A DNA stretch of 64,000 bases from Lophium mytilinum. Taxonomy: Eukaryota. The position numbers and the translations under genes are program-made. The stretch covers positions 2,217,195 to 2,281,194 of the forward strand of contig MU004182.1 of NCBI GenBank assembly GCA_010093605.1, read 5' to 3'. This document shows, one piece after another, positions 1 through 64,000 of this stretch (the stretch's first letter is position 1; each line of letters starts with the position of its first letter). The notes under the pieces were generated by a model, which had not been told where the DNA came from, ran no database searches, and worked only from the letters and a program-made list of their open reading frames with translations.

Positions 1-163
1 ACTTGTATGTTGTAGTTTATAGAAATGGAGCGCATTTTCATTTTCATCATAGTATCTTTATCAAGAGCTGGCTTTCCAAGTTCTCCCTAACTCTGTCTGT
101 TCCCTTTCACCCCTCTCACTTTCCACACCCTATGTGCCTCCCCCGAGACAGCCATCCCCGCCC

Positions 164-376
164 TCATCGCCAGCCCGCTACTCCCGTACAAAGACTACAC
201 ATTCCCGGCGCCTCCCCAACGATCTTCGTACTCGTAACCGCACAAGCCGCCCCTCTCGCCCACGCAGCCTGGCACCTCACTGTAGTAAGAGAGTTATACC
301 GGCTGAAGTAGTCATGAGTCGCGGTGTCTTGGATGTGTCTACAGCCACGGTAGCTGATAGACTCGACGTAACACAT
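164..376 (-). CDS. 70-aa Cys/His microprotein (MC..CxH..C..C..CxxC family, copy A)
   Basis: ATG at 376 in CAAAATGTG context; MCYVESISYRGCRH...RCQAAWARGAAC...MCSLC; similar to the neighbouring ORF 690-923. Confidence 0.6.
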   Translation of the reverse strand: MCYVESISYRGCRHIQDTATHDYFSRYNSLTTVRCQAAWARGAACAVTSTKIVGEAPGMCSLCTGVAGWR

Positions 377-689
377 TTTGAGAAGTTGTGTGAAGAGCGA
401 GTTTGTGGGTTGGAGAATGGTAGAAGGTACTTCGAAGATGCAGATGGTAGAGGTGCTTTTGAGGGTGTTGGATGTGGGTGTGGTGTTGGATGTGGTAGAC
501 CCAACGTGCCTTTTATCTACAGACTCGGAAATGGCTTTGTCGATAAACAACACCTCATTTGGTGAATCATACCCCAATTCACCTCTTTCTGAACATCGCC
601 AGCACTCCTTGCCCACCCCGTCAAGCCAGTTCGACCTCGATCCCGCTGCTAGCCGCCTTCCCCGCCGCCGACTAATTCAATCAACCTGC

Positions 690-923
690 CTAAATGAGAG
701 CATAGAATGCTGGCTTCTTCATCGGACACCTCCCACATCGCTCCATTGAGTGTTCAACCACGTCGGTGCTTGTGACTTCACACGCGACACCTCCACGCTC
801 TCGCGCCTTCTCGCAGTAGATAGTGAGCGGGACCTTCTCCGTGGTATCACCCTCCTTGACATAGACCATGAGGTCGACGAGGTGGTCGCAGGGGCGGTGG
901 TAGATGGATTTGACGTAGCACAT
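690..923 (-). CDS. 77-aa Cys/His microprotein (copy B)
   Basis: CACAATGTGC start context; MCYVKSIYHRPCDH...YCEKARERGGVAC...RCGRC. Confidence 0.65.
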   Translation of the reverse strand: MCYVKSIYHRPCDHLVDLMVYVKEGDTTEKVPLTIYCEKARERGGVACEVTSTDVVEHSMERCGRCPMKKPAFYALI

Positions 924-1694
924 TGTGGCTAATTTGGCCGCGAGTGTGGTAGATGGATATTCGACTTGTTTAGTACTGTTTTCGAATGATGGGTGTGGAC
1001 GGCTTTGTGGAGAATCTGCTTGGTTTTAGTGTGGCGAATGGTATGTTGGGATTGTACGTAGGATACATTTGAGTGCTAAGAGCTACTTGTGGATGTAATG
1101 GCGATGTCTTTGATTGCGGTGGATTGGTGACGTAGTAGATGGCGCGATAAAGAAGCTTCTACCGTATGGAATAGAAGGATCTGTGAACAGTGTCTGCGAA
1201 GTGCTGTTCTGTGAGAACGGGGCTTTTATGGAAGGAGCTGGCAAGGTCTAACGGGAGGGTGAAGGAAACGCACGTGACCGGCCTTCACCATGCTGTCTGC
1301 CAACGTCACTCTCAGCTTATCCAGCGCATCCGCTTTCACCTTCTACTCGGAATTTAGTCTCTCCTACACATCGTCAAGCTAAGCACATCGGCTATGTTCC
1401 TCAGCTGTTAGCGCCACATATACCTCCACATCTCTGTATCGCCATACAGTTTTCCTCAACCACGCAACCGCCAACACATCTCCCCTTCTCCCACCTCAAA
1501 GCCACCATGACCCGTTTAAAAACCCAGCAACACCCACGAACCCCCTGCGCTGTCCACCCGGCATCACTTGCCACCTCACTCTCACCTCTCACTTACCCAT
1601 AAACCCCATAAACCGCAATGCTTCAATGCCCAACCAGTCCCCAAAGCATCAAACATCAACCTACCAATACCCAAAGAAAACTAAAGAAACCACA

Positions 1695-1901
1695 ATGTGC
1701 CACATCAGATACACCCACCCCGCCTCCGCCCCCTCAACCTCGCAGCTCGCAACAATCTACCCCCCAAACCCAAATTTCATCCAGCAATGCATCCACGCGC
1801 GATACACCCGGCACCCATGCCCCAACCTCACCGTGTCGCACGAATATCCGTCGTCTTCTCTCCCGCCACCGCCCAATACCCTCAGCGAATCAAATTCGTA
1901 A
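1695..1901 (+). CDS. 68-aa degenerate microprotein of the same family (copy C)
   Basis: CACAATGTGC start; MC start and the central C-x9-C pair (QCIHARYTRHPC) are kept, CxH and CxxC are missing. Confidence 0.4.
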   Translation: MCHIRYTHPASAPSTSQLATIYPPNPNFIQQCIHARYTRHPCPNLTVSHEYPSSSLPPPPNTLSESNS

Positions 1902-2608
1902 GGCGGGTAGGCCCTGGTGGAGTTCGTGCACGGTCTCTCGCAGGTAGGGGGCTGAGGATGGGGGTGGGCGGGACGACGGAGGATGTAAATCAGGATGAGG
2001 GAGATTGCGAAGAGAGATGTATTGAATACGTCGACGAGACCAACGGTAGCGTGGAAGCTGTTGGACGGAATTCGAGGGAGATCTATAGGTGGAGTAGAGA
2101 TGGTGTGATTCCAACTATCGAGATGTGTGAGGATTGAGATTGTGGAGCTTGAGAGATGGAGAATAGTGTTCCTCCTAGTAAAGGCTTGTTCAGTGCCAAT
2201 AGAAATATGAGTGGAGATGTGTGCCGTGGGTATTTGGTGTACGTTAGAAGTCGAGGTAACCTTTGGCCACAAGGGCGGGTTTCTTGAGTTTTGCAATAAA
2301 ATTCCAATGGAATTAACGCAGGGGCTTCATCCCCGCTGAAATACGTACCACCCAGTGGCTCTGAAAAAGCTTCTGGGTCTAGTAATACCGTGCCGACCAA
2401 TCAACCAGCCTTTCACCCCATTCATGGATCCAACGACCGTACCAGGTCGTTCAAGCGTATAACCTCATCAACAAATGGCATCCACAATGGACGTCTCATA
2501 TAACGAAAGAAAGAGCCCCCAAATCGGAACCCACTCACAGCCCTGCTTATAATATTCGCTCCCACAACGCTGCATCGCTTCGTCTTCTTAAAAGCATCAT
2601 CACTTCCC

Positions 2609-3991
2609 TCACCTCCGCCACATCCCCTGAGTCGTCTCCCGAATCTTCCTCTCCTGCTCCCTGATCATCTCCTCGGTTTGTCCGTGCCCGTTGTTCCGGC
2701 TGTCAATCTCCATCGGGTCGCTGCCTTCAGCTACAGGCTGCGGAACCTGTGACGGTTTTGCTGCTGGGGGCGCTCCCCTCTTTGGATCATGGCTCACAAC
2801 CCCATCCATCATGCCGGCCGCACCGCCCGCTCTTAGCTGATTGATAGCGCGAATAGTGTCAATAGCAGCGTGCAGCGTGCGGCGCGCGTTGAAGTTCTTC
2901 TTGACGGTCGGTAGAAGATCCTCGTTGTTGTCGCTTGTCGTAGTGTCGGCAATCCACGGGTGCGAGAGAGCCTCGTGGGAGGTCATGCGGGCGGCGGGGT
3001 CGATCGTTAGACAGCGGCGGATGAACTCGCGGGCGGAGAGGGAAACCCCGCGCCAGTATTCTAAGGGAGTGAAGGAGTAGTCGGCGATTAGAATGGCTTG
3101 CATCTCTTCAAGGTTGGAGTCGCGGTCGAAAGGGGTGTAGCCGCAGAGGAGGAAGTAAGTAATTACTCCAATGGCCCAGACGTCGCTGTTAGAGGGTATC
3201 AGCAATTGACTACCTTCCAAGAGGATGAGGGGTTTCGGGGCAGGGGCATGGTCTGGAAAGTATACGTACACAGGCTTCCCGTGGCCAGTCTTCTTGAAGA
3301 TCTCAGGTGCCATATATCCCGGGGTTCCGCATGTCGTAGTCAAGACATGGAACTGCTCCTCGTCCATGATTCTGGAGAGTCCGAAATCCGCAATCAGCAG
3401 GTCCGCATTGTCTTCGGGCGTCCTGAAAAGGAGGTTCTCAGGCTTCAAATCGCGATGTACGATTCCATGATCGTGGAGGTAGGCGACGGCGGATAGGGTC
3501 GCCCGGATCAGGTCGGCAGCATCGGACTCATAGTAGTTGCCCTTTCTGCAGATGCGGTCGAAGAGCTCTCCGCCGAGAGCGAGGTCGGTAACCAGATAGA
3601 CTGTGGATGGGGTTAGCGGGGTCTAATAGGGATACCCCGAGTTATTCCGCTCACGGTTGTTCATGGTCTCGAAGTAGTCTACCAGTGTCAAGATATTCCT
3701 GTGGCCCATAGATACACGCTTCAGCACGGCGATTTCGTTTCTGACCTATAACCGTTCCATTAGCACTGCCTGTGAGCTCCGGTATGCGCAACTATCATCC
3801 GGACTCCAGATCGGAGTATTACCCACCATGTGCTCCCTCCCCGCCATGAGCCTCTTATTGATGACCTTGGCAGCATAATACCTCCCAGTGTCAATGTGCA
3901 CACACTCCTTGACGACCGAGTAGCTCCCCGCGCCAAGTGTCTTCCCCGTCTTGTACCGGCATGGCTGGATCTGTGCCTGTGGGCTCGCCAT
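2609..3991 (-). CDS. cmk1: Calcium/calmodulin-dependent protein kinase (CmkA/CMK1 type)
   Basis: Exons 3991-3827, 3745-3655, 3600-3270, 3185-2609; motifs GAGSYS, HRDLKPEN, DFG, CGTPGYMAPE; CaM-binding FNARRTLHAAI. Confidence 0.95.
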
Positions 3992-4547
3992 GGTATAGAG
4001 TGTTCGATCCCACGACTCTAGTCGACCGGAATGTGTGTCTTCAATAGGATGCTCGGTTGTAGGATAGTCTTTTGTGAGAGGCCGTCAGCCGTATGGCGGG
4101 TGCCTAGATATGCGCTCGAGGCTGTGGAAGAGGGCGGAGGTTCAAGGTGCAAGGCTGTCGATAATAATATATATGCCTTCGATGTAAGGGGGCTCTTGTG
4201 TCTGTTCGTGATAAGGCGTCTAGATCAGGCTTCCAGGCTCTGGTGGAGTAGGTTCGGCAGGCAGTCCCGTGCAGATCTTGCGACCCGACGATCCTTAGGC
4301 GCAGTTTTGGTCGCGAGGGAACGGTCTTAGAGTAGGTCTAAAGCCCAGCAGCATATGCTTATGATGAAGAGGGAGCGGAGTGTAGAATGGGCCGTCTCTG
4401 CGCAGCTCAGCTGAAACAATTGCGGGTTGGGGGGGGCTGAAGGCGGGCGACGATGTGGGGTCCAAATCGCGACAGGGTCTGTGCTGACCGAATCCCGGCT
4501 ACTGGAGCATCCCTGCAAGGCGGATTGCCAAGCAGTGAATTGCTATC

Positions 4548-4950
4548 TGCTAGGCATACCTATATATTTAGGAGAACAGTGGCACTCTCAAGCAACTCAC
4601 CAGTGTCTGGGGTGGCCTGGAGAGCTACCTAGTAGGCTTGCCAAAGCTGGTGTCTCCTGAATAGCATTAGGTTATTGGAGGACCTCAAACTGTGCTAGCC
4701 GAATGTAAAAGGACATATAAATGGTGGTCATACCTTACGGATTCGTGGAATGTCAATTCCCACTCGCAAGTTGTCTCGCAAAGTAGGCGCACCTGTCTGC
4801 CACCGCTTGGAGTGTTTCAACAACTTTCCACATAGTTCAAATACAACTATTTCTATCTTTTTTATCTTTCTGAAACCACGTTGAAGCACCACGAGCAGCG
4901 GCAGACAGGTGTATAAAAGTAGGATAGAGTGCCACTCTTTTTATGCCCCG
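4548..4950. mobile_element. MITE-like element, family 1
   Basis: Inverted AGTGGCACTCT (4578-4588) / AGAGTGCCACT (4926-4936); internal inverted repeat; colinear similarity to 28559-28942. Confidence 0.7.
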
Positions 4951-5412
4951 CATGACATCTCACACCTCTTTCTGCAATCCTAGAAGCACTTTGAGACCTT
5001 GGGACCATGCTCTTGAAATGCGACACGTGATCGCCATCTCGTCGATCTTGTCACCTCAGATTTGAACCCACACGCCCTTAGCACATACTCGAACTTGACA
5101 TCCTATATTTCATCAAGCGAGTATTGCCAGGGATCTCTCAGATCGGTACAAATACTGTCAAACCAATCGTCCGATACTCCCAATATAAAGTGCTAAGATG
5201 TAACATCTCTGCGCCCGATTTACACTCTCTAGAATTTGACATCCTGTGAATTGTGATGTCGGTATAGCCGGGGGTGTCGGAGATTGATCGGAGTACTATC
5301 AAAAAGTTAAAGGTCATTCCCCAAGTTTAGCGTTCTGTTACATGGCTTCGATATTGAGAGCTAAAGTTCACCAAAGTACAAGTAAAGCATCGACGAGGTT
5401 AGGGTGATTCAT

Positions 5413-5826
5413 TCATTCTGGCACTATATAACTCTCCATGAATCGTACAGCATCTTCCTCCCCCTTACAGAGACCCCATTCCGAGGGCGTCATCATTCTA
5501 GGTCCTCTTCCATCCTCGGGATCCATGGAAATCCTTTGATCTCGTTTGAATCCGCTGACAAGCAATTTCTTGATCATTTCCTTATTCCCACTTCCAACGG
5601 CACGATACAGAGCACGTTGGGATGCTGCACCTTTCTCAAGCAGCAAGATTGCTGCTTGCATTTGACTACAATCGATAGCCATGTCGAGAGCGCTATCACC
5701 GTTCTTATCACAAAAGTTGACATCCGCACCATGATCTAGCAAGACGTGCATGATGCCCAGCTCGCCAAGTTCGGACGCTTTAATCAGCGGCGAGTAGCCG
5801 TCATCTGACGTGCTATCTAGGCGCAC
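5413..5826 (-). pseudogene. Ankyrin-repeat gene fragment, probably 5'-truncated
   Basis: DGYSPLIKAS..LLDHGADVN..GDSALDMA ankyrin repeats; non-ATG start; MITE-like repeats lie just upstream. Confidence 0.6.
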
Positions 5827-5940
5827 TTCTTACAGGAGCGGACCTTCACGCCTGGAATGACAGAAAGATTACCTAGCTGTAACATACCACTCACTGGGCT
5901 CGATCGCAAGTCATAATCCTGTTATGTACAGTCCTAGGCT

Positions 5941-6292
5941 ATAAGTCTGGACATACAGACTTATTACAGCTCGGCTCCAACTTGCCCACTCAACACCGCT
6001 GTTGGGGGTAGCCTGGCTGCTAAGCAGGCAATAGGTCAAGCGGCACTCTAATCTACACTGCTTGAAACTTTATATTGCCCTAGAGTACACAGTATTAGAC
6101 TACAAGTCTAGTCACACGAATATATCGCTTACCTGGCTTAAATCTTGCTTACTGGACGCCACTGTTGGGAGTAGCTTGGCTGCTGAGCAGGCAGTTTGTT
6201 AAGAGGCAGTCTATCTGCACTGCTTGAAACTTGACATCGCCCCTGAGTTTTAAAGACCCTGTGGGGGTACTCCAAGCAGTGGCGTACCAGAC
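5941..6292. mobile_element. Two tandem degenerate copies of MITE-like family 2
   Basis: 5966-6086 and 6155-6290 match each other and 23383-23550 (CACCACTGTT..GGT.GCCTGGCT...CTGCACTGCTTGAA.CTTGACATC). Confidence 0.7.
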
Positions 6293-7249
6293 AGCGTTTG
6301 CGATGGCAGAAAAGGGGCTTGGACGTTTTCGTGGACGATGCTGGGGCGGGCGGCTTCGACTAATTATATTTACACCGATCTGTCCCCACTCTTAATCCGT
6401 GCTAGGTAAGCCCTTGCCAAACTTAGCTCATCTATCCTCTGTCCCATCCCTTGTTCATCAACAGCATCTCTACTCATGCTCCAGATTCACCTGCAGCGGA
6501 CGTTTTCAGCTACTGATGTGCCAACGATAATGCGAACGTTTGCCAGCCTCAGGCACCCGCCTCTCTCTCTCTCCTTTCGCTCCTATCTTCGTAACGAAGC
6601 ACCGGGCTTCCTATGCCGATGCTATTATCATATTCCGAATATGCAACATTTCCAAGAACTGTGACATGAGCTATAGCTCTACTGGTTGCGTAAGGTTCTC
6701 TTGAAGCAAAGTGGAATGATAACAGTTATATGTCACGTGACTATCTGCGACTTTGGTTCGTTCTTTGGCCTGAGGAAGACCATCAACCCTAAGCTGAAGG
6801 TTGAGACCGGCCTCCTATCATCCAACGCATTTGCACTTGTGGTCTGATGAGCTCAAAGCCAGGCTCAACCCACTGCGAATCAAAAACACACCAATAGAAG
6901 TCCCTAACAACATGACGAAGTGATACTGATAGCCAAGAGTGTCGAATGAGCTCATCAGGTTGCAGAATTTCCGATTGGTAGCCTCAGCCTTACTGGTAAG
7001 CTCTCTTCAGTGAGACCCGGTAACATATCATCGGGCGGAAGACAGCCGATAATGCTTATCACAGATCGGGGACGCACAAGACTACCCGATGGCACTACTT
7101 AGGACAGAAATAAGAACCCAGTTATGCCTTCTCTATCTATCATACTCCTTTCTACCTCTTGATCAACCACAGTAACTTCACAGCAATCCTAAGATTCACA
7201 GCAAACCACGAACCCCCACTTATCAGTTTAGCACGTGATCGATTCAGCG

Positions 7250-8573
7250 ATGGCACCCAACCTTGACATTGGAATCTTCATCCCGATCGGCAATGACGGA
7301 TGGCTGATCTCGACGACTGCACCGCGCTACATGCCCTCTTTCGAGCTGAATAAGCAAGTCGTGCAGAAGGCAGAGAGTTACGGCTTCGATTTCGCTCTAT
7401 CAATGATCAAGCTTCGGGGATTCGGCGGTGTCACTGAGCATTGGGACCACAACCTCGAGAGCTTCACACTAATGGCTGGCATTGCGGCAGTGACGAAGAA
7501 GATCAAGATATTTGCGAGCACGGCCATCCTGACATTACCACCTGCGATATGTGCAAGGATGGCGGTTACTATTGATAGCATTGCGCCAGAGCGGTTTGGA
7601 GTAGGTTGCGCTCGTCTTGACAAGCATTCCAAGGCTATGAGTCTTTTGAACCGTTTTACTGACAACGTCTTCCAGGTCAACATCGTGACCGGGTGGCAAG
7701 CAGCTGAGTATGAGCAGATGGGCGTCTGGCCAGGCAACAAGTACTTCGGCTACCGCTACGACTACGCCCAGGAGTACGTGCAGGTCATGAAGGATCTCTG
7801 GGGGTCAGGTGTCAGCAACTTCAAGGGCACCCACTTCACCATGGAAGACTGCAAGCTGAGCCCCAAGCCGACGGGCAAGATTCCGATTATCGCTGCTGGC
7901 CAAAGTGATCGTGGAACCAAGTTTGCTAGTGAATTTGCCGACTATAACTTCACTAGTGGCAAGGGGATCAATACGCCTACTGCTTTCAAAGAAACGCACT
8001 TGAGGCTGATCGAAGCGGCGAAGAGCACTGGGAGGGATGTTGGGGGTTTGGTAGGTCTACGACGTTGCTTTCAGCTCTTCAGCAGGACCGTTAGCTAATG
8101 CTGAGTATGTCAGGTCTTGATGATGTGTATTCCCGACGAGACCGACGAAAAAGCATGGGCAAAATGGAACTTGTACCGCGAAGGGACCGACTATGACGCT
8201 CTAGCTTGGGTGACGGGCCAGACGAGTCAAGGTAATACCCACTCCTTCTGCTCAAACGGCGCCTCGCGAATGCCTAACTTATATTCCTGAATGCTGATTT
8301 GCCACCTCAGACAAGCAAAAAGACGCCCGCGCTACCGCCTCTCGCCTGACCGCATCCGATCCCAACGGCGATCTTGTTAACATGAACGGTGGCACTCTCG
8401 TAGGCAGCTACGAAAGTATCGCCAGGATGCTCGACGAGATTGCAGAAGTTGAATACGTCAAAGGGGTTATGTTAACTTTCGACGACTTCCTGGTCGGGAT
8501 AGATCAATTCGGGAAGTACATCCAGCCACTGATGAAGTCAAGATCAAAGGTGAATGGGGTCAACGGTACGTAA
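7250..8573 (+). CDS. Bacterial-luciferase-like flavin monooxygenase, RutA (pyrimidine monooxygenase)-like
   Basis: Exons 7250-7600, 7676-8050, 8114-8231, 8311-8573; [34 protein letters not shown] motifs typical of RutA. Confidence 0.88.
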
Positions 8574-8761
8574 TTGGGGAGTTCACATCCAATGCAACTG
8601 CAATTTTAGCACACATCTACAGAATACTAGTTTTCACGACTAGCCTCCAATTCTCAAACATCAACCCCGCGTTTCAAAGCTCTCCGACAGCTTGATACCG
8701 CGAACCCATCCAGGCGGTATCCTTTCCAGGCAACTTGACTATATACTTCCACTGTGTGTGT

Positions 8762-8977
8762 CTATCTATCGAAAACCCAGCTCCTCCAGTTAGCCCGCTG
8801 CATGTCATACTCATTCACTGAGACTTCCCCACGGCACTTCGGGCAGAAGCCCACCTTCCGCTCTACACTTTCTCCCACACTGTAGCATCGGCCTCTACGG
8901 CCGTCGCCGCATGTAACTTGAATATTAGCAAACCTGTGGCCGCAGCCAGAGTAGGCCGTGTATTCCACGGAGCACAT
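8762..8977 (-). CDS. 71-aa Cys/His microprotein (copy D)
   Basis: CAAAATGTGC start; MCSVEYTAYSGCGH...TCGDGRRGRC...FCPKC. Confidence 0.65.
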   Translation of the reverse strand: MCSVEYTAYSGCGHRFANIQVTCGDGRRGRCYSVGESVERKVGFCPKCRGEVSVNEYDMQRANWRSWVFDR

Positions 8978-9612
8978 TTTGGTAGTGATGATGGGTAAGC
9001 AGAGTTATTTTTCACGAGTGTAAGCTGAGGGAGTGTGCAGTATAGTAAGAGCTTTGCGGTTTGGCGAGGTAAAGATATAATAATAATAAGAGTCTTTCTT
9101 TTCTTTATGTATTATAAAAAGTTAGAGGTAAAGTGTGTTGACAGGAGCAGATACAGCGCGGTGTGTACGTGGGTCCCACATTCACGGCCGCTCCTTCACT
9201 GCAACTCTTCACTGTGAAGCCCAGTACATGTTCTCAGGGGTCTGTGAGTAGCCCCAATCGTCATTTATGTCAAATGCTGTTTGGCTACTTAGAACTCGAG
9301 CTGCTTTAGTGCCTCTTAATGCCACGTACACGCCAGTTTACCATGCCATGGAGACGCTCAATGCAATCCTGGAGATTCGAAGTCCAATTTTATAAGTGGC
9401 ATAAGCTTGCCAGCCGTCCTGCTAGGGTATACGCATACCAAAGGCGTGGATGTCTACTCAGAACTTCTGTTGATACCTTGAGGAACTCGAAGCGATGGTG
9501 TTGGAGTGAACACACCAGTGACGACGGCACATTGGAAGTTACATTCATTTAGAAGGAGAAGCGGAGCTGTTGAATCTAGAAAGTAGCCTACATATAGGGG
9601 AAGATACCCTAC

Positions 9613-10587
9613 CTACACCCGAATCCTCCCCTGGCTCACCACAACGGCCGTCCCGCTAATCTCGATCTCCTCAATCTTGCCTCCCTCAACCTTAACTTTG
9701 ACCCCAATCTCGCTCCTCCGCCCCATCTCAACCCCCTGCACAATGTTCCACTCCCTCTTCCCACCCCTCTCCCCCTCTTCCTTCAAACTCAAATACCCCG
9801 TCAACGCACTCGCCGCACTCCCAGTTGCCGGATCCTCAATTTGCCTCACCATATACCTTGTCCGCACCGTCTCAACCCCTTCCTCCCCTCCCTCGCCCTG
9901 CGGGCCGCGAACATAGAAATACGCACCCATCGGCGCCGCATACTCCCACCCATCATCCAACAACCCCCCATCCCCCATAATCATCGCCGCCGCATTCCCC
10001 AACTTCGCGGCCGCAAGCGCCTCCAGCGAAGCAAGCTCAACAAGCACCCACGTCATCCCCTTCACGATACTGACGACCGGAAACGTCTGCTCTGCGCCTA
10101 CGAACGGGGCTAGCGTCGAATGCAACGCAAGAAGCTTTTCTGCGGGACAGCGTTGGGAATGCTCGTGGTACGTATGCGGCACGACTGCTTTGACGAACCC
10201 GGCTTTTCCGTCGACGAGGGAGATGGGGATAGGCCCCGCGCCGGGGACTAAGGCCTTGAGCGCATGCTGCCAGGGGTTCTGGAGGAGGAGGTAGGCAGCG
10301 GCGCCGATGGTAGGGTGGCCCGCGAAAAGGATCTCGCGGGTGGAGGTGAAGATGCGGGCGCGTTGGATGGCTTGGGTGATGTCTGAGTCGGTTGGCTGGT
10401 GGAGGAAGATGGTTTCGCTGAGGTTGAATTCCGAGGCGATTGCTTGGAGTTCTGATTGGCTGGGGTTGTAGTCCGCGGTTGGAGGGAGGAAGACGATGGC
10501 GAGGGGGTTTCCGGCAAAGCGGGTGGAGGTGAAGACGTCGAGGATCGAGTATTCGAGATCGCGGGTGTGGGAGGATGGAAGAGGCAT
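9613..10587 (-). CDS. PhzF/diaminopimelate-epimerase-like isomerase
   Basis: DVFT..FAGNPLA, EFNLSET, FAGHPTIG, EDPATGSA, QGVEMGRRS motifs; single exon. Confidence 0.92.
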   Translation of the reverse strand: MPLPSSHTRDLEYSILDVFTSTRFAGNPLAIVFLPPTADYNPSQSELQAIASEFNLSETIFLHQPTDSDITQAIQRARIFTSTREILFAGHPTIGAAAYLLLQNPWQHALKALVPGAGPIPISLVDGKAGFVKAVVPHTYHEHSQRCPAEKLLALHSTLAPFVGAEQTFPVVSIVKGMTWVLVELASLEALAAAKLGNAAAMIMGDGGLLDDGWEYAAPMGAYFYVRGPQGEGGEEGVETVRTRYMVRQIEDPATGSAASALTGYLSLKEEGERGGKREWNIVQGVEMGRRSEIGVKVKVEGGKIEEIEISGTAVVVSQGRIRV

Positions 10588-10932
10588 TTTGGGGGTAGTG
10601 GGGGGTTTTTGGGTTCTTTGAAGATGATGGAGTGGTGTGGTGGTGATTTGGGTTATATAGAGGAGGATGAGTCATGATGCCGAGGGCGCGTTCATGTTGA
10701 CAAAGGAATTATTAATCAAACTCCACGAATGCAAATACATAGATAGAGACGATTTAAAGAAGTGGGAGATACCGGCGTATGCTTTTAGAATATCTGATAC
10801 GGGACTACCCTAACTACAAAAGTCTGGTGGTAAGGGGTTGAGCTAGGAGCAGGAGGCGTGGAAAGGGCAAATCTCCAGCAAAGAAACGAACAGAAAGGAG
10901 CAAAAAAGATTTCCTTCTTTTTACTCCGGACT

Positions 10933-12947
10933 CTACGCGTCCCACCAATTCTCATGATACCCCCTCAGCTCCACCTTCCCCTCAACCGCCTCCTTCTGCA
11001 ACCACGGTGTCAGGTCCGTATTCAAAGCGTCGACCCCATCCTGGGCGAGAACATCCTTCTCACTCCACCCGTTCCCTAACCAACCGAATCGATTCCCTTG
11101 CTTGTTTATATACGTATACTCCCAATCTTCCCATCTCGGCTCCCGTCTCACCTGATTTACATGCGTCGCGCTCCCCGGCCACACTCCATGAATCCTCCCC
11201 CCCTTAATCCCACCGTTGGCCCAGCTGGAGCAGTGCTGGCTCAGCACCGTCTGCGGGAAGAAGCTCTCACAGTACGCTCTGAAGTCTGTTACTGCGGCTT
11301 GTGAAGGCGCCATGCTGCGGATGCCTTGGCTACTTATCTTCCGCAAGACTTTAGCTGTGTAGGTGAGCTGGTTTTCCACCGAGTGGCAGAGCGTGCCAGC
11401 CGGGCCGGTGGAGTTCGGGCCGAGAATTAGCAGCAAGTTGGGGAAGTTGGGAGCAGCGAAACTGAGATATGAGTCGGGGAAGCCGGGGTTGCCGCCAGGG
11501 CGCCAGGCAGCTTGGAGATCAGTGCCGTGCGCGTGGATGGGGAACGCAACGCTGAAGCTAATGTCGTAGCCGGTGCTGCAGATAACCGCGTCGACGTTTC
11601 TCTGGATGCCTAATGGGGAATTAGCATGGTGTGTTGGATTTCGGGGGTTTTAGGGAACTATACCGTCGGTGGTCACGATTCCCGTAGCGGTAAACCTTTC
11701 GATCGGAGTCGGAACGTATTCTACATTCTCTGCGGCAAGTGCCTCGAGATACCCAGGACCAGGAGTCAATCGACGGCAGTTTGGCGAGAAGTCAGGGATG
11801 ATAGCATCCAAAAGATCGTTGCGGTCACCCAAGCGGTTGGCCATCAGCTTCGTGATCGCTGCCTTCGCAATGGCACTCTTTTCGCTTTGCGCGAAGAAGC
11901 CTCCGTATCGACTAAATAGCCGCGACTCTAATGCCTTGCGGAACGCAAGGTATTCTTCGGGGCTTTGCTTTGCTTGTTCAATATTGTCGCGGACGAACTG
12001 ATCGAGATCTTCGCCGCCGATGGGTGCGGCTACCCAAGTCCTGCTCCGAGCATAGTGGTCGATGTGTGCCGCTACTTTTTGGAGCGGTGGGAGGACTTGT
12101 ATGCCAGATGCGCCGTTACTACAGCAGATTCGGTCAGAATGATGATCGAATGGAAGTAAAGGGGAGGAGATCTCACCCGATCACCGCAATCCTCTTTCCC
12201 GTAGGATCGAAGTTGGGATCCCAGTTCGAACTATGCCGCAAGTGACCTTTATACTCGTTAATTCCTGGGTAGCTCGGTAATCTAGGATCGCTGAAGTGCC
12301 CGGTGGCTGTGACCAAGAAATCGGCTTCATCAATAGAATCTCCGCTGCTGGTTTGCACGCCGACTAGCCATTTTCCCTTTTCTTCAGACCACTCAGCCCC
12401 TTTCACGCGTGAGTTGAGGTGGATGTATTTTGCTACGTCATATTTTTCCACGATTTTTTTCCAGTACTGTTTGATTTCCACTCCCTGAGCATAAGCTTCG
12501 CTCCATTCTATATTGGCGTCGAAGGTAGCCTGATATGCATGCGCTGGCACGTCGCAGCGCACTCCAGGGTAAATGTTTGCGTTCCACACGCCTCCCTAAA
12601 TTCTATATCAGTTCCAGTTATTCAGATTCGAGGTTGTGAGCGCATACAACATCCGATTGCCGTTCGTAGACGATCAGATCGATTTTCGGGACTTTGGCGG
12701 GGAGGAATATGCTCGCCATGATCCCGGTAATCCCTCCACCAACCACAACGACTCGCAAAGGGCGCACATCATCGATGGCATGGTCTTCTAACTCCAGTGG
12801 CGGCCAGACCGTCCTGAGAGGTGGCGGTTCTGGAGCATCGCTGGGAGCTGATATGTCCGCTTTGTCCTCAACGACAATCTGTGCTGTGCTTGAACTAGGT
12901 GTAAGATGCTGGAGGATACCCCCCAGACGAGATTGAGATTGAGACAT
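10933..12947 (-). CDS. FAD/NADPH flavin monooxygenase (BVMO/StcW-like)
   Basis: VVVVGGGITG, GGVWNANIYPGVRCDVPAH, YKGHLRHSSNW, RRLTPGPGYLEAL, CSTGY; about 4 exons. Confidence 0.9.
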
Positions 12948-13509
12948 GGCGATGGTGTCTTGATTTAAGAGTTCCAGCAGAGAACCGCAAACGTTGGAGG
13001 TGCTATGCTGGCAATATGATTTATTCTGAACTCTCCAAGAGCTCACAATACTTCCCCCCACTTTCGTTGCATGGCGTACATCTCATGCCATTGTGGATCA
13101 CGATTGTGTGAAGCTCGCGATCATGCAGCCTGATTGATTAGTCCGATACGAAGCGCGTAGACTCCAGTTCTCTGGATCAAGTGGGGCCTGTTAGCTGTCA
13201 GGATACGCGCCGCGAAACCGATAAGCGGGGTTTAGGTAAAGCGACATCGCAACGTTCGTGAACGCTTTCTTGGTGAAGAGCAGCGGTGCTTGGTGTTGTT
13301 GCTGGGGTGGAGCTGCACGAGTCATGTAGCTCAAAGCACGCGACGCCGGGTATATATATCGTCAACCACCGTGAATCTCAAGGCCTACTGCAGGTGCCGT
13401 GTTCCGTCCAGTCTACCCAATCTCGACTCGTGGGGGCTTGAGCAGCGTTCCGATCGTGAAGCTCGTTTCAAACCAGTTTCGACAGCTTCAAACACCACCA
13501 AAATCCAGG

Positions 13510-15358
13510 ATGGCGAACCAAAATGCTGACGCTCGAGGTCCTCAGGGCAAAGAATTGCCCAAGAAGAGGATATTCATCAATGCCTTCGACATGTTTACTC
13601 CGAGTCATCTGAGCTTCGGACAGTGGCGACGAAAAGGCGACCGGAATAAGGACAAGCGGCGCGACCTAACCTACTGGACGGACCTGGCGCAGTTACTTGA
13701 ACGAGGAGATATCAACACTTTATTCCTTGCCGACACATATGGCCAACATGATGTGTACAAGGGGAGTGCTGAGCCGACTGTACGGACGGCCTGTCAGTAT
13801 CCAATGGGCGACCCAGCTGCTGTCAGTAACTCAAGAAATAATCTTAATCAGCACGTTCGGTACTGATTTTTCATTCGAAGTAGCCTATCACTGCGATGGC
13901 TGCGGTAACCAAGAACTTGGGGTTTGCCATCACGACAAGTACCAGCTATGAAGCGCCATTTGTGGTTGCGAAGCGGTTCTCGACGCTGGATCATCTTACG
14001 AAGGGAAGATTTGGCTGGAATATCGTAACGTCTTTCAAGCAGTCAGCAGCAGACGCCGTAGGGCCCCCATACTACCTAGCACGCCGGGCAAGGAAAAAGT
14101 AGCACACTCATCAAAATCTGTCTTTTGCGGTCTTGTGTACGCCTGTCTGCCACTGCTTGGAGTGCTTCAACATGTTTCCAGATAGCACAAGGCTAAGAGA
14201 TTCTACCTCTTCTACATTACCAAAAATGTATTGAAGGACCTCAACCAGCGGCAGACTACTGTATAAGACGCAGAATGCGCTTGAGTGTGCTACATTTTTG
14301 ATGCCCTGCGTGTCTAGATATCCTTTCGATCGAGAGTCTGACCTCAACTAGGTCGGTTTGCCTTTTGTCGAGCATGATAAGAGATACGAAATTGCCGACG
14401 AATACTTGCGCCTTCTTTACAAGTAAGCCCTACGAAGAAAACGAAAACGAGCAACAACTCACCTAGAATTAGGATTTGGGAAGGTTCTTGGGCCGAAGAC
14501 GCGCTAAAAGAAGATGCGGAAAACGAGGTGTATGCCGATTTTGACCGCATCCGATTCATCCATCACAGATCCGCAAATTTTAAGCTCGACGCGCCTCATA
14601 TTCTGGATCCCTCTCCTCAAAGAACCCCTTTCCTATTTCAAGCAGGAACGTCTGCATCAGGAATGGACTTCGCTGCAACTCATGCAGAAGGAGTCTTCGT
14701 AGCAGCCCTTTCACCGCACATTTTGGCACCCCGAGTGGCAAACATCAGAGCTAGAGCAGCTGCATTAGGTCGCGATCCCAAAAGTGTAAAGGTTTTTGCA
14801 GTCATCACCCCTGTCATAGGGCGCACCGATGAAGAAGCAAAGGCCAAGTACGAGGAAGCGTTGAAGTTTGCGAGCGTTGAAGGCGGTCTCGCGTTCTATT
14901 CAGGCAACGCGGGCATTGATTTGAGCAAAATGGATCTCGATGTGGAGATTACGCCTGGCGACGTTCAGGTGGACAGTCGCGTCCATTCGCTTGTTGACAG
15001 CCTCAAATACCACGGCAATGACATACCAGCTTGGACACCGAGGAATATCGGCAAAGCAGTGTCTATCGGCGGCAATGGGCCTGTTCCTGTAGGCTCAGCA
15101 GAGCGCGTGGCAGATATTTTGGAGGAGTGGATGGATGTCGCGGATTTAGACGGCTTCAATGTAGGTCATGTTACTTCTCCTGGAAGCTTCGAGGATTTAG
15201 TCGACCTCCTCGTCCCGGTGCTGAGAGAGAGGGGGAGGTATGCCGAGAAGGGAGAATCGGGAACTGTTCGCGAGAGAGTTTATGGCGCCGGCCAGGCTCG
15301 ATTGAGAGACGACCATGTCGGAAGTCGATATAAATACCAGGTTTATGTAGAGGATTAG
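13510..15358 (+). CDS. NtaA/SnaA/DszA-family FMNH2-dependent monooxygenase
   Basis: LFLAD, RFSTLDHLTKGRFGWNIVTS, PSPQRTPFLFQAG.S motifs; introns at 13822-13883, 14058-14351 and ~14423-14471. Confidence 0.92.
14076..14317. mobile_element. Internally deleted MITE-like family 1 copy inside intron 2 of the DszA-like gene
   Basis: Left end CTAGCACGCCGGGCAAGGAAAAAGTAGCACACTCA; reverse complement of right end CTAGACACGCAGGGCATCAAAAATGTAGCACACTCA; shares the CCTGTCTGCCACTGCTTGGAGTG core with 4791 and ~28795. Confidence 0.8.
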
Positions 15359-15932
15359 CGTAAATCAAACGAAAAGTTTCGTATCGTAAAGTAGAGCTAG
15401 AACTTGCGTCAATGGCTCTTTGAAATAAACCGCACTAAAAACCGCAGGTATTGTCTTCTATACTTCGCAACTTCACACCTTCAAGTGACATTCGAGATTT
15501 TCGGTGATGAGTTCTGATGAGCCAAGAAATCCGGACTGAGTCGTGCTAAACGGTACCAACTAGGATGCTGTCAGTGGCAACCCGTAAATACGGCGATCTG
15601 ACTCAAAATCTTATCTGAAGGTCGTGACGAGGCTCTAGGACCACTATGTGTAGGTAAAAGTGGGTTCAGCACGTGGGTCTGCTTTACTTCTAGGCCGCCC
15701 TAGCAAATGTCGCCATTTCGTACTATACTGAGCGGTACGTCTAGGGTTTTCAGAGACAGCGATCGCTCGGGAATTACCAGAAGAGGTACCCATGAAAGCC
15801 CGCCGAAAGTTCAACTGGTATAAAAGTGGTCTCCTGGTCCCAGGCATCCGGTTTGGCAAACACAGTGGCTTGCCTTCTTCGCATGCTCTGCATTAGGTGA
15901 TCTTCATTTCGCGAAAGAGAAGTGATACAACA

Positions 15933-17888
15933 ATGGCGCTAGACCCTAAATCTGCCGCTGTTGATGTGGTGCAGGAGGCTGCCATCTCCAAGGCTCCAAC
16001 GAATGAAAATTCTCCGCGCCCGAGATGGGAGAAGGTCCAGGAAGTGATCTGGGACGGAGGTCGTAGAACCAAAGAAGAGAGGAAGTTGATCCAAAAGCTC
16101 GACTGGTATATCATGTAAGCGCAGCCTCAATCTTTGTAGTTACTCTTCGTGGACGTTCGTTCGGTGCTTACGAGTTACAGGAGCTGGGCCACCTTTGGGT
16201 ACTTTGTCCGGTTATTAGATTCCTCTAATATTAGTCAGTTACTTACGCACAGTACGGAAATTTCGGTGCTGACTTGTTAAACTATAGCGAATGCCTATGT
16301 TAGCGGTATGAAGGAAGACTTGCATTTTCATGGCAGGGAATACAATCTTCTATCGACTTACTTCACGTGCGGGTACCTCGTGGGCCAAATTCCGTCTCAA
16401 TTCCTGCTCACAAGAGGTGAATTCAACTTAGGGTTGCGCTACTGGTTGACGAGCTGACCATTTTCGCTTAGTCCGACCTTCTCTCTATCTGCCAATCGTC
16501 GAGCTTCTGTGGTGCATCATGACGTTCTGTTTTGCCGCCGTACCAAACGTGAAGACGGTGTTCGCCCTGCGGTTCCTTTTGGGGATGCTAGAGAGTCCAT
16601 TTGCAGTTGGTGTATTGACCCTAATGGGAAGCTGGTATACACCTAGAGGTGAGTAGTCTGACGAGGTCTTCGGAAGAAACGAAATATTAAGATCAAAGCC
16701 ATAGAACTCAGCAAGCGCATCGCAATCTTTTATTCCGCAAGTTATGCAGCCAGTATGTTCAGCGGATACCTCCAAGCCGGGATATATCGAGGAATGAATG
16801 GGACCGCCGGACTAGCGGGATGGCGATGGTTGTTCATATTCTGTGGTGTCATCTCCATCTGGGGTCCGCTGTGGGGATTCTTTGCTATCCCTGATAATCC
16901 CCACTCTACCAAAGCAAGATGGATGCGTCCCGAGGAGCGCGAGCTACACATTGCTCGAATGTCGAAAATAGAACGGAGGAAGCCAGTACCGCTCACATGG
17001 GCGAAAGTAAGAAAAATTATGACCCACTGGCCCATCTATGTGTTCACCTTCACCCTCATGTAAGTCAACGAGCTTCGCTTTTGAGTCCCTTATTGAGCGA
17101 TGCGCTAGAAACCACTGCGTTGTGACTCAGCCTCTCAACTACTTCTCGGTTTGGTTGAAGTCCCTTGATCGTTTCAGCGTGTACCAGATCAATCTCTTCC
17201 CAACAGCAGGACAGGCCGTCGGTCTCGTCTTCACCTTGGGATATGCATGGGTATCTGATGGCATTGGGAAACGATGGCAGGTCTTGGTTGTCCCAGCTGT
17301 AAGTATGAAGTGTGAAACTGCTTCGAACTATACTGACACCGCCATACCAGATCTTAAACTTTGTCGGTATGGTGACCGTTGCTTCGCAACCAGGTTATGG
17401 CGCAACCTTTTTCGGATATCTTATCAACGCCGCCTCCTGGGGTTTCTGGCCAGTCCTATATGTAAGTATCAGAGGATAGCCGATCTCGAAGAAGTTCGGA
17501 GAGGACTGGAAGTTTGACGTTGCTAACATCTGCACAGGCTTGGGCTATCGAGATCATGCACGATGACATGGAGGAGCGGGCGATTGTTATTGGAGTGGCA
17601 CAAACATTTGGCCAAGCCTTCATCGCTTGGGTGCCTCGTAAGGATCTATCAGCAGCACTTTGAAGGTATTAGCTGACCATGACAGTTCTCATCCTAGATG
17701 TCGGCAAATATGCCCCCAAGTTCCATCTTGGCTTTAGCGTGATGAGTGGCCTGAGTGTGCTTGAATTTGGTAGTATTTTCCTCATTCGTTTTACCGCTAA
17801 ACGTGAAGAAGCCGCAAAGAAGGCATTGGGGGACACAAGCGGTGTTGAGGAAGTTCCGCCAGTGCTGAGCAAGTTTGAGGTCATTTGA
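15933..17888 (+). CDS. MFS transporter, allantoate/pantothenate (Dal5/Liz1/Seo1-like) family
   Basis: KLDWYIM, NAYVSGMKEDL, QIPSQFLL, GSWYTPRE, GLAGWRWLFI; multiple introns. Confidence 0.88.
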
Positions 17889-18120
17889 AGGGAGGCGAGG
17901 GTACGCGCCGGCGCGAAGAGAACGCGAGTTACACGCTAGTCTCACAATGGACTAGCGGAGAGTGACATCAGACACCTAAGGAGAAATGTTGGTGTAATAC
18001 GCCCATGCCTATAGCTGTCTTTGAACATGTGTATGATGTTTCAGTACAAGAAACTACAAATATCTGAGAAGATGCATTCAGAGACCCATATCATGGCATC
18101 ACGTGCCTGACGAGCATACC

Positions 18121-18880
18121 TACCTTAGCGCGCTAAGCCGGTATGCGAGCATGTTGTTGCAGCCATGCTGCCGTGAAAATCATGCTAGCATGATGCTAGC
18201 ATGATGTTGACATGCGTGTTCTTCCGGGCATCCTTTCACTAGTCTATTGTATACACATCTTGCTGCAATAAGAAATGGCTTCAAGATATTACAGTGTTAC
18301 AAGGGCATCCTTTTAGTGGCGTTTTCTATGGAACAAGTATTAGGTAAGAAAAATTATATTCCAGTAAAAACCATGTTCGGGTGTAACACCATGTTTCTAA
18401 ATTTATATTTTCTAAGAAAACCATTTCTCTCTACTTTACCACGGGTACCCCTCTTTTACTCCCTCGGTAATGCTGTATCTTCTACCACACCAACGCTAAA
18501 TGGCTAGATGCTGCTTAATAATTTCTTTTTCCTAAAGTTTACTCCAGACCGGTCTAATATTTGCGGTACCATAGGCGGCGGGGTGGCACAGTGGGGGTGC
18601 CCCGGTAGGTGTTGTAGTAAAGTGCCAGCTAACGTAAAGAATTTAATACGGGCTTATATAAGCTAAGTAGAAAACCATGTTTATAAGGAAAACCATGTTC
18701 TATAGAAAAATCATGTCCTATAAGAAACTATGTTAGAGGCTAAACACCATGTTCCTGTAACATAAATTTCTGGGGACATCGTCGTCCCATTATATTCAGG
18801 TTGAAACGATCTCGTATTGCAAAAGCATCTGGACATGGTGCCAACATTATGCTCGCGTACGGGTTTGGCGCGCTAAGGTA
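18121..18880. mobile_element. Non-autonomous DNA transposon relic with ~47-bp terminal inverted repeats
   Basis: Left TACCTTAGCGCGCTAAGCCGGTATGCGAGCAT vs reverse complement of right TACCTTAGCGCGCCAAACCCGTACGCGAGCAT; TA at both ends; AT-rich interior with repeated AAAACCATGTT. Confidence 0.8.
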
Positions 18881-19270
18881 GGTCTATCTCCGGAGCCAGA
18901 GGTGCTGAGGCGCAGCATCTCGCGAACGACCTCTAGGCAACCTTAGTCCTGTCGCCTAACCATCCGTCTACATCGGCATGCTCGCCTTCCCCTTGTTTTG
19001 CAAGCACTAGCCCAGCTTGGTTGGCAGTTGCAACTACTCTTGGCGGCAGTTACGCGGATTCCAAAGTAGGAAGCATGCGGCGCCGCGAGGCGTATCCCGG
19101 CTTTGATGGACAAGAATTTTACTTAAGGACCCTCTTCCAAACTACATCGCGACCTATTCAAATCCTCACTTACAACAAGAACACGCATTTCCTCTACCTC
19201 TCTTTCCATTACAGCCATAGAGCGCTTTATCAAAGACAAAACCCAACTCCACACATTCAAGGCTTCCACC

Positions 19271-19999
19271 ATGACTTCCTTCCAGCAATACCCTGTGGCC
19301 AACTACGCAGCCCCATCTCAGGCCGCACACTACAACGCCGGATTCCCTCTCACCTTCAACCTTTACGACCACAGAAAGCAACTACAACTCGGAGAGCATG
19401 CCTCTCAACCTCACCACTCGGTCACCCGCCACGCTGGCTTCGGCGGCAAGCCCAAGCTCGTCCTCCACAGCGGGCCCGACACGGCGTCCAGCACTCCCCT
19501 TGCAACGGTAAAGACAAAAGGCTACCTCTCAAAGCAATCCATCATTACAATCCCCGCCTATGGCATAACTGAACAGCTCCGTGCCCACTGGAGCCTAAAG
19601 TCCGCAACCTACTCCTTCTCTATTCCACTTCAAGATGGAAACAGCATGCTTCCTGGGCACTTCGAATGGCGGCCGTCGCGGGGTGACGAAGTCCAGGGGC
19701 TGGATAGTTCCAAGTGGACGCGGGGGTGGAAGCTGGTCCGGGTGGATGGCGAGACAGCCGGGGGCCGCGGCGGCAAGCGAACGTCCAGAGATGTTGGTCT
19801 AACGAGCGATGGAAAAGAGATTGTAGCGGTGTGGGCGGACAACGGGAAGCCAAGTATGCACAAGGTTGGGAAGTTCCAATTCCTAGGCAGAGGGGCCACT
19901 GGGGAGCTTGGAGATCGCTGGGCGATTATGGCGATTGCGAGTATTCTACGGATATGGCAAGTGACATACGCGGCGACGATCGCGGCTGCCAGTTCGTAG
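19271..19999 (+). CDS. Hypothetical protein (242 aa)
   Basis: Single ORF with CACCATG start; FEWR...GWKLVR...EIVAVW...KFQFLG pattern looks protein-coding. Confidence 0.75.
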   Translation: MTSFQQYPVANYAAPSQAAHYNAGFPLTFNLYDHRKQLQLGEHASQPHHSVTRHAGFGGKPKLVLHSGPDTASSTPLATVKTKGYLSKQSIITIPAYGITEQLRAHWSLKSATYSFSIPLQDGNSMLPGHFEWRPSRGDEVQGLDSSKWTRGWKLVRVDGETAGGRGGKRTSRDVGLTSDGKEIVAVWADNGKPSMHKVGKFQFLGRGATGELGDRWAIMAIASILRIWQVTYAATIAAASS

Positions 20000-20043
20000 A
20001 TCTATATCGCTATAGGTGAATTTTGGAATGCAAGGCCGGCGTT

Positions 20044-21368
20044 CTAGTTTTCATAACACCACGTTGGCAATCCCACATGTTCTCGTGCCCATGTAAGATT
20101 TTGATGCCACTCCAGCATATCAGCAGGTTGTATCTTCAACATTAGCATCTCTGAGATCTCTCGCACGAGCCGTTCCCCTACTCCTACTGCCCACCACGCT
20201 TGCGGGGGAGGGCGGTGTAGTAATACACCCCAGTGCATAACGATAAAAAGTGCCAATGGCTCCATCCGCTTGAAAGCGAGGGCAAATTTTGGGCCAGCGA
20301 ACATGGGAAACGCGATAGAGAACCCTTTGATCGAGTCATCAGAATCGAGCATAAAACACTCTCTGAGTTGCTTCACAGCTTCTTGGTACGGGTCCAGGGG
20401 CTCATCGACGGCCATAGAGTCACCACTAGCGAGCGTCGGACTGGCACCGTCGATGACAGTCGAAAGCCTGGCTAACGCAGCTGCCGTAATGGCGTCCAGG
20501 TTCTCCGGTCGCATCTTCTGCCTCTCGATAGCCCGGCCGAACCCGCGCGCAGCGAAGGTTCGGCCGGGCTATCGAGAAGCCATTCAAAATTTACAAGGAC
20601 GATAGAGCCATTGCCAAGGAAGAGACTGAAGAGTGTAACCATACGATCTAACATACCCGGCCTTGTCTTATCGAATTTGTTGTCTTCGACCTGCCTGGGC
20701 AGCGGAAGGGCCATGTTGATCACCGTCAGCATCATCGAGCATTGGTAGATCGAGTGGTGTGTCTCTTCAGTGATATTACAGAGCGCCGCACGGAGGGACT
20801 CGCTGGCCAGGGCATAATATCTCGATGCGTGACCAAGGTATGCCCTTTTCTTTGATACGTCGGTAGTGTGGTCGCCTATCGCTATCTCTAATGCAGCTAA
20901 GGCTAGGATTCCATTCAGAACGTAGTCGTGTCTGAAGGCTGCGCGGGGGACTTCGACCTGAAGGTACTGGACATCTTCGGGCAGTATGCAAAGGCACTTG
21001 AAGGTGCTTGTCGACCAGCGATGCATCAGCTCTAGCTCCGCCAATCGGAGCCCGTCAGCTGGGTTCTCGTCATCGTCATTGGAGGGAGGCGGCACAGGGG
21101 AAGGCCGAAGACTGCTTTTGCTAGATACGCTAGCTCCATCTCGTGCATCTAACTTTCCGTAGTTGCAACTACTCTCAGTATTACGTGCTATACATGCAGC
21201 GCATGGAGGTCCTCGCTCGTCGCACTATGGGGAGTCAGGGTGTAGACAAAGGGACTAGACAAACTACAGATGTGGTCATGGGGTAGGCAAGCTGCGTACT
21301 TTGACATGTCGCTTCTTGCAGTTCTGACAGCCCTTGCGGGATTTCCTATGGGATTTTCGCTGCTGCAT
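20044..21368 (-). pseudogene. Zn2Cys6 transcription factor (Upc2-like) with an apparent frameshift near 20545
   Basis: MQQRKSHRKSRKGCQNCKKRHVK/intron/CDERGPPCAAC..C; LELMHRW; the frame changes between ORFs 20472-21095 and 20044-20514 with no plausible intron. Confidence 0.75.
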
Positions 21369-22084
21369 AGTCTTTGGCCCTTCTCCGAATGCGCGGGGCG
21401 GGAACGGGTTGGTCTGAAAGCCGTGCGGCAGAATGATTGGGGTAGGTTACATCCCAGCAGATGCAGGAGTTCGATTATTGATGATAATGACCAAGGTACG
21501 TTCAGTGACACGAGTGGTTGGAGTGGTGTTGCTGGCAGGAGGTTGCAAGACTAGACCATACTCGGAGTAGCGGGAGAATCAACGTCTAGCATAATGATTG
21601 GCTCGACGGGTTGATCAAAGGAGCAAACATAAAAGCATCCAAAAAGGTTTCAAGAAGAAGGTATCGAAGTTCTGCATTTCTAAGACGATGTCAGCAATTC
21701 AGGTCAGCAATAAGGCCTTTTGCGTGTCATCCTTAGAAATCGCAACCATCCGCGGATGCTATTGGCTGTGACGCTTGAGAATTAGTGACACAGCAAACAG
21801 CGAAGGTAGTAAGTTGCGTGGTCGGTTATTCTAGCCCGACTACTATCGTCCGTGTCCCTCTCCGGCGTATGCAGTGTTCTACTTCTCAAGCCGAGCGAAC
21901 TGGACGAAATTTCACGGCTCATACTATCACGCCGTTACGACCACACATTAAAGCCGCCAAAGAAAGTGCTTGCTAATTAACGCTGTCGTATGACCTTGGG
22001 TTCTTACTCTTAAATACACTACTCCACGGGCGAACACTGAACCTACACCTCCAGTTCGCATCGAAAAAGCACTGCACTTACACC

Positions 22085-23140
22085 ATGTCCAACACCAAGG
22101 GCACGGTCCTCATCACGGGCGCCAATGGTGGCCTCGGAGCTGCCTTCACGTCTCAGTTCCTCGCATCCCACGAAGCATCTCTCTATACCGGCCTCTTCAG
22201 CGTCCGCAACCCGGCCAAAGCGTCTACTCTCCAGGCCATCTTGTCTAAGTCAGCAAATGGGAAACATCACGAAGCCGTGGCTCTTGACATTAGCACCCTC
22301 GCTTCCGTCCGGGCTGGCGCCAAAGCCATCAACGACCGCGTGGCCTCAGGTGCTCTACCTCCCATCCGCGCGCTGATCCTAAATGCTGCTGTCCAGAACA
22401 CCAAAGGCCAATCCTTCACGAGCGAAGGCCTGGAAGAGAACTTTGCAATAAACTACCTCTCCAACTTCCTCCTCATTCTACTCCTCCTGCAAATCATGGA
22501 CAAAGAAAACGGCCGCATCGTCATCATCTCGAGCTGGACACATGATCCCATGGACCCGCGCAACAACCACATCACAGATGAAAGTCACAAGACCATCTTC
22601 ACCAATATCGACGCTCTCGCCAAGCCACCCATCGAGGAGAAAAATGATGCCGGAATCATGGCGGTGTGGGCTGCAGGTATGCGGCGCTATGGAATGAGTA
22701 AGACCCTCATGGCTATGCTAATGCCCGAGCTTCAACGGCGAATTGATGCCGACCCGGCGCTCTCAAACATCTCGGTCCTCTCTGTCGATCCTGGTGGGAT
22801 GGCGACGGGGATTGTGCGGAACTCACCGCTACCAATACGCATCATGCTTGTCTATATTCTGCCCCTCTTCGCTCCACTCATGTTCTTGGTCGAGTATTTC
22901 GCGCCAAACGGCACGCTGCGGAGGCCTAGCACTTCTGCAAAAGCCGTGAGAAGGGCGGCTTTCGATGTGACGGAGCCGTTGGGGAAGTATCCGAAGGCTG
23001 TGGCGCTCAATGGGTTTGCGGTGGGCGCTCATCAGACGGCGGAAGTGTTGGATGAGAAGAAGCAGAAAGAGTTATGGGCCGGTAGTCTGAAGTATGCTGC
23101 GCTGAAGGGAGAGGAGACGGTTTTGAAAAACTGGGAGTAG
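22085..23140 (+). CDS. Short-chain dehydrogenase/reductase
   Basis: TGANGGLG, LILNAA, YGMSK catalytic motif. Confidence 0.9.
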   Translation: MSNTKGTVLITGANGGLGAAFTSQFLASHEASLYTGLFSVRNPAKASTLQAILSKSANGKHHEAVALDISTLASVRAGAKAINDRVASGALPPIRALILNAAVQNTKGQSFTSEGLEENFAINYLSNFLLILLLLQIMDKENGRIVIISSWTHDPMDPRNNHITDESHKTIFTNIDALAKPPIEEKNDAGIMAVWAAGMRRYGMSKTLMAMLMPELQRRIDADPALSNISVLSVDPGGMATGIVRNSPLPIRIMLVYILPLFAPLMFLVEYFAPNGTLRRPSTSAKAVRRAAFDVTEPLGKYPKAVALNGFAVGAHQTAEVLDEKKQKELWAGSLKYAALKGEETVLKNWE

Positions 23141-23375
23141 AGATGGTTTGACACTGACACAGCATGAGTGTAGAGCGATTTAAATTTCAATAGGATATGA
23201 CATTCAACTCGATCGTGTAGCATTTCATCCTTTTTCTTCCCCATTTACCCTAGATTCAAGACTCGAAAGTCGTATCAAGCATCTGTTATTTTTCCGGTGA
23301 AAGAGTAGCCAGACAAGCAAAGACCAGCCCATCAGCCCCAGTTTATCCATATTGAAGTTGGAATAACGCCCTTGT

Positions 23376-23563
23376 ACAGTCTGGGCACGGGCTCCCTCCA
23401 GTTTGCCCACCCAACACCACTGTTCGGGGTGGCCTGGCTACTGGGCAGGCAATTAGTCAAGAAGCAGTCCAATCTGCACTGCTTGAAGCTTGACATCACC
23501 CTCGACTCTTCGAAACCCTGTGGGGTACCCCAAGCAGTGGCGTACTAGTGTGCCCAGACTTGT
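23376..23563. mobile_element. MITE-like element, family 2 (most complete copy)
   Basis: Perfect 11-bp inverted repeat AGTCTGGGCAC (23378-23388) / GTGCCCAGACT (23550-23560). Confidence 0.7.
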
Positions 23564-23611
23564 GGCCTGTCACTGTAAAAAAGAAAAGAGTAGTCTCACA
23601 GACCAACTTCA

Positions 23612-24648
23612 TCATTCTTTGCATCCCCCGTTCTGTAGAATATCTACAAACACCATCATATCCCTCACCAACTCCGGCAAACTGGATGCCTCGTAGTTCT
23701 CTTCTCCAGCTACTGCGATGTAAAGATTACAAATCTGGGCCAGCTGCGTGATAACCAGCTGGACGGGCTCGTTGAACCCATCCATCCAATCGCGAGGGGG
23801 TACCAGGACCTTTCTACACTTTGGGCAGGTATTGGAATTCCCATTGTTCGAGCTCACCCAGGTGAGGATACATTTAGTTCCCCAGACATGTCCACAAATG
23901 AGTTTCAAGGGAAGGTGGTGTACTCCACCATAGGGATGTCGGCAGATCAGGCATTCGCTATGGTCCTCTCGGTCTCCGATTGCTGGGCCCCGAAAACACG
24001 AGCCCAAGAAGAGAGCGCTGCGTCTTTTGATTCTTTTGATTTCGAGTCTTATAATCTGGACCAAACGGTTTACATGTTGTTGGAGGGAACGGCTATTCTT
24101 ATGTTCTCCGGAATGCGGCAACAGGCCCAAACGTTGCCAGAATACCGTTGTGGGATCTCGCGCCCCTTGCGCTACACAGATGGCCGCCTCAACTGACGTA
24201 CGCATCAAGCTCATCAGCGTAGGGATATAATCATCTCGGCGGGTGAGTGGTTGCACCCGTCTGGAAAGGGCATGTTCTGCAGCGAATAGGCCTTCATGCG
24301 CGGCGTGCCAAGAGCTGAGCGACTTATTCCACGAATCCTTAGGCGTGAGGTAAGTCTTAAGAACGCAGTCTTCGAAAGCCAGGCCACTAGCTTTCCTCCG
24401 ATTCGATTCCTCTTCATATTTCTCGATAGACTTGAAGATTTCAAGGTTGGAATAGGACTGGAAGGGTACGGCTAATATATCCTCGAAGGATATGCTGTCT
24501 TGTGTTCGTAGCATAGTGGAGTATGATGGAGCATACATGCTGCGATGTTCTGCAGATCGTATTAGTTCGCTGACAATTTTAAGCCGCCACCCAGGTGGCT
24601 TTGGAAAACTGGATTCAACTCACTATTCTGAGAGGTCTGACTAGGCAT
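23612..24648 (-). CDS. RING-finger domain protein
   Basis: CLIC...CGHVWGTKC...W...CPKCR; main ORF 23612-24538, possible first exon 24648-24591 via a 41-nt intron. Confidence 0.75.
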
Positions 24649-25584
24649 AGTAGCAGGAGGGCGTAAGGTTGTAGAGGTGGAGTGTCGGGGTGCGAAGTTT
24701 TGGTGGGAGGAGACTAAGAGTGAGAGGTTGGAGTGACGATCAAAGCTCGAGTTGCAGCGAGAGAGGTAGATGCGAGATCCCTTTATTAGTATATCGTGGC
24801 TTGCGCTCTGATGTGCGCTCTGATGTGCGCTCTGAATCACGTGAACGATGCCTCCCATGGTAACGAGCCATTCTTACGGGCGGGAGGGCCCACACTGAAC
24901 CCATGGAACTAACCAGGGGAGTTCGCCGCTTGCTGTAGATTAAGTTATGCTCAAGCCTATCAAGGAGAACTTTCCGACATTGAGCATATGTGTTCCGAAT
25001 GAGCTTAGTATGTTTAGGCGGGATTAACCTTCTCCATGTACAGTACTAGGACTTAAGTCTGATCCGATGAACCGTACGTTTCCCACCAAAAAACGTTGGG
25101 TGCTCGGAGCAGACTTAAGTCTACTGACTGTAGATGCGAGCAACCTGAACTGGGTCGTGGTTCCAGTAACATATAGCGCTGAAAGAGCGAAAAGCACGGC
25201 AACACTTGGCCGTCCAGTATATAGAGGCATGTACGTTGCTGAAGATTTTTGATTATTGAAGAAGTTCGTTGTCATTGTAGTCGTAATCATTGTGTCGGCT
25301 TCTTCTAGGCGTGTTAGCTAGATTGCGGGACGAACTGCACCCTGTTCCAAAACAACTCACACATACCTTGATGTCTATGGAAGAGTTGCAAAGTAGTTAC
25401 TGTCGTAGTTGTTCCATATACCATTGTGAGCTCCTACCCCTCCGGGGCATCTGCACGAGCGATATCCCACATCGCTCTCCTCGCCGCAGCCATTCCGACG
25501 GTTGTTGACCTCATCCAAAGCCATCTCCAAAGCCAGCCGTCCTAGCGCAGACATGTTCTTGTATCTCGGGAGCTCCTGAGAATC

Positions 25585-26058
25585 TCATCCACCCATTTTC
25601 GTATCCCCGGCCTCAACATTCCCACTCTCTTCCGCCTTAATGTTCCCTCCCTTCCCCAAGCCCTCCAACGCCGTCTTCAGCCCCCTCACCCTCTCTTCTA
25701 GCTCCGCAATTTCCTCCTCCTGCTCCTCGATCCCCCGTCCCACGTCCGGCAGGGCCATAACGGCCATCCTCGCCCTCTGCAGCTTCAACTTCAGCTTCGT
25801 CGCTTCGCTCGGCAGGCCCTGGATATCGAGCTGGTTCGCAGCTTCGGGATCGACGGTATGTGTAGGATTCGGATCTGCTGGCTGGGCGGTGGTTGTGAGC
25901 AGGCGGGTGAGTAGGGTGTGGAGCGGTGGGAGAGTGTCGAAGCTGGACGGCGAGGGGAGCGGTGGTGGAGCGGGAGGAGCAGGCGTGGACGAGGGAGTTG
26001 CGGAGGTGGTGTGGAGGGCGAAGGTAGGGTGGGTCGCGGGGGTTTGGGGGTTCGACAT
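25585..26058 (-). CDS. med9: Mediator subunit Med9-like protein
   Basis: FDTLPPLHTLLTRL and KLQRARMAVMALPDVGRGIEEQEEEIAELE coiled-coil pattern of fungal Med9. Confidence 0.75.
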   Translation of the reverse strand: MSNPQTPATHPTFALHTTSATPSSTPAPPAPPPLPSPSSFDTLPPLHTLLTRLLTTTAQPADPNPTHTVDPEAANQLDIQGLPSEATKLKLKLQRARMAVMALPDVGRGIEEQEEEIAELEERVRGLKTALEGLGKGGNIKAEESGNVEAGDTKMGG

Positions 26059-26649
26059 TGGGGGGACGGCTGGTATGATGGCGACGTTGATGATGTCGAT
26101 GGTGGTTGTAGTTCTAGAGGTTGAAGTTGTGAAGTTGAAGCTTCGCGTGGGAACAAAAGAACAGCGCCAAGATGGGCGTCAAAGCTCTGGCAGTCAGTAT
26201 TAGATAAACACAGCAGTCGGTAGGATCCCGTGATACGCAGGTACCGGCCGTGCGTGTGTTGATGGCGATGGAGGACGGGCTGAATCGGAGGAGACGTCGG
26301 AGCTGCGGGCAAGCCTGAGATTCCCGCGAAGAGTTCCAGCGGCTTTGTTACCTCGGGTGAGGGCGATGTGTCGTTCTCCGGCTTCAATAGTCCTCGCGGG
26401 TACACGAACGCAGCTATTCAAAAGAGATACTTCTCAGCGTTATCGCAGACGTTCGCGTGGGTGACGTGGTGTTGCTTTTGGTTGAGTCTTTTTCACCCCG
26501 CTACCCCTCCACCACACCACTCTTCTCTCCCCATCACCTGTTGCCCGGTCACCGTGCAGTGTTACATTGCGAAGACCTTTTCCTTTCTTTCGTTCAATTG
26601 ATTTCTCCTCACCTTTTCCCCTTCCTACATTTCCCCAAAGTCAAACAAG

Positions 26650-28316
26650 ATGGTGAAAGTCAACCAAAAAGCCGTCCTCATCGTTATCGACGGATGGGGC
26701 ATTGCCAGCTCGTCCTCTCCCAAGGAGGGCGATGCCATCCTTAACGCTGACACTCCCACTATGGATAGCTTCAAAGAGGAGGGATCCAAGACGGCCCAGG
26801 GCTACACCGAGCTCGAAGCTTCCTCCCTCGCCGTCGGGCTGCCCGAGGGCCTGATGGGCAACAGCGAGGTCGGCCATCTCAACATCGGCGCCGGACGGGT
26901 GGTCTGGCAAGATGTCGTGCGAATCGACCAAACGATCAAGACCAACAAGCTGCGTGAGGTGCAAACTATCAAAGACTCGTTCAGTCATGCGAAGAATGGG
27001 AATGGACGTTTGCATTTCCTCGGCCTAGTATCAGATGGCGGAGTCCACTCTCATATCAAGCACCTTATTGCTCTTATTAAGGTGGCTAAGGAGATGGAGG
27101 TCCCCGAGGTCTTCATCCACTTCTTTGGCGACGGAAGAGACACGGACCCCAAGTCTGGAGCTGGTCACCTGAAAGACCTTCTAGAAGCCACCAAGGAGAT
27201 CGGACTCGGGGAGATTGCTACGATAGTTGGCCGATACTACATCATGGACCGTGATAAGAGGTGGGACAGAGTCGAGGTGGGCCTGAAGGGTGTTGTCTCT
27301 GGGGAGGGTGAAGATAGCAACGACCCACTGGCAACAATAAAGGAGAGATATGAGAAGGGAGAAACGGACGAGTTCCTGAAGCCGATTATTGTCGGTGGAA
27401 AGGACCGCCGTATTCAAGGTACGGCAATTTACAAGTTAATACTTGAACTGCAAACTAATTTGTATAGACAACGATACTCTCTTCTTCTTCAACTACCGCT
27501 CCGACCGCGTCCGAGAAGTCGTCCAGCTCATCGGCGACTTCGACCGCTCCCCCAAGCCCGATTTCCCTTACCCCAAAAACCTCAACGTTACTACCATGAC
27601 ACAGTATAACCTGAAGTTCCCGTTCCCGATAGCCTTCAAGCCGCAACACATGGGCAACGTGCTGGCCGAGTGGCTGGGGAAGCAAGGCGTCAAGCAATGC
27701 CACGTCGCTGAGACGGAGAAATACGCACACGTTACGTTCTTCTTCAACGGCGGTGTAGAGAAGCAGTTTGAGAACGAAGAACGAGAGATGATCGACTCAC
27801 CAAAGGTCGCAACGTATGACCTCCAACCGAAGATGAGCGCTATGGGCGTTGCGGAGAAGCTATGCGAGCGCATCAGGACGGATAAATTTGAGTTCCTGAT
27901 GAACAACTTCGCGCCGCCGGACATGGTTGGCCATACGGGTGTGTTGAAGGCCGCGATAGAGGGTGTGACGGAGACAGATAAGGCGATTGCCAAGGTGTAT
28001 GAGCAGTGCAAGGAGAGCGGTTATGTGCTTTTTGTTACAGCTGATCACGGGTGAGTTGTGCAGTTTCCTAGACCAACAATTCGCGCGATGCTAATATTTC
28101 TTTAGAAATGCGGAAGAGATGCTCAACGAGGAGGGCAAGCCGAAAACATCGCACACGACAAACAAGGTCCCCTTTGTAATGGCCAACGCACCCGAAGGCT
28201 TCACTCTGAAGAAGACTGACGGTGTGCTCGGTGATGTCGCGCCTACGGTGCTTTCTATCATGGGCCTGCCGCAGCCGGAGGAGATGGAGGGCCACAGCCT
28301 TTTGATCAAGCCATAG
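26650..28316 (+). CDS. gpmI: 2,3-bisphosphoglycerate-independent phosphoglycerate mutase
   Basis: Exons 26650-27418, 27468-28050, 28106-28316; MGNSEVGH, SDGGVHSH, DGRDT, AETEKYAHVTFFFNGG, DMVGHTG, TADHGN. Confidence 0.97.
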
Positions 28317-28558
28317 ACTGAAACTTGTGCTGAAATGTTATAGCATTTTTGGAGGGCCGGGGGTGTTGAATGTCGAAGGAAAACCGAGTTGACGATTCGA
28401 CGACTTTTCGTGTTGTATAAAGACCTGATAGAAATAACCACAAGGATAGAGCATGGATTCTGGAACCTCTTTTCCCGTGTAAAAACTGCGCAGAGACGTC
28501 TGGCATTGAAATAGTGTTCCTAGAAGTCATCGTTGTGCAAGGAGACTACATCGCCGAC

Positions 28559-28942
28559 GCTAGGTAGGGAAAAAGTGGCACACTCAATCACCACCGTCTG
28601 AGGTGGCCCGGGGAGCTATTAAGCTTGCCAAAGTTGGTATTTCATGGATAGCAAAAACATACTAGAGGACCTCAAACGGTGCTAAAGAATGGTACACAAG
28701 CACATGAATAGTGGGTATATACCCCGAAGATTCGTGGATTGCCAATTTATATTGCCACTTAACTAGTCTACCACGCTGTCTTATAGATAGGTGCACCTGC
28801 CTGCCACTGCTTGGAGTATTTCAATATAGGCGGACTGAAGCTAAAGCTTTGTATCTCATTTGAATACATAAAAATGCATTAAAGCACCACAAGCAGTCGC
28901 AAATAGGTAGGGGTGCCACCTTTTCACGCCCAGCTTGTCTAG
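28559..28942. mobile_element. MITE-like element, family 1
   Basis: Colinear with 4548-4950 (GAGGACCTCAAAC, GCTTGCCAAAG, ATTCGTGGA); ends GAAAAAGTGGCAC / GTGCCACCTTTTC. Confidence 0.7.
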
Positions 28943-30017
28943 GCCGCTGTTGTTTTGAAGTGCAGGTGGGCTGCTGACAAAGCAAATATCCCACTTCTAT
29001 CTCGACATCGAACTCATGTTTGCTTTCTTCATTATCCATCATCAAATTCACTCGACTCGAAATTGAATCACGGGCAAAGCTCGCGGCAGCCAGGTCGTCA
29101 GAACCAACCCCTTGTACAGTCCACGATTCCGGCCTTCCATCTCTTCAGTCAGTATTCTTTCTACACGAACTTGAAAAACAAGGCAATTCATCCTTCAACT
29201 AGGACCTGCGCTTCTCCTATAGTATTTCCTACGCTTAGGTTGTTTACATTTATTCGGTCCTTCTGTCACATTTGGGTTATGGGAGAACAGCACTTTCAAA
29301 ACTAAAGTATATTCCACGTCATGGGGCGTATCACTTCATTAGACATTCCATACTCTTCCCTTTACTATTATATCCATCAAAGTGCCCTAGCTTTAAAGTC
29401 TGGCTCTTGTCATCTCTCTTCACGATCTTCAAACAAACACGTTGCGGATCCGCCTAGACGTCGGGAAACCCGGTCATGTAAGCTGCGTCCAAGACCCTGA
29501 AACAATTGATATAGAGCTGTAACCTCCCCAAGCCGTTCGGGTGAGCAAGTGAGCTAAAAAGCATGTAGCAGAGGAATGGATGCTTTGATCGTCTTTCGAG
29601 ACAGCTTCGAGTAACGAAGCATAGGTGATAGAGCTCATAGATGGGTCTAGGCAAGAACGTCTAGTCGAAAGATGAGACACGTGCCCGGCGCATTGCCGAA
29701 GCCTTGAGGCTAGGCGAAAGCTGGCGGAAGATAACAACATCGCGATCTAAATTGTAAAAATAGTGATATCACTCTTGTTTTCCAAGTACGATTTCGACGT
29801 CCAGTGAGCAAGCAAGGACGTGAGCTGTTTATTGACCTGGACTTGCTTAAAGTAGCTTCAATCGAACACGTGCTCAGCCTCTACTTTGTCTGCTCTTCAC
29901 CTCACCTAGCCCAGCTTCAAGCCTCATTTCGATGTCACTATCACTTAGCGGCCTCCGAAACATCATCAAAACACCGCAGAGTGTGAGTAATATTCTTCAC
30001 CCTATCCGACCCCGCCG

Positions 30018-30935
30018 ATGCATCACGAAAGCAGTCGAGTGAATATCAACCCACTAATACCTACCGCAGCACCCCAGCTATTCACCATGGTGCAACCACC
30101 CCAACTCCCTCATCGACGCCGCGGTCCACATGTCCCTATACCACAACACACCTTCCAACTCCATCTCATTACAAGCATGGGCCCAGGAACAGACCCCCGC
30201 ACATACGCCCGAATCTCCAAACCGGTGCTCGCGCTCAGCACTCCCCACGTCAACCTCTCCACTCTCCGCTACATCTGGACCACCGACCTCAACCTCCTCG
30301 CTACCGGCGAGCAGGCAAACTGGCAGTACCTCCTAGACACGCCTACGCAAGACAGCGGCCGCCAAGTGATCGTTATCAAAATCAACAACTTCACTTCGGA
30401 CGGCAGGAGCCTCCTCACCTTCCTGTGGCATCGCAAGAGCAATCACCGCACCGGCATCCCTTACGTGCTGGCTCCCCACCCGGAGACGCAAGTGTCCTGG
30501 GACTCCGTGGTCATACTCGGGCCTTTTCCCGCAGTATTGGAGAGCTGGCTTTCGGAGAACGTGGCGGAGTCGGTGGTTGGGGAGAACTGGTATGACAAGA
30601 TGGTGAACGGCTATAAAGTCTATCTCATGCTTGGACGAGTTATGATGATCCAGCCGGAGCCACTGATTACGGAATGGACATTCCCTAGTGATTACGAGCG
30701 GCTCCTGAGGCCGGAAGATGTGCGGACGCTCGGCTGCGTTACCGACGACAAGAAGGCGAGGTACGAGAAGGCGGTTGCGGGGTTGTGGAAGGCGATGCAG
30801 GAGAACCCGTCTGACTCTCCGGCATATGTCAAGGCGCATAAGAGGCTCGGCGAGTGGAGCTGGAAGCTGATGGAGGTGGAGCGCCTCCAGGGGTTGAAAA
30901 GAGCTGCGGCGGAAGCAGAAGCTCTAGGAGAATGA
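30018..30935 (+). CDS. Hypothetical protein (true start possibly 30087)
   Basis: Long uninterrupted ORF with coding-like composition; CACCATGG at 30087. Confidence 0.7.
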   Translation: MHHESSRVNINPLIPTAAPQLFTMVQPPQLPHRRRGPHVPIPQHTFQLHLITSMGPGTDPRTYARISKPVLALSTPHVNLSTLRYIWTTDLNLLATGEQANWQYLLDTPTQDSGRQVIVIKINNFTSDGRSLLTFLWHRKSNHRTGIPYVLAPHPETQVSWDSVVILGPFPAVLESWLSENVAESVVGENWYDKMVNGYKVYLMLGRVMMIQPEPLITEWTFPSDYERLLRPEDVRTLGCVTDDKKARYEKAVAGLWKAMQENPSDSPAYVKAHKRLGEWSWKLMEVERLQGLKRAAAEAEALGE

Positions 30936-31350
30936 ACGATATCGAGTAACGGTGATGGATTCAGGGCAAGATTTGGTGGGTATCGAGCTAAACCTGAGCG
31001 GTTAGGAAGATTACGGAGACTAAATCCCTTTTTTGAGACGTGCAAATCAATGGCACATCATTCGAACCTCAGATCATTCGGAAATATGTTTCACAGGATC
31101 AAGGCTTGAGAGAACCGAGCTTGCATTGTGACATACATACTCCTTCACCACTCTCCCTTCTCCCTTCATACATCTTCCTTCACCCGAGAAACCGTACGTT
31201 TGACCCATCAGCTGCGCTGCCATTGACAACGCAGAACCCAGCAGACTCGAGCATAAAATCTGCCCCCTCCTCCACATTCTCAGCACCAGAGCCACCTTCT
31301 GACGCCTTGCCCCCACAGACACCTTCCACAAAATCCCAAGAGCCATCACC

Positions 31351-31560
31351 ATGTGCGAGAAAACCACCAACGACTATGTGTGCGGCCATATGACCGACAC
31401 AGAAACTAAGCGATGCCGGAAGGCGGTGGCCGATGGGAAGACCTGCCAGCACCAGTCTGACACACATACACCATCGGAGGACAAATCCCCAGACTGCAAG
31501 AGAGAGAGCACGTGGAAATCGAAGCAGGTAATCGGCCATGGTTGGAGTTTTGGTAGATAA
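31351..31560 (+). CDS. 69-aa Cys/His microprotein (copy E)
   Basis: CACCATGTG start; MCEKTTNDYVCGH...RCRKAVADGKTC...SPDC (first Cys of CxxC is Ser, TCC). Confidence 0.6.
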   Translation: MCEKTTNDYVCGHMTDTETKRCRKAVADGKTCQHQSDTHTPSEDKSPDCKRESTWKSKQVIGHGWSFGR

Positions 31561-34500
31561 ATGCGAGAATCGAATCATGAGTCATACGAGACTTAGTGAT
31601 TAGCTTGAAACGGCTACTTGTGATCATGCTTGGAAGAGCGTGAGACTTATCTTGAGCGAGTTGTCTTCCTCATTCCCTCACGTCCTTGTCTTCGGTGCCC
31701 AAGTCAAGCAGCCGCTACTTTGGCGGGGAATCGGTCGACGGTGAGCATGAGGACACACCCTACCCCCAGCAAGTTCAAGTTCAGCGGAGACGGCTAGCCC
31801 AGTACATTCTGAGGGAAGCTTCGGTGATCGCCACCCGCCTTCAGATAGCCGGCAAGCCGAATATTCCTATATGGACAGGTTAGCGGAATCAGAAAGAGGG
31901 TTCCGTGGTTACTGACCAATGGCAGGTTTATCCCGCGCTGGTCGCTTTGTGTTTCTTGTATCTTGAAAAGTCCAACACAGATGTCCACAAGAGAACCTGC
32001 GTGTGTTGGAATCCATCCAAATGGGAAGAATCCTCATCCCTGTCTTGTGGATCAATTGGGCTCTCGTCTTCGTTGGCATTCCCGGGGGTCATAGGAGCAG
32101 TCGTGAATCCATACTTCGAGCTCTCTGCCGAGTCATTACCGACCGGATTGCTCCTCGCAGCCGCTTTCTTGCCTGACCGCGAGGGATTTGGGTGCCGCGA
32201 AAACACTTCGTCCTCCGACTGTTCACAATCCTCTTGAGCTTCATTTCCAAGACCACGCGATGCATCATCGACAACACCACTCGATACCGAAGGTGTGACC
32301 GGGACAGAGAAGCGAGAGATTCTCTTAGCCCAACATCTGGCATGCGTGGTGCGATAAGTCTTTGTGCGGTTGGCGCGCGACAAATGCTTTTCACATTTTC
32401 ACTCATTTGTGGGCAAATTGGTAGGAGCCGGGGGGGCGGTCAAAAAGGTACGCTCTCTGGGTAGGAGCCACACATGTTCGGTAGAGCCAAGTAATGTATC
32501 GTGTCCTAAGCGTTTGTGACTCTATTTTCGTGCAGAGCCCAAGATAGCGCTCTACATAATAGCAGCATAAGAGAGCACAGGATGCACCATCGGCATTATG
32601 GCCGGACTGGGAGAGACAATGTTAGATGAGATGACTGCCGGTTCTTGGAAGTTGCAGCAACTTACCGACTTCCTACGATATTGGATCGTTTTCTTGCTCC
32701 CGCGTTTCACGAGCCCTCAACTTTTGGCTTGTCGTCAGAGTTCACTTTGCCAGAGGTCCCAGACTCAACATCGGCCTAGATATATTAGAAACATGTCCGA
32801 ACAGGAAACAGAGGGTATTGCGCATACTTTGTGGCAGTTTTTAACGTGGTTCCGCAGTCCACCTGTTGTCTCAAATGGCTTCTAAACGTGTTTGAAACTG
32901 ATTAGCAAGCTGATTAAAGACTGGAATACAAATGGATCACATACGACCTGTGAACAGAGGGGGACAGGTTCCTCCTCAGTCTCGGAACCCGCCTCGTCGA
33001 CTTCAGTCAAACCAGAGACCAGAACCAGGGAACAGCACGGACGAGACCCAGAGACGACCACAAAGACTTAAAACCTCTTCTGAGCTTCCTCCAGCTACTG
33101 GACTTAAAGATGGCAGCCCAGCAACCGGTCGAGGACCCCAGAGAGAGGTGACAGGCGGATGTAAACATCACGCTGGGGCAGAGTTAGCGGCTGTTCATGG
33201 ATTGCGGTGGTTGGAATGGGGGTTGCGGGGATGAAAGAAGAAAATTTGGGGCGTTGCAGAGCAGAGACGCTGCAATCTCAGGTGATGGGTTCGGGAAGTT
33301 GAGATAGAAGGGAGAATGACATGGTTTGGATCGGCTAACGAGACGAAGGAGTTCGGCACCATGTGCGTAAAGAATGCGATGAAGAAAAGAAAAAGGGAAG
33401 TCGACGAGAGCAAAGTACATCAACAAGGGTGATATGCCATAGCAATATGATAGCGCAGTAAGAGAGAAGAAGAATACAGCAACACAGAGGCCAAAGAGCA
33501 GGGAATTCCAGATGAGAACAACCACACAACAAAAGAAAAAAAGGCGCAATGAAAGAAGAAGGAAAAGCAAGAAACATACCCATAAACCGACACAAGTCCA
33601 CAGCCCTCGAGGGGTCAAAAAGCAGCCCTCGAAGGCCAAAGAGATGAACAAGTGTACCCTTTAATTTTAGGACATCGCTCCAGCTTTATAGCCGTCGTGT
33701 CTATAGTCGAAGACTCACTTCGAATTAGCGCGATGACCGCAAGTCCAACCCTGTGCTACGTTTCTAAGCCTATGCGCCCACGCGGAGATGTGAGGACTGT
33801 CACAAAGACCCACACACGGAAGGCATCCGCCGGAGGTGCAGCTCCGTGGAACAGTCTGATATGCTGCCCTCGGGACCTGCCACTATTCGATAGACGCTCA
33901 AAACGCAGGGATGGGCCATCCGGATCTCAGCATCTCGAGTGGCGAGTTGATTGCAATCGATGATCTCGAGGTGGGTATTGGCTATGCAGCACTTCTGCAG
34001 CCGCCAGCGACCGCATCAATGTTTCCTGCAGATGTTGTCGTGACGTCCGGGCCCACCAATCGTCAATGTCTCCCGCTGTGTAACGTGACGCTCGCTAGAC
34101 CACGTCTCCCTCTCCTCGCCAGAAAGGGGAGCATATTCCCCTTGACCGGCAGACTGAGATGCAGGGAGTTCTGATTGTGGCAATCAGTAGAGAGGAGGCA
34201 AAGCGTTTGAGCATTCTCGTGATAAGGCGGGTTCCCGTGTTCTCCACCTTCCCGCTTCCGCGACCTTGCTTTGACGCTTTGGGCTTTTGAGAGCAGCTTG
34301 TGACACTACACGCCTCACTCTTCCTCCACGCTCATAGCACGAGCCCTAAAAAGCTATTAGAGAGTCGTTAATGGGTAGCCAAAGCTAGAACAAGGCGAAC
34401 TCACCCTCTAGGAGCATATGCGATAACCCACACCAACCTTTCCATCGAATCTATCAGCGTTCAGCAAAGCCAAGCCCCACCCGAGTTGAATGTGACACCT

Positions 34501-35196
34501 CATACCGAAATGTTTGCTCCTGTGACGAACCGCAGAAGCCACTAGCCGCGCCTACGCACAATCAGCGTACTCGCCGTTCCACCAAAATCAGCGTACTACA
34601 GAAGCCTCATCCCAGCAAAAATCAACACAACCCACATTCCCAACCCGCCTCCCCGAACCCCCTCTCAGCACAGCCTTGCACGACAATCACCACGCCCACC
34701 AACCGCCACGCCTGCATAAACACGATACGATTAGCTACCTACACCTCTAGATCCTTGTACACACAATCCTCTTCCTGTACCGTCCCGCTTCCTCTCCCGA
34801 AACCCATGACACCGCCAGAGACGCAGAAACGCCAACGCTTGCCAGGCAGCCAAATCCAAGGTAGTACATCACAGGCGCCAAAGCCAGACCCACTAAACCA
34901 AGTACCCGAGAACATGATCAGGCCGTGAACCCCAGACATCAGCGCGACGAAAAACAGAATCGAAGATCAAACACCAAGAATGGAAAAAGAATAGTTGGGT
35001 ATCAGCACTCCGTTCCACACCGCAACTCCCAGACGCATGCGCCTTCGCATACGCGGACCGTCGGTACCAGAGTCCCGCATGATGCAGCGTCCCTGGCTGC
35101 CTGCGGCGTGCAATTTGCACACTCGCGGTCTCCACGTCCTACCGGTCAGTCCCCTAACTGAACGTAAGCGAGTGGCTGGCGAAGACCGGTCTCGGT

Positions 35197-38100
35197 CTAG
35201 GGTCTGAGCGCCATCGAGGGCTGAATCTTCGCATACAGCTCCGTATCGAGGAAATTGTAATGCGGATCCGAGAAGCAGAACGGCGCTCTAAGAAGTGTCT
35301 CTGCAGTCGGACGATCGATCGGATCACTGTTTGCACGTTAGCATTCTGTCACTTTCCTCCCGCTGATACGGGAAGTCTTCAAGGGGTGCTCACATCGTAA
35401 AGCAGTCATACATGAAACTCAGCGCCTGCGGTGTAATCTGCCCAGACACATCATCCGGAATCGGGGGCGCCTGGTTCAAACTCCCAAGCTTGTAGATCGC
35501 ACCAATAGCCTCCTCTTTACTCCAAGGCCTACGTCCCGCAAACATCTCCAGCACCACGCAGCCAAGCGACCAGATGTCGACTTTGGCGGAGTAGCCCTGG
35601 CCTTGGGAGCGGATGACCTCGGGCGCCATCCAGAAGACGGAGCCTTGCATGCTGTTCGTGACGTCGTTGCCATAGATGTTGTCCGTCTTCTTGGAGATAC
35701 CGAAATCGGAGATCTTGCACGTGCCATCGAGATCCAGAAGAATGTTGTCCGCTTTGAGATCACGATGCAAGATGCCTTCGCGATGGAGATAGCTAAGCCC
35801 GCAGAGTGTCTGGCGGGTCAGACTGCTCACGACGCTCTCCTCAAACTTGCCGTGTTTGCGCAAGCAACTCCCAACGCTACCACCAGGAATGTACTCGAGG
35901 AAGATGGAAATGGAGTACTCCTTGCGCTCACAACCCAGGTATTGCACAATGTTGGGGTGGTCTAGATGCTGCATGGTGTCGATTTCCAGGTCGAGGGATT
36001 TGACCAGCTCCTTCATCTTCGCTTTGTCTTGGCCGGCGACTTTGGGGTTGACTTCGACTTGCTTGACGGCGATGAGCTCACCAGTTGTGATGTTCATACC
36101 GAGGTAGACGCGGCCAAAAGTGCCTTTACCGATGAGTTGACCCTTCATCCATTTGAACGTGGGCTGGCGCTGGGGAACGGGGAGGTGGTCTTGTGGGATA
36201 GGATCGAGCTGGATAAGGCGCGAGCCACGAGGCGGTTTGACTTGCTCGATTTTGGCGTGGAACATCTTAGTGCTCTTACGGCGAATGATGTCGCCGCCGC
36301 CTCGGAGGGTACTGACACGGGCTGGACCGGGAATGGATCGTTTTTCCAAAGGCTGGTATTGGGATTTGACGACATCCCGGATAGACTTGTGGCGGTCGAG
36401 GCCACCTGATTTGCGCAGATTGCGTTGGGCGATGGATTGAAGGCCAACTTCACCACGCTTCAAGCCCACTGGATTGCTTGGGCCCATTGTGTCGCCTTCG
36501 TCAAATGAAGACATCGGCGTGACGGAACGGCTTGGTTTGCTCGAGAAGTCGCTGCTAGGGCCAGTCCCCGGAGAGCTCGGAGGTGAGCTGCCCTCCTCCA
36601 GCATCGGCTGGTCGAGGTTGACGTTAGGGAAAAACTCGTCGAGATGCTCCGCAAGTGCTTCAGGCGGTGGACGATTGGCCCAGACGTCGCTGGCAAAAGA
36701 CTCGCGACGACCAAACTTATTGTTCTCGTCTGGCGATTCGGCCGACCAGGTAGCAGATGCCGCTGATTCGGGGATGCTGTTGCTGTGGCTGCGTTGCGAG
36801 GATTTGGCGGCGTCGCTCTCATTCGCTTCCGTTCCACCGCTTCGTTCGACGGCTGATTTTTCTGGCGATTCGAAAGCAACCTTCGATCGTGATGTCTTCA
36901 AAGTCAACGACGGCCTCTGGCCCTTAGGGCTACCGTCCATCATAGGAGCCTTGCCCTTTGATGGCGGGCTGTCGTCCACCTTGGCTAATGGTTTGGCAAA
37001 TAGACCCTCGTCAGAGTCGTCATCCTCAGAGTCGGCTGGCGCAAGCATTGGCGACTTGTTGAACGCAACATGAGACTCGGTGAAGTCCACCGTTGGGCCC
37101 CATACTGAGGCTCTCGAAGGCTCGCGCGAGAGCTGCGATGATGGCGCATTTCGGGTAGAGGGGCTAATATCTGGCGTCCTCTGCCGCGGAATGTTCTCCT
37201 CGCGCAGTTTACTGATGGCCGGGTTCGCAGGCGTTTGTATAGTAAGGTTCGGCCTTGGAAGAACGAGGTCTCCAGGCACATCTTCCTCATAGTCAGGTAT
37301 TTTGAATGGAATGTTGCCTTTGCTCATGGTGAATGAACCCGGACTGCGAGGAGACCCACCTGGACTGTATCTTCCTGCCTCTCCTGAGCCAAATCCGTTC
37401 TGTTGCAGCACTCTGGTAGAAGGCCGAGTGTTTTCCGTAGCGAAATCTCGGGCGACCGACGCTGGAGGTTGTTTCGGTGGAGAGGCAGCATTTGCTGCAC
37501 CAATATATCCACCCACCCTCCCAGCTCCGACGATAGCTTGCGCGATGCTAGAGAGTCCGGAAGGTCCTTGAGGTATGGCCTTTCGTCGCGCATGTTCTCC
37601 TTCCATCGAAGTTCGCTCCCTTTCTCCAGACGGCCGTTCTCCCGACCTTCGCTTTGCTGACGCCTCGTCTGAGTCGGGCCAGGATTGTCGATCGCGTTTA
37701 TTCTTTGTCAAGGAATTGGCCTTTATCAAGGTGCTACTATCCACCGGCGGTTTTGGCGGCGGTTCGCGTAGCGGCACAAGAGGCTTGCTTTTCCGGTGTT
37801 CTTCGAAAGGCTTCTGCTTGTCTTCGTATGGCGAATCGCGACGATCGTCAAAGTCAATAACACCGTCTCTCTTAATTCCGAAATTACCGTTGACGTCAGG
37901 AGAGTGCTTGTTGAGTTGCTGTCTTTGGTGCACTTGTTTTTGGTATGCCTCCTGTTTGCGCCTTGTCTCTCGGCGATGTTCCTCGGCTGCGGCTTCTAGC
38001 ATTTCCTTTCGCTCAGACTCAGACAAATCGTCAGATGTCTCCCAATTCCGATCACTCTTGTTCAGCCGCTGGGTGATGGCCTCTGGAGTAATTTCCTCTT

Positions 38101-40780
38101 TGTCTTTCTTACCTAGACTGCGAAGCGTGGAGCCCTTATCCGGGACAAGCGTCGATTCCCCTGATCGAGTCACCGGAGACTCCACCTGTGAGTCTGCATT
38201 CAATCTAGCATACGTAGCCTCATCGATCGCCCTGCGAGACGCGGGGAAAGTTCCCGCACCAAATGAGACTCCCAGTCCAGCTGAAGGAGGCATCGACGGT
38301 GGTGGGGTAACAAAAATTCGAAGCTCAGCATAGTTGTTTCCCCACTTATTGGTAGCTTTCAAGAGCTGTTTATCATTCAAAGGTGGCTCATTATCGTGCT
38401 CCTGTTTGGACTGTCCAGGAACGGTCAGGTGTAGACCAACGCCAGGTACATTAGCCAGACCAAGACCATCACAAATGATTTCTCGTAAAGAAGAGGCTGA
38501 CTCCGCACGGGTGATTTCAACAAGCCGGTAGTTCCAGCCATCGGGCGTTACAAAAGCAAACTTCCGTTGGTCTGTGCGTTTGCGTCCTTGGTTCTCTTCT
38601 GCGGCTGATCGCCTAGACGGAGGCCTTTCGTTGAGGGAAGCGTCGCTTGCGTTTAGGGATGATTTCGCGTAAGGTGCGCTTAACGGCAGATGGCGATATC
38701 CAACGGGGCTGGTTGGTGAATCTACACTTGACTCGTCGGGAGACGCATGTGTATCGTCCTTTTTCTTGTCCCTCCGCATGAACTTTGGTAAGAAGGTCTT
38801 GTGCTCTTTAGCACTCGAAGGTACTTCTCCGCTGTGGTGTCTTGCTGAATCCGGTCGAGGTGCGTCGACTCCGTTCCTACGAGGCTCGTTCCTGCTCTCG
38901 GTTCGACTCTCCATTCTTGTCTCCATACGGGTGTCGATTGATCTTCCAGAAGGTGGACCTGAGCCTATCGTTGAGCCGGCTGTTGCAATATTTGAGAGGT
39001 TCGACTCAGAGCTATTGGCTCTATGGTGACTGTAATACCGAGGAGCATTAGTGCTCAGTGACGTAGTTAAGCCATTTGAGTTCGTAGCCAAACGAGCGGA
39101 AGGAAGTCCAGGACTTTGTTGTGGACTGGGTCCCCTCATAGCTTCTCGGTAATTTCCAAACTCTCCAGAAGTATTTGGGCTATGCTTTCTGGAATTGTTG
39201 CCATCCAAATTACGCAGCACGTCTTTGGAGTACGCGCTCCGATTATGTACTTCGTTATAATCCGGAGGCTGCCCGAGGGTAGGAACCGGGACTGTGAAAT
39301 TCCGTTGCGTGGATATTCGCCTAGGAGCGACTGCAGGAGAGTTCATGCCATATGACAGTGGCATTTGTTTACCAGGACTGTCTTCGCCTCCCCCAGCAGT
39401 CGTAGGGGTGGACCCAAAGTCCATGCGGCCACCAAGATACGGCGAGTTCTCCAGAGTCCCTTCGGTTCCTGCACTTGCGAGGGTCATGGAACCACGTCGG
39501 GCAGGTAGTCGAGCATTGGCTGAGCTCCCAGTCTCCACAATAGCCCGAATGAGTCGTCGAAGCCTTCTTCCTTCGTCACGTTCTCGGCTCTGATCCCATC
39601 CAGTACCGCTCGCAGTGCATTGTTTTGCCAGTTCCGGAAATATGACCTTATGCATGACAGCAACATTTCCCTTGCTGCCATGACCTCTTCCGATCTCGAG
39701 GAAGTTTGCGCCATACATGTTGAGAGTCTTGAACGTATCTTGCCAATCTTTGGAAAATCCGTTACTGGAAAGCCAAATTTGCACACGGTCTGGGGGCCAT
39801 TGAATGCTCGCGTCACGGGGAGATATTGGCGTAGGCGCGACAGACTGCGGATGTTCGTAGATGCTGCCATGGGGTTGCGGGGGTTGCGGGTTCTGCAAAG
39901 TTGCGGTGGGAGGTCCAGGAATTTGGTACTCCTGGGCTTCTCGAGTAGGGATATTCAGATGTGTGCGCGTGCTCGGTGTCGGCGGAGGGCCATATCCTTG
40001 ATTTTGTCCATACTGAGTAGTCTCGGCGGGTGTAGGAAACCCCGTACTGGAGTGTTCTGTGGTTGCAGAATATGTGGCTGGGTCGTTGGGGTTGTAATAA
40101 GCAGGATCCTGATACCTCGATGGAGTGTGTAAAGGGGGAATGCCTACTCCAGGCCCAAATGACTCGCCAAAGGGAATATACGTCGCGGACGTCAGCGGCT
40201 GGTCCGGCGGAGGAGGTAACTGCTGGTAGGATTGATACGCATTTGGATTATACGCTACATGGCCAGTATTTGTCGGAGTTGGATATTGTTGTCGAGGAGC
40301 GCCCCAGCCGTAGTTTTGTGTTTGGGGAGGTGGAGGAGGTATAGGCATGCCATGTTGTATTTGTGACGGCCTCGGCGGAGGGGGAGGCAAGGGCATTCCA
40401 TACGCGGTCGGTGTGGAGTTTTGCTGAGGAGGAGGCGGGGGGATATTATGTGGATGCATCATTGATGAAGGCTCTTGGCGGTAGTTTTGTTGGCGCTGGA
40501 GATAATTGGAGTCTGCGTAGGTATGCGCGCGGGGCCGAGGGCTCGTAGACCCTTTCGGAGGGGCGTTCGAGTATGAAGGATAAGGCGACCCAGCGCTAGG
40601 CGGTATGAGTAGTGAAGATGACGAGTTGGCCAGGCCCGGAACGTCGTTGAGGACCAGGTCTGATGGTACTGCAAGCTGAGCACGGGCGGTAGAAAGAGGA
40701 GTCGGGGGACCACGTCGTTCAGTTCTGTCAGAGGCGTTTGATCGATTGGACGAAGAGCGCTGTCGCGACCCAATTGTCAT
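35197..40780 (-). CDS. bck1: MAP kinase kinase kinase of the cell-wall-integrity pathway
   Basis: Large exon 40780-35394 plus last exon ~35327-35197; GKGTFGRVY, HRDLKADN, DFGISK, MQGSVFWMAPE; FASDVWANRPP and LDEFFPNVNLD motifs. Confidence 0.95.
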
Positions 40781-42290
40781 GATTCAGAACACGGAGAGGG
40801 TCCCAGTGGTTGCGCCTCAGAGTGATGCGAGGGCGGTGATGCTCCTCGTCACTTCATAATGGAGCCTCCAGTGTATCCAAGAGGGTGATGTTTATCCCAC
40901 ACCCCTCTGAAGGTATATCCACGCCCGACGAGGCTATGTCCTGAAAGAAGGCGGAGTGAGGCGTGGGGGGACAGCGTTCCGGTGAAGATTTCGAGGCGCA
41001 CAGGCGATGCGGCGTTCGGGGGAGCAAGACGAGAAGCAAAGGATACTGGCGACGACGGCGAAATTCTAGCTGGTCTAAGGATAAATGCGCGACGACTTTT
41101 CTCGAGGTCTAGAAGCCAAGTCAGTGTGGGATGCTCATTTAACAGGCAGGTGGTGGTGGTAGAGGCGGCGGCTGAGAAGCGGAGGTGAGCGTACTCGGGA
41201 CGGGCGAGCTGACCCAGCACCAGAGGCACCGACGGGCCGAGTGCAGTAGAGTGGCTCTAGAGGTTCTCGCGGGGATAGAGATGGACGCAGAGCTGTAGAG
41301 CCTCCTTAACCTCCCGTTGGGGTCTTCGTGTGCTGTTCAACACCACGATAGCACTTCTCTACGCGGCCTACAGATCGTCGCATCCTTGGATGGACCGTGC
41401 TGCCAACAAATAAGCGCCCGACTTGCGAAGGAGGCCTGCAATTGGCCCACTCCCCGCCGACCAACACGTCTATCAAGCTCTATGCATTCCGATTGCCCTG
41501 CTCCTCCATCTTCTGCCGTCCATTCCGCATCTCTGTATTTCGGTGACTGTTCATCGCAAATCCATCAAAGAGCATTAAAACGTGGCGCAAGAGATGGAGT
41601 AGTACTTCGTACAAGCATCCTAGGCGCCTCTCGAGGTACAACCTCTCCACCTTTCTGCACGCGATTCGAGGGGGTTTTTTATGCTACATAATCATTTTGC
41701 ATCTCCTATATCGTCAATCTCTTATCACGATCTGCCTTTCTACGTAATTTCTAACGCTCGAAAACAGCCTCGCGAGGCGTCTGAATGTCGTGTCTGAACC
41801 TCAAACGACTGAGCCACTGCCGTGCCACATGGCGGTCAACCTTGCACAGAGCCTTGCCGAGTCATCACCTACCCTATTAGGTCCGGCTTGTCACTATGGC
41901 GTAAAGCTCTCAGCAAATCCCACTGGTTAGTTGGAAATTCGCCTGAATACGCTATTAGTCCAACTCAAAACATATCCCACCAAGGCCATTTCCACTTGAG
42001 ACCCTGGGTATACAGCATGTATAATAGAAGCAATCACTATTCAATGGGGTTTGTATGACTATCGTACGAAGAACCACGCATCGAGCTCCACTTGCTTTGT
42101 TGAATCAGACACGGGTAGTAGTCGTATTGTATCTACTAGAAAAGGCTTGCGTCTTATCTCAAAGTATATGACTCTCATCTATCAATCGCTATTCCTCGTA
42201 GCATTTGCAAGCGATTTTCGATCCTACCTCTAAGTACCTACACTACATCATATAACTTAACAAGCAGTCCCATACACCAACCAAACCCCA

Positions 42291-43929
42291 TCAAATAAAT
42301 CCCTCGTCGGCATCATCAACATCCCAAAACCCTCCTCCCAACAACCCATCAAACACATCCCCAATCCACACCACCCGCCTCGCAACCTCCAAAACTCCCT
42401 CGCAACCCCTCAACCCCCTCTCCCTCCCAACCTCCTTCAACCACACCCCAATCTCACCTATGTTCCCACCCCTTCTCCCCGCCATAACCAAACCCCACAC
42501 CTGCAACTCCCACAGCGCGCCCCACTCCTTCACCCCCCTCAGCCGCGCGACCAACTTCTCCGCCAGTGCTCCCGTCAGCACAGGCCCCGTCCCGAACTTC
42601 CGCCACACCGGCGCGATGTACAGTAAACACGCCAGCCGGGCGCACTCCTCGATCTGGCTAGACGGCGCTCCAGCATCGAGCGGGCGCCAGGAGAGGAGGC
42701 GGTGGGCGAGGGCGCCTGGCCAGCCGCCGGCGTCGGTGGCGGAGGCCCAGAAAGCTGGGCCCTGTGCAGCGGAGGCGGCGGAGGTGGAAGCGGAGAGGTC
42801 GATGAGGGCGGAGAAGATGGGGAGGAAAGGGGAAGAGGGGTTTAAGATTTGCTTGCAGATGGCTAGGATGGGGTGGGTGGAGCTGGGGGCGTTGGGGTGA
42901 GGAGGAGAGAGATAGTGGGACAGGGAGGGCCAGGTGGGCGGGAGGGGAAAGTGGGGAACGAGGTCCCAGGTGTAGGCGCCGCGGAGTTCGACCCTGAGGG
43001 GTGGTTAGCGGGTTGCTCGTGGGAAATAGGGGCGAGTAGTTCATGGGGTTGTTTACCATGATATTGTCGTCCGGAGGCTCTTGTTGCTACTTATAGCTTC
43101 TATACCGCCTCGGAATTCAAGCACGCTCTTCAACCCCTCGCGGTGTTTGAGCCAGCTGTCTAGCTGGCCGACCGCCGCCTATCATGAAATTTTAGTTTCC
43201 CATCAATGGGCCTCGAAACTTCGCAACAAATTGAATTGGTCATAGGAAGTAACGTACATCATGGCACAAAAACCCCGCCACCGCGCCCACTGCCTCATCA
43301 CTCCCCCGAAACTTCTCATCAGCCAACTCGCTACTCAACCCCCTGATAGCGTGCCCAAGATGCTTCAAGCTCCTCTCGCTATCGCCCACCTCCATCCCCG
43401 TCTCACCCCCTCCGCTCTTAACCCGCAGATACGCAAGACTCATCGCCGAATTCGACAGCACGAGCTGGAACGCCACCGAGCTCGACAGGCCGACCGGAAA
43501 CCAGTCGTCCCGCAGCGCGCGCAGGCATCCCAAGGCGTCGTCGCGGAAGATGTGGGCGACTAGTTCGCGGACGGAGGGCGTGAGGGGGACGGGGTAGGGA
43601 AGGAAAGGGTCGATTTCGCCTTGGCCGAGGCCTAGAGGTTGGTATGGAGAGACAGAGACGGATAGAGAAATAGAGGAAGCATGACAGTGCGTTTGAGTAG
43701 TTTGAGCGTGCATGACGGAATGGAGATGAGTAAGATCGAGGGGAATGTCAGTTGCGCCGCGTTTCTTGCGCGGTTTTCGGCGCGAGAGGCCGATGTCACG
43801 CATAGCATGTTGGTGGATTGCGCGGCGGGTTGAGGGGGCTTGGGTGTCTTCTGGAGTGGAAATGTTGATGAATGAAAGGGATGCGTTGGTGCTGTTCTTG
43901 CTCTTTGGCTGAGGGTGAGGATCTGACAT
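42291..43929 (-). CDS. Fungal transcription-factor-like protein (no zinc cluster seen)
   Basis: SFINIS..RRAIHQHAMR, GEIDPF..YPV, HREGLKSVLEFRGG, ECARLACLLY; 3 exons with canonical splice sites. Confidence 0.65.
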
Positions 43930-44583
43930 GGTTGGTAATGGGATGGAGGCGAGGACTATGATTCTTCATACTTTCTGATACTTCTGCTTATAAAAGAAGG
44001 GCGTTGATCTAAGAGCAAATGGATCTGTGTTCATGTTGGTGGTCTTGATGATAAATCGTCAGCCCTGTCGTCAAGGAGATCGTGGGTTAGTCATCAGCGT
44101 AGCTCCTTTTAGCTACGTCCTATCACGTGATTATACCACATAGCCAATGTAGCGCGACGATAGAAAGCCTGATAGACTCTATGGCTTGGAGAGCGGTAGT
44201 TCGGACGTCACCCCAGTATCCAGCTTTTTCTTCTAGGGAATTGGCTTACCTTTATCGATTATGTCGCATCCAGTTGAGAACTCACGTGTAAAGACAGCTA
44301 ATGCACGACGACCCTTGACCAAATACCATATTGGGCCTAGCTGGCTTCGGCTGCCTCGACTTCACCCTGACTTCAATGCACCGGTTGAGGGCTCCTTACG
44401 AAATGACCAATAGATCTGAGGAGTCTGTTTATCAAAGGACGCTCGAAGAACTTAAAAGGAGGAGACTTTCCAGTGTAAGAAAGGTTCTCAGATTCATATC
44501 CATTCGCACTTTTACGTGGATTGCTTCAAGGTACAGTTTCGTGCTTCATGGGAGAAAGAAGACCAATGCCACTACGCACCAAT

Positions 44584-45337
44584 CTAGAACTTCGTATACC
44601 CCTTCCCTGCCACAAAGGTCGCATCCCACGGCACACTAACCTCCTCGGTCGCAAGCTGGAAGTAAAAATCCGCATGCGCCGGTCCGTCAATCCCCACGCC
44701 TTTAGAAGCACCCTCTGGCGTACGCTCATCCGCATAATAGAACCTGTACTCATTAGCAGACGTCCCCTACCTCATTTTAGCAGAACAGAGCAAGAAAGAC
44801 TCACTTGATCCCCTTATCCTTATACAATTCACTCGCCGTCCCAATCCAATACGCTGACCCCGCCTTCCCCACTCCCAACGTCAGCACATACGGCGTCGAC
44901 ATAATCAACGTATTGAGTATGTTCCCCGTGTAAATGAATGCCTTCCTCCCCTGCTCAGTGCCCAGACTCTCAAACCCCGCCACCGCTTCCTTCGCCGCGG
45001 CGTACGCGCTGATGGTCATGAGCTTGACGTCTTTGTCGAGCGTCTCGGTCTCAATCGAAAACATGTTCTGGGGATCCGGCGGCGCCGACACGTTGGCGGC
45101 GTTGTAGATGACGATGTTGGGGGTGCCGAACTCCTTCTTGACTTTTGAGAAGGCGGTGGGGATGGCAGTGGGGTCGGTGAGATCGATTTTGATGTTGAGG
45201 TGGCCGGCAGAGCTGAGACCGTCGCTGAGACTACGCGCGGCGAGGGCAATGCGGTAGCCGGCGGCGCTAAATTTGGTGGTGAGGGCTGCGCCGATGTTGG
45301 CGCCGGCGCCGAGGACGAGGAGGATGGGTTTGGTCAT
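44584..45337 (-). CDS. Atypical short-chain dehydrogenase
   Basis: VLGAGANIG, IVIYNAA, FIYTGN, LGVGK; second exon FYYADERT..GPAHADFY ends at TAG 44584. Confidence 0.85.
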
Positions 45338-46356
45338 TTTTGGGGGTTGAGCGGAGAGGTTGGAGGCGATAGAGCTGAGAGAGTGATATAGTAAGAAGAT
45401 ATGGTATTTGAGAGCCCTCTGAGATTGAGAGTAAGGGGTTGAGAATGGACGGGATGGCTTGATAGAAGTTCTAGGTTCGGGCAGCTACGCTTTTATAGAC
45501 TTTCGCACGCTGCTGTCGTAATATTACTCAGTCCGAAAGGCCGACGCAGCGAGAGAATGGTAAGCTCCTTGGATGATTACGAAGCCCTAGCTGTATGACG
45601 GCACTTTGAAATACGCGCGATATGCCCAGAGAACCACAGTGCGTGGGGGGTCGACCATACTTTTGGAGGCGGGAATATCTGCGCTCCGCAATTCCATTGG
45701 ATGCTGATATGGGAATTTGTGCTAGCTTCTTTACTTATGTAAGTAGACTACTGTTGAATATGCTGACGCAGCGGCTCGCATCTCATATAAGTAAATATAG
45801 AAGGAAACGAGGACGAGGGGGTATGTCACCATGCGCTAAATGCTGCTCGCATGACGTATTGGGCTTTCAATTCAGATCCAGGTATCAAAGTTAAGGGTAG
45901 TATGGCTACTGCAGTGTATAAAGTATGAACTAAATCTCCGCTTTACGAGATATTTGAGGTTGAGAAGGTACTGATGAAAGCGCGAAGTTTGAATTAAAGT
46001 TGTGAGCGTCACCTATGTTGGGGCCAAGGCAGGCCCTTTACTCACACCTTTATCTTCGACGCATCACTCTTCTCTAGCTCGTTAGCTAGTTCCAGTGTAA
46101 TATAGGACCCCGCCGTGGTACTTCTTCGGACCTTCGATGAATGATACGCTTGGAAGAACGTTCGTTAGTGTATATGTATCTCTTGACGACTCTCACCATA
46201 TCTTAGCAGGCCAGACATATAAAATGTACGAAACGTAAGACTTGTATTGTCCGTAAGGGGCTGCAGAGGAACGGACCCACGCAATCATTCAACTGCGACT
46301 AGAATGACGTCCAATCGGCTTCCGAGCTGCCCAAGAGCGATGACCAAGTGATAGAA

Positions 46357-47786
46357 TCACAACATGCTGCTCTTCACTTCACTATGACCCTTCTCTTCCT
46401 TCATCTTTCCTTTCTTCTCCTTGGCCTCGGCCTCTATGGCCCCGAGCTCTTTCTCCTCGCTAGGAAATAGACCACCTGGGAAGAAAGTCCCGACCAAGGC
46501 ACGGCCAACTGTAGGGAACGCTCTCTCACTTTCGATGATTGCCGCAACGACTTTCGGACTTCCAATCACTGTCGTATATTTGAGCGGGAGGCCGAGGGCT
46601 TCGGGTTTCCTGCTCCAGCCGGCGACAAACATGTTCTGCAGCATCCCTATTCCTCCAACCGCGATGAGAAACCAAGACTGATCCGTAAGGGCCGAGCTTG
46701 TGATGAGCAAGATCACCCACAGCACACCCAGGATGACCATGCCGAATCGAGTAGTTTTTGAGATGGCCGGAGAATCGAGGTTGTCGAAGCCAGTACACAG
46801 GTCTTCTAGGTTCAAGCCACATCCGTCGCATTCGACGACGATAACATGCTGTGCGCCATTTCCTCTCGTCATGATGTACGTCCTCTTCTTTCCGGGCTCG
46901 ATCTGCCGACAGGCCCATTTCTCTCTGCGCCACTGCCGCTGGCAGCCCGTCAGAAGACATAAGATGATGGCTGAAACCGTCACAAGAAACACGCCCCAGT
47001 TGCCATAGATACCCAGCGGTATCGCGGAAACGCCTATTTGTATAATCGCAACGACGATGCCGGACCAGAACAAAAGGTCCCTTCCTGGCTTTTGAAACTG
47101 GTGCTTCTTGTCCGGATCGAACTTCCAGAAGCTCACAACCAGACCAGCATGTGCGGGGAATTCGACGTGGCTAGGATCCAGCCCTTTCGACGCGGCTTGG
47201 TCTTTGTCATACTGCCACTTGCCATTCTTGAGTTCCTTGACTTTCTCCCTTACTGGATTGCCCATCCAGTATTCGAAATCGCGCATTGCGCGACCGAGGA
47301 CCCAGGAGCCATTTCCACGTGACTGGCCGTTGGCTGCGTTGATGACTGTACAGGGCGTGTCGGCACCTGGCATCAACTTGTTTTCTCCAATTGCAGAGTT
47401 GATAGCGGAGGTGGCATAAGATACCCAACCTGCAATGCTTGTTAGTAAAGGGGGCTGGTGATATTGGAGAATGGCAATCAGCAAGGTACCCCTCTCCATC
47501 AGGGTGCGATTCGTCGCAAAGAGCATCAATGCTGTAGACAACAGAAATTTCGCATCATGAAAGTTGCACATATGCGAAAGAATAACGTACCAAATGAGAA
47601 GGCCACCGGCGTAATGCGTCCTCCAGCCAACTGAGCGAGAGCTCGTGAAACCACATCGCCGCCGAGAAGGAGGAGGACCGTGAACGCATAATTACTTGGG
47701 CTCGCCCACTGGGCCTTGAACGCAGCAGACGGTGAATTCAGGTCAAAATCTCGAGGCTGAAGAAGGTGCTTGTAGAACGGCGCCAT
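46357..47786 (-). CDS. Multi-pass membrane protein of unknown function, divergent from the HET gene
   Basis: Exons 47786-47591 and 47429-46357; VLLLLGGDVVSRALAQL, PVAFSFGWVSY, QWRREKWACR, TRGNGAQH; four clear C-terminal hydrophobic segments. Confidence 0.85.
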
Positions 47787-48772
47787 GGTATACTCAGAGT
47801 CTGTATGAGAGAAGTTGGGTGGTGAGAGTGTAATGAGTTTGCGACCACCCCGTGCCTCTATGCATTGTGATTTTCGTGTGTGAACAATCAAAGACCACTG
47901 CCAGACCGTTACACCCTCGCAAAGGACTCCTCTGTGACTTACCGGGGTTCAGCTATTCTACGCAAGCCACTTTCCGACTGATTGGTAACAGCTACAGCTA
48001 CCCTTGCACTACGCATGAGCACTGAACGCCTAAAAACCACCGCTCCTCCAACTTGCAGCTAAGCTCCCGACTTTTCCTCAGGGAGTATGAGAAAAGCATA
48101 TATAAACGCCTACAAGGCCGCCGATTTGGCCTTATAATTGAACGGTCGGGCTGTCAAGTAAACCTCCTAGCTCAACGGTCGACTAACTCTGAAGCTGCGA
48201 AAGTTCGCACGTTGCAATGAGCGTGATTGGGCCATATTAGACGAGGTGGAGCAACGTCGCCTATCCCCGTCTTTAACAGCACCCTGACAGCGACGATCAA
48301 TGGTTCAGCTGGCATCTATTCTGCCCCATGAATCGACAACCAATACTCTTGTGCCACATCGTGGTTTTGCAGCCGTATTCAGAGTGTTCGTGCACACTCG
48401 CCTCCCTTTTGGGAGCATGTTGCATTTCGGACATCTGCTGACTGCCGCAAAGGCTGGCTGGGCACGGCAGGTCCGGGCGAAGATACCGGCCTCTCAGCCT
48501 GGACTTTAATCTTTGGGCGAGCAGCTACACCCGTGCTGCAACCCGCGCGCTGGCGGACGTGCTGCACATAAAATATTCTAGGGGGGACCGTCGGAGTCGA
48601 ATCTGTGAGCATCCTGGTATGGGTTGCGTTGCATAGCTCCTCGAATCGACATAATCATAAACCCTCCCCGCCCTACGCAGTTACGACTTTCCACAGATCA
48701 TCCTTGAATGCTTGATATTCTGCCTCCACTATCAATCTCGAGCAGACTTTCCGACGAAGCCGGCTACAGAAC

Positions 48773-51548
48773 ATGGATCATCTCGTTCTTCCAGAGGGAG
48801 CAAAGCCATGGATGATGTTGGCCTACGACTGTCCAGAGACTGAACATTACGAAAACATACCTGATAAGGGCTTCGCATACTCCGAGTTCTACAAGAGAGT
48901 TGGTTGGGGCTACGATGAAGTATGGGCCCAGCCTCAGCAAAGCGAGGACCTCCTCGGAGGAGTGGTAGAAGGCGCAGAGGATAAGATTCGCGAGCCCTGG
49001 GAACTCGACAAATTCTTCCAAACATGGCTTTTCTTCGGCCTCATCATCGAGGTGTTCGCTCTTAGCGGTATCGAAGTAAAGACTAGTGATTTCCTGGCTC
49101 CTATTGTGCGAAAAGCTGTCCATAAGCCTCAGACGGCGCACCTAATCACGACCAGCAAGCTGCCGGACTTGATCAAGCAATGGAGGGAGAAGCATCAAGC
49201 CTCAAGAGACGAAACGGTTTTTGAAGCGGCTCTGAAGCTTCTTGACCATGTGGGAAAGATCGTGGACTACCATTGTGCGGGCGGTAAAGACCATCGGTCC
49301 ATCCACCAGTATGGAAAAGTCCTGTGGTCGGTCTCGGACGAAACAACAACGGCCATTATCGCGGTTGCTTTCACGCTCCGCAAGGCTGCATATGCCATCT
49401 ACAATAAGCCAGGTAACGGAGACCGATGGCCGGTTGCCAACTCCATGCTCTTGTATCAGCGCATCCAACGGAAGTGGTGCAAGTCCGATGCAGCGATGAT
49501 AATGGAAGACTTTGACATTGATGGCCAAAATTACATCGCTGCGGCGCAGGGCCGTACACTCGAAGAACTTGACCGCCATTACGCCTGCACTGATCGCTCG
49601 TGCGAAGCAAGAGTGGCTGACGGTACTTACGAGACTCAACACGACCCGGAATGCCATGAGGATGATTACGAACCCGAGCCAAGATTTCTGGGGCATGTGT
49701 TTCCTGAATACGGCAAAAGACCTGCATCCCTTCGAGAAGCAATTAAACATACCATGGATGCGGGCCACCTGCCCGTTTTGAGATACGATGCCGAGCAGAA
49801 GGGCCTTCGAACCTACGGACACCTAAAGGATTCATATTCGGAGGAGAGCTCCAAAGTCCCTCCCTTTGTTGCAATTTCCCACGTGTAAGTCCACAAGACC
49901 CTATTTAGGGACTCGCCGGCTTACTCTCGATAGATGGGCGGATGGAAAGGGAAACCCTTTCGACAACTCTCTTCCTTACTGTCAATTAGAAATGATTCAG
50001 AAGCTGGTTGACAAACTTTGCGCTGAAAGTTTGCCGGCAACAAAGCAACACTCTAGCCCAGGTTTCTGGATGGATACCCTTTGCTGTATTGTTGGCACCG
50101 ATGACGAAAGCAAATCCTACAAGAAGAAGAGCATCCAGTCAATGCGAGAGATTTACGGCGAAAGCGTAGCAGTATTGATCATAGATCCATGGCTGATGTC
50201 GATCCCATCGACAGCTTCAGTCAACGAGATATGCTACCGAATATACGCGTCGGGATGGTCTCGCCGTCTCTGGACCCACCAAGAAGGTTTCCTTGCCCGC
50301 GAAGTTTACTACCAGCTCCAGGACAAGCCACTGAAGCTGCCCGATGTTGATGAGCTGGCCAAAGAATTCCAGAAGAAGATGGCCTATCAAGGTTATCCAA
50401 TCGGATTTCCACTCCAGGCCTCGGGGAAAACTAGCTTCTACTATACCACCGTGAAGACGATTGTGAACGGCATCCAAGAAGGGCGCATTCCTCAAGACAA
50501 CAAGTGGATCTTGTACGGACATTTGGCTGATTCGCTGGGATACCGCTCGACCACGAATATCGACGATGAACTCCTCTGTGTAGCATCTGTCATTGGGTTA
50601 ACTGTCAAGACCTATGCCAAACTAGAGGTTGAGAAGAGCCGAAAGCAAACAGCAGAGCTGCGAATGAGAGCATTCCTGGAAGAGATCGGCCGTTTCCGCC
50701 AGGGCATCATCTTCAACAATTACAAGCGGCTTACGATTCCCGGGTTCCGCTGGGCGCCAGTGTCCTTGCTGGGCCACCGATCTTCAGGGCTAGGAGACCT
50801 CGACGATACAAAAGACTCCAAGATCGAGGACTACAGCCATTTAGCCCTCAACGATATACATGTCGAGGTTAGCGCTCTGAACATGAAAGTGAACCTCAAC
50901 AAGTACATACCTCGCAAACTGGGCATAGATCGCCGCCTCATGTCCATGGTCTTTAATGATAAGACAATTCTTCTTCCGACAGTCGGCCTGCCGGTCGACT
51001 ATCCAGGTTATATCATCAGGTTTTCTTCGAAGACGCATGGCCTGACTATTAATATGGCTGAGCGAAGATTCGGTCTCACCTACTCTCCCCTCCCGACTGC
51101 CGCCTTCTTCAAAGCTCCGGCAATGCCAACAATGCCGAAAGTTCCTTCATTTGGCAAGGTCCCCACTCTTGGGAAAAGCAAGCTGGGTTCTTTTGGAAAG
51201 GCCGCCCCTGCTCAAGTTGTCGAAGAAGTTCAGAAATCTCCAGTCCTCGAACAAGTCGCCGAGGTCGTATCGTACAAATATGTAGTATTTGTCGCTGAGA
51301 ACGATGTTGAGTGGGCGTATGACAGAGAGTACGTCTTGATCGTGCAGAGGCCGTTAGGCGAGACCAGCTCACAGGAGTTCCTGGCCATGGTAGGGCGCAA
51401 ATCAGTCGGACCTGGTAAACGGTACTGGGTCCAATCTTTGTGCTCGGCGATAGTCCGTGCCAAGAGACCAACTGATGACCGCAAAGTTGATGCGGGGATT
51501 GATTTCCTTGATGTTTCGCAGGCGAGTACGAACTGGGTGGTCACCTAA
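48773..51548 (+). CDS. HET-domain (heterokaryon incompatibility) protein
   Basis: Exons 48773-49884 and 49934-51548; HET motifs FVAISHVWADG.GN, FWMDTLC, MREIY, WSRRLWTHQEG; N-terminal FFQTWLFFGL. Confidence 0.92.
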
Positions 51549-51981
51549 GTTCAATTTTTCGAGGGGATAGGAAATTTCTAAGGGATAACTCACTTGACGA
51601 ACAATTGGCAAGCATTCTCTACGTCTATGATGAATTTCGAAACTGTTCTAATGTCGACTGTGTCACTATAAGCCTAATTATAGCCCCCCTTTGGTCGCTT
51701 GGTTTTTCCCGTGGTCTTTGAGATGGTTCCGAGGGTGAGGTGATGGTAAATGAGAAGCTAGGGGATGAAGCTTTCAGCGGGAATGAACCTAGATTGGAGG
51801 CGACTCTTGAAGTGTTAAATGAACGGTGAGGAAAAGGCATCGCGCGCTCCAGCAAAGTGGATGTAACCCATTGTAATAGACTTACTTTGATAAGACAGGT
51901 TTCTTACAAGGTTCAGAAGGGTTTTCGTGCGGCGCAGCACTAGGTCCGCTCCTTGAACGCTCAGCCTCCTTTGGCTCAAAA

Positions 51982-53470
51982 ATGCGTGTCGTCCGCACTG
52001 CCCCATTTCTGCAGCGCTCGAACTTTACTCAACTTCCTCTGCCTGGATTGTTCTGTCGCCGATCCCATATTTCTACGAAGGCCGACTTCGACACAATCGA
52101 AGAGCAAACAACACCCCGGTACAACCAAAGACACTACTATCCCGTCAACATCGGCGACATCTTGAAAGACCAGTACCGGGTCATCGCAAAACTGGGCTAT
52201 GGCGCATACTCTACAGTATGACTTGCGCGGAATGAGAGGTTCGCATCCAACACGCTCATCTTTAGTCGTTATTAAATTTGAGCTAGGTCTATGGAATACA
52301 CCGCCCTCAAGACCTGCATACAAGACGATACAGAGACTTCGCCTATCTTGAATGAAGTCGAGAAGCTTCAGCTACCTGCCAAGGCGCTACAACCCCCTTT
52401 GGTGCCTGGGAGTGAGGATCATGTTGGCCCGCTCTTTACGCGTCTTGCGCGTGACATCTTTGAAATCCAGGGACCAAGTGGCCGTCATTATTGTATCGCT
52501 TTCAAATGCCATGAAAACAGCGTTCGCACGTTGCAAGAAAGATCTCGTGATGCCAAGTTGCCAAAACTTCTAGTGCGATCTGCAGTACATCGCCTTTGTT
52601 CTCCCTGAATTGGCTGCACGCGGTCTGCAGCGTTGTGCACACTGGTATGTGCTTACTTGCAATTCTTCATTAAGCAGTAATCCAACAAATTGAAGATATT
52701 TCGCCGCAAAACGGTTTAATGGCGACCGAGGACGATACCATATTCCATGATATTGAGAGCCAAGAGTCGAAAGATCCGAGTCCACCTCTCGTGAGCGACA
52801 AAGGACCTATTTATCATTCTCACCCAACTATGCTAGAGCTTTCTGGCCATCCTATTCTTACTGATTTTGGGGACATGCGGTTGGTTGAGCCAATGAGCAC
52901 CGATTGGGCTATGCCTGACATATCTCGAGCTCCAGAGGTGCTGCTAAAGCTCCCTTGGACTGACCCCGTTGATATCTGGTCGGTGGGCGTTATGGTCAGA
53001 GATTTGACGCTCGAATTTTCAATTTATTACTAATACCTGTTAACAGACTCTTGAACTTCTTGAAGGAAAGAACCTTTTCGATCCTGTTGATCGTGAGAAT
53101 CACCAATACGTGCTTCCATTAGCACTAGCACAGTACATCGGCTACCTCGGGCCTCCATCACTAGAGATGGCCAAGCGAAGCCCGCTTTTCTCCCAGTATT
53201 TTGATGACCAAGGTAAGCTACCTCTCCTCCATGAGCTTAATTCACTTGTATCGACTTCCAACGTCTGACCACCACCAGGCAGCTAGACCTATGACTTTCC
53301 AATCCCCCAAACATCGTTCGAGGACTTTGCCACAGTCATCCCTCCCGGCGAAGAGAAAAACTTGTTCCTATAGTATTTCCGAAAGCAGCTAACTTGGGAT
53401 CCGGAAGTGAGAGCACAGTCAGCAGACCTTCTCACCGACGAGTGGCTTATGAAGCCCAATGATATCATGG
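51982..53470 (+). pseudogene. SRPK/Sky1-like protein kinase pseudogene
   Basis: YYPVNIGD..KLGYGAYSTV*LAR (TGG>TGA at 52219-52221); LTDFG, RAPEV..W..VDIWSVG; frameshift near 52605; in-frame TAG near 53371. Confidence 0.85.
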
Positions 53471-54283
53471 GGCTCGCGTTTCCATCACAGGAAGAGCCCG
53501 AGCCGGTCTCGTGATTCCCTTGCGTAAGGGACGGCTAGCGGCCGTCACTGTCTCTTCTCTATCCAAAGTTATGCCCGACTCTAGCAGTCCTAGAACATGT
53601 ACCAATAAGAAACTTCTTGCCAAACCTGGATCCTGTGGGGTGACCAAGAAGACGCAGTACGCCTCTCGAGATACACAGTGATGTGCCTTGCTCGAAAGTT
53701 CGTAAAGACATGCCCTGCTCGAAAGCCAGGGATGTCAGTCGCTGTCGGCAAACCGGGCCTCGAGATGATGCCACCGACGTTATGATACTTCTGCGGATTC
53801 CTGTCTTTATACGAGATGCTTTCGATGTGACAATCTTGTGCGCGCCAAGTTGCTTGTCCGGTTTCGAAACGGTTCATCCTCTCACCTAGCATATCCAGCT
53901 CCGAAGTAAGCGGATACCAAGCCACGATTTTTTAGAACCTGCAGCAGTCGATGTTGTGAGAGTACCGTCGTACCTTTCGTGCGCGCCTGTAGTTGGTGTC
54001 CGATGCCGTTGGAGAGGCTACTGTAGCGACACCTATTATTGGTACAAAGCAGCTTGTAAGACTCGTGGCCTGGGATAATCAACCTAAGACACCTTGCTAG
54101 AACTCGAAACTTCGAGCACTTTCATCTAAGAGGAGTAAGCAAAGTTAAGCTGGGTTAAGTAGACCGGAGGAGACCTTAGTTGAAGGCTCAGTCGGGCCAG
54201 AGCCGACCTTGGCCTCAGTAAAACACCGATTTATCACACCCCTCTCCGTCCCAGCTCTTCTCAGCCAAAGAACAAAAAAAGAC

Positions 54284-54529
54284 AAAAAGTAAAGACTTAC
54301 TTATATAGACAGCCCCCAACCTGACTGTCCTAGCGGATCCCATTGAAATCACTTCAGGAACGATCCGCCTCCACTACGAGTAACCATGCAGCCTCTTATC
54401 GAGTGCAATTACATGAAACCCGACACTGACAGCTCCGGGAATCGAACCCGGGCCGTCAGGCAACGTATGGCCTGCACCCACCAGGGTGGACAACCTTTCG
54501 GAAGCTGCTGAATACATTGGAGAGCTGCC
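54284..54529 (-). ncRNA. Putative Pol III structured RNA with a tRNA-like 5' domain (54427-54529)
   Basis: Acceptor stem GGCAGCT/AGCTGTC, T-arm CCGGG-TTCGATT-CCCGG (perfect B box), non-canonical D and anticodon arms, downstream hairpins, T5 and T7 runs. Confidence 0.6.
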
Positions 54530-55317
54530 AAAATTAAATGGTCTTTAAGGGTTTAGGCGAGGTCCTCACAGTAAATCTCACACGTGATGTCTCACCACCA
54601 ACCATGACGTCTCCCCTGGGGATTTCTCTAGTGGGATCGCGGGCCACTTCACCTCACCCAACTCCGTTTCACCTCTAATCTTTACACTTTATCAGCTGTC
54701 TTTTGTATTGAAGGCACTCCCGCGGGCATTTAGAACACGACCAGCTCGCTGTACCTTATCTCACCTCCGACATTTTACCTGTTTTGATCATTGGAGGAAA
54801 TCTAAATCGGTTGGGCCAATTGCGCGTGCCAACGAAACCCATATATCAATCCCCACCGCCGCTTTCCAGCCGGAGATTGCTTGCTCCCTGGTGTTCTGAG
54901 CTGTCTACTTCACTTCCGCCTCTTTCTCCAGTACGAACGTTTCAAAGGAAGACGAATGATGGCATAGAGAATAGAGAGCTCCAATTGGAAACGACTAACC
55001 GTTCTATTCACCTCTCACCTACCCCGACTTACAAATATGCGTCTATAATCTACTACGAACAAAAGAGAAAACTGACGCTGATGCAAGACTATTCTGACTG
55101 GTCGAGCCCAGACCCCTATTGATGCCCCGGAGCCCTCCAAAAAACGCCTCTACCAGCCTATCCCAACCCAGACAAAAGAAATAATGCGTAGGGTATGTAA
55201 ATCATGACCATAGACCTGGCAGCGCGCAACTTCCGAACCCATTACCGTCGACGAACGTAAACATAGATATGCCTCTTAACCTCTCTCTCTAACGCAAAGA
55301 CATGGGGTAGGACGCAC

Positions 55318-56576
55318 TTAAGCACTCGCTACCCCCAATCCCTCGCACAACCTCGCCCGCCACATCCCGCAAACCTCCTCGAAACCGCCGACAACGCCAG
55401 CGCACACTTTCTCCGCTTCCCGCTCGCTGAGCCGCTTCTCCCACCCGCCGCGCTCGATGAACCGCACGCCTTCTTCCCGTGCTTCGTCTTCTTTACGCCA
55501 TTCGCCTACGGCGATTTGGACGCTCTTTAGGCGGCGTGTGGCGACGGCTGTGGCCTGGCGGCTCATGTGTAGTGAATCAGAGAGGTAGGAGAGGGTTTGG
55601 AGGAGGTCGCGGGTCTGGTTTGTGAGTTGGGCGAGGGCGTAGAGGGGTTCGGAAGGGGGTTGAGGGAGGAGTTCCAGGGTCGTGGTTATGAGGGGGAGGA
55701 GGGTGTCGATGGTGTCTGGATCGAGCATGCCGGTGGTGATGGCGAGTGGGGAGAGGAGGGAGGAGGTCAGGGAGGTCAGGGTGCGGGTTTGGTGGGTGAG
55801 GTGGGATCCTAGAGCTGAGTGGGCTGTTGTGAGTCTGTGATAGCGTTAGCATCCGGTATATACGTATAGTGTTCGCGACTGCTAGAAACTTGAACTGTCT
55901 CCAGGAGATTGAAAGACGAAGAAGAGTACACATACCGCGTAGCACCGCTCTCCACCCCCGCCTGACTCCCCAGGTCCCTCAACTGCTCCGTCACCCGTCC
56001 CACAACCCCATCCGCCGCACTCCCATTCATCTCCATGCCCCGCCTGGCCAGACTCTCCACCGCCGCCATACGCGCCTCCAGCCCCGCCGATATCCCCTCG
56101 CTGGTCTCCAGGTCCGAGTCGTCCCCATAGTCGCTCCCATCATACATCGACTCCTTCCGGCGATGTCTGCTATTTCGCAACGCGCGGGCCGGACTCAGAG
56201 TCTTCTCCGCTACCGGCGACGACGCGAGCACGACACCGGAGTCGCGAGGCACGCCGTTGACTCCATTTAGGTGAATTTCGTCGCCATTGACGCTTTGTGC
56301 GAGTGGTTGGTCCTCCTCTTCGTAGCCGTCCCCCTCCTCGCCGTCGTCCCATGCATCGGCCAGTTCGTCTGCGAGACTCCCGAGCCCTTCTCCGCCTCCA
56401 TCTCCACCTACGTCGCCGTAGTCTTGAAAGCCGTGTGACGAGCGGGGCGTTACGGGGCTGTATCCTGCGCCCGAGGAGCGGCGTCGGGAGTGCGTGTTCG
56501 AGTTGATGTCGATGCTGGAGGGGTGGCGGCGGTGTGAGATTGGGCGGCTGGCGGGGGTTCGTGGTGGTGAGGACAT
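55318..56576 (-). CDS. Hypothetical protein with conserved-looking motifs, 2 exons
   Basis: Exon 1 ends at ESGATR with GTATGT donor; exon 2 LTTAHSALGSHL...VVGGFEEVCGMWRARL; GLGSLADELADAW motif. Confidence 0.75.
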
Positions 56577-57480
56577 GGTCGTAAAAGTACAGAGAACAGT
56601 AGAACACGAGTGTACGGGGTAGTTGGGTGTAGATGTGGTTATAAGGACGACGTGACGCGTAAATATATTCTAGATGCGGTACCGCATGCGGAGGTGGATG
56701 AGGTTGGTGACTTCGGCCTGGCTTCCGCGCGCGGAGAGCTTGCCCGGTGGCTATTTTTGGAGACCGAGACGCGGATATTCGTCCGCCTGTAGTTTTGAAG
56801 ATTGCGTATGAGCTTCAGATATGCGAGAGAGTATAGGTGGGTGAGTGTGGTGGGAGAGCAATCTGGTTGGAGCGGAAGTCGGTATGGATGTGTTGTTCAC
56901 CGACCCAAAACGAGACTATATCATCACGCATCCTAGCTCATAACATCGCCCATGTTCTGGGATAATGCTCGATCTTGTTGCATATAGGGGGTGGGCAATT
57001 CTGATCGCCCAAACTAGCCGTGCTTTTACTATCAGAACGGTAATTTTCAGGACTTGGAGACCCTGAAATGATCGCTCAATATTCAAATCTACCCGATTCT
57101 CTTTCCTATCGCTGAATCTTACACCTCTAACACAATCTTCGGGGGGCTAGGGGTATCCTCGCACACAATAGAGACAAACAAGACCAGTATCAATATAAGA
57201 CACCACTTCCAGTGCCTTTGCTTCTCAATCCACCATCACTTTCTTCGTGGTATATCTCTGGAGACATAGTCTCCAGGTGCCTCGCATATGCCCCAAAACG
57301 ACCAGAGCCGCCGCCGTGAATCTCAGAAACTCGCAAAGAAGCCGAAACCCAACCCATCCATTTCAAGCCAAACCAAAGACATGTAAACACACGAACTCCG
57401 GCAATGCCCCAGAAATATGCCTATGCCGCTGAATACGAAATTTTGCGCGTGAACGAGCCACCGAGCGTGTGGCGGTGCTG

Positions 57481-58268
57481 CTAGCCCTTGGAAGCGTCGA
57501 GGGTCTGGAGTTGCTTCTTCAATTGTGTGAAGAAGTCCTGGCCGTTGGGCATCTGGTGACTCATATTACCTGCATTGAGTTCGTCAGTATTTTACTCTAC
57601 ATGATACATATCCGAGAGGGAGAAGTAGTACCTCGCGAGCCCCAAGCACCACTACTCCTCTTCGCGACCGAATCGCCCGCAACCTTATAATGTGCAGATG
57701 GTTGATCTAGTACTATTAGCATTGCCCGCAGTCAGTCACTGCAAAGAGGCGGACTCCATACCTGCAATCGCCTCCTGATACCCTGCCCAATCATTAGCAC
57801 TCGTCGACTTCCCCTCCAGTTCCCAGAGCACCACAGAACCACTCACTCTTCTTCAAGAACTCCTTCACCTCCCCAGAATTGAATTCTTTAACCGGCACAT
57901 GGCTATCCTGCGTGGGCGGCGGCCTCACAGGCGTAGACGCTCCATCGGGTGTCCTCGCCTCCCCTCCTCTCAGTGCACCTCCAGATTTCCCCTTCCCCTC
58001 CACGCCCCACACGTTCCCGGGCACCGCGTTCATCGGCTGGGCGCGTCCATCGCGGGGGGTATTTGCCCCGGAGCGGTTGTCGCCTCGCTGCTGTTGCTGC
58101 TGAGGCTGTAGTTGCTGAGAGGAGCGGCGCCAGTGCCTGTTCATTCTGTTAGAGAGAGCTCGAGATGCAGCAAGCACGGGTGGCGAAAGGGGACAAAGCT
58201 CTAGACAGTTCCAAGTTTAAAAGGCGCAGAGGATTGACCACGTACCTGTTCTCGCCCGTGCCGCTCAT
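57481..58268 (-). CDS. Small multi-exon hypothetical protein
   Basis: MSGTGENR...HVPVKEFNSGEVKEFLK...SSGAWGSR...MPNGQDFFTQLKKQ joined by short GT-AG introns. Confidence 0.65.
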
Positions 58269-58704
58269 GGTGGGCCGGTGTTGGATACAGCGGCGTGAGA
58301 GAGGTGAGGGTGGAGAGTGGAGAGAGGAGGTTTGTACGGATCCTATTAGAGGTAGCTTCGGGAATGCCAAGCCAAGGCGCGTTTGATTGGGCCACGTCAT
58401 GCGAATAGGGAAATTTGGCGGGCAGAATCCATTGAATTATATGTACGAGCTACGTGGTTGGGCAGATTCTTTCTAATTTAATACTTTGGTTTGTTTTGAA
58501 TGTGCTTCATCCAAAGAGTAGGTAGCGGAACAGCTGTTAAGGACCCTTAGGTGGTCCAAAAAAATCTCCAATGCTACATTTGATAAATTTTAATCATTTG
58601 AATTGGTAGTACAAGTCCCGAGATGCCCGCTTCCCGGCCTTTTTCGGTCCCATGGGAATAGCAGTATGCAATACGCCGCTGTCAATGCCTCATTATGCAA
58701 ACAT

Positions 58705-61410
58705 CTACCCAGTGATCGTCCCTTTTGCTTCCCCTTTACCCCTCCCTGAAAATTGGTGGGTGGCCCCATCCTCATAATCTCCTTCACTGTCTCTCTCGTC
58801 GTCTCCAAACTCGTCGCCAGCGTCGCTAATGTAGTCATTGGAGCCATTGACGTCCGCACCGCCATCAGCATCACCATTCGACCTCTTGGGTCGACCTGAG
58901 CTCCTACTATCGCGCTTCTTTTCATACTCTTTATCATCATCGTCCGTGGTGCTGTCGTCCACGAAAACTCTGCTTTGTCGCTTTATCTCCTTCAAAAGAC
59001 TGCCCTGCCTTCTGTGTTTTGGCGAGGCGCCAGTCCGGGCATACAACTCATCCAGTGTTTCTTCCCGTGGTGGGCGCAACTCAAACATAGACGTCGGTCG
59101 GTCGGCATGTCCGTACGGAGAGCTGGCAGCCTGACCTTGAGTTTGGCGGCTGGACTTTCGAGATAGAACGTGAGGACGGTTGCGCTCACGGGTGGGAGGC
59201 GCGATGGCTGACCACCAGCCTGTGATTCGTTTACCGAGGCTTGGGCTTGGTGGTTGTTGGTCATCAGATGCTTTAGGCCGCGAAGCGCTATCTTCGGGTG
59301 ATATTGCGGTGTGCTTGCCTCGATTCGAAGCTTTTGTGAAGGAGAAGCCAAGCGGAAGATCCACGGGAGAGCCAGGACGTGTGCGTGGAGAGTCTGAGGA
59401 AGACGAGGTTGCAGACATGATAGTGTTACCTCTGTCGCGTTTGGATGTGCGGAGAATGCTTTGGAGATCGTCTTCTGATAGAACATTCATGAGAGTTCCG
59501 TCTTGATTCCGAGCAGGTCTGGTTGCGCGGCGGCCTTCTTGGATGAGACGTTCAATCTTGGCACGGTTTGCGATGAACTTGAGCTTTGGGAACGCGGATT
59601 GCTGCCCCACGTGAATCATTCGAGCCAGTCGTTGGGGAGTCGGGTCTGACAAGATATGATAGAAGTCAGACGTGATGGACTTTGGCCAAATCGTTATAGT
59701 ACCGCTGAATCTTTGGAGCCAAATCTCACTCCAGTCTTGTCCCAGAGGCCGCGGCAGCAGCTCAAGATGGCGTAGAACTTTAAGCCACTTCGTCAAGTCT
59801 AGTTTCAAATACTGCTCCGTTGCAGACCCTAGAAAGCCTCCTCGCCAACCTCGTCCACGTCTGTGAGTTACAGGTCGGCCAACAGAGCCGCGTGAAGAGA
59901 AGAAGAAGAGATTAATATGAGGATTGACTTGGCTAACAATACTGAATCGAACATTGAAATGGAGATTCAGTGCCTTTAGGGGGATGTCCGTCCGCAGAGA
60001 TCCGTCTTTCCATTTGTGGCCGAAGGAGTACGGGGCCAACGTGCCGTCCGTGTTCTTCTTCATGAGCACGACTGGGTTCAAGATACCTGGTACTGCGGCG
60101 GATGCTAAGACTGCGGACCAGATGACGCAGTCTGGAGATGTCAGGTAGTTCGCGAGAATGGTCGGAGAATGCGGATCGGAAGGTACGCAAGACACATTCA
60201 GTATTCTCCCAGTTCTGTCATAGGCTTCTCGGAAAGTCATGCTTCCTCGACAGAACCATGAACACCGTTTCGCCCAGTCAACACTGTCAAATCGAGCCCC
60301 CGTTCGGTACCAGCGCATGATCCATGTTAGAGTGCTGTCGTGACAAGCAGTGATACGATGGGCCAGAGCGGGCACTAAAAGCCTTTTGAGTTCGTCGTCT
60401 GTCCTCGTAGCTAAGAGAGCAGCCACAAGAGCTCCACCTGAAGTTCCGGTGATGACCTCCGGCATCAGATTGGCATCCAGAAGGGCTTTCGCCACACCGA
60501 AGTGATAATATGCAAATGTAGCGCCTCCAGATAGACATAGAGCGGTACGTCCAAAATTAGTCCCTAAGTGCTTAAACATGGCCCGCTTGGTATCCTGATC
60601 CAGCAAATCGGTCCGGGAAACGAGCGCCAGCGACGTCTCCAACTCGTCCACAAAGCTCTGGACCAAATTTTTCGTCCCATAGTACGTCTCGCTGTACAGC
60701 CTTGGGTTCTCAAATCCAACGAAATTGTTTTTGACGCATGCTTCGAGAAGGCCTCGGAGTTCCTCTACCGCCTTTTGTGAATCTTGACCAGCCTCAATTC
60801 GAGTCCTCAATTTGACCATCTGATCTTTCACTCTCCGAACGGTTTTGCTGTCATAGTACGCGTACTCGTCCACCTCCTTCCACGTGTCATTGCGGAGGTG
60901 AGCGTCGAGTGCTTTTGAAGCGTTGACCCACTCTTGATATGTGTTTGTGCTCTGCAGATTCTTCCGTAGTCGCTCTCGCCGGCCGCGCCATGTTATCCAG
61001 TGTTCGTAGAGATAGATGTACACTCGCGTGAGCAAGTAAGATATGCCGAGGAATATCAGCCAGCCAAACACAAGGACAAGAAGCGGCCACTTCAGCAACG
61101 TATACACAAAGCCCTCCCGTGTCTCATCTTTGCCTCGCCGCGGCGGCTTCTTCTGCTTCTTCCGTCTCCGAACTCGCTGGTGTATGGGCCGCCAGTCGTT
61201 CAGGGCGGTTATAAACGTCCTAGGCTCGGGTGGAGGGGCGGTCAGATCATCGGTCGAGGGAGAATTCTCCGGGGCAGCGAGGGCCCTCGTGAATTCCTCA
61301 AAGTCTAATTCGTTTATAAAGTCGTCGTCGTAGTCCGGGAGACGGGAGAGGTCGAAGGCGGGGGCGGACCGAGGGCTGGGGCCATCGGTGATTTCCTTGA
61401 CATCAGCCAT
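58705..61410 (-). CDS. Patatin-like phospholipase / triacylglycerol lipase (TGL family)
   Basis: LCLSGGA, GTSGG nucleophile, SAAVPG, WKDGS; N-terminal TM segment; 901-aa single ORF. Confidence 0.93.
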   Translation of the reverse strand: MADVKEITDGPSPRSAPAFDLSRLPDYDDDFINELDFEEFTRALAAPENSPSTDDLTAPPPEPRTFITALNDWRPIHQRVRRRKKQKKPPRRGKDETREGFVYTLLKWPLLVLVFGWLIFLGISYLLTRVYIYLYEHWITWRGRRERLRKNLQSTNTYQEWVNASKALDAHLRNDTWKEVDEYAYYDSKTVRRVKDQMVKLRTRIEAGQDSQKAVEELRGLLEACVKNNFVGFENPRLYSETYYGTKNLVQSFVDELETSLALVSRTDLLDQDTKRAMFKHLGTNFGRTALCLSGGATFAYYHFGVAKALLDANLMPEVITGTSGGALVAALLATRTDDELKRLLVPALAHRITACHDSTLTWIMRWYRTGARFDSVDWAKRCSWFCRGSMTFREAYDRTGRILNVSCVPSDPHSPTILANYLTSPDCVIWSAVLASAAVPGILNPVVLMKKNTDGTLAPYSFGHKWKDGSLRTDIPLKALNLHFNVRFSIVSQVNPHINLFFFSSRGSVGRPVTHRRGRGWRGGFLGSATEQYLKLDLTKWLKVLRHLELLPRPLGQDWSEIWLQRFSGTITIWPKSITSDFYHILSDPTPQRLARMIHVGQQSAFPKLKFIANRAKIERLIQEGRRATRPARNQDGTLMNVLSEDDLQSILRTSKRDRGNTIMSATSSSSDSPRTRPGSPVDLPLGFSFTKASNRGKHTAISPEDSASRPKASDDQQPPSPSLGKRITGWWSAIAPPTRERNRPHVLSRKSSRQTQGQAASSPYGHADRPTSMFELRPPREETLDELYARTGASPKHRRQGSLLKEIKRQSRVFVDDSTTDDDDKEYEKKRDSRSSGRPKRSNGDADGGADVNGSNDYISDAGDEFGDDERDSEGDYEDGATHQFSGRGKGEAKGTITG

Positions 61411-62005
61411 AAGGAGTAGTAGTCTACATGCAGAGCAGCATGTTATGGAGGTCTATGGGTGGCGGGAGTGAGTGCATGCCTTGGTACCATGAGAAGTTGG
61501 TGAGTGTTACGGACCGAGAAGCAGCTCGGCATAGGGACATTGTAGGTACCTGAAATATGAGGTCACTGCCAAGATGTTCCGAACTTCAGTATGCTACACC
61601 GACACACTGGAATAAGAGAATGGCTAGCTGGAAAAATAGAGACAGACATGCTCAAGAAAGGCAGAGCGCCTTTTGCAATTCATTGGGGCTCGTCATGGGT
61701 AGTGGAGGTTGGTAAAATAGTTACGTGGTTTTGCTTATGAACCTTCGTGCCCGATTGCAACCACATCCCGGCCACCGCCTGCAAGATTATGCTGAGCATG
61801 CTAGCTCCCGATGAGATACCTAGAAGCTCAGTCTAACTCTGAAACGTGTTGAATCACCGAAGAAAGCGGGTGTTGCTTCGAGAATGCTGTCTCAGCCCGT
61901 CCTCCCTCCAAAGCTCCCTTGACAAATTCTCACACGCGTCTCTCCAGCACTATCACCAACGCGACCATCAATTCATAGTGAGTCTGCTGTTCTCCCAACG
62001 AGGTT

Positions 62006-63788
62006 ATGTATACTACCGTATCCAAGTGCCCTAAAAAACTAACATGTATGGTAGCATTGGTCTGCCTTCCCATGCATCCCGTATCACGCTTCCTGGCTTT
62101 TCCTCCCAGCATCCGACAAACGCTCTTTAAAACAGCTTCCAAAAGCCTACTTATCCACAATCATCGGACCCTCATAACTCTCGCTATTGAAACATCTTGC
62201 GATGACACAGCCGTAGCTGTCTTAGAGACAAGAACCTCAAGCAGCCGTGATGGCGGCCCGCGCGTGGTCCTACACTTTCACAAGAAGGTAACCTCGAACA
62301 GCTCGGCTTTCAAAGGAGTACATCCACTCGTCGCCCTTGAATCCCATCAAGAATCTTTAGCAGACCTCGTCAATGAAGCGATCCAGGAACTCCCAATAAA
62401 AGGCCCATCGAATGCCAATGGAACAACTATAAACTACGACTTTGGCTCAGAGGGTGGACTAGAAGCCCTGCAGGATGAGATGGAGCAAAGCGATATAAAA
62501 CATCTTCCAAGCGTAGAGCACAAAAGGTGTCCAGATTTCATCGCTGTGACCCGCGGCCCAGGAATGCGCTCCAACCTGTTCACTGGCATCGACACAGCTA
62601 AAGGTCTGGCAGTAGCATGGCAAATACCTTTGGTGGGAGTCCATCACATGCAAGCACATGCTCTCACACCTCGACTTGTGGCTGCTCTCCAGCCCGTGGA
62701 GTCGAGACGTTCCTGGCAAAATCGTGAAACTTACCCCAAGACTCCCGAATTCCCCTTTCTCTCGGTCCTGGTTTCCGGTGGTCATACCCTACTGGTACTA
62801 TCGGAGACGCTTACGGAGCATAGAGTTCTTGCCACAACAGCTGATATAGCCATAGGCCAATTTCTGGACAAGGTTGCTCGTGTAATACTTCCAAAAGAAT
62901 ACCTAGGACGAGCTGAGGGCACTATGTATGGTGCTTTGCTTGAGGAGTTTGCGTTTCCCTCTATCTCCGCGGATGCTATCCCTGAACAGAAAACCAAGAT
63001 GGTCCCATCCGCCAATGTTGTGAAAGACCGTCTATGGCGGCATGGGTATGCAAACTACAAGTCTCCATACAAAATGCAACACACCACTGCAGGAGGTTAC
63101 CTGTTGCGCAAATCTCCAGATCATCACGCCCAGGAATACCACTACAACGCCTCTAGCGACCAGAAGAAGGGTGACTTCAAGCCAATGACTGAGTGGGGCT
63201 GGGGATTTAGTCCACCACTTTCAAACTCGGCCGGAGGCGCAAAGCACAAAAGTTTGGAATTCAGCTTCTCCGGCCTAACAACCGCCGTACAGCGTGCTAT
63301 GAAGTTCTCTTTCGAATCTGGTAGACTTACCGACGTTGAAAGAGATGCAGATTCAATTAGCATTACGGAACGCAGAACCATGGCTCGAGAAGCTATGCGA
63401 GCTGCCTTTGAGCATCTAGCAAGTCGTATTGTGCTCGGACTACAACACATAAAGTTGACAGACCCTAAGCTAGCAAGCCAACTAACGTCTTGCGTCATCA
63501 GTGGAGGCGTAGCGTCAAATGGGTACTTGAGGCATATGTAAGTTGCTTGGTTCTACGTCTCCTAACCAATGCTAAGCTCTTAGACTGGCGAGTAATCTTG
63601 CTACTCACCGCTATCAGAACATGAGCCTTTACTTCCCACCGCCAAGTCTTTGCACGGATAACGCTGCTATGATAGCTTGGGCTGGCATGGAGATGTTTGA
63701 GGCCGGCTTTCAAGACGACTACTCTATTCGCGCTATTCGGAAGTGGCCATTGGAAAACCTGGTTAACGAGCGTCCCATCGGCAACTGA
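62006..63788 (+). CDS. qri7: Mitochondrial tRNA threonylcarbamoyltransferase (Qri7/OSGEPL1)
   Basis: [43 protein letters not shown], intron 63538-63583, [12 protein letters not shown]; start codon uncertain. Confidence 0.92.
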
Positions 63789-64000
63789 GCCGCTCTTTTC
63801 CTCTAGTCTGCTTTACGTCTTGTAGTACTTGGATTAGGGCATGACCGGAGAACACGCCACAAGCTGGTGTTATTCTAATGTGGAAAGAAAATCTGACCGC
63901 CCAATCATTTCATCTATAGGATACACACAACAAACACTGTTCACAGCTCCCATGGGACAAATCGCGCCCAGGGCTAACTTCATTCCCAGCCCAGAAAATG

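What the first reader, a model, noticed from the sequence alone, without database searches (positions are those of the whole stretch)
54284..54529. Aberrant tRNA-like domain fused to a three-hairpin tail: candidate Pol III ncRNA
Seen on the minus strand: a 7-bp acceptor stem (GGCAGCT/AGCTGTC, one G-U pair), discriminator A, a perfect T-arm/B box (CCGGG TTCGATT CCCGG), a 5-nt variable loop and a 5-bp stem CAGGC/GCCTG. It is not a normal tRNA. The anticodon-like loop has 8 nt (CATACGTT), the D-like hairpin is CACCC-TGGT-GGGTG, and about 34 extra nt with their own hairpin (CAGCTT-CCGAA-AGGTTG) lie between the acceptor stem and the D arm. No oligo-T follows the cloverleaf. Instead ~140 nt fold into three further hairpins (GTAATTGCACTC..GAG..TGCA.GGTTAC; GCGGATC..GATCCGC; GGACAGTC..GGCTGTCT) before T5/T7 runs at 54284-54288 and 54274-54280. 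Inference: a tRNA-mimic RNA, or a tRNA-like leader acting as internal promoter and processing signal for a downstream RNA. I saw no U6, SRP or RNase P/MRP consensus motifs.
Basis: partly seen in the sequence, partly recalled or inferred. Interest (0 to 1): 0.8.

Follow-up and report, generated by a model that had tools for sequence, protein, structure and literature searches.

The report
Low-copy tRNA-derived SINE-like fungal repeat
This is a real but degenerate tRNA-derived sequence fused to a structured tail, and it is most likely one copy of a small family of short mobile-element-like repeats in a filamentous fungus, not a unique new RNA gene.

Summary
They include an exact B box/T arm, a 3' acceptor strand, D-like and anticodon-like hairpins, three tail hairpins and T5/T7 runs. 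It is not a working tRNA. Rfam finds nothing at gathering score, and ARAGORN gives only a weak 83-nt "tRNA-Pro(GGG)" with a 2-bp D stem. In the predicted ensemble, the 3' acceptor strand prefers a local partner over either candidate 5' strand.

DNA contigs of the probable source genome show that parts of the tail recur at three or more other loci. One paralogue also carries a T loop upstream, and two are followed by T runs. A 9-nt direct repeat (8 of 9 identical) brackets a 236-nt unit, 54529..54294.

An RNA run's contig covers 54284-54504 and bridges the T runs, but its strand is unknown. No homologue was found outside this genome.

My best reading is a low-copy tRNA-derived SINE-like retroposon (confidence about 0.5). 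The main rival is a maintained Pol III ncRNA family with a tRNA-like leader (about 0.25). Interest is moderate to low.

The parts
54530..54538 (-). Upstream copy of the 9-nt direct repeat TTTAATTTT. It is a candidate target-site duplication. Alternatively it is a TATA-like AT-rich element 21-29 nt upstream of ARAGORN's 5' end.
   Evidence: One search gives the empirical chance that such a flanking repeat occurs: 1.3% of all positions, and 13 of 1593 AT-rich 9-mers.
54427..54529 (-). tRNA-derived head of 103 nt. It holds acceptor strands, a 20-nt stretch with a second GCAGCT, a D-like hairpin with a TGGT loop, an anticodon-like hairpin with an 8-nt loop, a 5-nt variable stretch, the T arm and discriminator A.
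   Evidence: sequence; ARAGORN, 54509..54427; Rfam below threshold; energies and pair probabilities.
54438..54448 (-). Exact B box GGTTCGATTCC inside the T arm (54435-54451).
   Evidence: 1 match in the window against 0.11 expected. T stem probability is 1.00.
54503..54509 (-). Second copy of GCAGCT (AGCAGCT). This is the alternative 5' acceptor strand that ARAGORN uses.
54380..54412 (-). Tail hairpin 1. It lies inside the 50-nt patch 54365-54414, which is nearly identical in one paralogue.
   Evidence: records 5 and 7: 1 other letter, 3 gap letters; tail fold.
54333..54368 (-). Tail hairpin 2 (GCGGATC...GATCCGC). Its loop region 54347-54379 is the most repeated piece of the family.
   Evidence: p 0.95 and 0.99; 36-nt unitig at depth 617 against 169. 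By my reading of the loose ends, one paralogue keeps a 7-bp stem through one double and one single change.
54307..54330 (-). Tail hairpin 3 (GGACAGTC...GGCTGTCT). It is shared with two paralogues.
   Evidence: records 2 and 3: 2 and 4 other letters over 41 and 36 nt; forms in the tail alone; not in the full-length ensemble.
54294..54306 (-). 3' end of the unit, ATATAAGTAAGTC, holding GTAAGT. Two paralogues show GGTAAGT or GGTAAAT at the same place.
   Evidence: table 7 (loose ends at 54307 and 54312, read on the minus strand).
54285..54293 (-). Downstream copy of the 9-nt direct repeat (TTTACTTTT, 8 of 9 identical). It overlaps the T5 run.
54274..54288 (-). T5 (54288-54284) and T7 (54280-54274) runs. 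They are candidate Pol III terminators, supplied by the repeat and the flank.

Best explanation
The stretch 54529..54294 (minus strand, 236 nt) is one copy of a small dispersed family, roughly five copies, of tRNA-derived SINE-like retroposons in a filamentous ascomycete.

The head descends from a tRNA, probably one with a long extra arm. It keeps the parts that matter for RNA polymerase III and for tRNA-end processing: an exact B box in an intact T arm, and a 12-13-bp acceptor/T-type helix. The D and anticodon regions have decayed, and a 20-nt stretch with a second GCAGCT has been inserted. The tail is a tRNA-unrelated body plus a 3' hairpin module, shared in different combinations with the other copies.

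Inferred mechanism: TFIIIC binds the B box, and Pol III starts at or near the first acceptor base. With no U4 inside the unit, Pol III reads through head and tail and stops at T runs in the T-rich target DNA. The RNA was copied back into T-rich sites by a LINE-type reverse transcriptase that recognises the 3' hairpin and short tail, leaving the 9-nt duplication.

Shown: the motifs, the extra copies, the flanking repeat, and RNA cover of unknown strand. Inferred: Pol III transcription, the start and end of the RNA, and mobility.
For: - tRNA origin: exact B box in a perfect T arm, and an ARAGORN hit.
- Not a functional tRNA and not any Rfam family.
- Dispersed partial copies in the probable source genome. 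Records 2, 3 and 5 lie in contigs of 6112, 1330 and 1573 nt. A 36-nt unitig has depth 617 against 169 for single-copy DNA. The extra depth in bins 54242-54509 is fully explained by these four records, by my arithmetic.
- Modular sharing typical of SINE families. One paralogue shares 54365-54414 and, in its loose end read on the minus strand, has the T-loop letters TCGATTCC 21 nt upstream of the patch, with a different acceptor strand. Two others share only 54307/54312-54347.
- A 9-nt direct repeat (8 of 9 identical) abuts the first acceptor base and the last base after GTAAGTC. A repeat like this occurs at 1.3% of all window positions, and at 13 of 1593 AT-rich ones.
- Each of the three copies seen at the 3' end is followed by a different T-rich stretch: T5+T7, T8 and T6. 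This fits insertion into T-rich targets.
- Low-copy (one to about five copies), 140-493-bp tRNA-related SINE-like elements with degenerate A boxes are described in Aspergillus fumigatus (PMC5063351, abstract and passages).
Against: - There is no A-rich or simple-repeat 3' tail, and no LINE partner was seen. There is none in the window, and no genome is held to search.
- The flanking repeat is short, AT-rich and imperfect. After allowing for my freedom in choosing its length and mismatches, its p-value is perhaps 0.01-0.05.
- Conservation between copies is very uneven. A 50-nt patch has 1 mismatch, while the adjacent spacer matches at about 10 of 21 positions. Hairpin 2 keeps pairing through a double change. 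Both come from my reading of the loose ends, and the pattern could mean selection on an RNA rather than a decaying repeat.
- Copy number is only about five.
- Only 30 letters of each paralogue flank are visible, so the paralogue heads and their own flanking repeats could not be checked.
- The RNA contig of run X3 bridges the T runs and continues into the neighbouring + strand kinase mRNA. The paralogue contigs in X3 also run 255 or more letters past their T runs. So what is seen as RNA may be Pol II transcripts of either strand, not a Pol III product.
Confidence: 0.5

Rival explanations
1. A maintained, non-mobile family of Pol III ncRNA genes. A non-decoding tRNA-like head supplies the internal promoter and an RNase P/RNase Z handle. 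The tail of about 140 nt, or small RNAs cut from it, is the functional product. Known parallels are the Neurospora tRNA-linked milR-4 precursor and the gammaherpesvirus tRNA-miRNA units. This is essentially the first reader's reading.
For: - There is no U4 between head and tail, and T runs follow.
- The T loop and the distance from T loop to the conserved patch (22 against 21 nt) are kept in a paralogue whose spacer sequence differs (loose ends, my alignment by eye).
- A 50-nt patch has 1 mismatch next to saturated divergence, and hairpin 2 shows one double and one single compensating change.
- The whole unit is more stable than shuffles (z -3.9 to -4.1).
- Pol III transcription of about 170-nt hairpin RNAs with upstream TATA-like elements and T clusters, and an RNase Z-dependent tRNA-linked milRNA, are documented in Neurospora (PMC3547838, passages).
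- TTTAATTTT lies 21-29 nt upstream of ARAGORN's 5' end, the kind of place where a TATA-like element would be expected. That expected position is recalled knowledge.
Against: - There is no cross-species conservation data at all.
- The tail hairpins have 19 or fewer imperfect pairs, which is short for Dicer substrates.
- The modular, partial sharing among copies and the flanking 9-nt repeat fit a retroposon better.
- The RNA contigs are not bounded by the T runs.
Confidence: 0.25
2. The region is simply part of Pol II transcripts: either a long 3' UTR of the + strand kinase gene, or a minus-strand lncRNA starting near 54505-54529. The tRNA-like repeat is carried passively and has no Pol III activity today.
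For: - X3 record 14 is one RNA contig that runs from the spliced kinase exons (joints 52993/53046 and 53210/53277, GT..AG) without a break to 54504, bridging the T5/T7 runs.
- The kinase reading frame ends by 53284-53515, so about 1 kb of non-coding RNA follows it.
- The paralogue contigs in X3 extend 255 or more letters on both sides.
Against: - A contig cannot show strand, and it cannot show a single transcript; two overlapping transcripts would assemble into the same contig.
- An exact B box in an intact T arm is the main determinant of TFIIIC binding (established knowledge, recalled), so some Pol III activity is likely.
- This reading explains the RNA cover but not the origin of the family.
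Confidence: 0.12
3. A dead tRNA pseudogene that merely lies next to an unrelated short genomic repeat. On this reading, head and tail are not one unit.
For: - The head fails all tRNA models.
- At 85% likeness, only tail segments, not the head, are matched by other contigs.
Against: - The one paralogue whose upstream flank is visible also has T-loop letters at nearly the same distance from the conserved patch. Head and tail therefore travel together in at least 2 of 2 copies that could be checked.
- The 9-nt repeat brackets head plus tail as one unit.
Confidence: 0.08

Closest known systems
Low-copy tRNA-related SINE-like elements of filamentous fungi (AfuSINE2 of Aspergillus fumigatus; also Mg-SINE, Foxy and nrs1 as listed in PMC5063351)
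   Same: - tRNA-related 5' region with a good B box and a degenerate A box.
- A tRNA-unrelated body.
- Size within the 140-493 bp range.
- One to a few copies per genome.
- Short flanking direct repeats of 4-14 bp.
- Located in gene-rich, transcribed DNA (PMC5063351, abstract and passages).
   Different: - There is no sequence evidence of relationship; none was available to test.
- The paper says the AfuSINE2 heads could not be folded into cloverleaves, whereas this head can (-39.3 kcal/mol).
- No A/T-rich or trinucleotide-repeat tail is present here.
- No LINE partner was identified.
Neurospora crassa milR-4 precursor (tRNA-Ala-linked, Pol III-transcribed, RNase Z-dependent) and the murine gammaherpesvirus 68 tRNA-miRNA units
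   Same: A tRNA or tRNA-like module is followed, with no terminator in between, by hairpins and then a T cluster. Both examples are in a filamentous ascomycete (PMC3547838, passages). The viral case is mentioned in that paper's discussion.
   Different: - milR-4 lies between two genuine tRNA-Ala genes, whereas this head is not a valid tRNA.
- The hairpins here are short.
- No small-RNA, Pol III or RNase Z data exist for this locus.
- This element is multi-copy, with a flanking duplication.
mascRNA/menRNA tRNA-like elements (Rfam RF01684)
   Same: Both are tRNA-like folds with a good acceptor/T-arm half and a reduced anticodon half. This family gave the best sub-threshold Rfam hit (18.6 bits).
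   Different: - The score is far below the gathering score of 42.5.
- mascRNA is cut from the 3' end of a vertebrate Pol II lncRNA (recalled), whereas this is fungal and has a 3' tail rather than a 5' lncRNA.
Yeast RPR1 and snR52 genes, whose tRNA-like A/B-box leaders are removed
   Same: An internal Pol III promoter lies in a 5' module upstream of the mature RNA.
   Different: - Those leaders precede single-copy, known RNAs (RNase P RNA and a C/D snoRNA).
- The tail here matches no Rfam family even at E up to 10, and I found no C/D or H/ACA box arrangement by eye.

Membership tests
Canonical tRNA (Rfam RF00005 / ARAGORN) | Score at or above the family threshold with a full cloverleaf: 7-bp acceptor, 3-4-bp D stem, 5-bp anticodon stem, and a 7-nt loop with U33. 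| tested here: not met
   - No gathering-level hit.
- No tRNA row at E up to 10. One lower-scoring match from the same clan was suppressed in each call.
- ARAGORN's tRNA-Pro(GGG) has an A-C mismatch at pair 1-72 and only 2 D-stem pairs.
Canonical tRNA | T arm with G53, T54-T55-C56, A58 and C61, stacked on the acceptor stem. | tested here: met
   CCGGG-TTCGATT-CCCGG is directly followed by AGCTGTC and A. T stem probability is 1.00.
tRNA-Sec (RF01852) | Gathering score of 47 bits, a 9/4 or 8/5 acceptor/T arrangement, a 6-bp D stem, a UCA anticodon and a long extra arm. | tested here: not met
   The score is 18.6 bits (E 0.12 in a 126-nt search). The anticodon arm is deleted in the alignment and the acceptor pairs are flagged as non-standard. 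There is no TCA in the loop.
mascRNA-menRNA (RF01684) | Gathering score of 42.5 bits. | tested here: not met
   18.6 bits.
tRNA-derived SINE | [quoted passage not shown] | tested here: inconclusive
   The B box is exact. I found no convincing A box by eye; the TGGT loop of the D-like hairpin supplies only the GG.
tRNA-derived SINE | Several dispersed copies in the genome. | tested here: met
   Other contigs of runs X1 and X2 match 54307-54347, 54312-54347 and 54365-54414. A 36-nt unitig over 54347-54379 has about 3.6 times single-copy depth. Only partial copies are visible, about five in total.
tRNA-derived SINE | Target-site duplication flanking the unit. | tested here: inconclusive
   TTTAATTTT and TTTACTTTT abut 54529 and 54294. 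The background rate is 1.3%, and 13 of 1593 for AT-rich 9-mers. The longer flank repeats are at chance level. The paralogues' flanks could not be read.
tRNA-derived SINE | A 3' tail that is A-rich, a simple repeat, or shared with a partner LINE. | tested here: not met
   The unit ends ...ATATAAGTAAGTC, with no A run. There is no LINE-like match in the window. A partner LINE elsewhere in the genome is not testable, because no genome is held.
tRNA-linked Pol III precursor (milR-4 / TMER type) | A tRNA(-like) module and downstream hairpins in one Pol III unit: no terminator between them and a T cluster after them. | tested here: met
   No U4 between 54529 and 54289. T5 and T7 follow.
tRNA-linked Pol III precursor (milR-4 / TMER type) | Pol III dependence, RNase Z cleavage and small RNAs from the hairpins. 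| not testable with these tools
   Only unstranded contigs of one RNA run were available.

The most novel reading that the evidence does not exclude
The roughly five copies are a selectively maintained fungal Pol III ncRNA gene family. A non-decoding tRNA-like head acts as internal promoter and as an RNase P/RNase Z handle, releasing a structured RNA of about 140 nt, or small RNAs made from it. This would be a cellular counterpart of the gammaherpesvirus tRNA-miRNA units and a generalisation of Neurospora milR-4. The near-identical 50-nt patch would be the functional core.
Probability: 0.22. Interest if true: 0.6.

Novelty: new member of a known kind. Interest (0 to 1): 0.3.

Why it matters
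If it is a SINE-like retroposon, it adds one more low-copy tRNA-derived element to the sparse catalogue for filamentous fungi. It also marks a place where a B box (a TFIIIC site) sits between two convergently or tandemly transcribed genes. That is useful for annotation but not surprising.

It would matter more if the uneven conservation between copies reflects selection. Fungi would then have a family of tRNA-led Pol III RNAs beyond the single Neurospora milR-4 case. The 50-nt patch 54365-54414 would be the first thing to probe.

Tried and rejected
- **Whole-genome search:** no genome is held for this window.
- **Second copy in the window:** blastn with word size 7 found none. The best other hits were 11-20 nt with E of 2 or more.
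- **Earlier-findings look-ups:** nothing to show in any of the four.
- **Metagenome scan:** I searched for the B-box core, a 10-35-nt gap, then an 11-mer of the conserved patch. It returned 5 loci. Read by eye, all 5 are T-loop-like sequences followed by the 11-mer by chance. L001 and L005 are the same sequence. None continues into the tail, so 0 of 5 are homologues. I ran no alignment on them.
- **Two scans of prokaryote genome contigs with tail motifs:** 0 matches, as expected for a fungal element.
- **Sequencing-run search:** no RNA holder is listed on record. X3 is labelled RNA only as a guess. I treat it as RNA because three GT..AG/CT..AC joints occur in X3 alone, and the skipped parts have no depth.
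- **X3 cover upstream of the element:** X3 has no listed contig over 54505-54650, and its record 14 stops at 54504 without a loose end. This is one study only, and a hole proves nothing, so I do not use it to place a transcription start.
- **Other classes considered and dropped:**
  - Coding exon: there are stops in all three minus-strand frames of the conserved patch, and the paralogue differs by a net 1-nt indel.
  - MITE: the unit's ends carry no terminal inverted repeat, judged by eye.
  - LTR primer-binding site: wrong strand and order, and no TGG.
  - SRP, RNase P or MRP RNA, snoRNA: no Rfam hit on the tail at E up to 10, and no box motifs by eye.
- **Longer flanking repeats D1 and I1:** at chance level.
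- **Origin of the head:** I recall that the acceptor stem resembles fungal tRNA-Ser and that the D-like arm resembles tRNA-Sec. I could not test either with a fetched reference, so neither is used as evidence.
- **Paper search:** the listing held nothing relevant.

Full report
**Setting**

The window looks like nuclear DNA of a filamentous ascomycete.
- One ORF has a HET domain (26.7 bits against a cutoff of 22.5), and another has DUF3336 plus patatin.
- An RNA run shows introns of 52, 66 and 101 nt with GT..AG ends.
- GC content is about 0.47-0.57.
- No whole genome is held.

That it is a filamentous ascomycete is my inference.

**Observation**

Coordinates are in the parts list.
- The B box GGTTCGANTCC occurs once in the window, against 0.11 expected; 11 of 100 shuffles had at least one match. 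It sits in a perfect 5-bp T stem, directly followed by a 7-nt acceptor-type strand.
- The 246-nt stretch is more stable than shuffles (z -3.9; 1 of 200 as good). So are the head (z -2.9) and the tail (z -3.0).
- No U4 occurs inside 54529..54289. T5 and T7 follow.

**Is it a tRNA?**

No.
- Rfam at gathering scores finds nothing in the whole window.
- Permissive scans give only partial T-arm hits. The best are mascRNA at 18.6 bits (gathering 42.5) and tRNA-Sec at 18.6 bits (gathering 47).
- ARAGORN calls an 83-nt tRNA-Pro(GGG) at 54509..54427. It uses a second GCAGCT as the 5' strand and has an A-C first pair, two D-stem pairs and a 17-nt extra arm.
- The 3' acceptor strand therefore has three possible partners: 54529-54523, 54509-54503, and the adjacent CUGACGGC.
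- In the partition function the local partner wins (p 0.98 and 0.71) and both long-range acceptor pairings have p of about 0.
- The robust parts are the T arm, the D-like hairpin with its TGGT loop, and tail hairpin 2.

The "top half" of a tRNA (acceptor/T helix and a possible elbow) survives. The decoding half does not.

**Copies elsewhere in the genome**

I laid the contigs of two DNA runs, X1 and X2, on 52500-56500. These runs hold the stretch completely and may be the source of this DNA. One contig spans the whole stretch, and further contigs match only pieces of the tail:
- 54307-54347: 2 other letters, in a 6112-nt contig.
- 54312-54347: 4 other letters, in a 1330-nt contig.
- 54365-54414: 1 other letter and 3 gap letters, in a 1573-nt contig.
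- 54347-54379: a 36-nt unitig at depth 617 against 169.

By my arithmetic, these four records account for all the extra depth in bins 54242-54509. There are therefore at least three other loci, and the unitig depth suggests one or two more.

I read the 30-letter loose ends on the minus strand.
- The paralogue with the 50-nt patch has the T-loop letters TCGATTCC 21 nt upstream of the patch (22 nt here). Its acceptor-type strand is different, and the spacer matches at only about 10 of 21 positions.
- Downstream it keeps a 7-bp hairpin-2 stem through one double and one single change.
- The two paralogues that share hairpin 3 continue with GGTAAGT or GGTAAAT and then T8 or T6.

These readings of the loose ends are mine, made by eye. 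Only 30 letters per flank are visible.

**Flanking repeat**

TTTACTTTT (54293-54285) abuts the last base after GTAAGTC.
- Across the window, a 9-mer directly upstream of a position recurs with at most one mismatch 200-300 nt downstream at 1695 of 127364 positions (1.3%). For AT-rich 9-mers it is 13 of 1593.
The real p-value is therefore perhaps 0.01-0.05.
- The repeat defines a 236-nt unit, 54529..54294. It makes the T5 run part of the duplicated target.
- Longer repeats reported are at chance level.

**RNA**

Run X3 is labelled RNA only as a guess. I treat it as RNA because three splice-type joints occur in X3 alone and the skipped parts have zero depth.
- Its 2448-nt contig joins the spliced exons of the + strand kinase gene to an unbroken stretch 53277-54504.
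- It therefore covers 54284-54504 of the element and bridges the T runs.
- The kinase frame ends by 53284-53515, so about 1 kb of non-coding RNA is covered.
- Contigs show neither strand nor single transcripts. This could be a long 3' UTR, a minus-strand RNA overlapping it, or both.
- The same paralogue loose ends appear in X3, running 255 or more letters beyond the match. So the paralogues are also in RNA, and that RNA is not bounded by their T runs.

**Interpretation**

The following features fit a low-copy tRNA-derived SINE-like retroposon:
- a tRNA-derived head with an intact B box;
- a tRNA-unrelated body;
- a 3' hairpin module shared in different combinations among about five dispersed copies;
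- T-rich DNA of differing sequence after each copy;
- a bracketing 9-nt repeat.

Such elements are described in Aspergillus fumigatus: 140-493 bp, one to a few copies, degenerate A boxes, 4-14-bp duplications (PMC5063351, abstract and passages).

Against this reading stand four points:
- there is no A-rich or repeat tail;
- no LINE partner was found;
- the copy number is small;
- conservation is strikingly uneven, which could mean selection.

The main rival is a maintained Pol III ncRNA family with a tRNA-like leader. It has a fungal precedent in Neurospora milR-4 (PMC3547838, passages). On present evidence the rival is not excluded.

**Comparative evidence**

None could be obtained.
- Four look-ups of earlier findings were empty.
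- Two prokaryote-genome scans gave 0 matches.

No statement about conservation beyond this genome is therefore possible.

**Verdict**

The element is best filed as a new member of a known kind, a tRNA-derived SINE-like repeat, with confidence of about 0.5. There is a 0.2-0.25 chance that it is a genuine tRNA-led Pol III RNA family.

Noticed in passing
window 51900-53520 (+): This is a protein kinase gene (Pkinase hit on the 52719-53033 ORF). RNA contigs of X3 confirm two introns, 52994-53045 and 53211-53276. The spliced form reads ...FDDQGS and then hits a stop 7 nt after the second joint. A further in-frame stop lies in the kinase-like C-terminal frame. The gene may be a pseudogene, or the contig may represent an alternative splice form.
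   Followed up: partly
window 54651-56500 (-): A minus-strand gene has a 101-nt intron (55835-55935, CT..AC on the + strand) and the highest RNA contig depth in the laid stretch (312). Its ORFs, 55809-56576 and 55318-55728, have no Pfam family.
   Followed up: no
window 55294-55383: Several very short contigs (49-135 nt) of X2 and X3, with 2-6 other letters, pile up here, and both runs' long contigs break here. This looks like a second short repeat or a polymorphic spot.
   Followed up: no
window 49866-51548 (+): A 560-aa ORF has an N-terminal HET (heterokaryon incompatibility) domain. This is the main clue that the window comes from a filamentous ascomycete.
   Followed up: no
window 35390-40780 (-): An unbroken 1796-aa ORF has a C-terminal protein kinase domain (Pkinase, E 8e-60). 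No family was called for its first roughly 1500 residues.
   Followed up: no
window 54503-54529 (-): The two GCAGCT copies lie 20 nt apart. The stretches after each copy resemble each other loosely. This suggests a 20-nt duplication or insertion just after the acceptor 5' strand.
   Followed up: partly
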